Assembly: GCF_964194155.1 (NCBI RefSeq) | Contig: NC_135903.1 | Location: 31,620,001-31,684,000, forward strand | Direction of reading: 5' to 3' | DNA length: 64,000 nucleotides | From: Cetorhinus maximus | Taxonomy: Eukaryota | Shown: piece by piece, positions 1-64,000 of the stretch | How positions within the stretch are numbered: position 1 is the first letter of the stretch | Layout: every line of letters begins with the position of its first letter | The notes under the pieces: model-generated | Told to the model about the DNA's origin: nothing | The model's input: the letters and a program-made list of their open reading frames with translations, nothing else | The model's database searches: none | Translations under genes and position numbers: made by a program

Positions 1-2165
1 GGATTGGTTTTGCCGTTCCACTTCCCCATTTGCCTGTGGCCATTTAGGAATCACTCTGTGACTTGTATGTAATCTGCAAAGGTTTGTGAAATTAATTGTG
101 GCCCATTATCTGAACAAAGTGTAGACCGTGCCTTCCAAATATTTCAGTCAATGCAGACACTGTTTGTCCTGCTGTTGTAGACTTCATGCAACATACTCAC
201 AGTAATGGCTGTAGTAGTCAGTCACCACTAGTATGGACTCTGCTGATGGAAGCGGGCCCAAGACATCAACTGCCACGTCCTCCCATGGTCAGGCTGGTAA
301 CAGTGTGCTGCGTACTGGTTATGGTGGATTGGGTCAGCTGACAAGTTGACATCCACGACATGTCTTGACAAACTGCTCCAGGTCTTTTTCCATCCCTGGA
401 CACCATACATTGGTTTGTAAGTTTTGCTTAGTACCAACCACTGCCTAGTGACCCTCAATGGTTAATCTCACTTGGCAGTTGTGTAACTTCCCAATTCCTT
501 GAAACACTGGCCCAAACTCCTCTTTGAACATCGCATATAGTTTCGGAGAATTCACTTTCAATCCGATGTGTAGCACTCCCAAGGCTTGGGCAGTCTCTCT
601 GCTCGGAAGAGGCTCATCATCCTCCTCAATCACTACAAATTCTGCCTCTACATTCCAAACACCTGCTCTCACATCTGCAAAGAAGCATCCAACAGTTAGG
701 AGTGGGGTTTTAGATGTGTAAGGATAGAGCTCTTTGACACATTTTCGAGATGCCCACTTGAGTCTCTTTGTCTTCAGTTCCTCCCAGAGTGTTTTGCTGA
801 TGAGATTACCGTCACGGCTTGAATCTACAATAATGCTCACTTCAACACCAAAAATCACTGGAACTTTTTTTTGCAGTTTCTCCCATTGATAGAAAACATC
901 TATCCATGATTGCTAGTTGTGTCTTCACTCTCTGCATCTTCTTCAACTCATCTCACAGTTGTGTATCTTTCATCTCTCTTTTCTTTACGTAGTTCACCAG
1001 GCTTCCCTTTCTGTTCAGCTTTGTTTCTGCACTTCTTGGCAAATGGTCCTTTCCCCCACATTTTCTGCATATCCTTCCCTTGGCAGGGCAGCAGGCATCT
1101 TTTCCAGAGTGCCCCAAATTACCACATCTGAAACACTCTCTCTCAGACCTTTGCTGTTTATACTTACCCATACCTAGACCCTGTTGTGTCACTCGGTTAA
1201 CCTCAACTTTTGTCATGCCAATGGCAGAGGCGGGACCAAGTTTCACGCTGTGATATTGTCCATCCGCTGCTTCCAATGTAGTTGCTATTTTCAAAGTGTC
1301 ATCCAATTTTAAGGCACCTCTTCATTCCAGCAACTTACGCCTCAACTTATCCAACTTGCAGTGTTGGACCAACTGATCCATTATCTGGTTATTCAGATCC
1401 ATTGCAACATAACTGCACCCGTCCAACGCCAGACTCAAACAGGTCACAACTTGGGCTACTGTTTCCCCCTCTTTCCATCTCACCTGATAGAAAATATGCC
1501 TTTGGAATGTGGCATTTGGCATCATCATATAATGGTCCTTCAAAGCTTTCACTGCACATTCATAATCCACATTTTCTATCGTGTCAGGCAACACCTAGAA
1601 AGTCTTCCGAAGAAGAGTCACATTGGATTCGAAATGTGGACTCTTTTCCTCTCTCCGTAGATACTGCCAGATCTGCTGAGCCTTTCCAGCACTTTCTGTT
1701 TTGATTTCAAATCTCTGGCATCCATAATATTTTGCTTTAATTTTAGTCTTTAAAGTCTCTCTCACTGAAGCACCCAGCATTGAACAACAATAAGGCCCAT
1801 CACTGTGCTTTCTGCACCACCGTCACCCCGTCCATAAACAGACCGTGACTAGCTTCAAACTCATCCAGCCACACTCTCCATTTCACTCTGACAGTGCCGG
1901 TGTCACCTGTCTGATCAAATGACTCATTTCCTTGGGCTTCAGACATATCAGCTCCAGCAAATGCCAAGACACAACCCTAAATATCTCTGTAGTTATCCAC
2001 GTCGCCAATGTCACATTTCAGCCATAAAGGCCAACACTCGAAGCCACTGATTTAACTGCAAGAACAAGATTATTTAATCTGCATGCTGCCTAATGCCTGA
2101 ATGTGTGCTATCTGACCTTCAACCCCCGCCAGGACCCCCAAATGTAGCACAGAGTGTGTCTTACA
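1..2165 (-). mobile_element. Degenerate Ty3/Gypsy LTR retrotransposon (gag, protease and integrase remnants; RT/RNaseH apparently deleted), inside an IFI35 intron
   Basis: Minus strand: LTR-end CA followed by PBS-like TGGCGACG at 2000-2009. Gag start MSEAQGNESFDQTGD..W..W...FE near 1948. Zinc knuckles CFRCGNLGH..C and CRKCGGKDH (ORF 953-1306). Protease-like IIVDSS (ORF 445-858). Integrase-like VTDYYS and SDNGPQ near 100-230. The LTR limit is approximate. Confidence 0.8.
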
Positions 2166-2260
2166 GTATCTTGTCTGAGTACCATCTAGTATTTAATACC
2201 CCAAATCCTCACACACAATCTGCGATCATCACGACAATCCCAGTCAAGACTGAGACTTAC

Positions 2261-2367
2261 TTCAACATCTTCTAACATCGGCAGCTTCAAAGGATGAGCC
2301 TTTATCTTAATTCGACACTCTCCTATTTCAACCTCGTGGTCTTCCATTTCCAGTATCTTACTAGCAA
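2261..2367 (-). CDS. IFI35: IFI35 coding exon (107 nt, NID domain); later exons lie left of the window
   Basis: Encodes VASKILEMEDHEVEIGECRIKIKAHPLKLPMLEDVE, flanked by ttcgcag and gtaagt. NMI/IFI35 NID-like sequence; synteny with RPL27 and RUNDC1. Confidence 0.88.
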
Positions 2368-2742
2368 CTGCGAAAGTAAAAAAAAAAATCAAATGAAAAA
2401 GTTCTTCAGGTATGTAAATGTTAACCAGTTTTAAGTTTCCATAATATTTACAGATCATTCCAGATAATGAACAAAGCTAATACTTTGTACAGACTTATTG
2501 GTTTGTGAACCTTAGGACCAACAAAGGAAAGATTGTGTTAACTTTGGAAGGATTCACACTACAGCCATCGCCCCCCCCACCCCCCCCACCCCCCACCCCC
2601 CACCCCCCCACCCCCCAGCCGAGACACATCTTCCAGATATTTTGCAAATGATCACCGTATTTCTTAGTGGCATCTAGTATTGGAATGTAAAAGTAAGGCA
2701 GTATTCACTGTACTGGCAGGCTGCTGAGTTTGGAGACTTTTA

Positions 2743-3308
2743 GGAGTAGAAATTGGACCTCATTGAGCCCCTTTTGTGGCGTAAAATGTGGGCCAGTTTT
2801 GGGGAGAACTGCTCTGTACTCGATCAGTGCAGAATGGGGCCTGGGTGCCAGTTCTGCTCATGCATCCAGGGCACCTGCCTAGAGTGAGTAGCAGGTCCCC
2901 TATGGAAGCAAATGAGGGGCCTCAAAACCAAAAGGCCCTCCATTCAGGATGCTTCACTGTGCCCTAAGCAGTAGCTGCTACCGGGGACACTTCTGTCCTC
3001 CTCCTGTCCCCACAGCACACCCAAGAACTGTTGTCAGCCCACCATTGGTGGTCTCCCTTTGCCCTTTCATTCCCAGTCCAGGATGTACTGTGGGGCTGCT
3101 CCTGGCAAGGCAATCCAGCCTCAGGTTAAAGCCCTTACAAGGAGAAAGATGGCGTTGGAGGATGGACGTGCCAGCAGCTCATCCAAGTTATTACAACGAG
3201 ACCTGAGGCCCAATTCCTGCCAAGCCTCAGCCATCCTGCTTGAGAGGTGCTCTCTCTGCGCACCATCGGCTATGAGCCTGAAAATGGGCCAAAAGTAATT
3301 TTTACTCT
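2743..3308. mobile_element. Non-autonomous TIR element, probably Harbinger-type
   Basis: Imperfect TIRs GGAGTAGAAATTG / TAATTTTTACTCT, flanked by TTA and TAA (TWA-type target). Confidence 0.5.
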
Positions 3309-3409
3309 TAATCTTTTCTATGGTGTCTATTGGAACGCAAAATATACCTGAAACGATGAATGTATGACTACTCAGCACTGTACCTATCAATCCTTTCATT
3401 TTAATGGTT

Positions 3410-4035
3410 ACAACAACAACAACAACTTGCATTCGGATAACGGCTTTAACATAGTACAACAGCCCAAGTTAGTTCACAGAAGCGTTAGCAAACAAAATTT
3501 GACACCAAGTCACGTGATAGGGCCAAATAGGCAAAAGCCTGGTCAAAGAGGAAGGTTTTAAGGAACGTCATAATGGAGGAAATAGAAATAGAAGCAAAAA
3601 GAGGGAATTCCAGAGCTAAGGGCCTTGGTAGCCGTAGGCATGGCCACCAGTGATGGAGCGATTTAAATCAGGGATGCTCAAGAGGCCAGGATTAGATGAA
3701 TTCAGATATCTTGAAGGATTGTAGGACTGGAGGAGGTTTCATCGATAACAGTGAGAATATATGGAGGGATCTGAAAACTATAATGAGAACTTTAAAATCG
3801 AGGCATTGCTTAACCAAGGGCCAAAGGAAGGTCAGCAAGCAAAGCGGTGAAGGGGGAATGGGTCTTAGTGCGAGTTAGGATAGCAAAAGGAGTCAAGTCT
3901 AAAGGAAACAGGGCCAAAAATGAGGCAGAAATGATCTGAGAGAGGGTCCGAGTCTACTAAAGTTGTGGAGGTGAAAATAATCAGGTTTAGTGTTGGCACG
4001 GATATGTGAGCACCAGCTCAAATTTAACACCAAGG
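3410..4035 (-). mobile_element. L2-like LINE 3' fragment
   Basis: Shares the 3'-end sequence (acttgcatt.., caaagaggaaggttttaagga, gagggaattccagag) with copies at 6830-7080, 7900-8310 and 38120-38860. Confidence 0.55.
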
Positions 4036-4039
4036 TTAC

Positions 4040-4990
4040 AAGCGGTCTCATTCAGCCCCGGAAAAACTCAGCAGGTCTGGCAGCATCTGCGGAGAGGAAC
4101 ACAGTTAATGTTTCGAGACCATATGACTCTTCAACAGAACTAAGGAAACATAGAAAAGAGGTGAAATATAAGCTGGTTTAAGGGGGGCGTGGGACAGGTA
4201 GAGCTGGATAGAGGGCCAGTGATAGGTGGAGATTGCCAAAAGATGTCATAGACAAAAGGACAAAGAGGTGTTGACGACGGTGATATTAGCTAAGAAATGT
4301 GCTAATGGTGACATTAAGGGTAGAAAGCAGGACGAGCAAGGTACAGATAGCCCTAGTGGGGGTGGGGTGGGGGGAAGGGTAAGACAAGGTAGAGATAAAA
4401 CAATGGATGGAAATACATTTAAAACTAATGGAAATAGGTGGGAAAAGAAAAATGTATATAAATCATTGGAAAAAGGGGATCGGAAAGGGGATAGGGATGG
4501 AGGAGCGAGTTCATGATCTAAAGTTGTTGAACTCAATATTCAGTCCGGAAGGCTATAAAGTGCCTAGTCGGAAGATGAGGTGCTGTTCCTCCAGTTTGCG
4601 TTGAGCTTCACTGGAACATTGCAGCAGGCCAAGGACGGACATGTGGGCATGAGAGCAGGGTGGTGTGTTGAAATGGCAAGCGACAGGGAGGTCTGGGTCA
4701 TGCTTGTGGACAGACCGAAGGTGTTCCGCAAAGCGGTCACCCAGTCTGCGTTTGGTCTCTCCAATGTAGAGGAAACCGCTTTGGAAGCAGCGAATGCAGT
4801 AGAGTAAATTGAGGGAAATACAAGTGAAATGCTGCTTCACTTGAAAGGAGTGTTTGGGCCCTTGGACGGTGAGGAGGGGGGAAGTAAAGGGGTAGGTGTT
4901 GCACCTTCTGCAGTTGCATGGGAAGGTGCCGTAGGAGAGGGTTGAGGTGTAGGGGGTGATGGAGGAGTGGACCAGGGTGTCCCGGAGGGA
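4040..4990 (-). mobile_element. Penelope-like element 3' part (GIY-YIG endonuclease plus pseudo-LTR with hammerhead motif)
   Basis: ORF 4553-4840 reads NLLYCIRC...LYIGETKRRLGDRFAEHLRSV (GIY-YIG). pLTR with CTGTTGA-AGAGTC..GTCTC-GAAA at about 4100-4140. Confidence 0.85.
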
Positions 4991-5043
4991 ACATACACTA
5001 CAACTGATTCCCTTTCCACTTTTGTTACTGGATTACTTTCTAC

Positions 5044-5191
5044 CTGTTTCATCGTCGAATGTGATTACTGCAGAGCCCCCTCTAATTGGATACCGAATGA
5101 ATGGCTTTACGTCAAATTTGACTCCTGGTTTGCCATCTTGCTCTATATTGCCTTTAAAAGTCCATCGTCTCTGAGGCATGGAGGAAGAGAC
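5044..5191 (-). CDS. IFI35: IFI35 coding exon (148 nt)
   Basis: Encodes VSSSMPQRRWTFKG...IRYPIRGGSAVITFDDET with cag/gt boundaries. The GGSA.ITF motif is typical of IFI35/NMI, and the phase joins the 107-nt exon. Confidence 0.9.
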
Positions 5192-5430
5192 CTGCAGGAA
5201 TTTCAAGAAAGCCGGAAAATTAATGTGAGTGACATGGGAAATCAATAAGTAGCATTTGTGCAAACATGTATTTCCAAAAGGATGGTGCGTGAAGATTGTT
5301 CAGACAGAGCTGGCCTGCATGGTCCAACTGATTCTGAACATTAAATGATGGCAATCCTAGTTTACAATCGCTAGGCCTTTTTTTTCTCACATGTCTTTGA
5401 ACATCCAAAAAGACCGTACTGCTATCTTAC

Positions 5431-5547
5431 CTTGAGCTGCTTCTCCAGTTCTGAATTTTCTTCTTCAAGCCTTGCTAACTCCTCATTTACTTTACTTTGC
5501 TCCTTTAACAGGTTGTCATTCTCAACCACTCTATCATCCATTTGTTG
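5431..5547 (-). CDS. IFI35: IFI35 coding exon (117 nt, coiled coil)
   Basis: Encodes QQMDDRVVENDNLLKEQSKVNEELARLEEENSELEKQLK; cctcag acceptor, gtaag donor, phase 0/0. Confidence 0.8.
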
Positions 5548-8500
5548 CTGAGGAAGAACGCACGATTAATAAAAATACTATAATCATTTAGATTGTTTGC
5601 AGCACAAAGCAGGTTCTAGTAATAGGAACATGGGAACAGGAGGAGATCATTCAGGCCCACAAGCCTGTTCCGTCATTCAATACGATCATAGCTGATCTGT
5701 AACCTAACTCTGTATACTAGCCTTTGCTCCATATCCTGTGATACCTTTAGCTAAAAAAAACTATCAATCAATCTCAATTTTAAAATTAACATTTGGTCTA
5801 ACATTAACTGCCATTTGCAGAAAATAGTTCCAAACTTCTACCACCCTTTGTTTAAAGTTCTTACTCCTGAAATATCTGGCCTTAATTTTTTGACTATGCC
5901 CCCTCATCCTACACTCCCCAATTAGTGGAAACAGATTCTCCCAAACTATCCTATCTATTCCCCTTAATATCTTGAAAACCTCAATTAAATCATCCCCTAA
6001 CCTTCTAAATTCCATGGAATGCAACCCTAGTTTGGGTATTGTCTCTTTGTAATTTAACCCTTGAAGGCCAGGTCAAGATTCTCTCTCTCTCTCTTTCTCT
6101 CCAGGCACTGTGCCCTAAGAGGGCATTGGTGACCATGGACTTCCATGTGTTGGGCCATGGTGATGCTTGGCAATGTACTGCAGTAGTTTACCATCGTCTT
6201 CCACAGGTTTTGGCTGACCAGTGTTACATTCTTTTTCTCTCCAGTGTAAAACTACCAATCATACACAAGGATTGGTGAAACAATAACGTGGGTTCTTTAT
6301 TTGAAGACTATATACATATAGATTTACTAGGAGGCTAAGTATAGTACATCTGATCTCTATCCTGCTGCTTGCAAACTGCCTGCAAGTCGTGGGACTAATA
6401 TGTCATATCCTGTTGAGTAGTGATTGACAGTAGTTTAAGATACATCCCCTTAAAGGTATGTGGGCATCATATCACAACAACCAGGAGGCTCTCCGGCTCT
6501 TACCACTGTCATAGGTGTATTGGAAAGATTTGCAGGTTGATAATCAACCTTTTTGGCTACATTATGAATATGCCTTCCATAGCCATTGAGTCTTAGAGTA
6601 GGACTCAAACCTGGAACTTCTGGCTCAGAGATAGGGACACTAACCACTGTGCAAAATTAGTACGCTCAAAGTTCATGTTTCTCATAGTGTTGTACATATT
6701 CTAACCAAGAGTTACATGTGGTGGAAATCTCCTCAGCGTATTAAGTTCCTGCATGTTCTGAGAACTAAGCTTCTTCTATTTTACCAAAAGTACCAAGTAT
6801 AAGAGTGCTGAGAGTAACAACAACAAAAACTCGTATTTATATAACACTTTTAGTGCAATAAAATATCCCCAAGATGCTTCACTGGAGTGTCAGAAAACAA
6901 AATATGATGCCAAGCCACATAAGGAGATACAGGGAAAATCACTAAAAGTTTGGTCAAAGAGGTAGGTTTTAAGGAGTGTCTTAAAGGAGGAAAGAGAGAA
7001 AGGAGCAGTGGAGAGCTGTAGCGAGGGAATTCCAGAGCTTTGTGCCTTGATAGCTGAAGGCATGGCCATCAAGATGGCCACTGAACCTTTAGAAACAATT
7101 TCCAATTGTAAGATCAGCAACTGGAAGGTATTTTTTCTTTTAAAAAAAGTTTAATTTCCTTTTAAAAAGCATATTCGCTTAGAAATTGCTGTTGACGTTA
7201 TTAGCAGACATGTATTTAACACACTTACATAAGGACAAATGAAAATGACAGACAGGAAATGCCAATTGATCCATCAAACCTGCCTCACACTCATTATAAG
7301 GCTGGAGCATTCTGACTAAATGCTTCTTATTTATCCTTCCAAACCTTTGCACAGTTTGGAACGCTTCTATTAGATCTACACACCCCACCCCTAGCCATGT
7401 AATCTCCAGGGAAATGTAAAGTAAAGCCAAGAAAAATCCAGGGCAAATAAGGAGAAAATTTATCTACAATGCCCTCAGATGATCGAAACTGCCCTGGGAG
7501 ATCACATGGACTATGTGTTTCTTATCTGTTGATCCATAGCACGATCTTTGGCTCAGTCAAGACCAGTCCGCTCTCTCTTGAATGCATCAAGATGGTCAGC
7601 ACATATTGCAACAGCTGTAACATTTCTCTGCCCACTATTTTAATGAGGTATTACAAAAACAATGTAATGTCTCCAAGAAAATAAGGGATCGAAGAAAATA
7701 ATTGAAATACAAGTATTTGTAAGTAAAGTCATCCAATTTTCTAGCCATTTTTTGGATGAATATTGAAGGAGGAGTACCCTGTATGGCCTCATGCTTCACT
7801 ATTCCATTAACCTGTATTGCTACATGCACTTAAAGTCATAATATACCTTGTGTAAAGATGTTATCTTATTTCTTAGTCAAAAAGATCCCAGATTCAACTG
7901 ACCTATTTAGGCTTCTCGTTAAGCAATGCTTCAATTTTAAAATTCTCATTCTTGTTTTCACATCCCTCCATGACCTTGCCCCTCCCTATCTCTGTAATCT
8001 CCTCCGACCCCACAGCCCTCTGAGATATCTGCGCTTCTCCTTTTACTAGCCTTTTTCCCATCCTCGATTTCAATCACTCCTTTACTGGTGGCCATGTCTT
8101 CAGCTGCCAATTCCCTCCCTAATCATCTGCCTTTCTCTCCCCCTTTAAGACGCTTCTTAAAACCTATACCCTTGAGCAATCTTTTCGTCATTTGTCCTCA
8201 CATCCCCTTCTATGGCTCAGCATCAAATTTTGCTTGATAACACTCCTGAGAACAGTCTGGAAAGGTTTTTTACTATGTAAAGGTGCTTTATAAACGCAAG
8301 CTGTGCTTGCTTTTGTAAGTATCTATACAAAAATGCCCAGTTTCACTTATTTTGACACTTTACCAATTCTCCATAAATCCACCACCGGTGGAGATGTTTG
8401 AACGCTTGTGATACATGTGGCAAGTTTCTACCTGTTATTATGTTTAGATCATTAAAACAGCTTGAGAAAATTACAGGACTCATCACAGGTGAATTGCACA

Positions 8501-8613
8501 AGTTGAAAACATTATTGCTTTAACAGTTTAAAAACAAAATTGACATTGCTTTCCAGTGCAGAATATGCAAGCAGTCACAACCAAAAATAAATACAAACTA
8601 CTAATTTACCAAC

Positions 8614-8772
8614 CTGTAGGTTTAAATCCTGCTTGTCTTTTTCTAATTTGTCACTCTCTATCCTTTGTTGGAGTCTTTCAATCCGGGTAGCATATTCCAT
8701 TGTTATATGTTGTAGTTCATGTTTAATTGTTTTCATCTCAGCTATGTCCTTTTGCAGAGAACCAAGATCAGC
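8614..8772 (-). CDS. IFI35: IFI35 coding exon (159 nt, coiled coil)
   Basis: Encodes ADLGSLQKDIAEMK...EKDKQDLNLQ; taccag acceptor, CAG|gttggt donor, phase 0/0. Confidence 0.75.
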
Positions 8773-9184
8773 CTGGTAAGACAAAAACGGATCCATTATT
8801 AACTAATTCCACTATCAACTTGTTCCCACACTGGGATTGGAAAATAGCAAACATCACTCCATATCTTAAGAAAGTAAAGAAAGCAAGAAAGAGAGAGAGA
8901 GAGACGGAGAGAGGGGCCAGAGAACTATGTCACTCATTTTTTCATCTGCCATTGGACCGTGATTTAACAAATTTTGCTGCACCTGAGCTACATTTTCTGA
9001 TTAAATGTCCTTCATGGTTTAGTCTCAACCCAGTTTCCATTGAGCTTCAGAATTTAAGTTGTTAACTCATCATAAGAAAAATATTAAAGCTCCAATCTCT
9101 TCAGTTCCTCCCCACCCCCCACAAATCCTGTCAGAACCCATGTGGGAAAAGAATTTGCAGATTGCTTTATTAAGATAAGGACGT

Positions 9185-9885
9185 AACATAAGAACATTAG
9201 AAATAGGAGCAGGAGTACGCATTTGGACCCCCGAGTCTGCTCTGCCATTCAACAAGATCATGGCTGATCACTTATCTCAATTTCACTTGCTCACCCTATT
9301 CCAAATCCATTGATTCCCTTAGTGTCCAAAGATTTATCAATCTCAGTCTTGAATATGTTCAATGACTGAACATCCATGGTCCTCTAACATAGAGAATTCC
9401 AAAGATTCATAATCCTCTGAGTAAAGAAATTTCTCCTCATCTCAGTCCTAAATGATCAACCCCATATCCTGAAACCATGACCCCTAGTTCTAGATTCTCC
9501 AGCCAGGTGAAAGAACCTCTCAATAACTAACCAATCAAGTCTTCAAAGACTTTTTTTCACCTCAATGAGATCATCACTCATTCTCCTAAACTCCAGAGGA
9601 TATAGGCCCATTCTGCTCAGTCACTCATGATAGGATATCCCTCTCATCCCAGGAATCAATCTAGTGAATCTTCCTTGCACCACCTCTAAAGCAAGTATAT
9701 CCTTCCTTTGGTAAAGAGAACAAAACTGTACACAGTGTCCCAACTGTGGTCTCACCAAAGCAAGTCTCGCCTAAGCAAGACTTCCTTACTCTTACACTCT
9801 AACCCTCTTACAATAAAGGTTGACATATCATTTGCCTTCCTAATTGCCTCCTGTATCTGCATGTTGAATTCCTGTGAATCTTAAT
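9185..9885 (-). mobile_element. CR1-type LINE 3' fragment
   Basis: Typical CR1 3' end (aacataagaacattagaaataggagcagg...) and RT C-terminal remnant; related copies at 5625-6075 and 48070-48760. Confidence 0.75.
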
Positions 9886-10047
9886 AACATTATAATAAAT
9901 GCATTCATGAAAGTGCTTTTGCACTTTTACTAGAAACACCAAAAGAGATTCTTCTCAAAGCCATCCAGTTGATACACACAGGACTTAGTGGAATTCCAAC
10001 ACAGAAAAGACGTTAACTTATTCTTTAAAACTTCACTTTAATCTGAC

Positions 10048-10119
10048 CTTGTGAGTTTCTATTTCCTGTTGGATTCTTTTCAGCTTTGAGACACCATCCA
10101 GGCTTCTATTGCCGAATTC
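10048..10119 (-). CDS. IFI35: IFI35 coding exon (72 nt)
   Basis: Encodes EFGNRSLDGVSKLKRIQQEIETHK; pyrimidine tract plus ctgcag acceptor, AAG|gtcaga donor, phase 0/0. Confidence 0.72.
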
Positions 10120-10624
10120 CTGCAGAAGAAAAGATACACAGTCTTACAAAATGGCCACTTTGGCTAAGCTGATAGCGCTCTCATCTCTGCTTCGGAGGTT
10201 TACGAGTTCAAAACCAACTATAGACTTGGTCTTTAAATCCAGCATGTGCAGTTCTGAAGCACTGAGTGTTATACTGTCAGTGAAGTTGTCTTTTTCATGG
10301 TACAAACTGATGCCCTTACCTGCTCAGGTGGATAGAATGTAAAAGATCCCAACCCAAGGCAAATAAGTGAAACCAAACAATCTGCAGATTGAAAATCTGC
10401 TTTTTCTTTGCACTAAGAAAACAAAAAAACTTCCTGAAAACTTTCTCCTTGCTAATTATTTTATACCGCTTTCAATAAATGGTTCCTAATGCTTTGTAAT
10501 TGGAGAAAATCGCTTGACCAATGCAGAAAGAAGCATGCATTTCCTGTGATCTAAAGCTGTATTACAATTAATTTAAATACAAAATTCATTTAAAGTGTTG
10601 CACCTAGTGTCTCAATCTACACAC

Positions 10625-11326
10625 GGATCGGAATTTTCCCTCATCGGGCGGGCTTGGCGGGGGTGGTCGGGAAGCTGACCACCGCCCGTGATTCGCTCTG
10701 CTCCGCGATTACACGCAGGTGAGCCAATTAAAGCCCGCCCTGCGTGGATCGCGAACAGCAGCGCTCAGCTGTGCGGGTGGGGGGGAGGAGGAGGGAGAGC
10801 TGGCCTGGCGCACAGTTCACGCATGCGTGCGAAAGAGCGCTTCAATCTCCCTGACGCAGCTCCGTGCCTCAGAGAGATTGAAGCGCTTTTTAAAAAAATG
10901 ATTAAGGACAGTAAAAATTTTAAAAAAACATCTCCCCTCATGTGACTCCGTCACATGAGGTGGGACATGTTTCGAATTCAAAAATAAAGCTTTCAGTTAA
11001 TGCTTATTTGCTTTAGGAAACCTCATCCCGCTCGTAGATGAGGTTTCCTAAAAAAATGTAAAGGCCGCTTGGCCTTCTTGCCTGCCCGCCAACAGTAAGC
11101 TTGGACGGGCAGCGTAAATTTGATTTTAATTAGCTTGTTAACGACCTTAATAGACGTTTCAATTATCGGCCGGCGCGCAGCCAACTCTGGCGTCCACTGA
11201 ACGAAATATCGCGCGAGTGCGCGATGACATTGGGACGCACGCCCGACACCATCGTGCATCATATTACGCTTGGGCGTGTCGGGGTGGGGAGGGGCGTGCC
11301 TGCACGCTGAATGTAAAATTCTGGCC
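10625..11326. mobile_element. GC-rich MITE with TIRs (Harbinger-like)
   Basis: TIRs GGATCGGAATTTT / AAAATTCTGGCC. Internal palindromes ctcatgtgac..gtcacatgag and aggaaacctcatc..gatgaggtttcct. Confidence 0.65.
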
Positions 11327-11478
11327 AAGATAAACAAGAAACCATTGAATGTATTTTCACTGAATAGTCGGGTATCATGAGTTCTCCTGGCGACTTGATC
11401 AATATTCCTTCTTCAACCCAAACCACTGATAACAGATTTTCTGGTCATTCATCTTATTGTTGTTTGTGGGAGCTTGCT

Positions 11479-12055
11479 GGGGGCGGAATGGTCCCAGATT
11501 TGCACTGAGTGCGGTTTTCACACCGTATCGTCCCAAACCCACCGCGTTAATTACGCATTCCCGGGAAACACGCCGTTTCCATGGTGGGCGGACTCTCATT
11601 TGCCCGCCACGCCATTAGCTTTCCGCTTCATCACACCGGGCACCACACTTAAAGTGCAGCCATGCACACACCTTTCAGTGCTTCCAGCCCAGGACTGCCA
11701 CATGGAAGGCAGGGTGGCGCCGAAAGGAAAAAAACACTGCAGCACCCCCCCAACCCGCTTCAGTGATGCGTCCCTTGAGCATCTTTTGAATGCCCTGGAG
11801 GCCCACCGTGATGTCCTCTATCACCGCTCTGGCCGTAGGGTGGGCAGCTGCATCACCAATCCAGCATGGGAGGTGGTGGCAGCAGTGGTCAGCGCCAATG
11901 CCCTGCAAAAGAGGGCAGCCACCTTGTGCCACTACAGGATGAATGGTCTCATAGGTTCTGCCATCGGTTCTCATCCCTCTCGACTCACACACCCACAAAT
12001 CCATCACATGTCCACAGGGATCTCACACCTCAAAGGGGCAACACCACTAGCTCTC
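11479..12055 (+). mobile_element. PIF/Harbinger transposon 5' fragment with Myb/SANT DNA-binding ORF remnant
   Basis: Starts GGGGCGGAAT (TIR-like). Encodes RFSDASLEHLLNALEAHRDVLY...AWEVVAAVVSA..KRAATLCHYRMNGL, a NAIF1/MSANTD-like Myb/SANT domain. Confidence 0.75.
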
Positions 12056-12489
12056 AAAATTCAGTTAACAAATCTGGAATTATTTTAAAAAAAAATTTAG
12101 TCTCAGTAACGTTGACCATGAAACTCTCATCAGTTGTTACAAAAACCCACTAACGTCCTTTAAGGAAAGGAATCTGGCCGACATGTGGCTCTAGACCCAA
12201 AGCAATGTGGTTGACTCTTAACTATCCTCTGAACTAGCCCAGCAAGCCACTCAGTTCAAGGGCAATTAGAGATGGTAAAAGTCTTCTGACTCGTTTGGCA
12301 AAGCAGCTGGATTGGGATACAAAGAAAGCGATACAATGGTTCAAGCTGCGGTGATACCAGGACAGACCAAGTCAGCTGACAAAGTTCTGTGAGCGCATTT
12401 AATTGATTCTTGCCACGTTTTCCAATGTACCTTTTGAGAACTCAAAAAATATTCTGCTTTCTTCATCTGTGGGGAGCTATTTTCCCCCA

Positions 12490-12746
12490 GCAGTGGCGTG
12501 GTGGTAATGTCACTGGACTAGTTAATGCAGAGGCCCAGGCTAATTCTCTGGGGACCCGGGTTCAAACCCCACCAGGGCAGCTGGAGGAATTTAAAGCTAG
12601 TCTCAGTAATGGTGACCATGAAACCATAATCAATTGTCATAAAAACCCATCTGGTTCACTAATGTTCTTTTAGGGAAGGAGATCTGCCATCCTTACCTAG
12701 GCTGGCCTACATGTGACTCCAGACCCACAGCAATTTTGTTGACTCT
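12490..12746 (+). mobile_element. tRNA-derived SINE (same family at 12060-12275 and 56345-56685)
   Basis: A-box-like gtggcgtggtgg and B-box-like ggttcaaacc, followed by the body cccatctggttcactaatg...gactccagacccacagc. Confidence 0.8.
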
Positions 12747-12924
12747 TTTTGCTCTGTTTACTAATGCTGGTGTAAATGCAGGTGTAGGAATAAAGGAGGT
12801 TACCTGTTGCATCTATGCAGACTCACGTTCTAGAGAAAAAATGACTTATCAAACATTTGTACAGAGGGAATTAGTGTGTCCCTTTCACTACAGTACAAAG
12901 CTTTGTTAAGCAAACTTGTCTTAC

Positions 12925-12939
12925 CTGCAGATCTTCCAT
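12925..12939 (-). CDS. IFI35: Predicted IFI35 start-codon exon, coding part MEDLQ (whole exon 12925-12971)
   Basis: AAC ATG GAA GAT CTG CAG|gtaag, with a good Kozak context and strong donor. Upstream taacag acceptor at 12972-12977. In frame with the 72-nt exon. Confidence 0.65.
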
Positions 12940-15900
12940 GTTGAAATGCCTGGAGACTCAAGATTTCAAATCTGTTACAGAAGCATAAGGTTTTACGTTA
13001 AACTCTTGCAGAAAATGTTTCCAATGTGCTGATGCCATCATGGATGGGAGTATAAACCATGGATTTTATTTTGCTCTGTTTACTAATGTTGATGTAAATG
13101 CAGGTGTAGGAATAAAGGAGGTTAGTGTCGTGCAATCACATTGATGTTTCCACCAACATTATTGTTGATATTGTTTGAATGGTAGATCTTTGTTAACCAA
13201 AGATATTAAGGGATCTCGGGTAAAGGTGGGTACATACAGTTAGGTTAGAGATCAGCTATGATCTCACTGAATGATAGAACAAGCTTGAGGGGCTAAATGG
13301 CCTCCTCCTGTTACTATGTTCCTTCTTATGTTCTTTACCATGGGCTAAACACACCCGATGTTATCGTCCCCCAATTTACTCCTCCCCTTTCCAGATGGTC
13401 CCCTTGATGGAGTATAGCCCAATGTGAGCTAGCTACCCTCCCATCATATGGCTTTCTTCATCTGTGATTTTCTTTTGCTTCCTAGCCCATCAGCATTGAA
13501 GCCAATACAGTGCTCAAACTGTGAGCAGCTCATTTAGCATAGATCAGGGCTGAAAACTCTGATCCATGTTGTTACAACCACAGCCAACGTTATTCACTGA
13601 GCAAGCCAAATCCCAGAGGGGAAACTTGTCTTACTGATCATAGCTTTTTTTTTGTATTTTGAAAACGAGGGGAAAACTACTGATTCTAGAAGCATAGAAT
13701 CCCAGTAACACTTTTAGAATTTTAAAATGAAAAGATTAATTAATAAAAAGAAAAAAAAACTTAAGCACACAAGATTAAAATTACACAGTTAAAACAGTCT
13801 TACCAAATATTCCTAAAAAAAAAACCCACTTGGTCAGAACACACAAGTAAACTACTTGGCAGCAGCTCCCTTACAGATTTTTAACCATAAAATCCAGTAA
13901 TATTACCCAAAGCAAAAACTGCTGCTACTTTAGTAAAGTATACCGCATAACTTTTCAATCTCTTCCACTCTGCTGTGGAAATCTGAGAAAGTTCAGAAAC
14001 AGACTGCCTTTTAAAGACAAAGAATTCTCTGTCTGGAAACTGGATGGCTGCTTCAAATTCACAACTTTTCTCAGCACAGAGCTGGTCTCAGGACATCTCC
14101 CCCACAGCCACCTCAACTCAACTAAACATCTTTCTACAAATATCTTTTTTTTCCTTTCATCTTAGACTTCATTGTTGTAAGCGCCTTTGAACTCATCTTT
14201 TTCCAAAATGTAAAAATCTTTCATGTCTTCCTATTGCCTCCACTTGCAGGTCAAATAAAATTTAATAACCTTCCCTTGTGTACTTACAAAATCTTTGTAA
14301 GTTGTAAAAGTCCCTCGTCACTTCTAAACTACCCTTTGAAATTTAACAGCTAAAAAGTCAAGCCCCTACCTATCACCTAAAGCAAATTTCAAAGTCCAAC
14401 CTATTTACACTGGTCTGTGTGATGCTGTTCCAGGTCTGTGATTCATCCAGACCTCCTACAGCAGAATTTGGACTGTGCTTCTAAATCAGAGTTACTTACA
14501 ATTTTGAGAGACTGACAGATTCTGCACAAATTGCAGCTGCCAGTTTTTGTCATATGAATAGTGATTTAAAGTTTTTATTTGAGGCTGATGTTTGCCAGTG
14601 TTTGAAGGATCTAAGCTCAAAACTCAGCCTGGAGCAACACTGAATTTATCTATCCCCATACCAACGATTTGCAAAGTCTAATCCAGATAGCTGGGCAGTA
14701 CACTTTAAATATTAATTTTGATTTTAAAATTTGCAGTGTATCTTGCACAACTTAATATTAATCTTGAATTTACACATTTTATAAATCAGGCTTCTAGATT
14801 ACTCATCTATGATAGGAAAGGTTCAGCAGAGATTACGATATTTAAGACCTTATTTAACTAAGAAGCTAAATTTTACTCTCAAAAAATGCAGGACACAAAA
14901 ATTACTGCATAGGCCCAATCATTCCTTTCATTCAAATTTAGGAAAAGCAATGAACACTGTAGCACACATAAAAACAACAGCAATACAACTCATACCAAAT
15001 AATTTGCAATAACGTGGACTCTTTTGCCCTCACAATATTGATGGGCCATTTTCTTGATTAAGTAGAGGTTGCCTCCTGGTAATGGTATCATTCCATATGG
15101 TATTACAATGTGACTGGGGGGGGGGACAATATTTTTACACTATGCTGTATGTAATTAAATGGATTAAGAACAGAAATATCTAATGTACACTAGTGATAAC
15201 ACTGGCAACTATCAACAGCGCCCAACTAGTTTGTCCAGTTTCTTTTGATGGACATTTCCCCTCCCCACTTCCCTACATTTTATATAAAATGAGCTTGCCC
15301 TAGCACAAATTGGATGGTGTTACAATATTTCAACGTAAAAAGATTATTCTTAGTTTCTAACAAAACATACACCAAATCAAGTCAGCCCAAAATTAAGTTA
15401 TCGAGACATACATACCAGGATGTCCCATCCAATCCCAGTATTCCTGGTTTGGAGGACAGGATTACCCTAGGTGCCCATTCCCAATTCTTATTGTTCCAAT
15501 GATCATGTTTATAAGTTTGTTTTGTATTTGGACTGTGCTTTTAATTTAAATTAAAATGAAGGGGGTTATGTGACCTGTTTTGAAGTCTGCCTGACAGCAA
15601 GCCTGGGTGGTTTGATTGTTAGACATTAAATGGGGCCAAGATTGTTTTACTGGGAAGAAGGTGCACGATGTTTACACTTGAAGACAATGGCAGCAGCCTG
15701 TGTGCTAACAATGAATAAATTGAGAGTCTCCAAAGTCCCTGAAAAGTGTTGAGAATATTGGGTGTAAACAGTTGTGCTTTAAACTGACCATTTAGTTCCA
15801 AGCTAAAAGAGACTTGCACTCTCAAGTATAGCTAATCAGCATTTCTACCTGGATATGAGGCCCAGGTGAATCATGTTGTCATGGAAATGGGCTGTGAGAG

Positions 15901-16103
15901 GAGATGAGTTTCTAAGCTACCTCTGAAAATTCACAGACACAGTTAGTTTGCCCGGATCCAAGAGAGGCAAAGCAGCTACAGCTACAAGCAAGACCTTGCA
16001 GTTCATTGTGCAGGAATGTGGGTGGGAGCTCGCAATCAGATTGGAAAGAACAAATCTTTGGAGAGTTAAAATAAGGCTGGAGGATTTGCCTAGCTTTAAC
16101 CAT

Positions 16104-19100
16104 GGGGTGGCAGTGGTGTAGTGTTATTGTCGCTGGACTAGTAATTCAGAGACCTCAGGGTAATGCTTTAGGGACCCAGGTCTGAATCCCACCACAACAG
16201 TTGGTGGAATTTGAATTAAATAAAAATCTGGAATTAAAAGTCTAATGATGACCATGAAACCAGTCAATTGTCATAAAAACCCATCTGGTTCACTAATGCC
16301 GTCCTTATCTGGTCTGGCCTACATGTGACTCCAGACCCACAGCAATATGGTTGACTCTTAACTGCCCTCTGAAATGGCCAAGCAAGCCACTCAGTTGTAT
16401 CAATCTGCTAAAAATTCCTAAAAAACAGGAATGGAACTGGACGGACCACCCAACATCGACCTGGGCACTGGAAATGATAGCGGCAAATTTAGCCCTGTTG
16501 ACCATGCAAAGTCCTCCTCATTAACATCTGGTGGCTAGTGCCAAAATTGGGAGAGCTGTCTCACAGACTAGTCAAGCAACAGCCTGGCATAGTCATGTTC
16601 ACGGAATCATATCTAACAGACAATGCCCCAGAAACCACCATCACCATCCCTGGGTATGCCCTGTCCTACTGGCAGGACTGACCCAACAAAGGTGGCAGCA
16701 CAGTGGTATACAGTTGGCAGGGAGTTGCCCTGGGTATCCTCAACATTGACTTGTGGCATCAGATCAAACATGAGCAAGGAAACCTCCTGTTGATTACCAC
16801 GTACCGCCACCCCCCGCACCACACCCCCTCAGCTAATGAATCAATATTCCTCCATGTTGAACATCACTTGGAGGAAGCATTGAGGGTGGCAAGGGCACAA
16901 AATGTACTCTGGGTGGGAGACTTCAATGTCCATCACCAAGAGTGGCTCAGTAGCACCACTGCTGACCAAGCTGGCCAAGTCCTAAAGGACATAGCTGCTA
17001 GACTGGGCCTGAGGCAGGCAGTGAGGGAACCAACAAGAGTGAAAAACATACTTGACCTCACCAACCTGCTTGCCACAGGTGCATCTGTCCATGACAGTAT
17101 TAGTAGGAGTAACCATTGCACAGTCCCGTCTTCACATTGAGGATACCCTCCATTGTGTTGTGTGGCACTACCACTGTGCTAAATGGAATAGATTTCAAAC
17201 AGATCCAGCAACTCAATACTGGCACCATGTGGGCCATCAGCAACAGCAGAATTGTACTCAACCACAATATGTAATCCTATGGCCCAGCTTATCCCTAACT
17301 CTACCATTACCATCAACGCAGGGGATCAACCCTGGTTCAGAGTGCAGGAGGGCATGCTAGGTGCAGCACCAGGCATACCTCAAAATGAGATGTCAGCCTG
17401 GTGAAGCTACAACACAGGACTACATGCGTGACAAACAGCATAAGCAGCAAGTGACAGACAGCTAAACAATTCAACAACCAACGGATCAGAGCTCAGCTCT
17501 GCAGTCCTACCACATCCAGTCGTGAATGGTGGTGGATAATTAAACAATTGGAGGAGGAGGGTCCACAAATAACCCCACCCTCAATGATGGGGGAACCCAG
17601 CACATCAGTGCAAAAGATAAGGCTGAAGCATTTGCTTTAATCTTCAACCAGAAGTGCCGAGTGGATGATCCATCTCGGCCTCCTCTGGAGGCAATGCATC
17701 ACAGATGCCAGTCTTCAGCCAATTTGATTCACTCCACGTGATATCAAGAAATGGCTGAAGACACTGGATACTGCAAAGGCTATGGGTCCTGGCAACTTTC
17801 CGGCAATAGTATTGAAGACTTGCATCCAGAACTTGCCGTGCCCCTAGCCAAGCTGTTCCAGTACAGCTACAACACGAGCATCTACACAGCAATGTGGAAA
17901 ATTGCCCATTTATATCTTCTACATGAAAAGCAGGACAAATCCAACCTGGTCAATTTACACCCCATCAGTCTACTCTCCATCGTCAGTAAAGTGATGAAAG
18001 GGGGCATCAACAGTGCTATCAAGCGACATTTGCTCAGCAATAACCTGCTCACTGACGCTCAGTTTGGGCTCCGCCAGGGAAATTTAGCTCCTGACCTCAT
18101 TATAGCCTTGGTTCAAACATGGACAAAAGAGCTGAACTCCAGAGTTGAGATGAGAATGACTGCCCTTGACATCAAGGCAGCATTTGACCAAGTGCTCTAG
18201 CAAAACTGGAGTCAATGGGAATCAGGTGAAAATCTCTGCTAGTTGGTGTCATACCTAGCACAAAGGAATATGGCTGTGGTTGTTGGAGGTCAATCATCCC
18301 AGTAACGGGACATCACTGCAGGAGTTCCTCAGGGTAGTGTCCTCGGCCCAACAATCTTCAGCTGCTTCATCAATCAGCTTCCTTCCATCATAATATCAGA
18401 AGTGGGGATTTTCGCTGGTGATTGCACAATGCTCAACACCATTCACGACTCCTCAGATCTTGAAGCAGTCCATGTCCAAATGCAGCAAGACCTGAACAAT
18501 ATCCAGGCTTGGGCTGACAAGTGACAAGTAATATTTGTGCCAGGCAATGACCATCTCCAGCAAGAGAGAATCCAACCATCGCCCCTTGACATTCAATGGC
18601 ATTACCATCGCTGAATCCCCCACTATCAACATCCTGGGGGTTACCATTGACCAGAAACTGAACTGGACTATCCATATAAATACTGTGGCTACAACAGCAG
18701 GTCAGAGGCTAGGAATCCTGTCGTGAGTAACCCACCTCCTGACTCCCCAAAGCCTGTCCACCATCTGCAAGGCACAAGACAGGAGTGTGATGGAATACTA
18801 TCCAGTTACCAGGATGAGTGTTAGCTCCAACAAAACTCAAGAAGCTTGACACCATCCAGGACAAAACAACCCTCTTGATTGGCACTCCATCCACAAACAT
18901 TCACTCCCTCCACCACCGACACACAAGGGCAGCAGTGTGTACCATCTACAAGATGCACTTGGCAGGAACTCACCAAGCCTCCTTAGATAGCACCTTCCAA
19001 ACCCATGACTGCTACCATCTAGAAGGACTAGAAGGGCAGCAGACACATGGGAACGCCACCACCTGGAAGTTCCCCTCCAAGCCACTCACCATCCTGACAT

Positions 19101-19303
19101 GGAAATATATCCCTGTTCCTTCACTGTCGTTTGGGTCAAAATTCTGGGACTCCCTCACTATCAGCACTGTGGATGTACCTACACCAAATGGACTGCAGTG
19201 GTTCAAGAAGGCAGCTCACCACCACCTTTTCAAGGGCAATTAAGGATGGGCAATAAATGCTGGCCTAGCCAACAAAACCCACACCCCATAAATGAATAAA
19301 AAA
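16104..19303 (+). mobile_element. Near full-length decayed APE-type non-LTR retrotransposon with a tRNA-like 5' head
   Basis: Endonuclease VLWVGDFNVHHQEW; RT motifs PISLLSIVSKVM, QFGLR, LDIKAAFD, GVPQGSVLGP; 3' tail ending atgaataaaaaa. Family copies at 26274-27715, 37700-38100, 41410-43195 and 60270-61140. Confidence 0.88.
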
Positions 19304-19467
19304 GGCTCCAGCAAAACTCGCAGCTTGAAAGACAGTTCTGGAGTTTAAAAGTTTCCAGGCTGGAAAGAAAGAGATTGGAACTTGGGAGTTACGAATCATA
19401 TTGGGCTGGTTCTGCGAGAATCGAATGTCTACATAAAAGACACTATAACGAATACCTGATATTGGTT

Positions 19468-20792
19468 AAAAACAAAAAGCTAAAAGCTACTGCAGATGCT
19501 GGAAATCCAAAACAAAAACAGAATTACCTGGAAAAACTCAGCAGGTCTGGCAGCATCGGTGGAGAAGAAATCAGTTAACGTTTCGAGGCTTCACGGCCCT
19601 TCGGCAGAACTGAAGCATAGTTAGGAGAGGGGAGAAATATAAGCTGGTTTAAGGTGGGGGGGCGGGGGGAGAGAGAAGTTGAGGGTGTGGTGATTGTGGA
19701 GATAAGCAAGCAGTGATAGGAGCAGATAATCAAAAGATGTCACAGACAAAAGGATCATAGAGGTGTTGAAGGTGGTGATATTTGTCTAAGAAAAGTGCTA
19801 ATTAAGAATGGAAGACAGGATACTCAAAGTACAGCTCTAGTGGGGGTGGGGTGGAAAGACTAACAAGGTTTTAGTTTTAGATTTAAAAATAATGGAAATA
19901 GGTGGGGAAAAGAAGATCTCAGAAGATGCAACACCTGCCCCTTCACTTCCTCTCTCCTCACCGTCCAAGGGCCCAAACACTCCTTTCAAGTGAAGCAGCA
20001 TTTCACTTGCATTTCCCCTAACTTAGTCTACTGCATTCATTGCTCCCAATGCGGTCTCCTCTACATTGGAGAGACCAAACGCAAACTGGGCGACCGTTTT
20101 GCGGAACACCTGCGGTCTGTCCGCAAGAAAGACCCAAACCTCCCTGTCACTTGCCATTTTAACACTCCACCCTGTTCTCTTGCCCACATGTCTGTCCTTG
20201 GCTTGCTGCATTGTTCCAGTGAAGCCCAACGCAAACTGGAGGAACAGCACCTCATCTTCCGACTAGGCACTTTACAGCCTTCCGGGCTGAATATTGAATT
20301 CAACAACTTTAGATCTTAAACTCCCCCTCCCCCCATCCCTACCCCGGTTCTCCCCCCTCCCCCTTTTTTTTTCAATAATTTATATAGATTCTTCTTTCCC
20401 CACCTATTTCCATTATTTTTAAATCTATAACTAAAACCTTGTTAGTCTTTCCACCCCACCCCCACTAGAGCTGTACCTTGAGTGTCCTGTCTTCCATTCT
20501 TAATTAGCACTTTTCTTAGACAAATATCACCACCTTCAACACCTCTTTGATCCTTTTGTCTGTGACATCTTTTGATTATCTGCTCCTATCACTGCTTGCT
20601 TATCTCCACAATCACCACACCCTCAACTTCTCTCTCCCCCCGCCCCCCCACCTTAAACCAGCTTATATTTCTCCCCTCTCCTAATTATGCTTCAGTTCTG
20701 CCGAAGGGCCGTGAAGGCTCGAAACGTTAACTGATTTCTTCTCCACCGATGCTGCCAGACCTGCTGAGTTTTTCCAGGTAATTCTGTTTTTG
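19468..20792 (+). mobile_element. Penelope-like element: inverted pLTR, GIY-YIG fragment, pLTR, with a 15-bp TSD
   Basis: GIY-YIG ORF 19990-20319. About 400-bp near-perfect inverted repeat (19513-19915 vs 20390-20792). TSD TACCTGATATTGGTT at 19453-19467 and 20793-20807. Confidence 0.9.
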
Positions 20793-21693
20793 TACCTGAT
20801 ATTGGTTTATGTTTTGGTTATGTTTAAGTTCTGTTCTGTAATTTAAAGCATATGTTACCTCCAAAAATAATGTTTAGAGATTAGTACTTTCAATCTGTTT
20901 GTTACAGTAAACATCTTAAAACTTGAAATCTTGTGTCAACCTTCCAGCTATTAACTAGAAGTTCGAATTTCTTTTTAAAAGTTATCAGGGATGGTAATAT
21001 TGTTCAGAGATCCCAGATGGAGATATTTAAACATGAGTGCAGAACTGAGCTCAGATGTGATGTCCTTTGTGGTTTGATGCTCTGCTCTAATGCCGAAAAT
21101 TTTGAGGGCAAGTCGAATACCCGTCCCTAATGGAAACGTAACCAAGATTAACACTTGCAGAGATGTTTGTTGCTCGAGGAAGGGTCATACGGACTGGAAA
21201 CGTTAACTCTGTTTCTCTCTCCACAGATTCTGCTAAACCTGCTGAGTTTTTGCAGCATTTTCGGTTTCAGTTTCAGATGTTTGTTTTTTTTTGGGGGGGG
21301 GGGTGAAGGGAATAGAGGAGCGCTGAATAGAGGAGGGGCAAATAGAGGAGGGATAGAGAGATAGGGAACAGGAATAAGAGCGGGGTGGAGGGGAATTAAA
21401 GGGGAAATGATAAAGGGGGGAGGACAGAGATGGGGGAGGGAGGGATATGGAAGGATGGGAATGGGTGGGGGGGTGGTGAGCGAGCACAGTCCGGGGAGGA
21501 AACCAAGATACCAGAAACTCTACCGTGTTGTCACAGAGAGGAAAAAATATACACCTTAAAGAGAATGTATCATTTTTACAATGAGATACTGTACAAAGGA
21601 AAGAACGTCGGCTGCACTTTATACAAACAGGTTTGTTTCTAGCTATTTTTCATACAGGTTATGAAATGTAATATTAAAATAACGATCACCACC

Positions 21694-21710
21694 ACTTTCA
21701 CTTTCGTTTC
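21694..21710 (-). promoter_or_regulatory. ISRE / IRF-binding element near the IFI35 5' end
   Basis: Minus strand GAAACGAAAGTGAAAGT: three GAAA cores matching the IRF-E/ISRE consensus, upstream of an interferon-induced gene. Confidence 0.7.
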
Positions 21711-22075
21711 TTTGGTAAAAGCATCGAATCTAACATCGTTTCTACTGTTTCTTCACCAAAACTAAAATTCTCCAGTTTACTGAAGAACACAAGACCACTC
21801 CCCACCCCGCAAAAAACATATAAAACCCGGAGTTCACTGACTTTCCCAAGGACTAGTTGTGGAACTGGAAAGCTGTTAAGCTTCCGTATTTTTTCTCGTG
21901 TAGATATTGCGCTCTTACTAAATAAAAGATACTAAATACACAACATTTCTGCCAACCTGTTCACTATTAATGAGTCGAGGGAGAATGAGGAACCCCCTCC
22001 CTCCCCTCTTCTTACCATAAAACCAACCCTCAGCACGAAGAAGAGCAACTCTTGACAGTTCCGCTCCCCAGCTCT

Positions 22076-22093
22076 TTACGGGAAACTGAAACT
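22076..22093. promoter_or_regulatory. Overlapping GAS and ISRE composite element, candidate IFI35 promoter
   Basis: TTACGGGAAACTGAAACT. GAS is TTCCCGTAA on the minus strand (22076-22084); ISRE is GGGAAACTGAAACT (22080-22093). A strong minus-strand donor TTATG|gtaag lies at 22011-22020. Confidence 0.75.
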
Positions 22094-24869
22094 CACTGGG
22101 TGACGGCGGTACTATGGTAAAAATCCTCCTTCACCAAAGGCGGAGCCTGGCAGTAGATTCAAATCCTGCTTCAAACCCAGGTGCCCCCCCCCTCCCCCCC
22201 AATGATGTTAGACCATCTCTGTAATCAGTAATAAATCATTCCCCAAATCCCCTTCAAGGTCACCTCTTGTGTTTAAAATCACAAAGGGTGTAGATAGGGT
22301 AAATGAGGAGTGGTAGAGTCAGAACCAGAGGTATTGATTCAAGGTGATTGGCAGAAGAACCAGAGGTGACATGAGAAACACAGAGGAACATTTAGCTCTT
22401 CAGCCTATTCTGCCATTCAATGAGATCAAGGCTGATCTCTGACATAACTCTATATATTTGCCTTTCCCCCATTTCCTTTAACAGCCTTTGGTTAGCATAA
22501 ATAATCTGATTTAAAATTAAAAATTGACCTAGTATCAATTGCTGTTTACAGGGGAAAAACTTTTCTATGCAACAAGTGGCTAGGATTTTGAATGCACTTC
22601 CTGACAGGATATAATTTAAATAATAGGCTTCGATAAGGACATTGAATAAATACTTCATGTAGAAAAAAAAGTGCAGGGATATGGGGGAAAAAATCACAGC
22701 AATTGGACTAAGTTGCATTGTTCTTCAAAAGAACCAGTACAGACTCGATGGGCTGAATGACCTTCTATGCTGTACTATTCTAAGATTCTCTGAACTAGCA
22801 TTAGCATTGTTATGATCCCAGCTGATGTTACTATTGGACAGGCCTGATTGAGGGGTGGAAGCTGGCTTGATCAATCCTAACTTTTATTTTTTGTTTAGAT
22901 ACGTGGACAGTGGCTGCTGAACCAGGTGTCAGCTGGCAAACTTTTAACAAATGAATAAAACAGTTATTAAACCAGATAAGATTAACTTTATTCACACACA
23001 ACCATACCTTTACAGATATATACAGATTTGCAAGGATAACACAAGCTACAAAAGTTATCTTATACTCTTTAGGTTCACAGTAAGTACAAAGTCCATATAA
23101 ACCAATAGGTGACCTGTGGGCAGACATACCACACTCTGGAATTAAGTGACAGATGGCACCCCAAGCTATGAATCCCTCATCAACTCCATCCAGACGCTTG
23201 TCACTGTGAGCCAACCGGTCTCACTGAACTTCTCGTCTTTCACCTGAGTGTTTCCAATCTCCACTCGCAAAGAACTCGCTCTGGAATCTTCTCCCAAACG
23301 ATGCTTTCTCTCAGACGCCTTCCATGAGGGTCCACCTCCAGGGTTTCAAACTCTCCTTCCGATGTTTCTTTCCCCCGGATCACCATGTGCATTCAAGTTT
23401 CTTTCCATAGAACCATAGAAAAGTTACAGCACAGAAGGAGGCCATTCGGCCCTTCTTGCCCATGCCAGCCCGAGGATGCCCAGGTGCCCTTTCTAATCCC
23501 ACCTTCCTGCACCCGACCCATAGCCCTGCAGCTTACAGCATTTTTGATGCAGATCCAGGTACTTTTTAAAAGAGTTTAAAGTTTCTGCCTCTACCACCAA
23601 CTTGGGCAGCGAATTCCAGACACCCACTACCCTCTGCATAAAAAAGTTCTTCCTTATGTCCCCTTCTGGATCTCCTCTCTTTTCCAACCTAATTCTCCTC
23701 TCACGCCCCCAACCTCTCTCCTCCTCCCGTTTGTTCTCTTCTCCTTTCACAATCCTCCTCCCATCCCGTATGGCTGCAATGTACTGAGCCAGAACACAAT
23801 TCAATGTGGCACACCTACTGTGGTACTTAATAATTCCTATAATTTCTTCCGGCCTGTTACCACCCTGGTCCTGACAGCTAAAGATGGCCAGTCGAAGCTG
23901 GAATTTGAACTCCTCTCATTGTGATATTTAACACATCTTCTTTACTTTCTATTTATATAGATTAATGGAGTAATTTACAGCACAGAAGGAGGCTATTCAG
24001 TGCATTTTCCATGCACTCTCTCTCACTGACTCAGACATGCAAACAGAACACCACTGCTTCACATGCCCATGGTAAAGAGTTACAGACCTTCAGCTGTCTC
24101 CTTGGATGTTCTGGCTTCTGTTTAGTTTTAAGTCTGCTTCTTGCAGCTTCCTTCTCTTTATGCTTGAAGCTTGGAGCCTTCCTTTCTGCTCCTGACTTTC
24201 CTTTCCACAGAACAGAACCTTTTCCAGATTCCTGTCCTTGTCCTTTAGCTATCCTTAGCTACCCTCATGGGATCTTTCCTGTTCCACTTCGCTGGATTCA
24301 GGGAATTTCTTCTTTAGGTTCTGGAACCTGCTTTTGCAATGAGACCAGGGTGAAAAAAATCATCAGTAAGAGGTTACAATAACTTGCAGCTTAGTTTTTC
24401 AGAACCTGGGATATTAAATATTTTTTGATTCTGAAATGTATTGAAGGAATGAAATTCAGAAAACTTCATCTTACTACTCCTAATTTGTTCCTGCCATTTA
24501 ATAGCCCTTTTCCCTGGTTGCTGTAAAAGTTGTTAAATCTAAGATGTTGCTCATTTATAGAATCACAGAATGGAATCATTGAATAGTTACAGCACAGAAG
24601 GAGGCTTTTCGGCCCATCATGTCTATACCCACTCTCTGCAAGAGCAATTCACCTAGTGCTACTCCTGCACCTTTTCCCTGTGGACCTACAAACTTTTCCT
24701 TTTCAGGTAATGGTCCAATTTCCTTATGAAAGCCACGAGTGAATCTACCTCCACCACAGTCATGCAGTGCACTCCAGGTCCTATCCACTCGCTGCATACA
24801 AAAGCGTTTCCTCATGTTGCCATTGCTTGTTTTGCCCATTACTTTAGTCTGATGGCTTTTGATGCTTCC

Positions 24870-25534
24870 AACATAGAATCATAGAAAGTTCACAGCACAG
24901 AAAGAGTCCACTTGTTCCATTGTGTCTACGCTGGGTGAAAAATGAGCCACCCAGCCTAATCCCACTTTCCAGCATTTGGTCCGTAGCCCTGCAGATTACA
25001 GCACTTCAGGTGCATATCCAGACACCTTTTAAATGAGTTGAGGGTTTCTGCCTTTATTACTCTCAGACAGTGAGTTCCAGACCCCTACAACCCACTGGGT
25101 GATTTCCTCATCTCCCCTCTAATCCTTCTACCAATCACTTTAAATCTATGCCCCCTAGTCACTGACCTCTCTGCTAAAGTAAATAGGCCCCTGCCATCCA
25201 CTCTGTCCAGGTCCCTCACAGTTTTGTACATCTCAATCAAATCTCCCCTCAGCCTCCTTGGTTCCAAGGAGAACAACCCCAGCCTATCCAATCTTTCCTC
25301 ATAGCTGCAATTTTCCAGTCCTGGCAACATCCTCGTAAATCTCCCCTGTACCCTCTCTAATGCAGTTACATCCTTTCTGTAAGGAGGTGACCAGAACTGC
25401 ACAGAGTAGTTGTGGCCTAACTAATATTTTATATAGTTCCAGAGTAACCTCCCTGCTCTCATATTCTAAACCTCAGCTAATAAATTAAAGGATTCCATAC
25501 GCCTTCTTAACCACCTTGCCAACCTGACCTGCTA
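24870..25534 (-). mobile_element. CR1 LINE 3' part (host of the R2 insertion; continues at 30149)
   Basis: ORF 25085-25402 reads QFWSPPYRKDVTALERVQGRFTRMLPG...LGLFSLE.RRLRGDLIE. The reading frame AGQVGKVVKKAYG starts abruptly at 25534. Confidence 0.9.
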
Positions 25535-26273
25535 AGTAAAAGATTGATATAAAATATCTAATGCATATTTTGAGAGTTTATGTGTCTCAGCTGCAAAGCC
25601 TTGATTGGTAAAAGATACCTCATTCCCAGTGAAACACAGGGACGGGAGATATTAAAATGTAAAACCGGTGAAAATTATAAAATCTTTGTTGCCACAGGAC
25701 TAACCTAAGCGAGAACTGGGTACGTGAACTAGGGAAAAATTTGTTCAAATTGACAAGCAGATAAGGATCCCTCATCATTTCAAGTGTGATGTTATCAAAT
25801 GGAAATGATAAAATGAAATAAACAGTTTTATTACTATAACAGATAAAAGTTAAAATGTAAAATCTAAAAATAAAGCATTTACAAATAAAAGGAAAAACAT
25901 AAAATATAAAAAGGATAGGCATGTGAAATCAATCGTCCATAAAAATTGGTACAATTTGTATCGCTAAAGCATCGCTAGTCGAGGGACTTGACTTGAAGTG
26001 ATCTACCTGTAAAAATCTCATTAAGGAATGATTTCGTTCATACCATTTACCTCAGGAACCGAGTACAAAACCAAAAAAATTCACATTCCGGCTACCGGTT
26101 AAGGATTTGATTTTGTCAGCCAAATGCTGATATTTCTTGATCTTCTCCTCCCAGGCCTTATCCAATGAGTTATTGGTCCTCAAATCTAATTGTAACATCA
26201 ACAACTGACACTTACAAAAGATTATATTGAGTTTGAAGAGTGATCCGTCATCAGTCCTGATATAAGTCTCCAA

Positions 26274-27715
26274 ATTTTTAAAAATTAATTTACGGAATGT
26301 GGGCTTCACTGGCTAGGCTAGCATTTACTGCCCGTATTTATTTGCCCTTGAGAGGGTAGTGGTGAGCTGCCTTCTTGAACCGCTGCAGTCCATGTGGGGA
26401 ATTTACAACCACAGTGCTGCTAAGGAGGGAGTTCCAGGATTTTGACCCAGCCACAGTGAAGGAACGGTGATATATTTCCAGGTAGGGTTGGTGAGTGGCT
26501 TGGAGGAGAACTTCCAGATGGTGATGTTCCCATGTATCTGCTGTCCTTGTCCTTCTAGATGGTAGCAGTCGTGGGTTTCGAAGGTGCTGTGTAAGAAGCC
26601 TTGGTGAGTTTCTGCAGTGCGTCTTGTAGATGGCACACACTGCTGCAACTGTTCATTAGGAGGGAGTGAATGTTTGTCGAAGGAGTGCCAATCAAGTGGA
26701 CTGCTTTGTCCTGGACAGTGTCAAGCTTCTTGAGTGTTGGAGCGGCACTCATCCAGGCAAGTGGGGAGTATTCCATCACACTCCTGACTTGTGTCTTGTA
26801 GATGGTGGACAGGCTTTGGGGAGTCTGAGTTACTCACTGCAGGATTCCTAGCCTCTGACCTGCTCTTGTAGCCACAGTATTTAATTGGCTAGTCCAGTTC
26901 AGTTTCTAGTAAATGGTAACTCCCAGGATGTTGATAGTGGGGGATTCAGCGATGGCGGTACCATTGGAAAGTCAAACAGTGATAGTTAAATTCTCTCCTG
27001 TTGGAGATGGTCATTGCCTGGCACTTGTGTGGCATGAATGTTACTTGCCACTTGTCAGCCCAAGCCTGGATATTGTCCAGGTCTTGCTGCATTTGCACAT
27101 GGACTGCTTCAGTATCTGAGGAGTCACGAATGGTGTTGAACATTGTGCAATCATCAGCGAACATCTCCACTTCTGACCTTATGATGGAAGGAAGGTCATT
27201 GATGAAGCAGCTGAAGGTGGTTGGACCGAGGACACGACCCTGAGGGACTCCTGCAGTGATGTCCTGGAGCTGGGATGATTGACCTCCAACAGCCACAACT
27301 ATCTTTCTTTGTGCTAGGTATGACTCCAACCAGTGGAGAGTCACCACTCCCCACCCCGATTTCCATTGGCTCCAGTTTTGTTAGGGCTCCTTAATGCTAC
27401 AATGAGTCAATTGCTGCCTTGATGTCGAGGGCAGTCACTCTCACCTCAGGAGTTCAGCCCTTTTGCCCATGTTTGAACCAAGGCTGTAATGAGGTCAGGA
27501 GCTGAGCGTCCCTGGCAGAACCCAAACTGGGCGACAGTGAGCAGGTACAAAAACAAAAATAGCAGGAAAAACTCAGCAGGTCTGACAGCATCTGTTATAC
27601 ATATATGTGGAATACAGTTAACGTTTCGAGTCCGTATGACTCTTCATCAGAACAGTGAGCAGGTTATGGTTAAGCAAGTGCCGCTTGATAGCACTGTTGA
27701 TTACCCCGTTCATCA
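26274..27715 (-). mobile_element. 5'-truncated APE-type LINE nested in the R2 element
   Basis: ORF 26946-27347 reads GVPQGRVLGP..MFADDCT; same family as 16104-19303. It splits the R2 sequence between KHG and LETYIR. Confidence 0.9.
27547..27651 (-). mobile_element. Short Penelope pLTR-derived insertion with an intact hammerhead core and a 13-bp TSD
   Basis: TSD ACAGTGAGCAGGT at 27534-27546 and 27652-27664. Minus strand GTT-CTGATGA-A-GAGTC-ATACG-GACTC-GAAA-CGT-T-AAC. Confidence 0.8.
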
Positions 27716-30008
27716 CTGGATACCCATGTTTAAGCACTTGGACTTTGAGGAGATTGAGGATTTTATTATGCCGATGAATCCTTGCGTTTTTAATATGTAA
27801 ACAGCTACCGGAGATTTGGGAGATTGTCTCATTTAATACATTGCATCCTCTCCATTTCGTAATATTTCCAGGTCTACCGAATGATAAAAAAGAAACCTAG
27901 TTGGATAGGCATTTCCCCCGAGTAGGACTTTAATAAAAACGGACTGTTTAAAATAGTTTAAAAGTAGCCAGTGATTCGAGATATTATTATAAAAACAAGA
28001 AATGCCAATGCCTTAATAGTTAAGTGCAGTCCACCTCTTAAATACATATTCACACCAATTAGGATACATTTCACTATTTTGACTGCTGGGTGTCATTGGG
28101 CATGAGGCACAATTCAACCTGGGGCGCTTTAGCTGAAACGTCTTAAATTATATTAAGGTTGTAAATTTGACTCATTTTTGAACGAAATCCACGCCACCGT
28201 GTAAAAAGGAAGCCTTCACGGTGATTTTATCAGGTCCTGGTGCGGGATCTTTTCTTAAATTGATCAATAATTGTTTTAATCCCATCTTCCCCAATCAAAT
28301 TAAATAATTGAGAAGTAGCGGCCATTCTAGAGTACTTGGAAAATTTACCTAAATGCACCTTGTTATTAGTCTAAGACAATCTCTGTATGAAATGCTCTTC
28401 CAAATCACCTATATTCAAAGGGCTCGAAACTTGATTAGAGCCACCCATCAACCCGTCTAGCCAAGCCTTTCTTGTTAGCTTTTTACAGAGTTGAGCTTCT
28501 TTAAATTTGTTTCTTTTTAGCAAATCCCTTTCTGAATCCGGTATTTTTAAAGGGTGGATTTTTATTTACACAATTCACATGATTTATTGTATCCAATTAA
28601 CTTTACTAGCTTTTGAGCCTATATTAGTTACCTTGCCGAGTATCTGACCCACCAAACAACTCATTTAATTATTATTGGTGCCCTTTTTGTCAATCAACTT
28701 AATTAACGTTAAGGCGTCAAATTTACCCTATTTATTTGGTCCTGTCCCCAAACTGCTACATTATCCCTATTTACATTCGGTTCCTCCTCAGATCTTTGGG
28801 GAATCGTTACATTAACCTCGTCATCGGATGAAAGTGTAAAACCTTCAAGTGAATTAACGTTAACATTTATATTCTCAGAGGCATTTGGATTATTTCTAAA
28901 TTTAGTCATTTGAAATTTGTTTGTTAGTTTTGGTTACTAATATCTTAGCTAGCACAACATTAATATTTTTATGGCCAACATGTTCTTTCTCTAAATAAAG
29001 GAGAAACACCCCTTTGGACCAAATAGAACTTTTGTTTGCAACTGGCCGAGATCGGTCTGAGGCAGCTAGCGATTCTTTTTTGATTTCGTAGTTCTGGGTG
29101 CACACGGATGCTGTGCTAAGAGCTCTTTGTCTTAAAGTTCTTCGCACACGAAGGATAATTATAGATTATATTGACATTGACCTCTCGTGTGCCTCCATTG
29201 CATTTTGAATATTAGTATGTGATGGGATGGTATTCGCCAGTCCTCTGACATCGACTACGAATAACCAAAATCTTAGAACTGTTATGATTATTCCTATAAT
29301 GTCTCCTAAAATTAGTTATAGAGTTTAAAATTACATCACAAATTTAGAATTAAATTGATTACAGGGATAAATTACCTTAATATCATTATATAAGGTATAT
29401 GTTGAACCTATTTAAAGCAATAGTTCTAGTGCCTTATTGATTCACAGGGGTGTCACTGATATTGATATTAGTAGGAGGTTTCAAATTTGTATTATAAAAA
29501 GTTAAACGTTGATAAAATCTCAGTTGTAGGTAACAGCCCAGCCTCTGGGGATGTTCTCTGATGTATCACACTTCTGTTCTCTTGAGCTGCCTCAATCTTC
29601 GCATCCATATTAAGTAATAATTGATTGATATCTTCCAAGCCTGAAGTCTCATTTAATAGCAAAATAGAACCAGTAAATGGTTTTATGAGATCAGCCTCAT
29701 CAGTTTGTGTATGTGAGGATTTGATTAATGTCATGGTGTTAGCAGACGTACCCACTGCACCCCGGTCAAGGCAACAACAGCATTTAACAAAATTGTTAGT
29801 CAGGGAATGTCTAATCAAAGCGGGGATGTTTTTCAACTGGTTAACATCCCAACCGGGAGGGACAAGTTGATCAGGACCATTGTTCATTTAATTTTCGTGA
29901 ACCCTAATGATCCTCCACCTGCGAAGAGAAACGGTTTATCCAAACCGCCCGTCACCTGCCAGCTGCATTCGCCATGGTGCCAGGATCCAGCAAACCGAGA
30001 GGGAGCGG

Positions 30009-30146
30009 GAATCAAGGGAAAAAAATTCCTAGATTAGCCACAACGATTGATTGTCATTGATCGCGACACAACATTACCAGGGGCACCATGTGGATGTTTG
30101 ACCCGCTACGGGTTAGAAATTATAACACCCATAGCCATAGGTCCCA
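30009..30146 (-). ncRNA. Degenerate HDV-like self-cleaving ribozyme at the R2 5' end
   Basis: Elements in order: GGGAC (P1), J1/2 hairpin GCTATGGGT/ACCCGTAGC, GGGTCAA (P2), ACA-TCCACAT-GGT (P3/L3), GCCCCT (P1'), GG (P1.1), P4 stem, GGCTAA (J4/2, putative catalytic C at 30037), TTGATTC (P2'). Confidence 0.68.
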
Positions 30147-30148
30147 AG

Positions 30149-30260
30149 TCAGGGATCTGTGGACATTCACTCCAAGGTCCCTCACTTTCTCCACATCTCT
30201 CATTATCCTCCCATTTATTGTCTCTGCCTTGCTTGACCTCCCAAATTCTTGATTACCAAC
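30149..30260 (-). mobile_element. CR1 LINE, upstream continuation of the 24870-25534 copy
   Basis: Minus strand reads RDLGVNVHRSL, which precedes (KV)AGQV.KVVKKAYG in CR1 ORF2. Confidence 0.8.
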
Positions 30261-30991
30261 ATCCTTTCAAAAAGTGAGTTAACCAGTTTTTGTTTGGAGG
30301 TATTGATCACTGGAAAGTTTTTTCCCACTCGCCATCACACTAATTTTCTTCCGAAGTGTATTGATTCCTTTATGGGATACCGTTCTACAAACTATCACAT
30401 GACCCCTTGTCTAACAGTTAAGTGGTTATCCTCCTTGTGCAAACCTGGAGGGTTTCAGATTATTCAACTGCAGGAGACAAAGCTGAGACTGGCCTGATCA
30501 CTAGCCAGTCTGAACACATTTATTGTTTGGCTCACTGGAACTTCAATCAAACATGCTGCTTCCTAAACAGAATCATAGATTGTCGATACAAAATTAGTGG
30601 TTAACTCTTTAAAAAAAAACCCTTCTTTCTATCATTTCCTCCTCCAAATATTTCCAAGCAGGATATTGGATATTTTTTAAAATTCCCAGACTTGGCACCA
30701 TTGTGCTAATTTACAGGTACAGGGCCTTCTAGTTTATCTTTATTCCTCAGCCTAAATATAAAAAGCAAAATCCTGCTAACAAGGCTGTTTCGGCTATATT
30801 TTGTCAGATTAAACACAATTTCAAATTTAAATGGATCAAGTGTGGAAAAACAGGATATGTCTTTTCAACGTGCAAGTTTATACTATACAAAAGGACAATA
30901 CTGAACACTTCAAAGCAACAAAATTCTATTATTCAAGCAAAGTAAATTTATTCATATACTACACCAATGCTCAAAACATTTTAATTGAATA

Positions 30992-30997
30992 TTTATT
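30992..30997 (-). terminator. RPL27: RPL27 polyadenylation signal AATAAA
   Basis: tttatt on the plus strand, 17 nt after the stop codon; short 3'UTR typical of ribosomal protein mRNAs. Confidence 0.8.
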
Positions 30998-31013
30998 TAT
31001 ACTGGAATACAAT

Positions 31014-31062
31014 TTAGAATCGGAGCTTCTGGAAAAACCATTTATTCTTTCCTGTCTTGTAC
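31014..31062 (-). CDS. RPL27: 60S ribosomal protein L27, last coding exon (49 nt)
   Basis: Encodes (R)YKTGKNKWFFQKLRF*; ctgcag acceptor. Confidence 0.98.
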
Positions 31063-31958
31063 CTGCAGAAAAACAAAATAGTGTATATATATAAAATTTA
31101 ACATTAGAAATTCCAATTTTATTTTTACAATATCAAGCACAATCTATAAATGATCAGTAGCTGTTGTGGAAGGAGAGGTAAGGTAACAGAGTTCAAGGTG
31201 CACTCTTAAGAATATCAGTTAGGGACCTGTCAAATAAAGGTCAAGTGGGCTTGCCTTCAGATGAATGTTCAACGTTAATCAGAAGACATAATGGTGCTTT
31301 GGAGGTCTGAACCCTTGGTGAAAGTTATCGCAGTTTGTTCTTAACACTCATCCATTGATGAGATATCATGGCAAGGCAGAAAAAATTGAAATTTGGGAAG
31401 ATTACATTTAAAAATTTATTTCACAGACCATGGATCAGAGGTAAATATAGCATCTACTATTCTGTTTGCACTATTTATCAGCTGGTTTTGGAAATCATTT
31501 ATTTGAGCAGCCAGAATTTGGTTAAAACTAAAATGTCAACAATCAACATTTGAGGAATGATCTATTACACAATGTTATGGAGCATGGTAATTTAAACATA
31601 AGGGACCTGCAAAGCACACAAGACATTGCAGTCTACATTTTTGGGAAAGTAATTTACACAGCTGAGGTTAGAGTACCACTTTCTTACTGGCCTGCATATT
31701 TTTAATGTAACAACAATCTCTTAAAGATGTCACTTTGTTTAAAAAGAGATCAATGAGTGTATTCACTTCACAGCCATCTTGCTGGGCATGTACAACCCTT
31801 TCATTAGCAGAGTTAGTCTTAAAAGCAGTTTTGATCACTAACCTGCTGCCACCTTCAAAATACAGTGGGAAGCAAGTAAAATGAACAAGGCCCAAGTACA
31901 AAGTTCTATTAGTTTTATAAAAAGGTAAATATTATTTTTTAAAATGTTCCCCGTCTTA

Positions 31959-32171
<213 letters not shown>

Positions 32172-34255
32172 TTACCAACACTGATTACTAAGAGTTGCTA
32201 TTGGCTTAGTGACAGCTGACCTTTATTACCACCAGTCCAGGTTTGCAGTATTCCCACAAATAAAGTTATGACTCTACTTGATCTGATCCAAAAAAGCAAG
32301 AAGCTGGGGCAGTGTCAGGGTTGTTAAAAACAGCCCCAATGCACTTGTATTGTGGAAGCATCCAGTGGAAGTATGTCACATGTGAACAGGACTCTCATTT
32401 TCCTTTCTCCCGCAAGGTGAAATAGCTCACTAACATTCACTGCCTAGAAGTACAAATAAAGATTGGCCATTCTGATGAGGAACTGAAAGAGAACGAGCAT
32501 CTGTGGAACTGTACTTCAAGAAGGGAGTCAACATTATCTGGAGAGGAAAGATTCAGCAGAAAAACAATTGGGTTTTGTATAACCAGCACTATGTCAGCAG
32601 CAAACCAAGACACCAGGTCAACGCTACTTTTTCAGTCAACTGGGTTGAGCAATAAATGTTACCTTACCAGCACTGCCCGTTAAACATGATTAATATAAAA
32701 GAAAAACAGATAAGGTCAGTGGTTGTTGACAGGCTAAAGTCAAATCTGATCTTCGTCTTAAATCTACCATCACACACACCTCTCCTCCCTAGAACCATGT
32801 TCTGCATATAATGTGATGTTCATGAGTTGGTAGTTTGTCTCTAATGGTTTTAATTTCCCCCCTAAAATTATAATCTTAGGTTCAATTATGGCCAAAATAT
32901 TAATGTGTAAAGTGTTAATTTTCCCAACATCTTGTCCAAATTCAAGGAGAAGGGAAGTAAAAAGAAAGCTTTATTTCAGTCAAGTTAGGTCTCAATTTTC
33001 AAATGAAGGTCGCACTTTACGCAGCAAAGAAAAATATGCAACTGCTAAAGTCCATAGGACACTTGCACAGTTAGATCCTTAACGAGAACATCCTTAATTT
33101 TGAATATTATGTTTGCATTGAGGCAAATGTTCATTATTTTCACTGCATATTTATAACTGCTTGAAGCAGGAGGCATTTTACAACTGCAGCAAAGTAAAAT
33201 TGGTCAGTGACATTTAGGTAATTTAATGCTCCAAATATTTGACACAATCCATTTTCCAACTCCTAGTCATACAGTGAACAACCTTCACAACATTGCACAC
33301 CATCAGGCCACAGCTAATTAGATAGTCAAGATGCAACTTATAAGTTGGCATTTTAATTCTCCATTAAAGTAGATGGATTTTTTATACATGAATTCTGTAC
33401 TCTCCAATTAATGTCTAACAGCAATCTGTCTACTCATCCGCTCTCACACTTTCGCAAAAGGGGAGTCAATTGATTTGTATTCAAGCTCCCAACACATTTC
33501 ATTCTAGATAAATGCTAGGGATACGTGTGACATTTTGGCAGGTTGTCTTTTCTCTGTACCATAAACTCCAAATGAACAGGTACAACATTTAAGAGCGCCC
33601 AGTGCAATCACTTCCTCAATCAAGGTCACCAGCTACAAATTTCAGACAAGGTGTACCAAGCTATTGGGCGGGGGTCAGTGTGGGACAAGGGAGTTAAAGA
33701 GAAACTGACGCTAACCAACTCAGCATCACATCCCTCTCTTCACCTGGCCCAGACATGCAGCACACAGTGGGCAACGTAGGACACCACCGCCCACTTTCTT
33801 AAATCACATCTCCTCATGACAAGCTAATTATTTTCCACAGGATACAGTAACAATAAGCACCTAAGCTCCCAGGATAACATTGTGGAATGGCAAATAAGAT
33901 TTCACGTAAAACGTTAAATCCAGCACATAAGTCAGCCTTGTACACTGAGTTCTATGACTTATGCATTGGATTTGAAAGGTTTCTATCCAGCAATTCAACA
34001 CCACTGATATTCTGGTTAAAACTACCTGTTAAAGGCACAAATTAAGTTCGGGAAAACTCCCAGTACATCACATGTAGGGGGCTTTTATAGTGAAAATGCA
34101 GCTTCCAACCTTGGAATCTGGCCTTAAACCATCTAAATTCAAGATCTTCTATCTAGGAGTGATCTTCTAGCCCTAAAAACACTTCCAAACATATCAGTGC
34201 TCAACAAATAAAATGGTACTACTTGCACATACAATAACACATGTTCCGGCGCTTA

Positions 34256-34453
<198 letters not shown>

Positions 34454-35512
34454 TTATGGTATTACAATATGGAAACAGCCAGTATCCACAATTACTACGC
34501 TCAGGGCAGTTGTGCTAGTTTTCTGCTCAGTTGCTGGCACGCCAGGCGATTTGTGCAAAACCCACTCCAGGATTAGGTGGCATTTTTCATCTCGAGTTTG
34601 AGGGTTATGAGTTCTGTTGCTCGAGCACATAATATAGACTGATCTCCAATTCAGAAATGAGGATATATTGAATTCGATAGGGTTCCCAACAGATGTTAAA
34701 GACCCCAGTGCATTTATATGGAAACAGGAATTTCCCCCACTACAGGGGGCCAATATTTTGCCTTCAATCATTGCCATTTCTGGGATCTTTGACTTCACCC
34801 CACTGTGTCTCTGCAGGAAGTCACTGCATATCAAAATAATCCACCTGGTGAGAAGTTGAGTTGACGTGACAAGGCACTATACGAATTCTCCACTGCCCCC
34901 AATTATTGCAGATAGAATGCCAGATTGATGGTTAGACTGGCCTGGTCAAAATCATATACATTCTTGTAATAATGCCCCCCATCACAGTACCTCTCTTTGT
35001 CTATCTTTCCACAGCCTAACTAGTTCAACTGCTACCCATTGACTGTGGTCCACCTCCTTGGTGCTGCTTGCAGCTAGTGCCATGCCCACCAATGGAGCAA
35101 CTAAAGCCACTTTTTCTCCTGCATCCAGTGGATTGCATGCTGGGTGCCCAGAAGCCCACCCTCATCCTATTTTGCCTACCTCATGCCACCTCTTGCAACA
35201 TTATCCACGGCACAGCAAACATAGGGAAGCTGGACCAAATACCCAACTTCAATGTGCTGAGACCCTTGACTCCACAATTGTTGCTGCGCTCTGGGTAGCA
35301 AGACAGGTGTTTCTCCAGTTTTAACAGCGCCAATAAAACCACCTTATTTAGCTCCCACCAAAAACACCAATACTACATGAAGCAGCAGGAGATAATCTGC
35401 TGTAAAAAGTTGCTAGGTAAAGTCAAATTCTTAAAACCAATTCTCAAATGCTTTACAGCCAGATATGCAATACCTGGAGTATCAACTGCTGTATCATTAA
35501 AAGCCACGTTTA

Positions 35513-35746
<234 letters not shown>

Positions 35747-35975
35747 TCATCCTGCAACCGGTGCCACTGATCTAACCAGCAATTCATCTCATCTAGTGTG
35801 TGAGAGTGCTTCTCTTTGCTGTTTCTCAATTTGCTGATACAACTTTAAGTAAATGTAATTCATTGGCTGTGAAACACTTTGAGAAGGGAGCTGATATGAA
35901 TTACATTTCTGCCCTCCCACAGAAGCTGTCACTGATCTGAGTGCAATGCTGGATTCTGTAACGTGGGTTCCCCAG

Positions 35976-36309
35976 TCAGTGGAGCCTCACTGGGGGGGTC
36001 AGTGGAGCCTCACTGGGGGGGTCAGTGGAGCCTCACTGGGGGGGTCAGTGGGGCCTCACTGGGGGGGTCAGTGGGGCCTCACTGGGGGGGTCAGTGGGGC
36101 CTCACTGGGGGGGTCAGTGGGGCCTCACTGGGGGGGTCAGTGGGGCCTCACTGGGGGGGTCAGTGGAGCCTCACTGGGGGGGTCAGTGGAGCCTCACTGG
36201 GGGGGTCAGTGGAGCCTCACTGGGGGGGTCAGTGGAGCCTCACTGGGGGGGTCAGTGGAGCCTCACTGGGGGGGTCAGTGGAGCCTCACTGGGGGGGGGG
36301 GGGGGGGGG
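35976..36309 (+). repeat. 23-bp minisatellite, 14 units, ending in a G19 run, in RPL27 intron 1
   Basis: Unit TCAGTGG(A/G)GCCTCACTGGGGGGG. Confidence 0.95.
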
Positions 36310-36688
36310 TCAGTCTTTCAACATTTACTGTGTCTGACCCACGGCTGCAAGTCCGTTTCTCCGCATGGGGATACATAGGAATAGAAAAACTCCCATCCCG
36401 GCGGCTCAGGTGATAAGTGAGATCTTGCCGCCCGGGTAGAGCGCGAGGAGGCCGCTCTGCAGCCCCGGGAGGAGAGGGGCTTCCAGCCGCAACTGATGAA
36501 GGCCCCGGAAAGCCGCCCATCCGCCCAAACAAACCCTTCCCGTCTTGCAGCCTAACCCAGGCAGCAAGCCCGCAAATAAGAGCGCCAGCCGCTCAGAGGA
36601 GGGCCGCTGGTCTCACTCGGGGCGGCGATGGGGAAGGGGCGACGCGCCCGGGCCACGGATGGAGACGGATTCAAACTAGACAATTCAC

Positions 36689-36735
36689 CAGCTCCGTTGC
36701 TGCTGCTCAATGGCCGCCACCCGCCTGAAAGGAAG
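36689..36735 (-). other. RPL27: RPL27 non-coding exon 1 with 5'TOP pyrimidine tract
   Basis: Minus strand CTTCCTTTCAGGCGG...GAGCTG|gtgaat; YY1-like GCGGCCATT inside; CpG-rich context. Confidence 0.8.
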
Positions 36736-36775
36736 TTGCCTGGCTCGCGCTGACCCTTGACTGCACGCTCCCCGC

Positions 36776-36794
36776 TGACGTCACGTCACTTCCG
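36776..36794. promoter_or_regulatory. RPL27 proximal promoter: CRE and ETS/GABP sites
   Basis: TGACGTCA at 36776-36783 and CACTTCCG at 36787-36794, 40-60 nt upstream of the TOP tract. Confidence 0.7.
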
Positions 36795-37166
36795 CTCTGG
36801 TCTTGTAGCAGCCCCAAAGGTGCAGAAAGACAATAGGCTGGCAGTGTATCAACTCAAACCATGTATCAAACCAGCAAAACGCTGCGGATTAAACACTAAT
36901 ACAAAGCATAATACTGCGGATGCGGGAATAAATATATATAAATAAATATATTTCTGCAGCATTAACAAGGCTTGCTGTTAAATGTGGAATGTTAGTGGAT
37001 GCTGTTATGTCATGGGGCTATTGGCTTCTTCTGAATGAGAATGAGTTAAGATGGGCCCCATAGTCTTATCCTCTATCTTGTGCTCCTGTCCTTGTGGAAC
37101 TCGTTGGCACCCTTACCCTGTCTTGAGCTTCACAAATGAATAAAGGAGGACCAGTGATTCCACAAT

Positions 37167-37373
37167 CCTGGAAAAACTCAGCAGGTCTGGCAGCATCGGT
37201 GGAGAAGAAATCAGTTAACGTTTCGAGTCTTCACGACCCTCGAGGGTCGTGAAGACTCGAAACGTTAACTGATTTCTTCTCCACCGATGCTGCCAGACCT
37301 GCTGAGTTTTTCCAGGTAATTCTGTTTTTGTTTTGGATTTCCAGCATCCGCAGTAGCTTTTAGCTTTTTGTTT
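37167..37373. mobile_element. Penelope pLTR-derived insertion forming a perfect 150-bp palindrome, with a 15-bp TSD
   Basis: 37167-37316 is self-complementary about ccctc|gaggg. TSD TGATTCCACAATCCT at 37155-37169 and 37374-37388. Confidence 0.9.
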
Positions 37374-40324
37374 TGATTCCACAATCCTTCCTTCTTTGTC
37401 CTTCAAGGCAATGACGGCCGTGCTCATTATTTGGGGCGTTTGGTAGGGGTCCAGTGCGTATGCCTCTATGCCTATTTACAAGGAGCTTATCTTAAGAAAC
37501 GGTGAGCCTGTAATTTTCCAAGCTGTGCTCCTGGTTGGTGGAATCAATGACTAAATGTTTAATTGTGTTGTTATTTATACGTGTTGCCATTGTAACGAAA
37601 AACCTGATACAACTGAATCCTTGGGATTGTCTTGCTAAAGTATGGACAATTTGTAAAGTTAATTACTTAGAAATAGAGTGACTGTTATGCAGGTCAGTAA
37701 TTTTCATACTTTCCACCACCATCACACAGTAGCAGCAGTGTGTGCCATCTACAAGATGCACTGCAGGAATTCAGCAAAGCTCGTTCGACAGCACCTTCCA
37801 AACCCGCAACCACTATCACCTAGAAGGACAAAGGCAACAGATAGATGGGGAACACCACCACCTGGAAGTTCCCCTCCAAGTCACTCACCATCCTGACTTG
37901 GAAATGTATCGCTGTTCCTTCATTGTCGCTGGGTCAAAATCCTGGAACTCCCTTCCTAACAGCACTGTGGGTGTACCTACACCATATGGACTGCAGCAGC
38001 TCAAGAAGGCAGCTCACCATCACCTTCTCAAGGGCAACTAGGGGTGAGCATTAAATGCTGGCCCAGCCAGCGAAGCCCACATCTCGTGAAAGAATAATTT
38101 TTAAAAAGCCGCTGCAAACAGCAAGAGAAACCTGCATTTATACAGTGCCTTTAATGTAAAATGTACAAAGACACTTCACAGAGCATTATCAAATAAAATC
38201 TGGCAACAAGCACCAAAAGGAGAGATTACAACAAATTTTTATGAGGCACCTTCAATGCAGCAAAACATCTCAAGACACTTCACAAGAGTTTTAATCAAAA
38301 TTTGAGCCACAGGAGATATTAGAACAAATGACCAACGTTTCAGCAAAGGGGTAGGTTTTAAGGATTATCTTAAAAGGGTGAAAGAGAGTTAAGGAGGCAA
38401 AAAAATTTAGGGAGGGAGTTCCAAAACTTAAGGCACGATCACCAATTATGCTCTAGCGATTAAAATCTGGACTGCGCAAGGGACCAGAATTGGAGTGCAG
38501 AGATCTTGGAGGGTTGTAGGAAGTTACAGAGATAGGAAGAAGGTAATGCTGTGGAGGAATTTGAAGACAGGGATGAGAATTAAAATTGAGATGTTTCTGG
38601 AGCAAAAGCCAGCGTAGGTCATCAAGCGAAGGTTTGATGGGTGAACAGGATTTGGTACAAGCCAAGGTATGGGCATCAGAGGTTTTGGTTGAGCACCGGT
38701 TTACATAGAGTGGAAGCTGGGCGGGAGGGCATAGGAATAGTTGAATCCATAGGTAACAAAGGCATGGATGGGGGAATCAGCAGGTGAGCTGATGCAGGGA
38801 CGGAGATGGACTCTGTTATGCTGTTGGAGTAGACAGTTCTGGTGATGAAACAGATATGAGATCATATTACTGGAGATACCCTGTCCAAATTCCCAAAAGA
38901 CACAGTCAGCTAGCCAAGCAAACAATTCCTCCATTGTAAAAGTAATTATTACTGAGCAACGGAAATAATGTGCCATAAGTCAAGAAATAGTAAAATTTAG
39001 AAACTCGCTGAAGCAGAGGAAGGTTTTATGAGCTGGTGATTCCTGTGGGTCGCCATTGTGTGGACTGAGGGTATGGGTATATAAGTTTGAATGCGTGTGA
39101 TGAAAGCAATTGCAATATCTATTCTGTACATAACAAGGCCCGGTAAGATGAATGAACAGTTTATCTGTTTATGGCAGTATTGGTTGAGCAAAAAAGATTT
39201 GTCACAACAATTGGAGATCTTCCTGTGCTGGAATATTAGTCGAGACCATGAGTTCAAACTCATGGAATGGGGATTGGAAGTACAGTCACTGACACAGAAG
39301 TGAAAGTGCTACAATCAAGCCAAACTCTTACATAATAATCCCCTTTACAACAAATGTCATTCGGCCAGTTTCAAGCAGTAAAGGCAACTAACTGACACCT
39401 GTAGAAATTCTCTGCTATCTAATATAATACAAATATGTTAACAGACAGAGGTCAAAAGAGCTTTCAACTCTCGAAAACTCTTTTACCACAATGCTCCTTC
39501 TTTTAAAAATCTCCATGTGCCATGTGGAAAGCGGAATAATTTGCATTCAAAATTGCAACATTTGTGTTTTTATAAAATGTTGTCCATCTGAAAAGATGTT
39601 GTTATTCTGTTCATTTATACTGAGAAAAGAACATCTTTCTGAGTCTTCCCAATTAGAATGGCCATCTCTGCTGTCAAGTAGTAATGCAGGTTTAGCCCAG
39701 GTTGCAGAGTAAATTTTAAAGCGGGGTTTTCCTGTGCACACACAAGCTTCCCAGTATTTAGGAGCTCTGAAACACAAGGACTTCACCCATTACAGATCTG
39801 CACATTGTGATTTTCTGCAGAATCGTCGACATCCAAATAAGTCATTTGCCTTTTTTCCCTCCACAATTTTCTCAATTTATTTCTTTGAAAGACATCATAT
39901 CTGATTTTCGTCCCTGCTTTCAGGCAGGACTGGAGAGGTAGCATGACGCACATCACACTGCAGGATTCACTGTATCCATTGATGTCTGGGTCATTTTGTT
40001 GGATCCTTGAAATAAAGCAGCCTAAAAACCCATCAAAAACTGACAGGCGCTTCATTAGCCCACACAAATCAGGGTTTTATGACATCAATAGGACTCTAAA
40101 GCAATTTTCCTATATCAATGCTCCTCTGTGTAAAAAATGATCAAGGGCCCTTGTTGCAATCCTAACTGACATCCACCAAGAAAGAAAATTAGATTCAGTG
40201 ACTCCTTTGTTGGGATACAAGAGGCTTATTACCTTTTGACATTAGCTGCTACATAGTCATGCCACCAACAAACAGCAGATGTCAGTGTTCTCCGATTTAT
40301 GAATGACATTCTTAAAGTGGGTTA

Positions 40325-40460
40325 AAAACAAAAAACTACTGCGGATGCTGGAAATCCAAAGCAAAAACAGAATTACCTGGAAAAACTCAGCAGGTCTGGC
40401 AGCATCGGTGGAGAAGAAAAGAGTCGACGTTTCGAGTCCACATGACCCTTCAACAGAACA
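40325..40460 (-). mobile_element. Short Penelope pLTR copy with hammerhead motif
   Basis: Minus strand GTT-CTGTTGA-A-GGGTC-ATGTG-GACTC-GAAA-CGT-C-GAC, followed by the shared ctgctgagtttttccag tail. Confidence 0.75.
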
Positions 40461-41409
40461 GCTTTGAGCGATAACAAGTCAGTTGCCCTGATCGTAATAT
40501 CATTTTCTGCCCTTTGATCGGACTAGCTCACCACCAGCTAGTCAATAGCTAATGGCATGTGATAATGTATGGGAATGTTTTATCACACTTTGAGCCCACA
40601 ATCTTCTGACTCAGTTCAGTACTATTAACCAAGCTAAATAGTCTGATCCGCTACAGAATTAAAGAATTATCATTTCCTCCTCACAGTAATATCCCCCAAC
40701 TCCTCAGACTGTGGACTCACAATAGGGCCCCTGATGCAGAGGGCACCAACCCACTTTCTCTTCACACGTGTGTCTGGATGGGTACTGGCTGAAGTCACCT
40801 CAACCTCACCCCTCGCCTGAGGTGTGGTGACCCTCTGGTTAAACTCACCACCAGTCATCTCTCTGTAATGAGAGAGCAGCCTATGGTCCTCTGGGTCTAC
40901 GGCAACTTTCATTTTAATTTCATTCACATTCTGGGAATAGAAATGGATTAGATAGTTAAAAAATTGTAACCATTATAAATTTTGACTGGAGAGAAACTAC
41001 TTCAACAGGGAACTATGGGTCATTTAGCCTAACATCAGTAGTAGGCAAAATGCAAGAATCTGTTGGAGCCATATTTGACTTGAAACGTAATCTCTGTTTC
41101 TCTCTACATGGCTGCTGCCAAACCTGCTGAGGTTTTCCAGCACTTCCTGTTTTTATTTTAGTATTTTGCTTTAATTTTAGTATTGAATGTCTCCCTCACC
41201 GAAGCATCCACATTGAACAACAATTAAGTTCATCGCTGTGGTCGAGTCAACATGGATTAATGAAACAGAAAGTGTTAGGCAAATCTGTTGCCAGTTTCAG
41301 AGGATGTAACTAGAAAGGTGGATATCAGGGAACCAGTAGATAAGATGTATTTGACTTTCCAAAAATCATTTGATGAGATACCACACAAGAGGTTATTACA
41401 CAAAATACC

Positions 41410-43195
41410 TTACAGACAATGTCCCAGACACCACCACTGCCATCTCTGGATATGCCCTGTCCCAATGGCAGGACAGACCCAGCATAGGTGGTGGCACAGT
41501 GATATACAGTCAGGAGGGAGTTGCCCTGGGAGTCCTCAACATTGACTCCAGACCCCAAGAAGTCCCATGGCATCAGGTCAAACGTGGGCAAGGAAACCTC
41601 CTGCTGATTACCACATACAGCCCCCACCCCCAACTGATGAATCAGTACTCCTCCAGGCTGAACACCACTTGGAGGAAGCACTGAGCATGACAAGGGCACA
41701 GAATGTGCTCTGGGTGGGGGACTTCATTATCCATCACCAAGAATGGCTTGGTAGCACCGCTATAGACCGAGCTGGCTAAGTCCTAAAGGACACAGCTGTT
41801 AGACTGGGTCTGTGGCAGACGGTGAGGGAACCAACAAAAGGGAAGAACATACTTGACCTCATCCTCATCAACCTGCCTGCTGCAGATGCATCTGTCCATG
41901 ACATTATCAGTAGGATTGAGCACTGCACAGTCCTTGTGGAGATAAAGTCCTGTCTTCACATTGAGGATACTTTCCATCATGATATTTGGCAATACCACCG
42001 TGCTAAATGTGATAGATTTTGAACAGATCTAGCAACTCAAGATTGAACATCCATGAGGCACAGTGGACCACCAGCAGCAGTAGAATTGTACTCAACCAAA
42101 ATCTGTAACCTCATGGCCTGCCTATCCTCCACTCTACTATTACCACCAACCCAGGGATCAACCATGGTTCAATGAAGAGAGCAGGAGGGCATGCTAGGAG
42201 CAGCATCAGGCATATCTGGTCACTGCAAAGGCTATGGGCCCTGACAATATTCCAGCAATAGTACTGAACACTTGCGCTCAAGAACTTGCTGCACCCGTAG
42301 CTAATCTGTTCCAGTACAGCTACAACACTGGCATCTACCTGGTATGTCCTATACACATAAAGCAGGACAAGTTCAGCCTGGTCAATTACTGGTCAGGCTT
42401 GGACTGACAAGTAGCAAGTAACATTCGCACCACACAAGTGCCAGGCAATGATCATATCCAAAAAGAGAGAATTTAACCATCGCCCCTTGACATTCAGTGG
42501 CATTACCATCACTGAATCCCCCATTATCAACATCCTGGGGGTTACCATTGACTAGAAACTGAACTGGACTAGCCATATAAATACTGTGGCTACAAGAGCA
42601 GGTCAGAGGCTAGGAATTCTGCAGCGAGTAACTCACCTCCTGACTCCCTAAAGTCTGTCCACCATCTACAGGGCACAAGTCAGGAGTGTGATGGAATACT
42701 CTCCACTTGTCTGGATGAGTGCAGCTCCAACAACACTCAAAAAGCTTGACACCATCCAAGACAAAGCAGCCTGCTTGATTGGTACCCCATCCACAAACAT
42801 TCACTCCCTCCACCACCGACGCACAGTGGCAGCAGTGTGTACCATCTGCAAGATGCACTTCAGAAGCTCACCAAGGCTCCTTAGACAGCACCAACCAAAC
42901 CTACGACTGCTACTGTCTAGAAGGACAAGGGCAGCAGATATGTGGGAACACCACCACCTGGAAGTTCCCCTCCAAGCTACTTACCATCCTGACTTGGAAA
43001 CATATCGCCATTCCTTCACTGTCGGTGGAATCCTGGAACTCCTTCCCTAACAGCACTGTGGGTGTACCTACACCACAGGGACTGCAGCCATTCAAGAAGG
43101 CAGCTCACCACCACCTTTTCAAGGGCAATTAGGGATGGGTGATAAATGCTGGCCTAGCCAGCAACGCCCACATCCCATGAATGAATAAAAAAAAA
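41410..43195 (+). mobile_element. Internally deleted APE-type LINE nested in a CR1
   Basis: NVLWVGDF endonuclease remnant, YSPLVWMSAAPTTLKKLDTIQ and the family 3' tail. CR1 sequence resumes at about 43197. Confidence 0.85.
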
Positions 43196-43539
43196 TTAGG
43201 GCTCATGGGATAGGGGCAACATTTTAGCATAGATTGAGGTTAATGGACAGAAAACAGAGTAAGAACAAACTGAACATTTTTGGGTTGGCAGGTAACTAGT
43301 GGTATACTGCAAGGATCAGCCATTTACAATCTAACGTATATTAATGACTTAGATGAGGAAACTGTATGTAACATATCCAGGTTTGCTGATCTTATGAAGC
43401 CAAGTGAGAAAGTAATGTTGAGGAGGATGCAAAGAAGCTGCAGAGGGATGTAAGCAGGATGGGTGAGTGGACATGGTATGGGGTGTAATGTGGCAGTGCA
43501 AAGTTATCTACTTTGATAGTAAACATCAAGTGACACTAT

Positions 43540-44516
43540 ATGCTGAGGTCCTACCCTCCCTGTTGTTACGAAGGATGGGTCTGGCCACATTGCTGTGGAG
43601 CTTTCCATTCAGTTGGAAATTGACGTACCACTACCCCTCGTAAAAAAAAGATTGTGCAGAAAAACACCTTTGACAACAGTTCCATTTAAGGCAGTAATGT
43701 CCTGGAGGCCATGTGGGAAACAGATGGCAGATCCTGCCAGATGGTTCCCTAAGCAGACTGTCAGCCATTTGGCAAAAAACCTCATCGCCAGTACTTTCAA
43801 ACAAGCAACAAGTAGCAGCGTAGTTGGTGGTGAGAAGGGCCTCTCTATCAAATCCTTCCTGTATGCTCAGAATCTCTCAGCCTCTACACGCTGCCCTTAA
43901 GGCAGCTGCAGTTGGGGAAGAGACCATTGCCCACCTCCTTCTGGGATGTGCCTTTGCAAAGCAGATCTGGAAAGAGAAGCAAATGGCTTTTGTGGAGGTT
44001 TATCCAGGGCAGCTCTGTAAAATGCAGAACTCTGTGCTCTACAGGCTGTTCCCAAGGATGCACGCCAAGGTAATCATCAACTGCTAGGGGACCAACTCAA
44101 ATTAACTGATCAACTCAGTGACTTCTTTGGTCTTCCTGGAATTTGCTGGTCTTCCAGTACAAAGAGCTGCTGATTAGCACATTTGAAGGGCCAGGACTTC
44201 TTGTTGAAACACAACACTAAAACCTGAGGCAGCTGCTGCAAAAGCTCAATGGGGAAAGGCCACTATGCCCCTCCCGTCATAGTAGATAGACCAAGGAATA
44301 GGAACTAGTGTAAAACCCTTGGACGGTATGCACCAGAATATGTTTTATACAGAATGCAAATTACACTAAATATAACCTGTAACAGCAAATGTAGTGAGGC
44401 GACCTATGTACTGTATTGAAATAAACAGACTTATATGGCACTATTTCATGCCAAATTTTATTCATAACATTTGTAAAGGTGCGTTACATAAAGTATATTT
44501 TGGGGGAAAAAAAAAG
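43540..44516 (+). mobile_element. Tx1/L1-clade LINE 3' fragment
   Basis: EETIAHLLLGCAFAKQIW (zf-RVT-like C-terminal motif), AT-rich 3'UTR and A-tail, inserted in a CR1. Confidence 0.6.
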
Positions 44517-46589
44517 GCAATTTTTTTGAATGGTGAAAAATTGGAAATGTCTGCATTCTGAGGGATCTCGGTATTCTTGTACATTAATTGCAATAAGTTA
44601 ACTTGCAGGTACAGCAAGCAATGATGTGTTATATTTTGTTACAAAGGGATTGCAAAGGCAAAGATGCCTTACTACAATTATACAGGTGATTGGTGAGGTC
44701 ACACCTGAAGTAGTGTGTGCAATTTTGGTCTCCTTACCCAAGGATGTAACCTAGAGGGCATGCCATGAAGGTTTACTAGATTAGTTCTGGGATGAGAATT
44801 TGAGGAGGGATTGAATATTCTACACCTATATTCTGTGGTGTTTAGAAGAATGAGAGATGATCTAATTGAAATGTACAGAATTCTTAAGGGGCTTAAACAG
44901 TAAATGCTGAGAAAATATTTCCCCTTGAGGAATCTAGGACAGGATCAAAATCTCAGAATATGACTGAGTTGAGGAGAAATTTCTTCACTCAAAGGGTTGT
45001 GAAACTTTGGCATTCTCTAAACAAGAGTCTGTTGCTCAGTTGCTGACAGAACCCAACAGATTTTTAAGCACTAAGGCATATGGGAACAGTGCAAGAAGGT
45101 GGAGTTGCGGTAGATGATTAGCCATGATCTTATTGAATAGCAGATCAAGTTCAAATGTTCAAATGGTCTGCACCTGCTTCCATCTCATGTTCTTACAATA
45201 ACTGCACACATTGGATATTTTTAATACTTTATTGATTCTGTGTGTACACACTTTGGTACTTGGACAAAATTTCAAATACAGCAATAATTCATGCCACAAA
45301 ATTATATTACTGCATGATATTACAATAAATCCCAAATCATACATTTACCTTAAGTATCATATACACAAGTTTTTTTATAAATTTATGCAGCTTTCACCAT
45401 CATTCCAAAGTTCACAAATGAGAATTTGACAATGAGTTTAAATATAAAGATTGTGGGACAAATAAATCCAGTTTATTCATATATATGTACAACATAATGG
45501 CCACTTTCTGTTTCAATCTTGTACTATCGTAGTGTATTCCCCATATGGTGATAATTGATTTAAAAATAAATCAATGAATTGGATGAATTCTATATCTAGA
45601 GCAGCACAACTTAAATGAGGACATTGATGTCTTAACATACTAATTTGTGTAATATGGTGATCTTGTACTGCAGCTCCTGCTACAATTTAGCCATCCTCAC
45701 TTACATTGTTTAAAAAAAAACTAAGAAGCATTCACAGAATTGTTTTCATTATTGAGAAAAATCGTTAAGGCTAATTGTTGCACGAAAACACTACCATATA
45801 CCTTTCCCAAATTGGTCTGCTCAGTGTATAGTTTATTTTAAATATTGAAGATTGTATTACATATTTTGCTACAATTGGTATTTAACTTTTGGTGATGAGA
45901 AACCCTTTGGATATCACTCAATACTATCATGAGGTCCAGTTAAAAGCTTTTAAGAACAGATACCATGAAACTCACATCAAATGATAAACATCAATTTCAG
46001 GGTTAAAAGCCAGTTAAAACTAGGAACTTGAGGAAAATTAAAAATCATACATATATCAGATGAAGCACATTCCCTCCATCTGTTCCAATTTCCCAAATGT
46101 CGTGATATAACATTGCATAGCCAGCTTACTACAGAAGCTAATGTTAGCTTCCCCTCCCCCACCATTAAAATAGAATAGGTGTTTCTAATTATTGAAGAGT
46201 AAACAGGATCTTTCTATTCCCTTCTGGGCTATGGAGAGTAGCAGCTTTTGGAGCAAACGTACACTCTGCAAACATTGTGGGCTGCAGAGCGACATGTTTC
46301 ACTAAACAGCTGAATGCTGAGGCTTTAATGCAGATCTATTGGATAATTCTTTACCTAAGGAGCACTGTAGCTAACTGTCAGTTAAGAGAACTTCAGAAGG
46401 CATTAGTTTCCATTGTGAGGTCAGAGCCCACAAGTGTAAGTCAGAGGCCAGCAATCCTTCTCTACCAGCCCTGATGACTCCATGAGATTCAAGTCCTCTT
46501 GCACAGCACCATTTTATACCCCAAAGTACGCTTCAACCATGAATTATGTCTGAAGTATATCAACTGTAGTGGGCAAACTTTTACAGAGC

Positions 46590-49100
46590 AAGCTCTCTCA
46601 AATTGTATTTCAGGTTGGCAGGATATAACAAATGGAATGCCAAAGAGATCAATGCTAAGGGCCTCAACTGTTTACAATCTACATCAATGGTTTGGATGAA
46701 GGGACAAAATGTATAGTTGCTAAATTTACTGATGACACCAAGATAGGCAGGAAAGTAAGTTGTGAAGAGGATGCAAGCAGTCTGCAAAGGGATATAGATA
46801 GGTTAAGTGAGTGAGCAAAGATTTGGCGATTGGCGCATAATATGGAAAAATGTGAACTTGTCCGCTTTGGCAGAAAGAGTAGAAAAGCAGCATATTATCT
46901 AAATGAAGACAGATTGCAGAACTCTGAGGTAGAGGGATCGGTGTGCCCTGGTACATGAATCACAAAAACGTAGAAGTGATTAGGAAGGCAAATGGAATGT
47001 TGTCATTTATATCCCATTTCCCTTGCAATAAAAGTAGTGATGTTTTGCTATAATTCTCCAAGACATTGGCGAGACCACATCTAGAGTAGTGTACACAGTT
47101 TCGGTATCTTTTTAAATTCGTTCATGGGATGTGGGCATTACTGGCTAGGCCAGCATTTATTGCCCATCCCTAATTGCCCATGAGAAGGTGGTGGTGAAGC
47201 TAACATAGAAGTTCAACAGGTAATAGAGAAGGTAAATGGAACGTTGGCCTTTATTTCAAAGGGAATGGAGTCTAAAAATAGGGAAGTCTTGCTAAAATTA
47301 TACATGGCACTAGTTAGACCACACCTAGAATGCTTTGAACAATTTTGGTCCCCTTATCTAAGGAAAGCTATACTGGCATTGGAGGGACTTCAGAGAAGGT
47401 TCACTAGTTGATCCTTGGTATGGAGGGGTTTTCTTATGAGAGGTTGAGTAGGTTGGGCCTGTACTCATTGGAATTTAGAAGAATGAGAGGTGATCTTATT
47501 GAAACATAAGATTCTTAGGGGACTTGACAGGGTAGGTGCCAAGAGGTTGTTTCCCCTTGTGAGAGTGTCTAGGACCAGAGGGCATAATCTCAGAGTAAGG
47601 GGTTGCCCATTTAAGACAGAGATGAGGAGGAATTTCTTCTCTCAGAGGATAGGCAATCTGTGGAATTCTTTACCGCAGAGGGTGGTAGAGGCTGGGTCGT
47701 TAATATATTTAAGGCTGAGGTTGGCAGATTTTTAATCAGTAAGGGAATCAAGGGTTATGGGGAAAAGGCAGGAAAGTGCAGTTGAGGATTATCGGGTCAG
47801 CCATGATCTCATTGAATGACTGAGCAGACTCGATGGGCTGAATGACCTGCTTCTGCTCCTATGTCTTATGGTGAGTTGCCTTCTTGAACCACTGCAGTCC
47901 ATTTAAGAAAGGACATAATTACATTAGTAGTTCAGAGAAGGTTCACTCAAATAATTTCTGGGATCAGGAGGTTATTTTACGAGGAAAGGCTGGTCAGGCT
48001 AGGCCTGCATCTATTGGAGTTTAGAAGAATGAGAGGTGATCTTATTGAAACATGTAAGATCCTGAGGGGACATATAAACAAGGAGCAGGAGGCAGCCATT
48101 CAGCCCCTCGAGCCTGCTCCGCCATTTACCAAGATCATGGTTGATCTGATAGTAACCTGAAATCTGCATCTCACCTAACCCTGATAACCTATCACCCTCT
48201 TGCTTACCAAGAATCTATCCACCTCTGCCTTAAAAATATTCAAAGGCTCTGCTTCCATCATCTTTTCGGGAAAAGAGTTCCAAAGACTCATGACCCTCAA
48301 GTGAAAAAATTTCACCTCATCTCGGTTTTAAATGGGCGACCCCCTATTTTTAAAGTGACCCCTAGTTCCAGATTCTCCCACAAGAGGAAACATCCTCTCC
48401 ACATCCACCCTGTGAGAACCCCTCAGGATCTTATATGTTTCAAATCAAGTCACCTCTCACTCTTCTAAACTCCAGCAGATACAAGCCTAGTCTGTCCAAC
48501 CTTTCCTCATAAGACAACCCACCCATTCCAAGTATTAGTCTGGTAAACCTTCTCTGAACTGCTTCCAACACATTTGCATCCTTCCTTAAATAAGGTGACC
48601 AATACTGTTCACAGTACTCCAGATGTGGTCTCACGAGTGCCCTATACAACTGAAGCATAACCTCCCTACTTTTGTATTCAATTCCCCTCACAATAAATTA
48701 TAACATTCCATCAGCTTTCCTAATTACTTGCTGCACCTGCAGACTAGCCTTTTGAGATTTTGACAGTAGCTGCAAAGGTTCTTCCCCTTGTGGGAGAGAC
48801 CAGAACTAGGGGACACAGTTCAAAAATAAGGGGTCTTCCATTTAAGACGGAGGTGAGAAGTTTCTTCTCAGAGGGTCGTGAGTCTGTGGAACACTCTTCC
48901 CCAGAGAGAGAAGTGGAGGCAGGGTCATTGAACATTTTTTTTTAAGAAGGCAGAAGTAGACAGATTCTTGACTAACAAAGGGAATCAAAAGGTTATGGGG
49001 GGTAGCCGGCAAGGAGTTGAGACGACAATCAGATCAGCTATGATCTTATCAAAGGGCACAGCAGGTCTGAATGGCCTAATCATGCCTCTAATTGATATTT
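46590..49100 (+). mobile_element. Cluster of nested CR1 LINE fragments, including a reverse copy at about 48070-48760
   Basis: ORFs 47490-47735, 48440-48691 (LYRALVRPHLEYC..WSPYLRKD) and 48760-48945. Confidence 0.85.
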
Positions 49101-52100
49101 TCTTAACTATTAAATGAGGTAAATAGCGATTTAATGTTTTTGGTGATATTGGTTGGGGAGAAATGTTTGTCCAAACATATACCTAAACAGGTAGTTGAAT
49201 GCGTTATTGCATCTCAACCAAAAGACAGCATTCCCTCATTCAATAAATCACTGAAGTAAAAGTTTTGATTACTTATCAAGTCCTGGTGTGAGAAAAATAT
49301 CAACTTAAAACAAATAACACAGATGTTCAAACAGTATGAGGTCACTGGAAGACCTCAATTGGTTTTAGCTAGAGAAAGTGCAAATTAAATCCCAAGACCC
49401 AGATTGAGCTGAAGTGCAGCAGAACAAGGTGTCAGGTGGGATGAGGAGGAATGGCCTGACACTAGATTGAGGCTGCATTCACTTTAGTTACGTGTTGTTG
49501 CAAAGGGAAACTACTTTCATTTCCAGATGGCAAGAAATTGGTAAGCATGGTTAACAAGAGGAAGACTGCACCAAACTCAAAGATGTTAACAAACTTGCAT
49601 AATGTCCATAAACGGCAAATGAATTTAAATATAGATAAGAGCGAGTTGATACATTTTGGTGCAGGGAATAGGGGCCACATTTTCATTGGAAAATAAGAAT
49701 CTAAATGGGCCCAAGGCACAAAGCGATCTCAGTATACAGATACACAAATCAGTTAAAGTAGCAATCAATGCAAGTTAAAGCCATAAAAAGTGCAAACAAA
49801 GCATCTGGGTTCATTTCTAGATAAATAGAATTCAAAAGCAGAGAAGATATGCTAAACTTGTACAGAACCTTGGTTTGATTACTTTAACAGTTCTGGTCTC
49901 CAGACTACAAAATAGGAGCTCTAGAAAAAGTGTTGAAACGGTTTACAAAGATATACCAGAATTGAGGGGGTACAATTAGCAGGAAAGTTTGATAATTGTA
50001 CCCCCTTTTTACTCTCAAAAAGAGAAAAGACTGACAAGTGACTTGATAGAGCTCGTGAAAATTATGAAAGGTTTAGTAGGGTAGAGGTAGAGAAGATTTC
50101 TACTTCTCTAGAAGTACTTGTAGGGTAGTCCAAAACTAAGGTACATTTATATATCAATGAGTTTTGAGAATTGAATTTTTGGTCTCTTAATAAAAAAACA
50201 GGATGAGTTATAAATTGTTTCCTCTTAGTGACTCAGTTTCTTATGCTTTGAAAAAAAATGAAATTTTCCAGTAAATTCAATTAAGCTATACAAGATAGCA
50301 CAAGAGGTTGTTTGTGCTGGGGAAAAAGAAACAGACTTTGCTGTTATCAATATTTCTTCCAAGCAGTGGCGACCAGATTCCATTTCTGACTCGATTATAC
50401 ACTGGGTTGGTCAGCTTTTTCTTTGGAAAAGACAAAATAAATTAACAGCAGTTGTTGTTTGAATGCTAAACATGATTACAAATTTAAAATAAAGATCTCA
50501 AATTTAGTTTGATTGGTTTTCAGTTTTGTTTTGTTAGCTCTTTAACAAAATGAAAATCAAATTAATACATACAATTCAAGTAACCAAACATGCAAGATAA
50601 AAAACAGAATTCCTTTTTACTTAATGAGGCAAGAAAATAACTTGGAACCATGTGCAGAAATGGACATCTTTCTGTTCCTAAAATTTCTTTTAAAACAGAG
50701 ATAGTGCTTAGAATAATTTTCAGATCAATATTACAAAAATGCTTTTTGCATTCCTAAGTTCTAATGTAGGGTGTACCCTAAACGTTCCAGAGGAACGAAA
50801 CATTTCTGTTGCATGCCTTGTTAAGCAAATATGGTAACCAAGTACAATTATACAATGTTCGTTAATGACTCGACCTTCCTCCAAGCTTCTAGTATGGTTC
50901 CATGAGGCATAAAGCTTAGAATATAGCATGAACTACATGTGTCCAAAATCAATTCATACTATTTTCAATGACTTCACAATAAAGGGATTAATTACTTACA
51001 CTTAAATGGTCAAAACATGTATGGTTGCATGTTAATTTAATATTGTGAAAAAATGGGATTTTGGAAAGAAAAATAAACATTTTTCTTCCAATATGGTTCA
51101 TATTCTATATTCCACAGAGCAGTATTGGCCATATGCTGTACAACATTAAACAAGAATGACTTCTCAGAGTACACAACTAAGAAAGGAGTGAGGAAAAGCA
51201 AGACAAAAGAAAATGGAATTCCTGATTTTATATCAGGACATCCCAATCACACTGAACATTACACCATAACTGAATATATTATATATATGTATAAATTGTA
51301 AATAAATCTATATTTAATATTTGTAACCAAAACATTTTAGATAATTGCCTAATAGCATCCACATCCATTGCATTATAGTTGGTTCTTGCTTATCCTCCAG
51401 AAATATCAGCATCTGAAAGAAAATGACATTCCCCTAACCAAAACATAGGGCACATACAGTAGTCTATACAGGTCATACCCATTGCCCAGAAAATACAAAG
51501 CTATTATGCATGACAGAAACAGACATATCACCAGGCACAACTGAGACACAGGCTACACAACTTGGATGATACTCCAATGCACAATGCCATGGAGTGTTAG
51601 AACGTGTGCAGCAATTCACCACTTTACGTTATCTAAGCCGAAAGATCAAGCTCGAAACTTGAAGCTACGTTCTGCCCACCCTGAACTGCTCTCATTCCTC
51701 CAAAAAATCTTGCACAGGCCCAAAGGTAGGGTACCTGTCTACCTTCATTGGTCAAAACTGGTGTGTACAGGGAAACAATGAAAAAAAAAGGTAAAAATTA
51801 AAAGTTAAAATAAAATTCAAAAGTCAAGGAGAAAAATACTTTCTATCAAACTTACTAATAAAATGCTCTGGAACCTCAAGATTCTTTAACATAGGGGCGT
51901 CATTAAAAACAAAGTTTTGAGTTTGTACTGAGAAATGTGGAGTTAAGTTGCAGATCAGCCATGAGCTCAGTGAATGGCAAGACAGGCTCAAGGGGCTAAT
52001 TGGCCTACTTCAGTGCCTACAAAAAGCACTTATGCTTTTCAGCCAGGCTCCAACACTAATGACTTGGCTTACTATAGCAGAAACTACTCTGGCTAGCTGA

Positions 52101-52686
52101 CGATTAGAAATTATGACAAGGATCATGTGAGATTCAGTAGTCAGTTCTAACCTAGCTGCGAGTGTTCATAGAAAACGAGGGGGGAGAAAAAAAAAACCAA
52201 TAACTCCCTACAGTGTTTCTTTTATAGAAAGTGGATTTCAACCATCTACCTGTAATAGATTTAAAGTTTTGCAATATACAGTAGTGTGCACTTCTTGTGA
52301 ATGTCACATTTACTTCCTATAACACTAATCATATCATGTATTGCTGATAACACTATTGTTAGAAAACAGCACATCCTATGTTTCAACATGAGCTGTGCAA
52401 TGGCCAACTTGTCTTATTTTATAAATATTAAAATCCAGTCTTAAAAATTTTTTTTTTTTTTTTTAACACAGTCACTAATAATTTTGATTTAAAATACAAT
52501 TGTAACTGACCTTTGGGGAAAAAATGATCCAGTCATCAATTAGACATACCTCAAACTTTCAGTCAAGGCTGTGATATTCAAACTAAGAGCAACATAGGTT
52601 TAATTTGCAATGGATCTGAACATTTAAATCAATCTTTCATAGGACAAAATATAACATCTTGAGTAAAATATATTCATCAGGAAACA

Positions 52687-53562
<876 letters not shown>

Positions 53563-54195
53563 TCAGTTTAGAAATGTATATTTCTAACAACAGAAATTGG
53601 ATAATATATGCACGTGTCTCCTCTTGTCACATTAACTTAGTGTTTCATAGAATTAATTACCGCTGAAGTGCAGTGGCAACCACAATAGTCCTTTGTTCCA
53701 ACAGATATTCTGTACTCGTATATAACTTATGGGTCCCAGAGATACCCTTAGAATTTCCAGAGTTATTGCTTTGTAAAGGTGAAAATATTTACTGATTTCT
53801 AAATAATTGTCATAAGCATTAGATTTTACTTCCAAAATCAGGTTATTTAAATGAGCAGTTGTTTTTATCCATACAAATATTGGGGGAAGGGGGGTGGGGA
53901 GGAAAGAAGAAAACTGTACATTAATGTAGTTAGGTATCAGGTTCTTTGGCAATAATGTGTTGACAAAACTCAATTATAGTTGAATGGTGCTGTTTTTCTC
54001 CATTTAAGACAAAAGGCCAACAATAACACTTTAGATAAGTTGTACTGATTACACTGTTGACTTTGGGGATATCATGTAATGTTCTATTTAAAACCTGAAG
54101 ACTCTGGACAAAGACCATGAAAAGATAACCATGAAAAGTATGACAAGAGCCCCTCACACCCAGAAATAAAATGCATCATAAAAATTAGACCTCAC

Positions 54196-54306
54196 CATGA
54201 TGGCTTCCACTTGACAATTTTGCACTTGGTGCTTTAGGCTCATTCACTCCATGCACAGTGCATGTACACCTTCCATTCTGAGGCTGTGGAGGGCTTCCAA
54301 CTTCAT
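54196..54306 (-). CDS. RUNDC1: RUNDC1 exon 4 (111 nt)
   Basis: Encodes DEVGSPPQPQNGRCTCTVHG...; cacag and gtgag boundaries, phase 1/1. Confidence 0.88.
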
Positions 54307-55247
54307 CTGTGTATAAGTGTAAAGACCACATTAATTTGGCAAAATTCTTATGGAGCTGCTTCAGTAAAGTTTTTGGGGCTTTTAAAACATTCCACTGTGT
54401 TGGAACATCTATATTGGTGAATTGACAGGGGAGAAAGCTCAAATTTTAATTCCAGGGATTTAAAGAAAATGAGTATATGAACAGGATTCATACTAATTTA
54501 CGATCAGAATCAAAGTTACACATCACCTATCACTTATGACCTTTGAGACTCAGTAATAAAACGGCTTCTGGCAGCTTGTGTTGATTTATTAACCTAGAAA
54601 AAGCACCATCAGATTCCCCCTCCCAAACCCACTGAGTTAAACACACAGCAATATAAAATGCATAATGCTGACTGAACAGAGTCCTTTTCTGGTTAATAGA
54701 TTATAGGTTCTGATAATGCAGAGACGCCCTCTATACTTTCTGGGGTAAAAGAAAAGAACAAGTAGAGACATTTCACAATTGCAAATTCTCTGGTTGGTTG
54801 TATTTTTGATACAAATATTGGGGGAAGGGGTGGGGAGGAAAGAGAAAACTGTACATTAATGTAGAGTTAGGTAACAGGTCCTTTGGCAATAATGTGTTGA
54901 CAAAAGATAGATCATTCAATTATAGTTGAATGGCGCTGTTTTCTCTATTTAAAACAAAAGGCCAACAGTAACACTTTAAATAAGTTGTACTGATTACGCT
55001 GTTGACTCATTTATCAAATTGCACAAGGGACTGCTGGAGATTTTTTTTGGAGTGGTGGTGGGGTGGGATGTGATTGGGTGAAGGTGGTAAGGAGTGGCGT
55101 TCCCTAAAATTGACTGCTGTCAGACACTAATTCTTCTAAAGATTTTAGTTCCAAAACTTTAATTTTTTTTGAAAATAGGATAATTGATCTTATGATCAAC
55201 GAGTCCAAAAAATGCCAGTGGCTATTGAGAACAGCACAATAGTTCTA

Positions 55248-55451
<204 letters not shown>

Positions 55452-55729
55452 CTAAAAAAGAGACATCCATCAACACACATATCTTCTGTAACCCCCATCT
55501 TTCTATCATCTTTTTGGGTCCTCTGAATAACATCCACTTAAAGGGGGCAGGCAAGTGTTCGGCTTCCAGAATTCTTCCACGTAACTGACCATTACAAAGT
55601 TTACCCTGATTATTCCAGCTCCTGCGGGCTGAGACAAGTGGCCTGGGTCTCCTCTCCTTCCATCCCGATATATATCTGATATGTGGAAAACTGTGGCTGC
55701 AAACTGGAACCTTGCCAGTATAGAGACAC

Positions 55730-56175
55730 CATGTGTCAGCCTGGGCTCAGTGACATTACTTCAGAAAGAAATTATATCAGAAAGTTATGGGTCCAAGCCC
55801 CATTACAGAGACAAGTACATAATCTAGATTGGCACTTTTGTGCAGTACTGAGGGAATGCTGCACAGTCAGAAGTATCATCTTTCAGATGAGATTTTAAAC
55901 CTAGGTTCTGTATGCCTGTCAGGTGAATGTAAAAGATCCCAGAGGAACAGTGGAGTTCTCCTCCTATCTTAACCAGAATTTATCCCCCACTTAATATCAG
56001 TAAAACAGATGATCTGGTTATTTATTTCATTTCTGTTTGTTTGTTGTGCACAAATTGGCTACTATGCGTTCTACATTACTTTTGAAGCTTAATCATTTTT
56101 GTATTTCATTAGCTGTAAAGCTCTGTGAAACATCCTTAAGCGAAAGGCACTATATAAATACAAGTGTTTTTTTTT
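55730..56175 (+). mobile_element. Deu-domain SINE (AmnSINE1/SacSINE1-like)
   Basis: Contains gtgcagtactgagggaatgctgcac..tttcagatgaga..aggtgaatgtaaaagatccc..aaacagatgatctgg..aaaggcactatataaatacaag. Family name is from recall of the consensus; other pieces at 10230-10350, 11370-11478 and 63560-63710. Confidence 0.7.
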
Positions 56176-56909
56176 AAGCTGATGTTACTTAGGAATATAG
56201 ACTCAGGTAGGTCATTCAGCTCTCCAAACCTAGTGTGCTAATTAGATAATTTCTCTATTTACCCACTTTGGTGCCATAACCCTATATAACAAAATCTCAG
56301 TTTTGAAATGTTCAATTGAGCTAGTCTTAACAGCTGTTTAAAAAATTATTTCTTGGGATGTGGGTGTCACTGGCTAGGCCAGCGTTTATTGCCTTGTTCA
56401 GAGAGCATTTAAGAGTCAACCACATCGCTGTGGGTCTGTAGGCCAGACCAGGTAAGGATGACAGATTTCCTTCCCTAAAGGACATTAGGGAACCAGATTT
56501 TTAAATTTTTTTTTTACTACAATCGGCAATGGTTTTGTGGTCATTACAGACTTTTAATTCCAGATTTTTTATTGAATTCAAATTCCACCATCTGCATAGT
56601 GAGATTCAAACCTGGGTCCCCAGAACATTATTCTGGGTCTCTGGAATACTAGTCCAGTGACAATACCACTATATCACCACGTCCCTTTGGAGGAGGTAGT
56701 TCCAGTTTTCCACTACCCTGGTAGTTTAACTAGTTGAAGCATATTAAATACCCTTTACAATATTTGTTGGTTATCTTACGCTTAGGAAGGTCCAAGTCCA
56801 CTTTGAGGCTGTTGAAATCTTAGTACAGTTATTATTGGTTGATTTTGCCACTAGATTAAGTTGATCATGAATGAAATGAGAAAGTATGTCTGCAGTACAT
56901 TATGATTTA

Positions 56910-57143
<234 letters not shown>

Positions 57144-60100
57144 TCAAATATACATGAAAAAATAAATACACAATTGTGGGCTCTATCCAAACTGATCAAG
57201 CATTGGGAAAACTGCTGGCTTACTGTTCATAAGCAAATATATATTCAGATTGCATAGAAACCAAATAAATTGTTTGGAAATGTAACTTTTCATTTAATCA
57301 AAAAGAACCCCAGAAAGTTTGAATTAGATCAAATGAACCAAGCTGGAAAACACAATGTAAGTTAACAAAACAATACATGCAGTTATATCCTACAGGGAAA
57401 AAACTTAATAAATGCAAGCTTTTGGGACAGGAAAAAGTAATAATCTAAAGCAATAGTAAAGTTATCACAATTCATGCACTCCAGCTGATAACAGATCTGT
57501 TGCACTTAACCCTTTCAATGCTGAATATTCTGGTAGCTTTAAAAATATCAATTTTATTTTTTACCTTAGCATTTACGAACATACTCCCTAATTTTGCAAT
57601 TTTAAAATATGGAATACAGTAAACTAGAAATAATGGACAAGACTGCTACTCCAACCCCTGTTCAAATTAGCCCTCCCCCTACTCCTCTCTAATTCCATGC
57701 TGGGATAAATCTGCTCTACTCCAATTTTATGCTCGCATAGTTGTTACTCTCCTTCATTCAACTTCACACTGGCATACAACTGTACTTCCTCCTTCACTCT
57801 CCCACCCACAGTGTGGCACTTTGTTCCTCTCTGTGAATTAACCAATCCATCTTCTATTTGCTGTCACTAACCCTCTTTCACTCCTGTTTCTACAGACATT
57901 GGCCACTGAACACCACCTGACCCCAATGATGGCTTCAACCATGGTACATTTTCCTCTAGCACATGGCACCACATCCACTCATCCCTGTACCCAGCAGGTT
58001 GAGGTCCATCATCTATACATACATGGGAAACCAAAGTAGGAGTATAACCCTAATCCCCACATATCCAATATACGGCACTCTGACTGCAGCACTGCACTTC
58101 CCAGCTGTGCTAGCTGCAAACCTCAACAGCACCAGCCCCGAGACAGCGCCCCAACTGATGCTGCCTTGGCCCCAAGTCCAGTCATCACCACCCCACCCCC
58201 CACTGCAGTCTGTAACATAACACTAATGGATCCTGCTGTATCCTCCCTCACATTTTGAGATAGAACAGTCGATGTACGCTGCTCCTGTACCCCAATATCA
58301 ATCTGGCAGATTGTTTCAGACAAAAAAAACCCCGCAGATTGTAGAAGGAAGGGAAGGAGTTCAAAAGCTTAGAGGTCTCAACGGAACAAGAGTGAAATAT
58401 AATTAACTTAAAACTTATCCGATTTAACATCAAGAGTCCCAGTACATGCTCATGCAGGCAAGCAACTTCACATTTACAGCTATGTGTTTAAGATATTCAA
58501 AGACCAAATGTACGTGGTTCCTGAGCCATTCACACTGTAGTCTACTACTTGTGAATCAAGGTTGGTTGGTTAAAATTCAGTTAATTCAGTGTTTTTGGCA
58601 CTAAATTTTACATAGAGCAAAACAAAATATGGGACATGCATGTTGAGTGAAGGTGGATGCTGGGATATATCTTAAAAACTTTTTAAAAATCTAGTATTTT
58701 AAAGATTAAATAAAACATTCCACAGATATAAAATTACTCTTTCTGGGCCAAATCTGTTGTTTAGTAATAGTTATTACTCAGTTGGCCATTAAAGACCCCA
58801 TTACACCTGATTGCACAGCAATGGGAGAGCAGAAAAGGGGAAGCTCTCACCACATCAACCGATTTTAACAATTGCTGGTTCTGGGAGGGGTCCAAGCAGC
58901 ACAGTTGACATGGCAAGTACTTCTCCTTTTCACTCTCACGAACACTGACAGCTCGCCGTCAAACAGCTCTGCATAATCTAGGCTCATGTTACTTAATTCA
59001 ATTTTTAGTGCGAAAAACGACCCAGTAATCTATGTTTACAAAATTTTCATTTGTTAAGCAAAAAAAATTCAACTTTGAATATAAACTTACCAAACCATCC
59101 TGTGTTAGGCAGGATGAATAAAAAAAAAAGCAGATGATGATTAGATTCATTAGATATATTACAATTAATTAATTTTTTGCAAACTTCAGGCGTTTCTTAG
59201 TTAGTAATCTGCTTCTTTGAATTTTACATTCCAGTTTATTTATTAAATTATGCTACTTGGGTAAAATTTTCAATATTGGCCAGTTGCCGGTATTCTCTAC
59301 TGGGATTAACCAGCAGCAATCCTAAAGAATAATTTTTGAAATATATTGTATCCCACGTTGTAGTGCATGCTTTTCTTTGATCCAAAGAACATTGTAATTT
59401 ATGACTTGGACTGCCATATTTTAAAAATATTTTGCATTAAAATTATAATGCAATGCATCATGATTTTGTAAAAGGCCCAATATAAAATATAGCCATTTAA
59501 AAATTTAAAATGTGAAAATGAAAAATTTGTAGATCTATGTCATGTCTGAGATCATTTTTTGGATATAGCTTATAATACTACCCTGAATATCACACGTATC
59601 ATATATAGCAGCAATTCCACTAAAGCAGGCAGGTTGGATAGCTCTTGGTATTAAGGACAAAGCTGGATAATGGAAAATCAGTCATTCGTCTCCTTTAGAA
59701 ATCGTAAAAGGACATCACTACGGTTGAGCTGGGTGGAGAGGGATGGGGAAAGAGCACAGCCAGTAAAACAGAAAAGAAACTTGTTAATACTCTTCAGGAC
59801 TTTGTTAAAATGTTGAAATCCAAGTACAGACCTGAAATGCCATAACCTGCCTTTTCTTTTTACAGATGCCAAGTGATAGTGCATATTTCCACTTTTTCCA
59901 TTTGAGAGATTTCCATTCTTTTCAGCTTCTCCTTTTTAATGTAGGCTTTTGCTTCAAACATCCAGTAACAGCAAGATTCTGAATATTTGATTTGCAGTTA
60001 CAATTTTAATAAATTTACTTGTACAATGCAAATAAACATTCAAAATACATTTGTTTTCCCCAAGTCTAATGCTCCAACAATGTTTAAAAGATTAACTTTG

Positions 60101-60169
60101 ATTATCTTGTTGATATCTTATACATTCTAAACTACTTGGATCCAACCATTCAGAAAATGCAATAGCAAG

Positions 60170-61140
60170 TATGGTATGGTATAGGACACTACCCTCAGGA
60201 ACTCCTGCAGCCATGCCCTGGGACTGAGATGATTAGCTTCCAACAACCACAATCCTCTTCCGTTGGCTGATTTCTTATCTAGCACAAAGGAAGATGGCTG
60301 CAGTTGTTGGAGGTCAATCATCTCAGTCCCAGAACATGGCTGATGGAGCTCCTCAGGGTAGTGTCCTATACCATACCATCTTCAGCTGCTTCATCAATGA
60401 CATTACCTCCATCATAAGGTCAGAAGTGGGGATGTTTGTGGGGAATCCCCCAGTATCAACATCCTGAGGGATACCATTGACCAGAAACTGAACTGGAACA
60501 GCCTTATAAACAATGTGGCTACATGGGCAGGTCAGAGGCTGGGAATTCTGCAGCAAGTAACTTACCTCCTGACTCCCCAAAGCCTGTCCACCATCTACAA
60601 GACACAAGTCAGGAGTGTGATGGAATACTCTCTAGTTGCCTGGATGAGTGTAGCTCCTACAACACAAGGGGTGGGATTTTATGGTCCCAAAGTCAATGTA
60701 AAATTCTGCCCCAGAAGCTTGACACCATTCAGGACAAAGCAACCTGCTTGATTGGCACCCCATCCACCACCTTAAACATTCACTCCCTCTACCACTTAAG
60801 CACACAATGCACTGCAGCAACTCACCAAGCCACCTTCAACAGCACCTTCCAAACCCACAAACACTATCACCTAGGGCAAGAGCAGCAGATGCATGGGAAC
60901 ACCGCCATCTGCAAGTTCCCCTCCAAGTCATAAACCACTGCAATTGCTGCACCAACAACCGCCATTCCTTCACTGGTCAAAATCCTGGAACTCCCTTCCT
61001 AACAGCACTGTGGGTGCATTTACACCACTTGGACTGCAGCGGTTCAAGGTGGCAGCTTACCACCATCTTCTTAAGGGCAATTAAGGATGGGCAACAAATG
61101 CTGGCCTAGCCAATAATGCCTACATCATGTGAAATAAAAA
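60170..61140 (+). mobile_element. APE-type LINE 3' fragment with a 5' inverted duplication
   Basis: Same family as 16104-19303; 60170-60250 is the reverse complement of about 60300-60379. Confidence 0.8.
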
Positions 61141-62793
61141 AGAACATTTAGAATTCCAATCAGTGCAACTTCACATCCAGTACTGAAGTGTTTTGAAAAA
61201 TAAAGTTTAATTGCTCAGGAAAAAGGATTGTGCATGTCATAAAGGCAATGTGGGTTTATTTAGGATCATTTAATGCAGTTTCTCAATTATGGTGTATCTT
61301 TCTTTAAAATCTTCAACATCCAATTTGCACAGGTAGCACCCAGATTATTTCAAACTTTGAAATACAGTACATCTGTACAAACACAACTTGCTTGCCATTG
61401 TAATAATTAAGTGTCAATATGCTGAATACACATAATACAATCTGAGGTAGGACAGTCACTTAACATCTGTTCAGCATGCAAATAAAAAATACACTCTGCA
61501 GTTAACATTGTTTAAAAATTGCTAATGAGTATTCAGTGGCTCACTGGTCTATTAACAAGCTGTATCACAGATTTCTAAGGTGCTAGTCAAGAACTACTCT
61601 TGACATATTCTGGATTAACAGGGTCATCAACAAGAGCCCCAGTCATGGCTTAATCACTTCCCATTATGGAGAAATTGTTCAGGTGACTTGAAGATATTGA
61701 TTATTTTTGAAGCAATGTTAGCAGAGTCACCTGTCAACCTTTCCACTAGGGAATATATTGCACTTGGGGAACCTAATGGGGGGGGGGGGTTAAGAGAGAA
61801 TAATTGGAAAATAATATTGTGAAAATAGCATATAATGTGCTTTCCAATAGAAGTATTATATTTTGAATTCAACAGTTTTCATACATTCCTGTAACTTCCA
61901 CAGAACTACAAGTGGTCACATGAATAATAGCAACAATTCTGCTAAATTAATGAATTGTACCAAAAAAATAATTTTGGACGAATTCCTCAAATAAATATGT
62001 GTGCTGCAGTATTTGCACAATGCCTTTGACATACAGACACAAAATTAAGTTTGGTCACTGTTATAATACAGCATCAGTAGATTCTTCCATACATTAGTAA
62101 AGTCTACCCAATTATTCAGAACCACACTGATGTACAAGTGGTAATGACAGCTAATTTTACACATGGAACTGGTGACAGGTAATAGAATAGCTAGTTGACT
62201 ACAGAACCTTATACAGGAGAATTCTGATACATTGAACGCATATCATATAGCCAGATTAAATTTATATAATCAGGTAGTGCCTCTAAAATTCAATCCACTA
62301 CAATGACCAATAGGTATTTGATACAGATTAAAATCTCAATAGTCTAGCTAGAAAGGGGCTGGCAGTGATGGCTAACAAAAGTAATTAAAAATGAATTGCA
62401 CCATTGATTGCAGCAAGTTTTCAATTATGAATGTACAATTAGAAATAGGTCAGTTTGACAGATTTGGGCATTTTCAACGTGCTCACTCTCAAGTTACAAA
62501 TTGGCAAATAGTAGGTGGGGAGGATGGAGCATATTCTTGCCATAGTGGCGAAGAGTGGAAGGGCACCCAGCAGACGGGTTTCATCACCTCAGATTTGTCA
62601 TTAATTGGTTGTGCATGGTGTTATAGCGAACTTCCCAATACTTTTTCATAGGGAGAAAGTTGGGCTTTTTTTCCAAAAGCAAATTAGTTGCTTTCAAATT
62701 TGAAGCAGACGTTCTTAAAAAGGTAGATTTTTCGGATCAAGCTCCTGCGGTGAAGCCGTATGGGTGAAACAGGTGTCCCGGGTACTTCCTTAC

Positions 62794-63171
62794 CGCATTG
62801 TCCAGCTGCTGCCCGTCCAGAGCCCGGGTCACGAAAGGTTGCGGGCAGCCTTTGAAGGCGAAGTCCTCCAGCTCCTTCAGCAGCCGCTCCTTCTCGTCGC
62901 TCTGAGCGTTGACGATCTGCTTGAGGCGGAACTGGACCTGGGCGAAGTGCGAGGTGAGGGCGAGCAGCGACGAGTTCAGCAGCTCCTGCTCGCTCTCCAG
63001 CCGCTGCATCTTCTCCGCCATCACCGTCGCCATCACCGTCACCACCCCGCTGCCCAGGCCGGCCTCGGGCGGCCCGGCCCTCTCCATCTCCTCGGGGCTC
63101 GCCACGGCCCCCACGGGGGCCCAGCGCTCCCCGGCCAGCCTCTCGGAATCTGACAGGGACACGTCGTCCAT
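62794..63171 (-). CDS. RUNDC1: RUNDC1 exon 1, coding part (378 nt)
   Basis: Encodes MDDVSLSDSE..ERWAPVGA..LESEQELLNSSLLALTSHFAQVQFRLKQIV..LEDFAFKGCP; GCG|gtaagg donor. The five exons total 1704 nt = 567 aa plus stop. Confidence 0.95.
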
Positions 63172-63243
63172 CCTGTGCCGGTTGCGATCGGCGGGTCTTC
63201 CCCCCCACAACCTCTCCGCCTCTTTTCAAACCGGTCAATGCTC

Positions 63244-63335
63244 GGCCGCCATCTTGTGGGAATAACGCGCCTGACGTGACGTCGTGACGTCACTCCCGCG
63301 ACGTCGAGCCGTTTTATCACCTCGATGACGTCACC
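63244..63335. promoter_or_regulatory. RUNDC1 CpG promoter with a YY1 motif and clustered CRE/ATF sites
   Basis: GCCGCCATCTT (63245-63255), tandem TGACGT half and full sites at 63272-63292, and TGACGTCA at 63326-63333. Confidence 0.7.
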
Positions 63336-64000
63336 GAGCAGCCACCAGGTAAGTGCAGGTGTGCAAGACCATTTGACCTCTCTGATTAAGCTATTCTTAA
63401 TGACCGTAAGCCCCATCCCACCTCCCCATTTAATCAGCCCTGAAGAAGGGTCATCCGGACTCGAAATGTTAACTCTTGTTTCTCTTTCCACAGATGCTGT
63501 CAGACCTGCTGCATTTTTCCAGCATTTTCTGTTTTTGTTCCCCGTTTAATAAACCAGTTGCATTTTCCCCCCCACATCGAAAAGATAGCACCTCCAACAG
63601 TTCCCTCAGTACTATACTGGAGCCCCAGTGTAGATTGTTACACTCATGGCCTGAAGTGGGACTTGAACCCAGAACTGCAGCTCTTAGAGGCCAGTGCTAC
63701 CAACTGAGTGACAGCTGACAAAAGTCATATTGAACTCGAAACATTAACTCTGCATCACTCTCCACAGATGCTGCTAGACCTGTCAAGTTTTTCCAGCACT
63801 TTCTGTTTTTATTTCAGGTCTCCACCATGCACTGTATTTTGTTTATATGCTCGTATTTGTTTTATAACGACTGCCTCCACAGTCTCACTCTAAGACTCCG
63901 TTAAATTCTGACCACTCGCCACAGAATTGTTACAGCACAGAAGGAGGCCATTCAGCTCATCATGTCTGCACCGGCTCTCCAAATGAGCATTTAGTGCCAT

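What the first reader, a model, noticed from the sequence alone, without database searches (positions are those of the whole stretch)
25520..30170. R2 insertion site is a 28S-target mimic (AA(G)G^TAGC) inside CR1 LINE ORF2: possible retargeting to another transposon
Seen on the minus strand: the 5' flank is ..CAC AGA TCC CTG A and the 3' flank is TA GCA GGT CAG GTT, so one CR1 frame (HRSL..AGQV) is split by the R2. The 3' junction is exactly TAGC (25531-25534). Known: R2 nicks 28S at CTCTTAAGG^TAGCCAA, gives precise 3' junctions before TAGC, and leaves small deletions or additions at the 5' junction. Inference: restoring the CR1 motif SLKVA gives an empty site of CCCTGAA(G)G^TAGCA, with 3 nt lost and CTT added at the 5' side. 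Because CR1 is very abundant here, it could offer many alternative R2 landing sites.
Basis: partly seen in the sequence, partly recalled or inferred. Interest (0 to 1): 0.85.

Follow-up and report, generated by a model that had tools for sequence, protein, structure and literature searches.

The report
R2 lineage that targets CR1 LINEs
A decayed family of R2 jumping genes, whose relatives normally insert into ribosomal RNA genes, sits again and again at one spot inside another jumping gene (CR1) that resembles the ribosomal target, and it likely shifted its preferred target to that spot.

Summary
Confirmed, and larger than one locus. The window holds a decayed three-zinc-finger (lineage A) R2 that splits a CR1 ORF2. 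The empty CR1 site reads CCCTGAAGG^TAGCAGG (75 of 100 listed copies) and matches the 28S target at 28 of 47 bases, ungapped and in register. The copy belongs to an extinct family ('B'). 18 of 25 B loci with a readable junction, on many chromosomes, sit at this exact CR1 position, against 1 of 31 dispersed copies of the genome's live 28S R2 ('A') and its sister lineages. Insertions are independent: the 5' junctions differ, 5'-truncated copies keep the upstream CR1 half, hosts interleave with empty CR1s, and B diversified under purifying selection. B also lacks the 28S-identical leader and 28S tails that family A shows, and lacks a zinc-finger-1 arginine kept in 55 of 55 homologues (13 of 13 readable B copies). 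Best reading: a real target shift to CR1 (0.62). Main rival: an rDNA-resident R2 whose best off-target was CR1 and whose rDNA copies were purged (0.3). No intact B copy was found, so specificity is untested.

The parts
30149..30242 (-). Upstream half of the host CR1 ORF2 (5'-truncated host, about 94 bp), ending ...CACAGATCCCTGA; the AGG of the empty site is missing
   Evidence: 87% match to the upstream side of an empty CR1 locus; sequence; empty site
30146..30148 (-). CTT at the 5' junction (extra bases or the first bases of the element)
   Evidence: the sister copies C13a and C15a also have TT before the GGG
30020..30145 (-). R2 5' leader with an HDV-like ribozyme fold (P1, a J1/2 hairpin, P3); leader no longer identical to 28S
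   Evidence: alignment of 8 B 5' ends; 85% of cells paired against 37-46% in slid controls, but no better than column shuffles; naming it HDV-like rests on recalled R2 ribozyme anatomy; Rfam gave no relevant hit
28908..29340 (-). Decayed ZnF3-ZnF2-ZnF1 and Myb region; the ZnF1 position equal to R2Tg Arg315 is Ile (ATC)
   Evidence: tblastn to residues 176-321 of the intact 28S R2; codons; mapping to R2Tg
27715..28530 (-). Remains of the pre-RT region and the CCHC zinc-knuckle region; the RT core between them is deleted near 28215
   Evidence: matches to residues 455-516 and 1047-1164, none to 517-1046; two blocks 2 kb apart in copy C3b are adjacent here
26275..27714 (-). Later nested LINE fragment (RT and 3' end; family not determined); it carries a 106-bp element at 27547-27652 with a 12-bp target duplication
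   Evidence: Pfam RVT_1, E 8e-15; edges
25929..26274 (-). Restriction-like endonuclease region and end of the R2 frame
   Evidence: 41% identity to residues 1167-1266 of the intact R2; translation
25535..25928 (-). AT-rich R2 3' UTR, ending ...ATCTTTTACT
   Evidence: 8 genome matches at 67-100%; 3'-end profile
24874..25534 (-). Downstream half of the host CR1, starting TAGCAGG and running to the CR1 3' tail
   Evidence: 83% match over 667 bp to an empty CR1; closest sequence is an empty CR1 at 91%

Best explanation
This is one copy of an extinct lineage-A R2 family that sits repeatedly at a single position in CR1 ORF2 resembling the 28S target, and that likely inserted there by its own target-primed reverse transcription after shifting its preferred target from 28S rDNA to this site. 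Shown: the same TAGC register as 28S, independent junctions, enrichment over the 28S family, long evolution under selection, loss of the 28S-identical leader and of a conserved ZnF1 arginine. Inferred: the protein bound the CR1 bases that mimic 28S at -25 to -20 and -10 to +4, nicked before TAGC and primed cDNA there; a self-contained 5' ribozyme would free the RNA from any read-through transcript, so rDNA would no longer be needed; the changed ZnF1 helix would relax or alter reading at -21/-20, where CR1 has A-T instead of G-T.
For: (1) Site use. 18 of 25 B loci with a readable junction are at this CR1 position and 1 more at a second CR1 site. By 3' ends, 16 of 22 B against 1 of 31 dispersed copies of family A and its sister lineages, Fisher p 7e-8. 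(2) Independence. 12 loci show the upstream CR1 half, each with its own 5' junction. The 5'-truncated copies C19a (starts near residue 1123), L267 (about 240 nt lost) and C26b keep the upstream half attached. For 15 of 16 hosts the closest sequence is an empty CR1, not another host, and only 1 gappy alignment column separates hosts from empty copies. A family-A-type copy (L133) hit the same site on its own. (3) Mimicry. The commonest letters of 25 empty host-type CR1s match 28S at 28 of 47 positions from -43 to +4 without gaps; 38 of 2.03 million background positions reach 26 or more. Kept: G-25, G-23, T-20; T-20 is the most conserved base in R2Tg off-targets (PMC12222951, passages). (4) Selection. 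B copies differ at 31/25/54% of codon positions 1/2/3 (28,774 codon pairs), and the CR1 site is used in at least five sub-branches. (5) Loss of rDNA traits. 0 of 22 B 3' ends carry 17 nt or more of 28S, against 9 of 31 for A, p 0.007. Full-length A copies and the lineages L270 and L124 start with a 28S-identical leader; B leaders are sub-branch-specific. (6) Protein change. The position of R2Tg Arg315 is Val, Ile or Ala in 13 of 13 readable B copies and Arg in 55 of 55 motifs matched among 120 homologues.
Against: No intact B copy was found, so nothing was tested biochemically. 7 of 25 B loci are elsewhere, so the preference is not strict. 6 of the 18 CR1-site loci show only the 3' junction; no upstream CR1 half was found in 10-25 kb, so some may be composites or later deletions. 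B is more decayed than most A copies (0.2-3.1 against 0-0.7 stops per 100 codons), so the A control is not age-matched. rDNA turnover would erase an extinct rDNA family, a bias that the review PMC13580325 warns of (passages). L152, next to B in the tree, ends in a 10-nt 28S match; counting it and L270 gives 18 of 27. The two structure papers differ on ZnF1: base-reading in PMC12222951, mostly backbone contacts in PMC12180492. The leaders of C7a and C15a still match 28S at 10-11 bases. The codon filter favours conserved residues, although close pairs such as C13b-C11b (15/10/11%) show that it does not create the third-position excess by itself.
Confidence: 0.62

Rival explanations
1. Family B lived in 28S rDNA like other R2s and was never retargeted. 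Its rare escapes went to the best and most abundant look-alike, the CR1 site, and its rDNA copies were later purged by array turnover.
For: The CR1 site is an in-register mimic of 28S. Family A also hit it once and hit the second CR1 site once. Family A shows that 28S R2s leak to many ^TAG sites in this genome. Some B leaders still resemble 28S -25 to -15. B is older than most A copies. Non-28S insertion at look-alike sites is known for R2Bm (PMC10499050, passages).
Against: Leaks of A and its sisters go to this site in only 1 of 31 cases, and 9 of 31 carry 28S tails, against 0 of 22 for B. Older non-B lineages (L153, L156, L152, L154, L281, L228, L270) show 0 of 7 CR1-site junctions. B lost the 28S-identical leader and the otherwise invariant ZnF1 arginine.
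Confidence: 0.3
2. One or a few R2-in-CR1 composites arose once and were spread as a unit by the CR1 machinery or by segmental duplication.
For: 6 CR1-site loci, plus the two found with a junction-bearing query, lack a visible upstream half; C15c shows an inverted 5' piece. All inserts lie in the same sense as CR1. One B locus (L269) is segmentally duplicated 7 times.
Against: 12 different 5' junctions; truncated R2s joined to the upstream CR1 half; inserts differ at 54% of third codon positions while most host pairs are 84-90% alike and mix with empty CR1s; hosts come from more than one CR1 subfamily. It can explain a minority of loci at most.
Confidence: 0.04
3. B inserted loosely at ^TAG sites, and the CR1 excess comes from survival or detection bias.
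For: The searches return lower bounds, and one query included CR1 flank.
Against: The two loci found only were left out of the counts. Only 80 exact 32-nt copies of the host-type site remain in 4.0 Gb, so the target is a tiny share of the genome. Survival cannot pick one nucleotide position in a neutral repeat. Searches found no new independent B loci.
Confidence: 0.04

Closest known systems
Lineage A (clade A) R2 elements of vertebrates: R2Tg/TaGu, PlaMe, and the shark R2s of Hassan et al. 2026 (PMC13188248)
   Same: Three ZnF, Myb, RT and restriction-like endonuclease; 3' junction before TAGC; B nests among shark R2s beside family A with support 1.0. By eye, family A is very close to the listed R2-1_CCar N-terminus.
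   Different: No B copy found in 28S; most sit in CR1; ZnF1 arginine and 28S-identical leader lost. That paper defines R2 by insertion in 28S; 'CR1' occurs 0 times in its main text and in its supplementary table file.
R8 (18S) and R9 (second 28S site)
   Same: R2-superclade lineages that changed target (PMC5035012, passages).
   Different: Their new targets are still inside rDNA; here it is a dispersed, Pol II-type retrotransposon and the new site mimics the old one in register.
R2NS-1_SMed and R2NS-1_CSi; Porifera R2-homologous elements
   Same: R2 relatives found outside rDNA.
   Different: Those are described as non-specific or of unassigned target; B concentrates on one nucleotide position (18 of 25).
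Non-28S insertions of R2Bm and off-targets of R2Tg
   Same: Land at sites that keep the upstream motif and the nick-site motif (PMC10499050, PMC12222951).
   Different: Those are rare and scattered; family A here behaves like that, family B does not.
Transposon-targeting non-LTR elements such as Tx1L (recalled, not checked)
   Same: Use of another transposon as a harmless multicopy target; PMC5035012 lists transposons among known targets of non-LTR elements.
   Different: From recall, Tx1L has an APE endonuclease and targets a DNA transposon; this is an R2 with a restriction-like endonuclease that targets a LINE.

Membership tests
R2, lineage A | Single ORF with RT of R2 type | tested here: met
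   Sister B copies give Pfam RVT_1 and align to the intact R2; the window copy has lost the RT core by deletion
R2, lineage A | C-terminal zinc knuckle and restriction-like endonuclease | tested here: met
   3 of 3 PDB hits are R2 proteins, E about 1e-27
R2, lineage A | Three N-terminal zinc fingers plus Myb domain | tested here: met
   Aligned in B copies, decayed; mapped to R2Tg and PlaMe through family A
R2, lineage A | Phylogenetic placement within R2-A | tested here: met
   B is sister to family A and other shark R2s, FastTree support 1.0, on 57 rows with 150 or more columns
R2, lineage A | 5' HDV-like self-cleaving ribozyme | tested here: inconclusive
   P1, hairpin and P3 pair in 85% of cells, above slid controls but not above shuffles; no Rfam hit; cleavage not testable
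R2, lineage A | Precise 3' junction before TAGC | tested here: met
   window 25534; most B ends
Canonical 28S-specific R2 | Insertion in the 28S rDNA site | tested here: not met
   0 of 22 B 3' ends with a 28S tail; every rDNA-contig hit that was inspected was family A; extinct rDNA copies could have been lost
R2NS (non-specific R2) | No recurrent target sequence | tested here: not met
   18 of 25 loci at one CR1 position
CR1-specific R2 (proposed) | Protein prefers the CR1 site over 28S | not testable with these tools
   needs an intact B-type protein and a nicking or TPRT assay

The most novel reading that the evidence does not exclude
An R2 lineage left rDNA altogether and lived for a long time as a parasite of a LINE. 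It used a chance 28S look-alike in CR1 ORF2 as a stepping stone, dropped its 28S-derived leader, changed an otherwise invariant DNA-contacting arginine in ZnF1, diversified into several sub-branches inside CR1 copies, and died out as that CR1 subfamily decayed. It would be a natural record of how R2 specificity can be moved.
Probability: 0.55. Interest if true: 0.88.

Novelty: new variant of a known kind. Interest (0 to 1): 0.77.

Why it matters
R2 is the model of stable site-specificity. The target changes named in the papers read are within rDNA (R8, R9) or losses of specificity (R2NS). A lineage that concentrates on one site in another retrotransposon is a different outcome and shows a route for target switching: through a high-copy look-alike. 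The genome holds a built-in comparison: an intact 28S R2, about 1,400 exact empty CR1 sites by one pattern, some 30 B loci and over 30 dispersed copies of the 28S family. It also names one candidate residue and two target bases (-24, -21) to test. That bears on efforts to retarget R2 proteins for gene insertion and on predicting their off-target sites in repeats.

Tried and rejected
4-bp target duplication: rejected. Single composite spread as a unit: rejected as the general cause. Rfam scan of a B 5' end: only a chance IMES-5 hit, E 4.4. Ribozyme covariation: not above shuffles, so not used as proof. Search for an intact B-type protein: a B ZnF-Myb query found 0 of 1241 candidates (weak evidence); the family-A query listed 120 proteins, and none of the 20 placed in the tree fell inside B. 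Search for the missing halves of 8 loci in neighbouring DNA found none. The host-subfamily comparison was off by one base (12 of 47) and was redone (28 of 47). One search included CR1 flank by mistake; its two exclusive loci (L177, L178) are left out of all counts. The row B_C21b mixed two elements and is included in the pooled codon figure; it was trimmed. Left out of the B counts: 5 loci without a readable junction (C13b, C15b, C11b, C5067, L280) and 2 of uncertain family (L272, L277). The RT6a loop differs between A and B, but neither matches the R2Tg Lys-Asp pair, so no claim is made. Earlier findings of this scan: none returned. Literature searches listed no paper whose title or abstract start reports an R2 that targets CR1; subscription papers, Repbase and the Fell et al. 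2025 dataset were not searchable and may hold such a case.
Full report
What is at the locus. On the minus strand a CR1 ORF2 frame is split. The upstream half ends ...CACAGATCCCTGA at 30149 and the downstream half starts TAGCAGG at 25534. Between them lies a 4.6-kb decayed element with zinc-finger, Myb, zinc-knuckle and endonuclease remains that align to an intact R2 of the same genome. A sister copy's endonuclease region hits only R2 structures. The window copy has lost its RT core and has a later LINE fragment nested at 26275-27714. The window lies on contig C26 of a 4.0-Gb genome; the closest named proteins to its intact R2 are from sharks.

The empty site. A pattern made of the two flanks with three free bases has 1412 exact matches and 0 in the reversed control; 75 of the 100 listed read AGG (my count). 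The genome's own 28S site reads CTCTTAAGG^TAGCCAA (248 matches; context). Among 25 empty CR1s of the host type, found through downstream sequence only, the commonest letters match 28S at 28 of 47 positions from -43 to +4 with no gap. The other CR1 set gives 26 of 47. In 2.03 million background positions only 38 reach 26 or more, and many of those are R2 leaders or this same CR1 site. The matches include G-25, G-23, A-22, T-20 and TC.CT.AAGG^TAGC; the mismatches include -24 and -21. In R2Tg the bases at -25, -24, -23, -21 and -20 are read by the protein, and T-20 is the most conserved base in off-targets (PMC12222951, passages).

Two kinds of R2 in this genome. Family A is intact (1289-residue frame) in rDNA contigs with the usual junction before TAGCCAAATGCC. 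It has also left many dispersed copies, nearly all ending before TAG or TAA-like bases. Its full-length copies mostly start with the 28S-identical leader from -28. Family B, the window's family, is AT-rich, about 30-60% identical to A in protein pieces, and decayed everywhere it was found. In a protein tree of 57 rows B and its nearest relatives form a clade (support 1.0) beside family A and other shark R2s.

Census of B. R2-only queries gave 30 independent B loci; the last two searches added only duplicates of L269. 25 have a readable junction. 18 are at the CR1 site of the window: 10 with both halves (window, C3b, C15a, C1a, C7a, C26b, C19a, C16b, C10c, L267), 2 with the 5' half only (L266, L279) and 6 with the 3' half only (C3a, C21a, C12a, C10b, C7b, L268). 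7 are elsewhere: C16a in a second CR1 site in the endonuclease region, and C2a, C21b, C11a, C13a, L269, L274. Two more CR1-site copies came from a query that held CR1 flank and are not counted. By 3' ends the contrast is 16 of 22 for B against 1 of 31 for dispersed A and sister copies (p 7e-8), or 1 of 22 without the 28S-tailed ones (p 5e-6) (junctions read; tandem arrays counted once).

Independent insertions. The 12 upstream junctions all differ in how much CR1 is lost and what follows. C19a is a 1.5-kb 5'-truncated copy joined directly to the upstream CR1 half; L267 and C26b are shorter truncations of the same kind. A composite moved as a unit cannot give this. Host CR1 halves mix with empty copies in a tree, 15 of 16 are closest to an empty copy, and they share no clear diagnostic base; the empty set was picked by likeness to one host, which favours this result. 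The inserts are far more diverged than their hosts: 31/25/54% at codon positions 1/2/3. This points to a lineage under purifying selection, with the CR1 site used in at least five sub-branches. A family-A-type copy (L133) sits at the same site, and L069 (A) and C16a (B) share the second CR1 site, so these are real landing sites for R2 proteins.

Did B leave rDNA? Three indirect signs say yes. First, 0 of 22 B ends carry a 28S tail of 17 nt or more, against 9 of 31 for A (p 0.007). Second, A and the older lineages L270 and L124 keep a 28S-identical leader, while B leaders are specific to each sub-branch and pair with the element's own P1 strand, including an A-U to G-C change in 2 of 7 rows. 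Third, the ZnF1 position that equals R2Tg Arg315 is Val, Ile or Ala in 13 of 13 readable B copies. It is Arg in 13 of 16 rows of family A and L124, the other 3 being one-step CpG changes, and in 55 of 55 motifs matched among 120 homologues. Against this: B is older than most A copies, rDNA turnover erases extinct families (warned of in PMC13580325, passages), L152 beside B ends in a 10-nt 28S match, 6 loci lack a visible upstream half, and PMC12180492 describes ZnF1 contacts as mostly non-specific (passages).

Mechanism. Shown: register, recurrence, independence, selection, and the sequence changes. Inferred: the B protein bound the 28S-like bases of CR1, nicked the bottom strand before TAGC and primed reverse transcription there, with variable small deletions at the 5' side. 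Its own ribozyme would release the RNA from read-through transcripts; all CR1-site copies lie in the sense of the host. I give 0.95 to independent R2 insertion at a mimic site, 0.62 to a true shift of preference, and 0.3 to an rDNA-resident family with CR1 as its best off-target.

Comparison with what is known. Target changes named in PMC5035012 (passages) and PMC13580325 (passages) are R8, R9 and non-specific R2NS families. PMC13188248 reports shark R2s selected by 28S flanks, with no mention of CR1 in the main text or in its table file (passages and 1 of 16 supplementary files searched; the other 15 were not read). PMC10499050 describes rare non-28S insertions at look-alike sites (passages). 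Eight searches listed nothing on an R2 that targets CR1; only listings were seen for the other papers. Tx1L and the HDV-like ribozyme anatomy are recalled. The family is an R2 by structure and descent, fails the 28S-insertion criterion, and is not non-specific. I rate it a new variant of a known kind, interest 0.77.

Noticed in passing
L064 (G000:C798) and dispersed loci L066-L083, L125-L133, L140, L170: The live 28S R2 is unusually leaky: over 30 dispersed copies on chromosomes, some 99% identical to the rDNA copy (L079, L069), mostly before TAG, with the 28S leader from -28.
   Followed up: partly
L074, L125, L140 (both junctions): Dispersed family-A copies with long target duplications of about 141, 24 and 70 bp; most other copies have none.
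   Followed up: partly
L014:3500-4350 (C16a) and L069: A second CR1 site, in the endonuclease-coding region, hit once by family B (an 820-bp internally deleted copy) and once by a 5'-truncated family-A copy.
   Followed up: partly
L065 (C13a) and L153: A B copy and a copy of another R2 lineage end at the same position of a third, unidentified repeat.
   Followed up: no
G000:C3:7.9-9.4 Mb; C26:41.1-41.3 Mb; C144, C227, C410, C459, C499, C735: Old family-A copies amplified many times inside tandem or segmental arrays.
   Followed up: no
L270, L124, L153, L156, L152, L159, L154, L172, L228, L229, L278, L281: Several further extinct R2 lineages coexist in this genome as dispersed fossils.
   Followed up: partly
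L082, L154, L131, L281: Dispersed R2 copies with short 28S tails of about 17-50 nt, which suggests read-through RNA used as template.
   Followed up: no
L219 (C15c) 1900-2170 region: A B 3' UTR with an inverted 5' piece, like twin priming, joined to the CR1 3' half with no upstream half seen.
   Followed up: partly
window 27547-27652: A 106-bp element with a 12-bp target duplication inside the nested LINE; similar copies occur in many fetched loci.
   Followed up: no
L052, L053: Short 28S pieces centred on the R2 target site lie on chromosomes C7 and C22 without an R2.
   Followed up: no

Follow-up and report, generated by a model that had tools for sequence, protein, structure and literature searches.

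The window (the whole 64-kb stretch of DNA that was analyzed) carries a decayed R2 retrotransposon on its minus strand, located between RPL27 and an exon encoding an NMI/IFP35 domain. This element had been proposed, at 25535 to 30148, in a reading made from the sequence alone, and it was confirmed in this work: all of the domains listed at that time are present, in frameshifted form. The two neighbors named by this sequence-only reading were also recovered (RPL27, Pfam L27e, E 3e-12, and the NMI/IFP35-domain exon), and its statement that rRNA does not flank the element was borne out, since the number of Rfam families identified in the 64-kb window is zero and the window thus contains no rRNA. 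The features, all on the minus strand, are given below, where P0001 is the open 1,289-residue lineage-A R2 protein of locus L088, with Myb and C2H2 Pfam matches under curated cut-offs.

2189 to 2476, minus strand: exon with an NMI/IFP35 (NID) domain, opposite neighbor gene (Pfam NID, E 9e-7)
24890 to 25534, minus strand: CR1 target, downstream half, same CR1 copy as the upstream half; its first four bases are those found after the nick in 28S
25535 to 30148, minus strand: entire R2 insertion in its decayed state, nested LINE included (junctions aligned to those of other copies; empty-site joint 25534-30149)
25535 to 25928, minus strand: AT-rich 3' UTR (alignment with the 3' ends of sister copies)
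25929 to 26273, minus strand: restriction-like endonuclease domain, frameshifted, with a stop (tblastn to P0001 residues 1167-1278, E 3e-19)
26274 to 27715, minus strand: nested 5'-truncated CR1-group LINE of a very abundant family, a later insertion (Pfam RVT_1, E 8e-15)
27716 to 28213, minus strand: linker and CCHC zinc knuckle (tblastn to P0001 residues 1047-1164)
28214 to 28520, minus strand: start of the reverse transcriptase (RT) region, up to an internal deletion of about 1.3 kb (profile matches and translation)
28905 to 29340, minus strand: remnants of three zinc fingers, plus Myb domain (tblastn match to residues 176-321 of the intact P0001, E 9e-17)
29888 to 30148, minus strand: 5' UTR with a putative decayed HDV-like ribozyme core at about 30072-30096 (alignment with the intact 28S element and sister copies)
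30149 to 30330, minus strand: CR1 target, upstream half, from the C-terminal RT region of a CR1 LINE (flank shared with sister copies)
31016 to 32171, minus strand: RPL27, last two coding exons (Pfam Ribosomal_L27e; sequence)

The exact ends of the R2 insertion are fixed by its empty site, as position 25534 is joined directly to 30149 in paralogous CR1 repeats found in contigs (4/4 runs). The flanks of the window R2 are the two halves of a single CR1 reading frame, the lower end of the downstream half (24890) having been placed by eye. The R2 starts about 0.9 kb downstream of RPL27 in the same orientation, and the same insertion is present in a second species at about 95% identity. Judging by its nearest named proteins, the host is taken for a shark.

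Read along the minus strand, the element has its zinc-finger remnants at about 29340-29060, followed by the Myb domain (about 29020-28905), an early RT motif (28243-28229), the linker with the CCHC knuckle (about 28070-27720), and the restriction-like endonuclease (about 26276-25950). This copy has lost the RT core and thumb by deletion: profile matches end at column 497 and restart at 939, so that columns of about 498-938 (about 440 residues, with positions taken from the profile columns and a reading of the translation) are missing. Contig depth is about a million on the nested LINE versus about 16 on the R2 part. The loss of the RT core, the nested CR1-group LINE, and the CR1 halves at both flanks had been missed by the earlier reading.

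R2 lineages of the genome

A search of the genome with a 28S pattern gave 274 matches, 30 of which were examined; these comprised 22 intact rDNA units, 6 with an R2 3' end upstream, and 2 short dispersed pieces of 28S. Seventeen of 30 listed loci were 99.4-100% identical to the L088 element and had 28S sequence downstream. This active 28S lineage also has dozens of dispersed chromosomal copies with 72-99% identity, the old ones showing 0.47 stops per 100 codons and a 37-43% third-position difference from the present element. As a 28S-resident lineage also leaves dispersed copies, location outside rDNA alone is no evidence of life outside it. The clade to which the window copy belongs shares only about 35-50% protein identity with the intact 28S element of the genome.

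Copies of this clade were gathered by DNA and protein searches, the latter scoring 150 of 277 and 150 of 301 candidates, and 136 stretches were retrieved, covering most, though not all, of the chromosomal matches listed. About 25 copies were included in the tree and further ones were added from later searches, which refutes the idea of a rare one-off insertion. The assignment to R2 lineage A was upheld, as the copies nest among the vertebrate 28S R2s in trees whose taxa did not include NeSL, R4, and Hero sequences, and this counters a placement with another clade of restriction-like endonuclease elements. The support of the window clade was 0.986 in the first protein tree and 0.898 in the tree with more copies. 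It was found to be the sister of all other shark R2s (FastTree, support of the shark clade 1.0), its sister group being composed of the active element, a third local lineage, and proteins of Chiloscyllium punctatum and Scyliorhinus torazame, with turtle and coelacanth proteins as neighbors. An IQ-TREE tree, calculated without support values, had an identical topology. A core subclade that includes the window copy received a support of 0.988. The CCHC knuckle and the endonuclease are seen in the window copy and the RT core has been kept in sister copies (e.g., L192, C3, and L098), and a piece of a sister copy matched the solved R2 structures 9nl2, 9nl3, and 9dou with E values of 4e-23 to 2e-21.

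All members of the core subclade are dead, with 81 stops in 6,677 codons. Protein searches, which provide weak negatives, identified no intact relative above about 51% identity, and no subclade member was found in rDNA contigs by DNA and protein searches of the genome. Of the alternative suggestion of a shark R2 lineage that lives outside rDNA, the part that stands is that there are many copies outside rDNA; that the lineage lives there does not follow, because all copies are dead and the lineage is concentrated at one CR1 site. The shape of the tree (bushy or ladder-like) was dropped as an argument for life outside rDNA, as the DNA tree of the subclade is largely ladder-like too.

Recurrent insertion of the core subclade at one CR1 site

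Sixteen of the 21 resolved 3' junctions of the core subclade are at the same CR1 position, and none of these 21 copies has a 28S flank. Rather than being nonspecific, the lineage is thus focused on a single site. For two further subclade copies (the C1694 group and L261), the CR1 site is known from the 5' junction only. Of the remaining five resolved junctions, that of C16 is at a second CR1 site, that of L096 at a 28S-like octamer, and that of L099 in a different repeat, while the ends of L100 and C2 were left unassigned. Junctions were called by alignment and by eye. Excluded from the counts were copies without a recognizable 3' end, copies in rDNA arrays, duplicates of one insertion (C8/C365/C912/C1694/C3041, L205/L219, and L202/L208), three copies found only via the 28S pattern (L090, L092, and L093), and two with unclear ends (L186 and L265). 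A search with the junction pattern returned 11 matches; since its 4 subclade junctions were all previously known, the inventory of copies at the CR1 site seems nearly full.

At 10 of 10 empty CR1 sites, 24-29 of 50 positions agree with the 28S target, ungapped and in the same register. Among the 46 upstream positions, 20-25 agree, versus a mean of 11.4 in 2,876 background sites sharing the four downstream bases. The last 23 positions had been set by the search pattern; of the upstream 36, 12-17 agree. The CR1 site equals the 28S target at positions -25, -23, and -20, at five of the six bases that precede the nick, and at the four after it, and the R2 3' end adjoins the same four bases at CR1 as in 28S. 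The intact site is abundant in the genome, with 221 exact 26-mers and 1,248 exact 20-mers (controls, 0).

Other R2 lineages of the genome use this site far less, namely in 2 of 33 copies (p=1e-7 versus 16/21), and for basal members of the wider clade the value is 0 of 6 (p=0.002). The two copies concerned, L193 and L213, belong to 28S lineages and occupy the corresponding position of different CR1 subfamilies. A third copy of a 28S lineage, L172, shares the second CR1 site with the subclade copy C16. It may be asked whether timing alone accounts for this pattern, such that any shark R2 would have struck the site while the CR1 subfamily was young and abundant. Most insertions indeed fall in a single CR1 subfamily, whose flank tree is star-like. 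The copies have decayed to about the same degree as their flanks, which places their insertion near the burst of this subfamily, and the homologous site was struck by L193 and L213 of other lineages. However, among roughly age-matched copies of other lineages, a small sample, only 1 of 8 is at the CR1 site (p=0.003 versus 16/21), and that one is in another subfamily. Furthermore, the genome has 1,732 instances of a younger CR1 form that matches perfectly around the nick, and no young copies of the active lineage were found in it. Timing alone is therefore considered improbable.

The insertions at the CR1 site are independent events. In the 5'-truncated copies L101 and L223, the upstream CR1 half is joined straight to internal R2 sequence, and the 5' junctions of the subclade copies are all different. 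The R2 parts differ by 0.37 and the flanks by 0.17, with no correlation between the two (r=-0.02, 52 pairs), and occupied and empty CR1 flanks interleave in one star-like CR1 subfamily. These data bear on a hitch-hiking scenario, in which one R2 within an active CR1 formed a chimera that was copied by the CR1 machinery or by segmental duplication. The copies do have their 3' junctions in common, and one copy was amplified by duplication (C8, C365, C912, C1694, and C3041) and has been counted once. Yet truncated copies and uncorrelated distances largely refute such copying, as do the mixing of occupied with empty flanks and the differing 5' junctions, and it is regarded as very improbable.

The codon-position differences among subclade copies (0.30, 0.25, and 0.52 for positions 1, 2, and 3, compared to 0.17 for the flanks; 58 pairs of copies in the same CR1 subfamily) show purifying selection on the source elements. 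As differences at third positions exceed those at first and second, many functional sources must have contributed, and the comparison with the flanks indicates that these evolved much faster than host DNA. Source evolution amounts to about 0.5 substitutions per site, against only some tens of copies.

Residence and targeting of the source lineage

It is established that these copies are R2s, that they were inserted in the register of the 28S nick, repeatedly and independently at one CR1 site, from sources under purifying selection, and that other R2 lineages of the genome use this site much less. We consider it moderately probable that these copies, the remains of a lineage-A R2 that split CR1 elements at a 28S-like site, came from a now extinct lineage that resided in 28S and had an unusually strong, lineage-specific second target. 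The element RNA would have been released from the rRNA transcript by its own ribozyme, and the protein would have bound the CR1 site owing to its partial resemblance to both upstream motif and cut site. The bottom strand may then have been nicked and reverse transcription primed on the four shared downstream bases. Copies in rDNA would later have been purged by array turnover, leaving dispersed fossils alone, and the window copy would afterwards have lost its RT core and gained the second LINE. The small number of fossils together with the fast evolution of the sources suggests a high-turnover reservoir such as rDNA, in which R2 has been reported to turn over rapidly (PMC2718515). The 28S lineage, with its strongly diverged old copies, displays a similar pattern.

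Information on target recognition is available for R2Tg, whose RT6a loop and ZnF1 have been reported to read bases -25, -24, -23, -21, and -20, and whose off-targets agree with the target over 4-5 downstream bases and in the -19 to -25 region (PMC12222951). The CR1 site matches three of the five contacted bases (-25, -23, and -20). In the subclade, the ZnF1 helix pattern has been kept and the RT6a loop is unlike that of the active element; that this changed loop caused the preference for CR1 is a guess.

A true retargeting is possible but less likely. In this scenario, the subclade left rDNA and spread from CR1-resident copies as a site-specific parasite of another LINE, its self-contained ribozyme, freed of 28S sequence, releasing the RNA from read-through transcripts, for example downstream of RPL27. 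Compatible with it are the 16 of 21 3' junctions and the two copies placed by their 5' junction, the restriction of the preference to a single well-supported subclade, and the altered RT6a loop. Basal copies are not older as judged by stop density (0.80 versus 1.21 per 100 codons). Four or more lineage-A groups existed side by side, and changes of target have been proposed to result from competition for 28S (PMC5035012). On the other hand, about 0.5 substitutions per site for tens of copies would be hard to sustain from fixed dispersed copies, and the terminal bases of the copies outside CR1 resemble 28S, not CR1.

Unlike every other lineage in the genome, the subclade lacks 28S flanks or a clear 28S leader, and this also speaks for retargeting. 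The 28S leader match is 10 of 19 in the window copy and 9-12 of 19 in ten full-length core copies, both within background, while 12 of 13 full-length copies of the active lineage match at 14-19 of 19. Four core copies share a 5' end of their own, and the paired ribozyme strand has, by eye, seemingly been altered to match. The HDV-like ribozyme core aligns in decayed copies, and minimum free energy folding of these copies shows no pseudoknot or ribozyme. A 28S flank or tail of at least 17 bases was found in none of the 21 subclade copies versus 7 of 33 copies of other lineages (p=0.035; p=0.56 without the CR1 hits). Traces of 28S are seen in the wider clade, such as a leader match of 18/19 in the basal L291, an 11-base run in the core copy L107, and downstream 28S sequence at the ends of L210 (10 bases) and L096 (8 bases). 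The lack of 28S flank and leader has ordinary explanations: dilution by the CR1 hits, loss of the leader at partly matching sites, and internalized ribozyme stems. In any case, the leader becomes shorter when the target matches only in part, as in L193 (11/19), and element-owned ribozyme stems have been described in 28S-resident R2s (PMC3774820).

According to a 2026 review (PMC13580325), R2 elements retain the 28S site, become generalists, or relocate within rDNA, with specificity probably forming a continuum. The genome analyzed here offers a dated natural record of this continuum, with several R2 lineages and dozens of dispersed copies, and one of these lineages uses a near-cognate site in another LINE more than tenfold more. 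It shows a plausible route from an off-target hotspot to a new target, and the named target bases and protein loop bear on off-target rules in R2-based gene insertion. If retargeting were true, the element would have a fixed non-rDNA target, and no such R2 was found in the literature searched. In either case, a fossil R2 lineage is concentrated at a 28S-like CR1 site, a situation more structured than an off-target copy or a lineage living outside rDNA, the two options initially considered.

Comparison with known R2-type elements

In its architecture (three zinc fingers, Myb, RT, CCHC, and restriction-like endonuclease), the lineage resembles vertebrate lineage-A R2s (R2Tg, PDB 9dou/9nl3; PDB 9nl2), and it shares with vertebrate and shark lineage-A R2s a putative HDV-like ribozyme core, the nick position relative to the target, and the clade. 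The shark elements compared were those of C. punctatum (P0004) and S. torazame (P0003/P0006), along with the chondrichthyan R2s of PMC13188248. Unlike known shark R2s, the lineage forms a separate dead branch, with surviving copies mostly in a CR1 LINE and none in 28S.

In the open literature (Repbase, subscription papers, and the species tables of PMC13188248/Fell et al. 2025 being outside this scope), no R2 was found to be described as recurrently targeting CR1 or another transposon, and PMC4640811 mentions non-LTR elements targeting transposons in general terms. As at the CR1 site, partial 28S identity near the nick and at -19 to -25 has been reported for non-rDNA R2 and R1 insertions of Drosophila (PMC2718515) and for R2Tg off-targets in human cells (PMC12222951), whereas the accessible parts of both articles report no recurrent target inside another transposon.

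R8, inserted into 18S, and R9, inserted into another 28S site, are likewise elements of the R2 clade with an altered fixed target (PMC5035012), but their targets are within rDNA and proven by young copies, whereas that of the window subclade is a dispersed LINE, known from fossils only. Residence of R2-type elements outside rDNA has been described for R2NS-1_SMed, R2NS-1_CSi, and R2-homologous elements of Porifera (PMC5035012, PMC13188248). The 21 resolved subclade copies show neither the canonical 28S insertion of R2 nor unrelated flanks of the R2NS type: the flanks of the R2NS and Porifera elements are reported to be variable, whereas three quarters of the junctions of the window subclade are at one repeat position.

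Dispersed copies of the active 28S lineage

The active R2 element of C. maximus, which resides in the 28S rDNA, is also represented elsewhere in the genome. A full-length copy situated outside rDNA, L168 (G000:C10:18070180-18078700), shares 99% identity with this element, retains an open frame of 1,289 residues and carries a complete 28S-derived leader; L168 is a recent off-target insertion of the active 28S lineage. Further dispersed copies derived from this lineage (L169-L227 and L255-L294) form a graded series with identities of 72-99%. In the majority of them, the R2 3' end abuts the four bases located immediately 3' of the 28S nick, and some possess target duplications or 28S tails of 17-18 bases. 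Short internal R2 fragments that lack the 3' end were also found dispersed in the genome, with lengths of about 0.3-0.6 kb and 93-100% identity to the active element:

Internal R2 fragments without 3' end: L196, L200, L201, L206, L209, L260, L263, L267, L269, L282, L284, L294

Recurrent sites and genomic setting

A second recurrent R2 site lies within a CR1 endonuclease region, and its two occupants, namely, the core-subclade copy C16 (L041/L042) and L172, belong to two different R2 lineages. Two members of the wider clade that includes the window copy, L099 and L211, are located at an identical position within a third repeat. Dead R2 copies have also been multiplied in large duplicated blocks, at G000:C8:62.38-62.46 Mb and on C365, C912, C1694, and C3041, as well as at C3:8-9 Mb and C26:41.1 Mb. 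At L089 (G000:C236:411501-421500), a 28S unit bearing R2 adjoins a long run of telomere-like hexamers, and in the window itself, at 35975-36297, a 23-base unit is repeated 14 times in tandem with almost no variation.

R2 insertions in other species

The R2 insertion of the window is also present in a second species (organism B), at about 95% identity over window positions 25473-26368 and 29989-30191; being common to both species, it is therefore older than their split. One contig of organism B (window 29703-31061) begins in the last RPL27 exon, continues into the 5' part of R2 and contains about 0.7 kb of additional sequence. The run from which it originates is, at a guess, presumed to be RNA, and this contig is a possible candidate for a read-through transcript. 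In C. punctatum and S. torazame, the scaffolds on which the R2 fragments P0257, P0260, P0287, P0003, and P0006 have been annotated are 0.25-4.4 Mb long, a placement that hints at dispersed copies in other sharks.

Follow-up and report, generated by a model that had tools for sequence, protein, structure and literature searches.

The window, which is the whole analysed stretch of 64,000 nucleotides (G000:C26:31620001-31684000, within a searched genome of 4.0 Gb), carries on its minus strand a dead R2 copy that begins with a decayed, predicted HDV-like ribozyme (30146-29961). The family to which this copy belongs, hereafter the old family, was repeatedly found at one site within a CR1-like LINE, and the site was likely recognised by the family's own protein; we consider this account of the locus moderately probable. 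Taken by itself, the ribozyme is ordinary: it belongs to a known class and is likely dead. Of more consequence is the LINE-nested setting of the R2 family, which suggests that the lineage likely changed its landing site. The sequence-only reading had left the shared non-rDNA insertion site unflagged, and this site is the more unusual feature.

Anatomy of the R2 copy

The dead R2 copy extends from 30146 to 25535 on the minus strand (Table 1). Its 5′ LINE flank was 86% identical to the empty site as far as position -3, the host LINE sequence ending at 30149. In tblastn searches with the intact rDNA R2 protein of the same genome, residues 176-321, 455-516 and 1047-1266 were matched in the window copy. 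Residues 517-1046 gave no match there, which indicates that the RT has been deleted from this copy. In the family copies, the N-terminal zinc fingers with Myb, the RT, the zinc knuckle and the restriction-like endonuclease followed one another in the R2 order (collinear tblastn matches). The RT piece of one sister copy matched R2 structures with an E value of 4e-37, the best PDB matches being R2 proteins. Two protein searches with R2 fragments returned no matches, a result of little weight. A two-finger clade C identity was considered for the old family and dropped, since the decayed copies aligned in tblastn across all three zinc fingers of the intact R2 protein. The old family is thus R2 by descent and, from its insertion sites, not by target.

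Table 1. Coordinates of the R2 copy, its predicted ribozyme and its LINE flanks in the window
Feature	Position	Strand	Basis or remark
5′ half of the CR1-like host LINE target	30149..30300 (upper bound approximate)	-	Stops 3 nt before the inferred nick
Two surplus junction bases, likely non-templated	30147..30148	-	R2 junction model of PMC3774820
P1 5′ strand TGGGAC, predicted cleavage on its 5′ edge	30141..30146	-	Decayed, 4/6 pairs; sister copies 5/6 or 6/6
J1/2 (P1.2) hairpin, 9 bp here	30105..30135	-	Sequence; 8 pairs 91% paired among copies
P2 5′ strand GGTCA	30099..30103	-	Family: GGTCG or a CpG-type change
Predicted catalytic core: P3 ACA/GGT, L3 TCCACAT, P1′ GCCCCT, P1.1 GG	30077..30097	-	P3 and the conserved L3 G mutated
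Long P4 domain	29974..30073	-	16-bp basal helix and ~70-nt interior; RNAalifold
J4/2 GGCGAATG with predicted catalytic C29971	29966..29973	-	Alignment of 8 copies
P2 3′ strand CAGCT	29961..29965	-	Family: CGACC or a close variant; 95% of cells paired, 8 copies
Disrupted coding sequence for the R2 zinc fingers and Myb	28908..29340	-	tblastn, intact rDNA R2 protein as query, E 4e-13
Broken R2 coding remnants flanking an internal deletion, without RT domain	27720..28517	-	tblastn, residues 455-516, 1047-1106, 1121-1164
Later nested repeats including a LINE RT fragment	26290..27650 (bounds approximate)	-	Interrupt the R2 copy
R2 restriction-like endonuclease remnant	25989..26276	-	Matches R2 structures 9nl3, 9dou, 9nl2, E 1e-7 to 4e-5
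ORF end and R2 3′ UTR	25535..25988	-	Also present in family copies
Host LINE target, 3′ half, beginning TAGCAGG exactly at the nick	25415..25534 (LINE runs on)	-	87% identical to the empty site from +1

Family copies and age of the insertion

Genome searches resulted in 20 loci of the old family, and both this total and the number of ribozyme copies are lower bounds; a first search with a 261-nt query had recovered the window copy alone. All the old-family copies examined were decayed and an intact ORF was found in none. Their 5′ regions were 59-75% identical across 15 pairs. The 5′ junctions were resolved at 10 of the 20 loci, the other 10 being unclear at this end, and the 3′ junctions at all loci except five (C5067, C15:107 Mb, C2:153 Mb, C13:79 Mb and C14:30 Mb). 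The alignment used for the fold comprised 8 copies with a 5′ region, i.e. the window copy and 7 others, the C14 copy standing outside these rows.

An orthologous contig of run X5 (organism label A) covered 29850-30191 with 16 substitutions. A near-complete window stretch was found in label D. The X5 contig crosses the insertion junction, which places the insertion before the divergence of organism labels A and D. Among the four runs compared, the R2 part was covered by X5; X9, X12 and X18 covered the LINE only and were uninformative.

The shared insertion site in a CR1-like LINE

The 5′ flank of the R2 copy terminates in GATCCCTGA and the 3′ flank begins with TAGCAGG. Joined, they form an empty site whose 26-nt sequence occurs 221 times without mismatch in the genome (0 for the control) and which reads as a LINE ORF. 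The frame downstream of the site matched endonuclease/RT LINE proteins, the sources being birds, turtle, frog, sharks and rays; these relatives of the host LINE carry PF00078, PF14529 and PF03372. The host LINE is presumably of the CR1 group, to judge by its motif.

The LINE site was found at 12 of the 15 resolved 3′ junctions. Of these 12, nine align from +1 or +2 and one is short of its first 6 bases; the remaining two were assigned by eye. At the 5′ side the same site was detected in 8 of the 10 resolved junctions, two 5′-truncated copies included. Counted by locus, 14 of 17 lie at the LINE site, and two of the three exceptions still begin with TAG on the 3′ side. None of the 17 loci with a junction was inserted in 28S, and none of the 20 was found in rDNA. 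No 28S sequence was present in 11 old-family stretches, and in the genome searches, whose counts are lower bounds, the rDNA contigs matched neither the core pattern nor the DNA of the old family.

The LINE site mirrors the 28S target in register, AAGG/TAGC (nick at the stroke). Ten empty sites, selected with a pattern that already dictates some of the matching bases, were compared with the 28S target without gaps: 23-27 of 47 bases were identical (background 11.7 +/- 2.9), and the site was the best or tied-best position in 10 of 10 loci. As the sites were chosen by pattern and 3 of ~128,000 window positions also reach 26, the register outweighs the score.

Predicted fold of the ribozyme

The HDV-like R2 ribozyme core predicted where the element begins at its 5′ end is real and not a chance resemblance. 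The letters from which the sequence-only reading had recognised it are all located on the minus strand: GGGTCAA at 30104-30098, ACA at 30097-30095, TCCACAT at 30094-30088, GGT at 30087-30085, GCCCCT at 30084-30079 and GG at 30078-30077. The 9-bp J1/2 hairpin described there pairs 30135-30127 with 30113-30105 and includes one G.U. The core was borne out by 7 more copies, which align with it, and its position at the R2 5′ end by the stop of the host LINE sequence next to it. Several of these 7 genomic copies retain the canonical ACC-TCC(A/T)CGT-GGT.

RNAalifold, run without a supplied structure, recovered the J1/2 hairpin, P2 of the GGTCG/CGACC type, P3 and a long P4. With P1.1 included, 89.7% of the 263 cells of this revised structure were paired in the 8 copies and 17 changes were double-sided, values which are inflated by the relatedness of the copies and come from the same 8-row alignment as the structure itself. 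The double-sided count was equalled by 1 of 500 shuffles, and slid controls were 31-41% paired. Double-sided changes were detected in 6 of the 16 long-P4 pairs, and P3 and P1.1 were 87.5% and 93.8% paired across the 8 copies, respectively. J4/2 and P2′ are placed by the revised fold at 29973-29961, and C29971 is the predicted catalytic residue. Five of the 8 copies have C at 29971; the remaining 3 carry a T followed by G, a change of the CpG type. The X5 ortholog has ACC at P3 (30095) and keeps C29971, and its substitutions at 30070, 29976 and 29974 strengthen the long P4 helix. The layout GGTCG...GGCTAA-(1-2 nt)-CGACC of the revised fold recurs in this genome's intact 28S R2, as GGTCGT...GGCTAA-ACGACC, and by eye in published bamboo-shark R2s.

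The fold proposed from the window letters was different, with a short P4, a catalytic C30037, TTGATTC as the P2 partner and an additional, atypical hairpin separating J4/2 from P2′. The letters do permit it: GGCTAA (30039-30034), the 18-nt stretch (30033-30016) and TTGATTC (30015-30009) are present, GGCTAA is a typical J4/2, and GGCT(A/C)A occurs at the same column in 3 of 8 copies. However, the P2, short P4 and hairpin of this fold were 79.3% paired in 116 cells with 1 double-sided change, a count matched or exceeded by 472 of 500 shuffles in the covariation check across the 8 copies. The C at 30037 is retained in 4 of 8 copies, the letters of the GGAA/TTCC hairpin are found in 1 of 8 rows and are thus copy-specific, and the X5 ortholog disrupts 2 of the 7 earlier P2 pairs, at 30015 and 30013. 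In the family, P2 closes at 29965-29961 instead, about 50 nt beyond the partner proposed earlier, and J4/2 falls at 29973-29966. The 18-nt "atypical insert", together with GGCTAA and TTGATTC, becomes the interior of the long P4. The short-P4 fold is consequently regarded as very improbable. Another P2 candidate, with a 2-nt bulge and ending at about 30005, fitted the window copy by eye and was dropped when the downstream strand emerged.

No Rfam match was obtained in the window at the gathering threshold; with E values up to 5, three loci gave 5 unrelated matches, all far under the gathering score. Single-sequence folding of the window copy was no better than that of shuffles (z -0.58).

The lesions of the window copy are a P3 mismatch, a change of the conserved L3 G to A, and two mismatches each in P2 and P1. 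In Nasonia R2 a G-to-A change of the conserved L3 G abolished cleavage (PMC3774820), and in our reading the window change would fall on the equivalent, inactivating position. The window ribozyme is probably inactive and likely no longer cleaves because P1, P2, P3 and L3 are mutated, and the earlier suggestion of CpG-type decay and likely inactivity was thereby supported.

The R2 HDV-like ribozymes described by Eickbush, Burke, Eickbush 2013 (PMC3774820) have the same nested double pseudoknot and the same ACC-TCC(A/T)CGT-GGT core. In that paper P1 is of 6-7 bp with mismatches, which the old family appears to share in part, and P4 is highly variable. The ~100-nt P4 region sets the old family apart, though comparably long P4 regions may occur among the ribozymes of that paper. 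Two 28S-inserted lineage-A shark R2s, R2-1_CPu and R2-1_CPl (Table S2, PMC13188248), resemble the old family by eye: they have a near-identical core, a similar J1/2 hairpin, a long P4 and a GGCTAA-TA-CGACC closure, and carry three zinc fingers and Myb, as the old family appears to. In that table they are listed with flanking 28S, whereas the old family lies in a LINE.

P1 pairing and the point of cleavage

The sequence-only reading had assigned the 5′ strand of P1 to the element's own first bases. This part of the claim was supported, no 28S lying beside this copy. In the window copy itself, P1′ GCCCCT forms 4/6 pairs with its own first bases, the first position being T-T, and is thus no better matched than with 28S (5/6) or the LINE flank (5/6). 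The self-contained reading therefore rests on the sister copies. Own-end pairing was 5/6 in C1, 6/6 in C15, 5/6 in C3 and 6/8 in C14, and the P1 and P1′ strands co-vary among sister copies. P1 reached only 4/6 in four of the 8 copies whose 5′ end is nearly complete, namely the window copy, C16, C13 and C2b. The P1′ of C3/C15 matches 28S -25 as well as it does its own end. The 28S -28 leader was absent from the start of every old copy examined. The P1 5′ strand of the old family is, as predicted from these pairings, element-encoded and is weak in the window copy; the leader itself may be captured 28S or captured LINE sequence. As no family copy was found in 28S, P1 has no 28S partner in situ.

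The 5′ junctions of the old copies vary, the target stopping anywhere from -1 to -7 (1-7 bases deleted) and 2-13 bases being added. PMC3774820 ties variable 5′ junctions of such type to cleavage at the end of the element itself; it also documents self-contained R2 ribozymes and offers a model of how P1 is internalised. Element-encoded P1 accompanies variable 5′ junctions there in Drosophila, tick and sea squirt, and the old family is alike.

In the bamboo-shark R2s (PMC13188248, supplement file 7, rows 171-172), P1′ is apparently TCCCCCT and does not fit 28S -28, and the G-run at the junction of R2-1_CPu would, by eye, pair with its P1′. A self-contained P1 may accordingly be older than the departure from rDNA.

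Origin of the LINE-site family

In the mechanism proposed here, the ribozyme would cut a read-through transcript at the first G of the element, P1 being built from element sequence; an rRNA co-transcript would therefore not be needed. The R2 protein would bind an upstream motif, nick the LINE between AAGG and TAGC and prime reverse transcription, giving the fixed 3′ junction. Second-strand priming would proceed through microhomology because the leader has no match in the target, and would leave the target deletions and extra bases of the 5′ junctions. The window copy would afterwards have lost its RT, gained the nested repeats and accumulated the mutations in P1, P2, P3 and L3. Both the ribozyme cleavage and the nicking of the LINE site by the old-family protein are predictions from sequence. 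In the broader scenario, to which we assign an even chance, a shark R2 lineage would have left the rDNA and become a site-specific parasite of a CR1-type LINE: an own-P1 ribozyme would have released it from the rRNA co-transcript, and a chance in-register mimic of 28S within the LINE ORF would have offered a new multicopy home.

The main alternative, possible but rather unlikely, is that the old family was 28S-resident, that its masters were purged from the rDNA and replaced by the younger 28S family, and that its strays pooled at an abundant 28S near-match. The old-family masters may have lived in rDNA, since the close bamboo-shark relatives, with similar ribozymes, are listed as 28S-inserted in PMC13188248. 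The copy number of the old family is low, the P1′ of C3/C15 pairs 6/6 with 28S -25, the C15 leader begins like 28S -25, and the younger 28S family likewise leaves many dispersed copies. However, the LINE site accounted for none of the 14 3′ junctions of the younger family, compared with 12 of 15 in the old family, and 28S specificity alone therefore does not lead to this site. The old leaders share subfamily-specific changes (C13/C2b; C3/C15), which is not independent decay from 28S. The lack of 28S in the 11 old-family stretches and of old-family matches in the rDNA contigs, in searches whose counts are lower bounds, also speaks against residence in 28S.

Passive multiplication of one ancient LINE insertion, by segmental duplication or as LINE cargo, would give one junction common to many loci, but the 5′ junctions differ, two 5′-truncated copies join the same site, and in 14 of 15 pairs divergence is greater in the R2 parts (mean 67% identity) than in the LINE flanks (78%), which argues against co-duplication; this explanation is largely refuted and is the least probable of those considered. 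The variable and 5′-truncated junctions point to independent insertions into the LINE site.

The fidelity of R2 to a single 28S site is a textbook case. Very few R2s lack loyalty to the 28S site according to a 2026 review (PMC13580325). The departures described include R8 and R9, at shifted sites within rRNA genes, the non-specific R2NS-1_SMed and R2NS-1_CSi (PMC5035012) and non-specific R2-like elements of cockroaches (PMC7650587). All of these left the canonical 28S site, as the old family probably did. R8 and R9 stayed in rRNA genes and the others lost specificity, whereas the old family strongly prefers one retrotransposon site. Targeting of transposons is described for other non-LTR groups in PMC5035012 and PMC4640811. 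A literature search, covering mostly papers outside subscription, brought up no R2 described as targeting a LINE. A natural R2 lineage that uses a defined site outside rDNA, in the same genome as a 28S-specific relative, would reveal key target bases and shifts of specificity, and is relevant to gene insertion tools built on R2 and to their off-target rules. A route of exit from rDNA is suggested as well, in which the ribozyme first becomes independent of rRNA and an abundant mimic of the target is adopted next.

The younger 28S family and further observations

The intact younger R2 family of the same genome (G000:C261 and others) has the same P2 and J4/2 layout and the same domain order as the old family. 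Unlike in the old family, its P1 uses 28S -28 with 7/7 pairs and its P4 is short. The RT segment of the younger family was 45-46% identical to that of one old-family copy.

The younger family also yields dispersed copies, with TAG at +1. All 9 dispersed copies with a full 5′ end (L126, L127, L128, L131, L136, L137, L139, L140 and L141) start exactly at the 28S -28 G, with no 28S sequence further upstream; three of them look like duplicates of a single insertion. These starts would be a genomic footprint of ribozyme cleavage at -28. L126 (C10) contains an intact frame of 1289 residues, and L127 is joined to telomere repeats. L128, L136 and L140 (C410, C144 and C26) belong to a tandemly duplicated block with repeated younger R2 copies and an identical 5′ junction.

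In 4 of the 5 chromosomal 28S matches listed (L061, L062, L063 and L065), the 28S fragment ends 2-7 bases before the R2 nick. L065 runs on into a decayed younger-family R2, and L061, L062 and L063 show no R2. One rDNA unit (L072, G000:C261) has a deletion spanning the R2 target site.

A copy of 830 nt with an internal deletion (L003:1281-2110, G000:C16) retains nothing but 620 nt of its 5′ end plus the 3′ UTR, much as in the non-autonomous SIDE elements known for Drosophila R2, and occupies a different site, apparently another LINE segment. Transposase-like frames, presumably of Harbinger type, are nested within the C13 R2 copy (L057:3886-5244, G000:C13).
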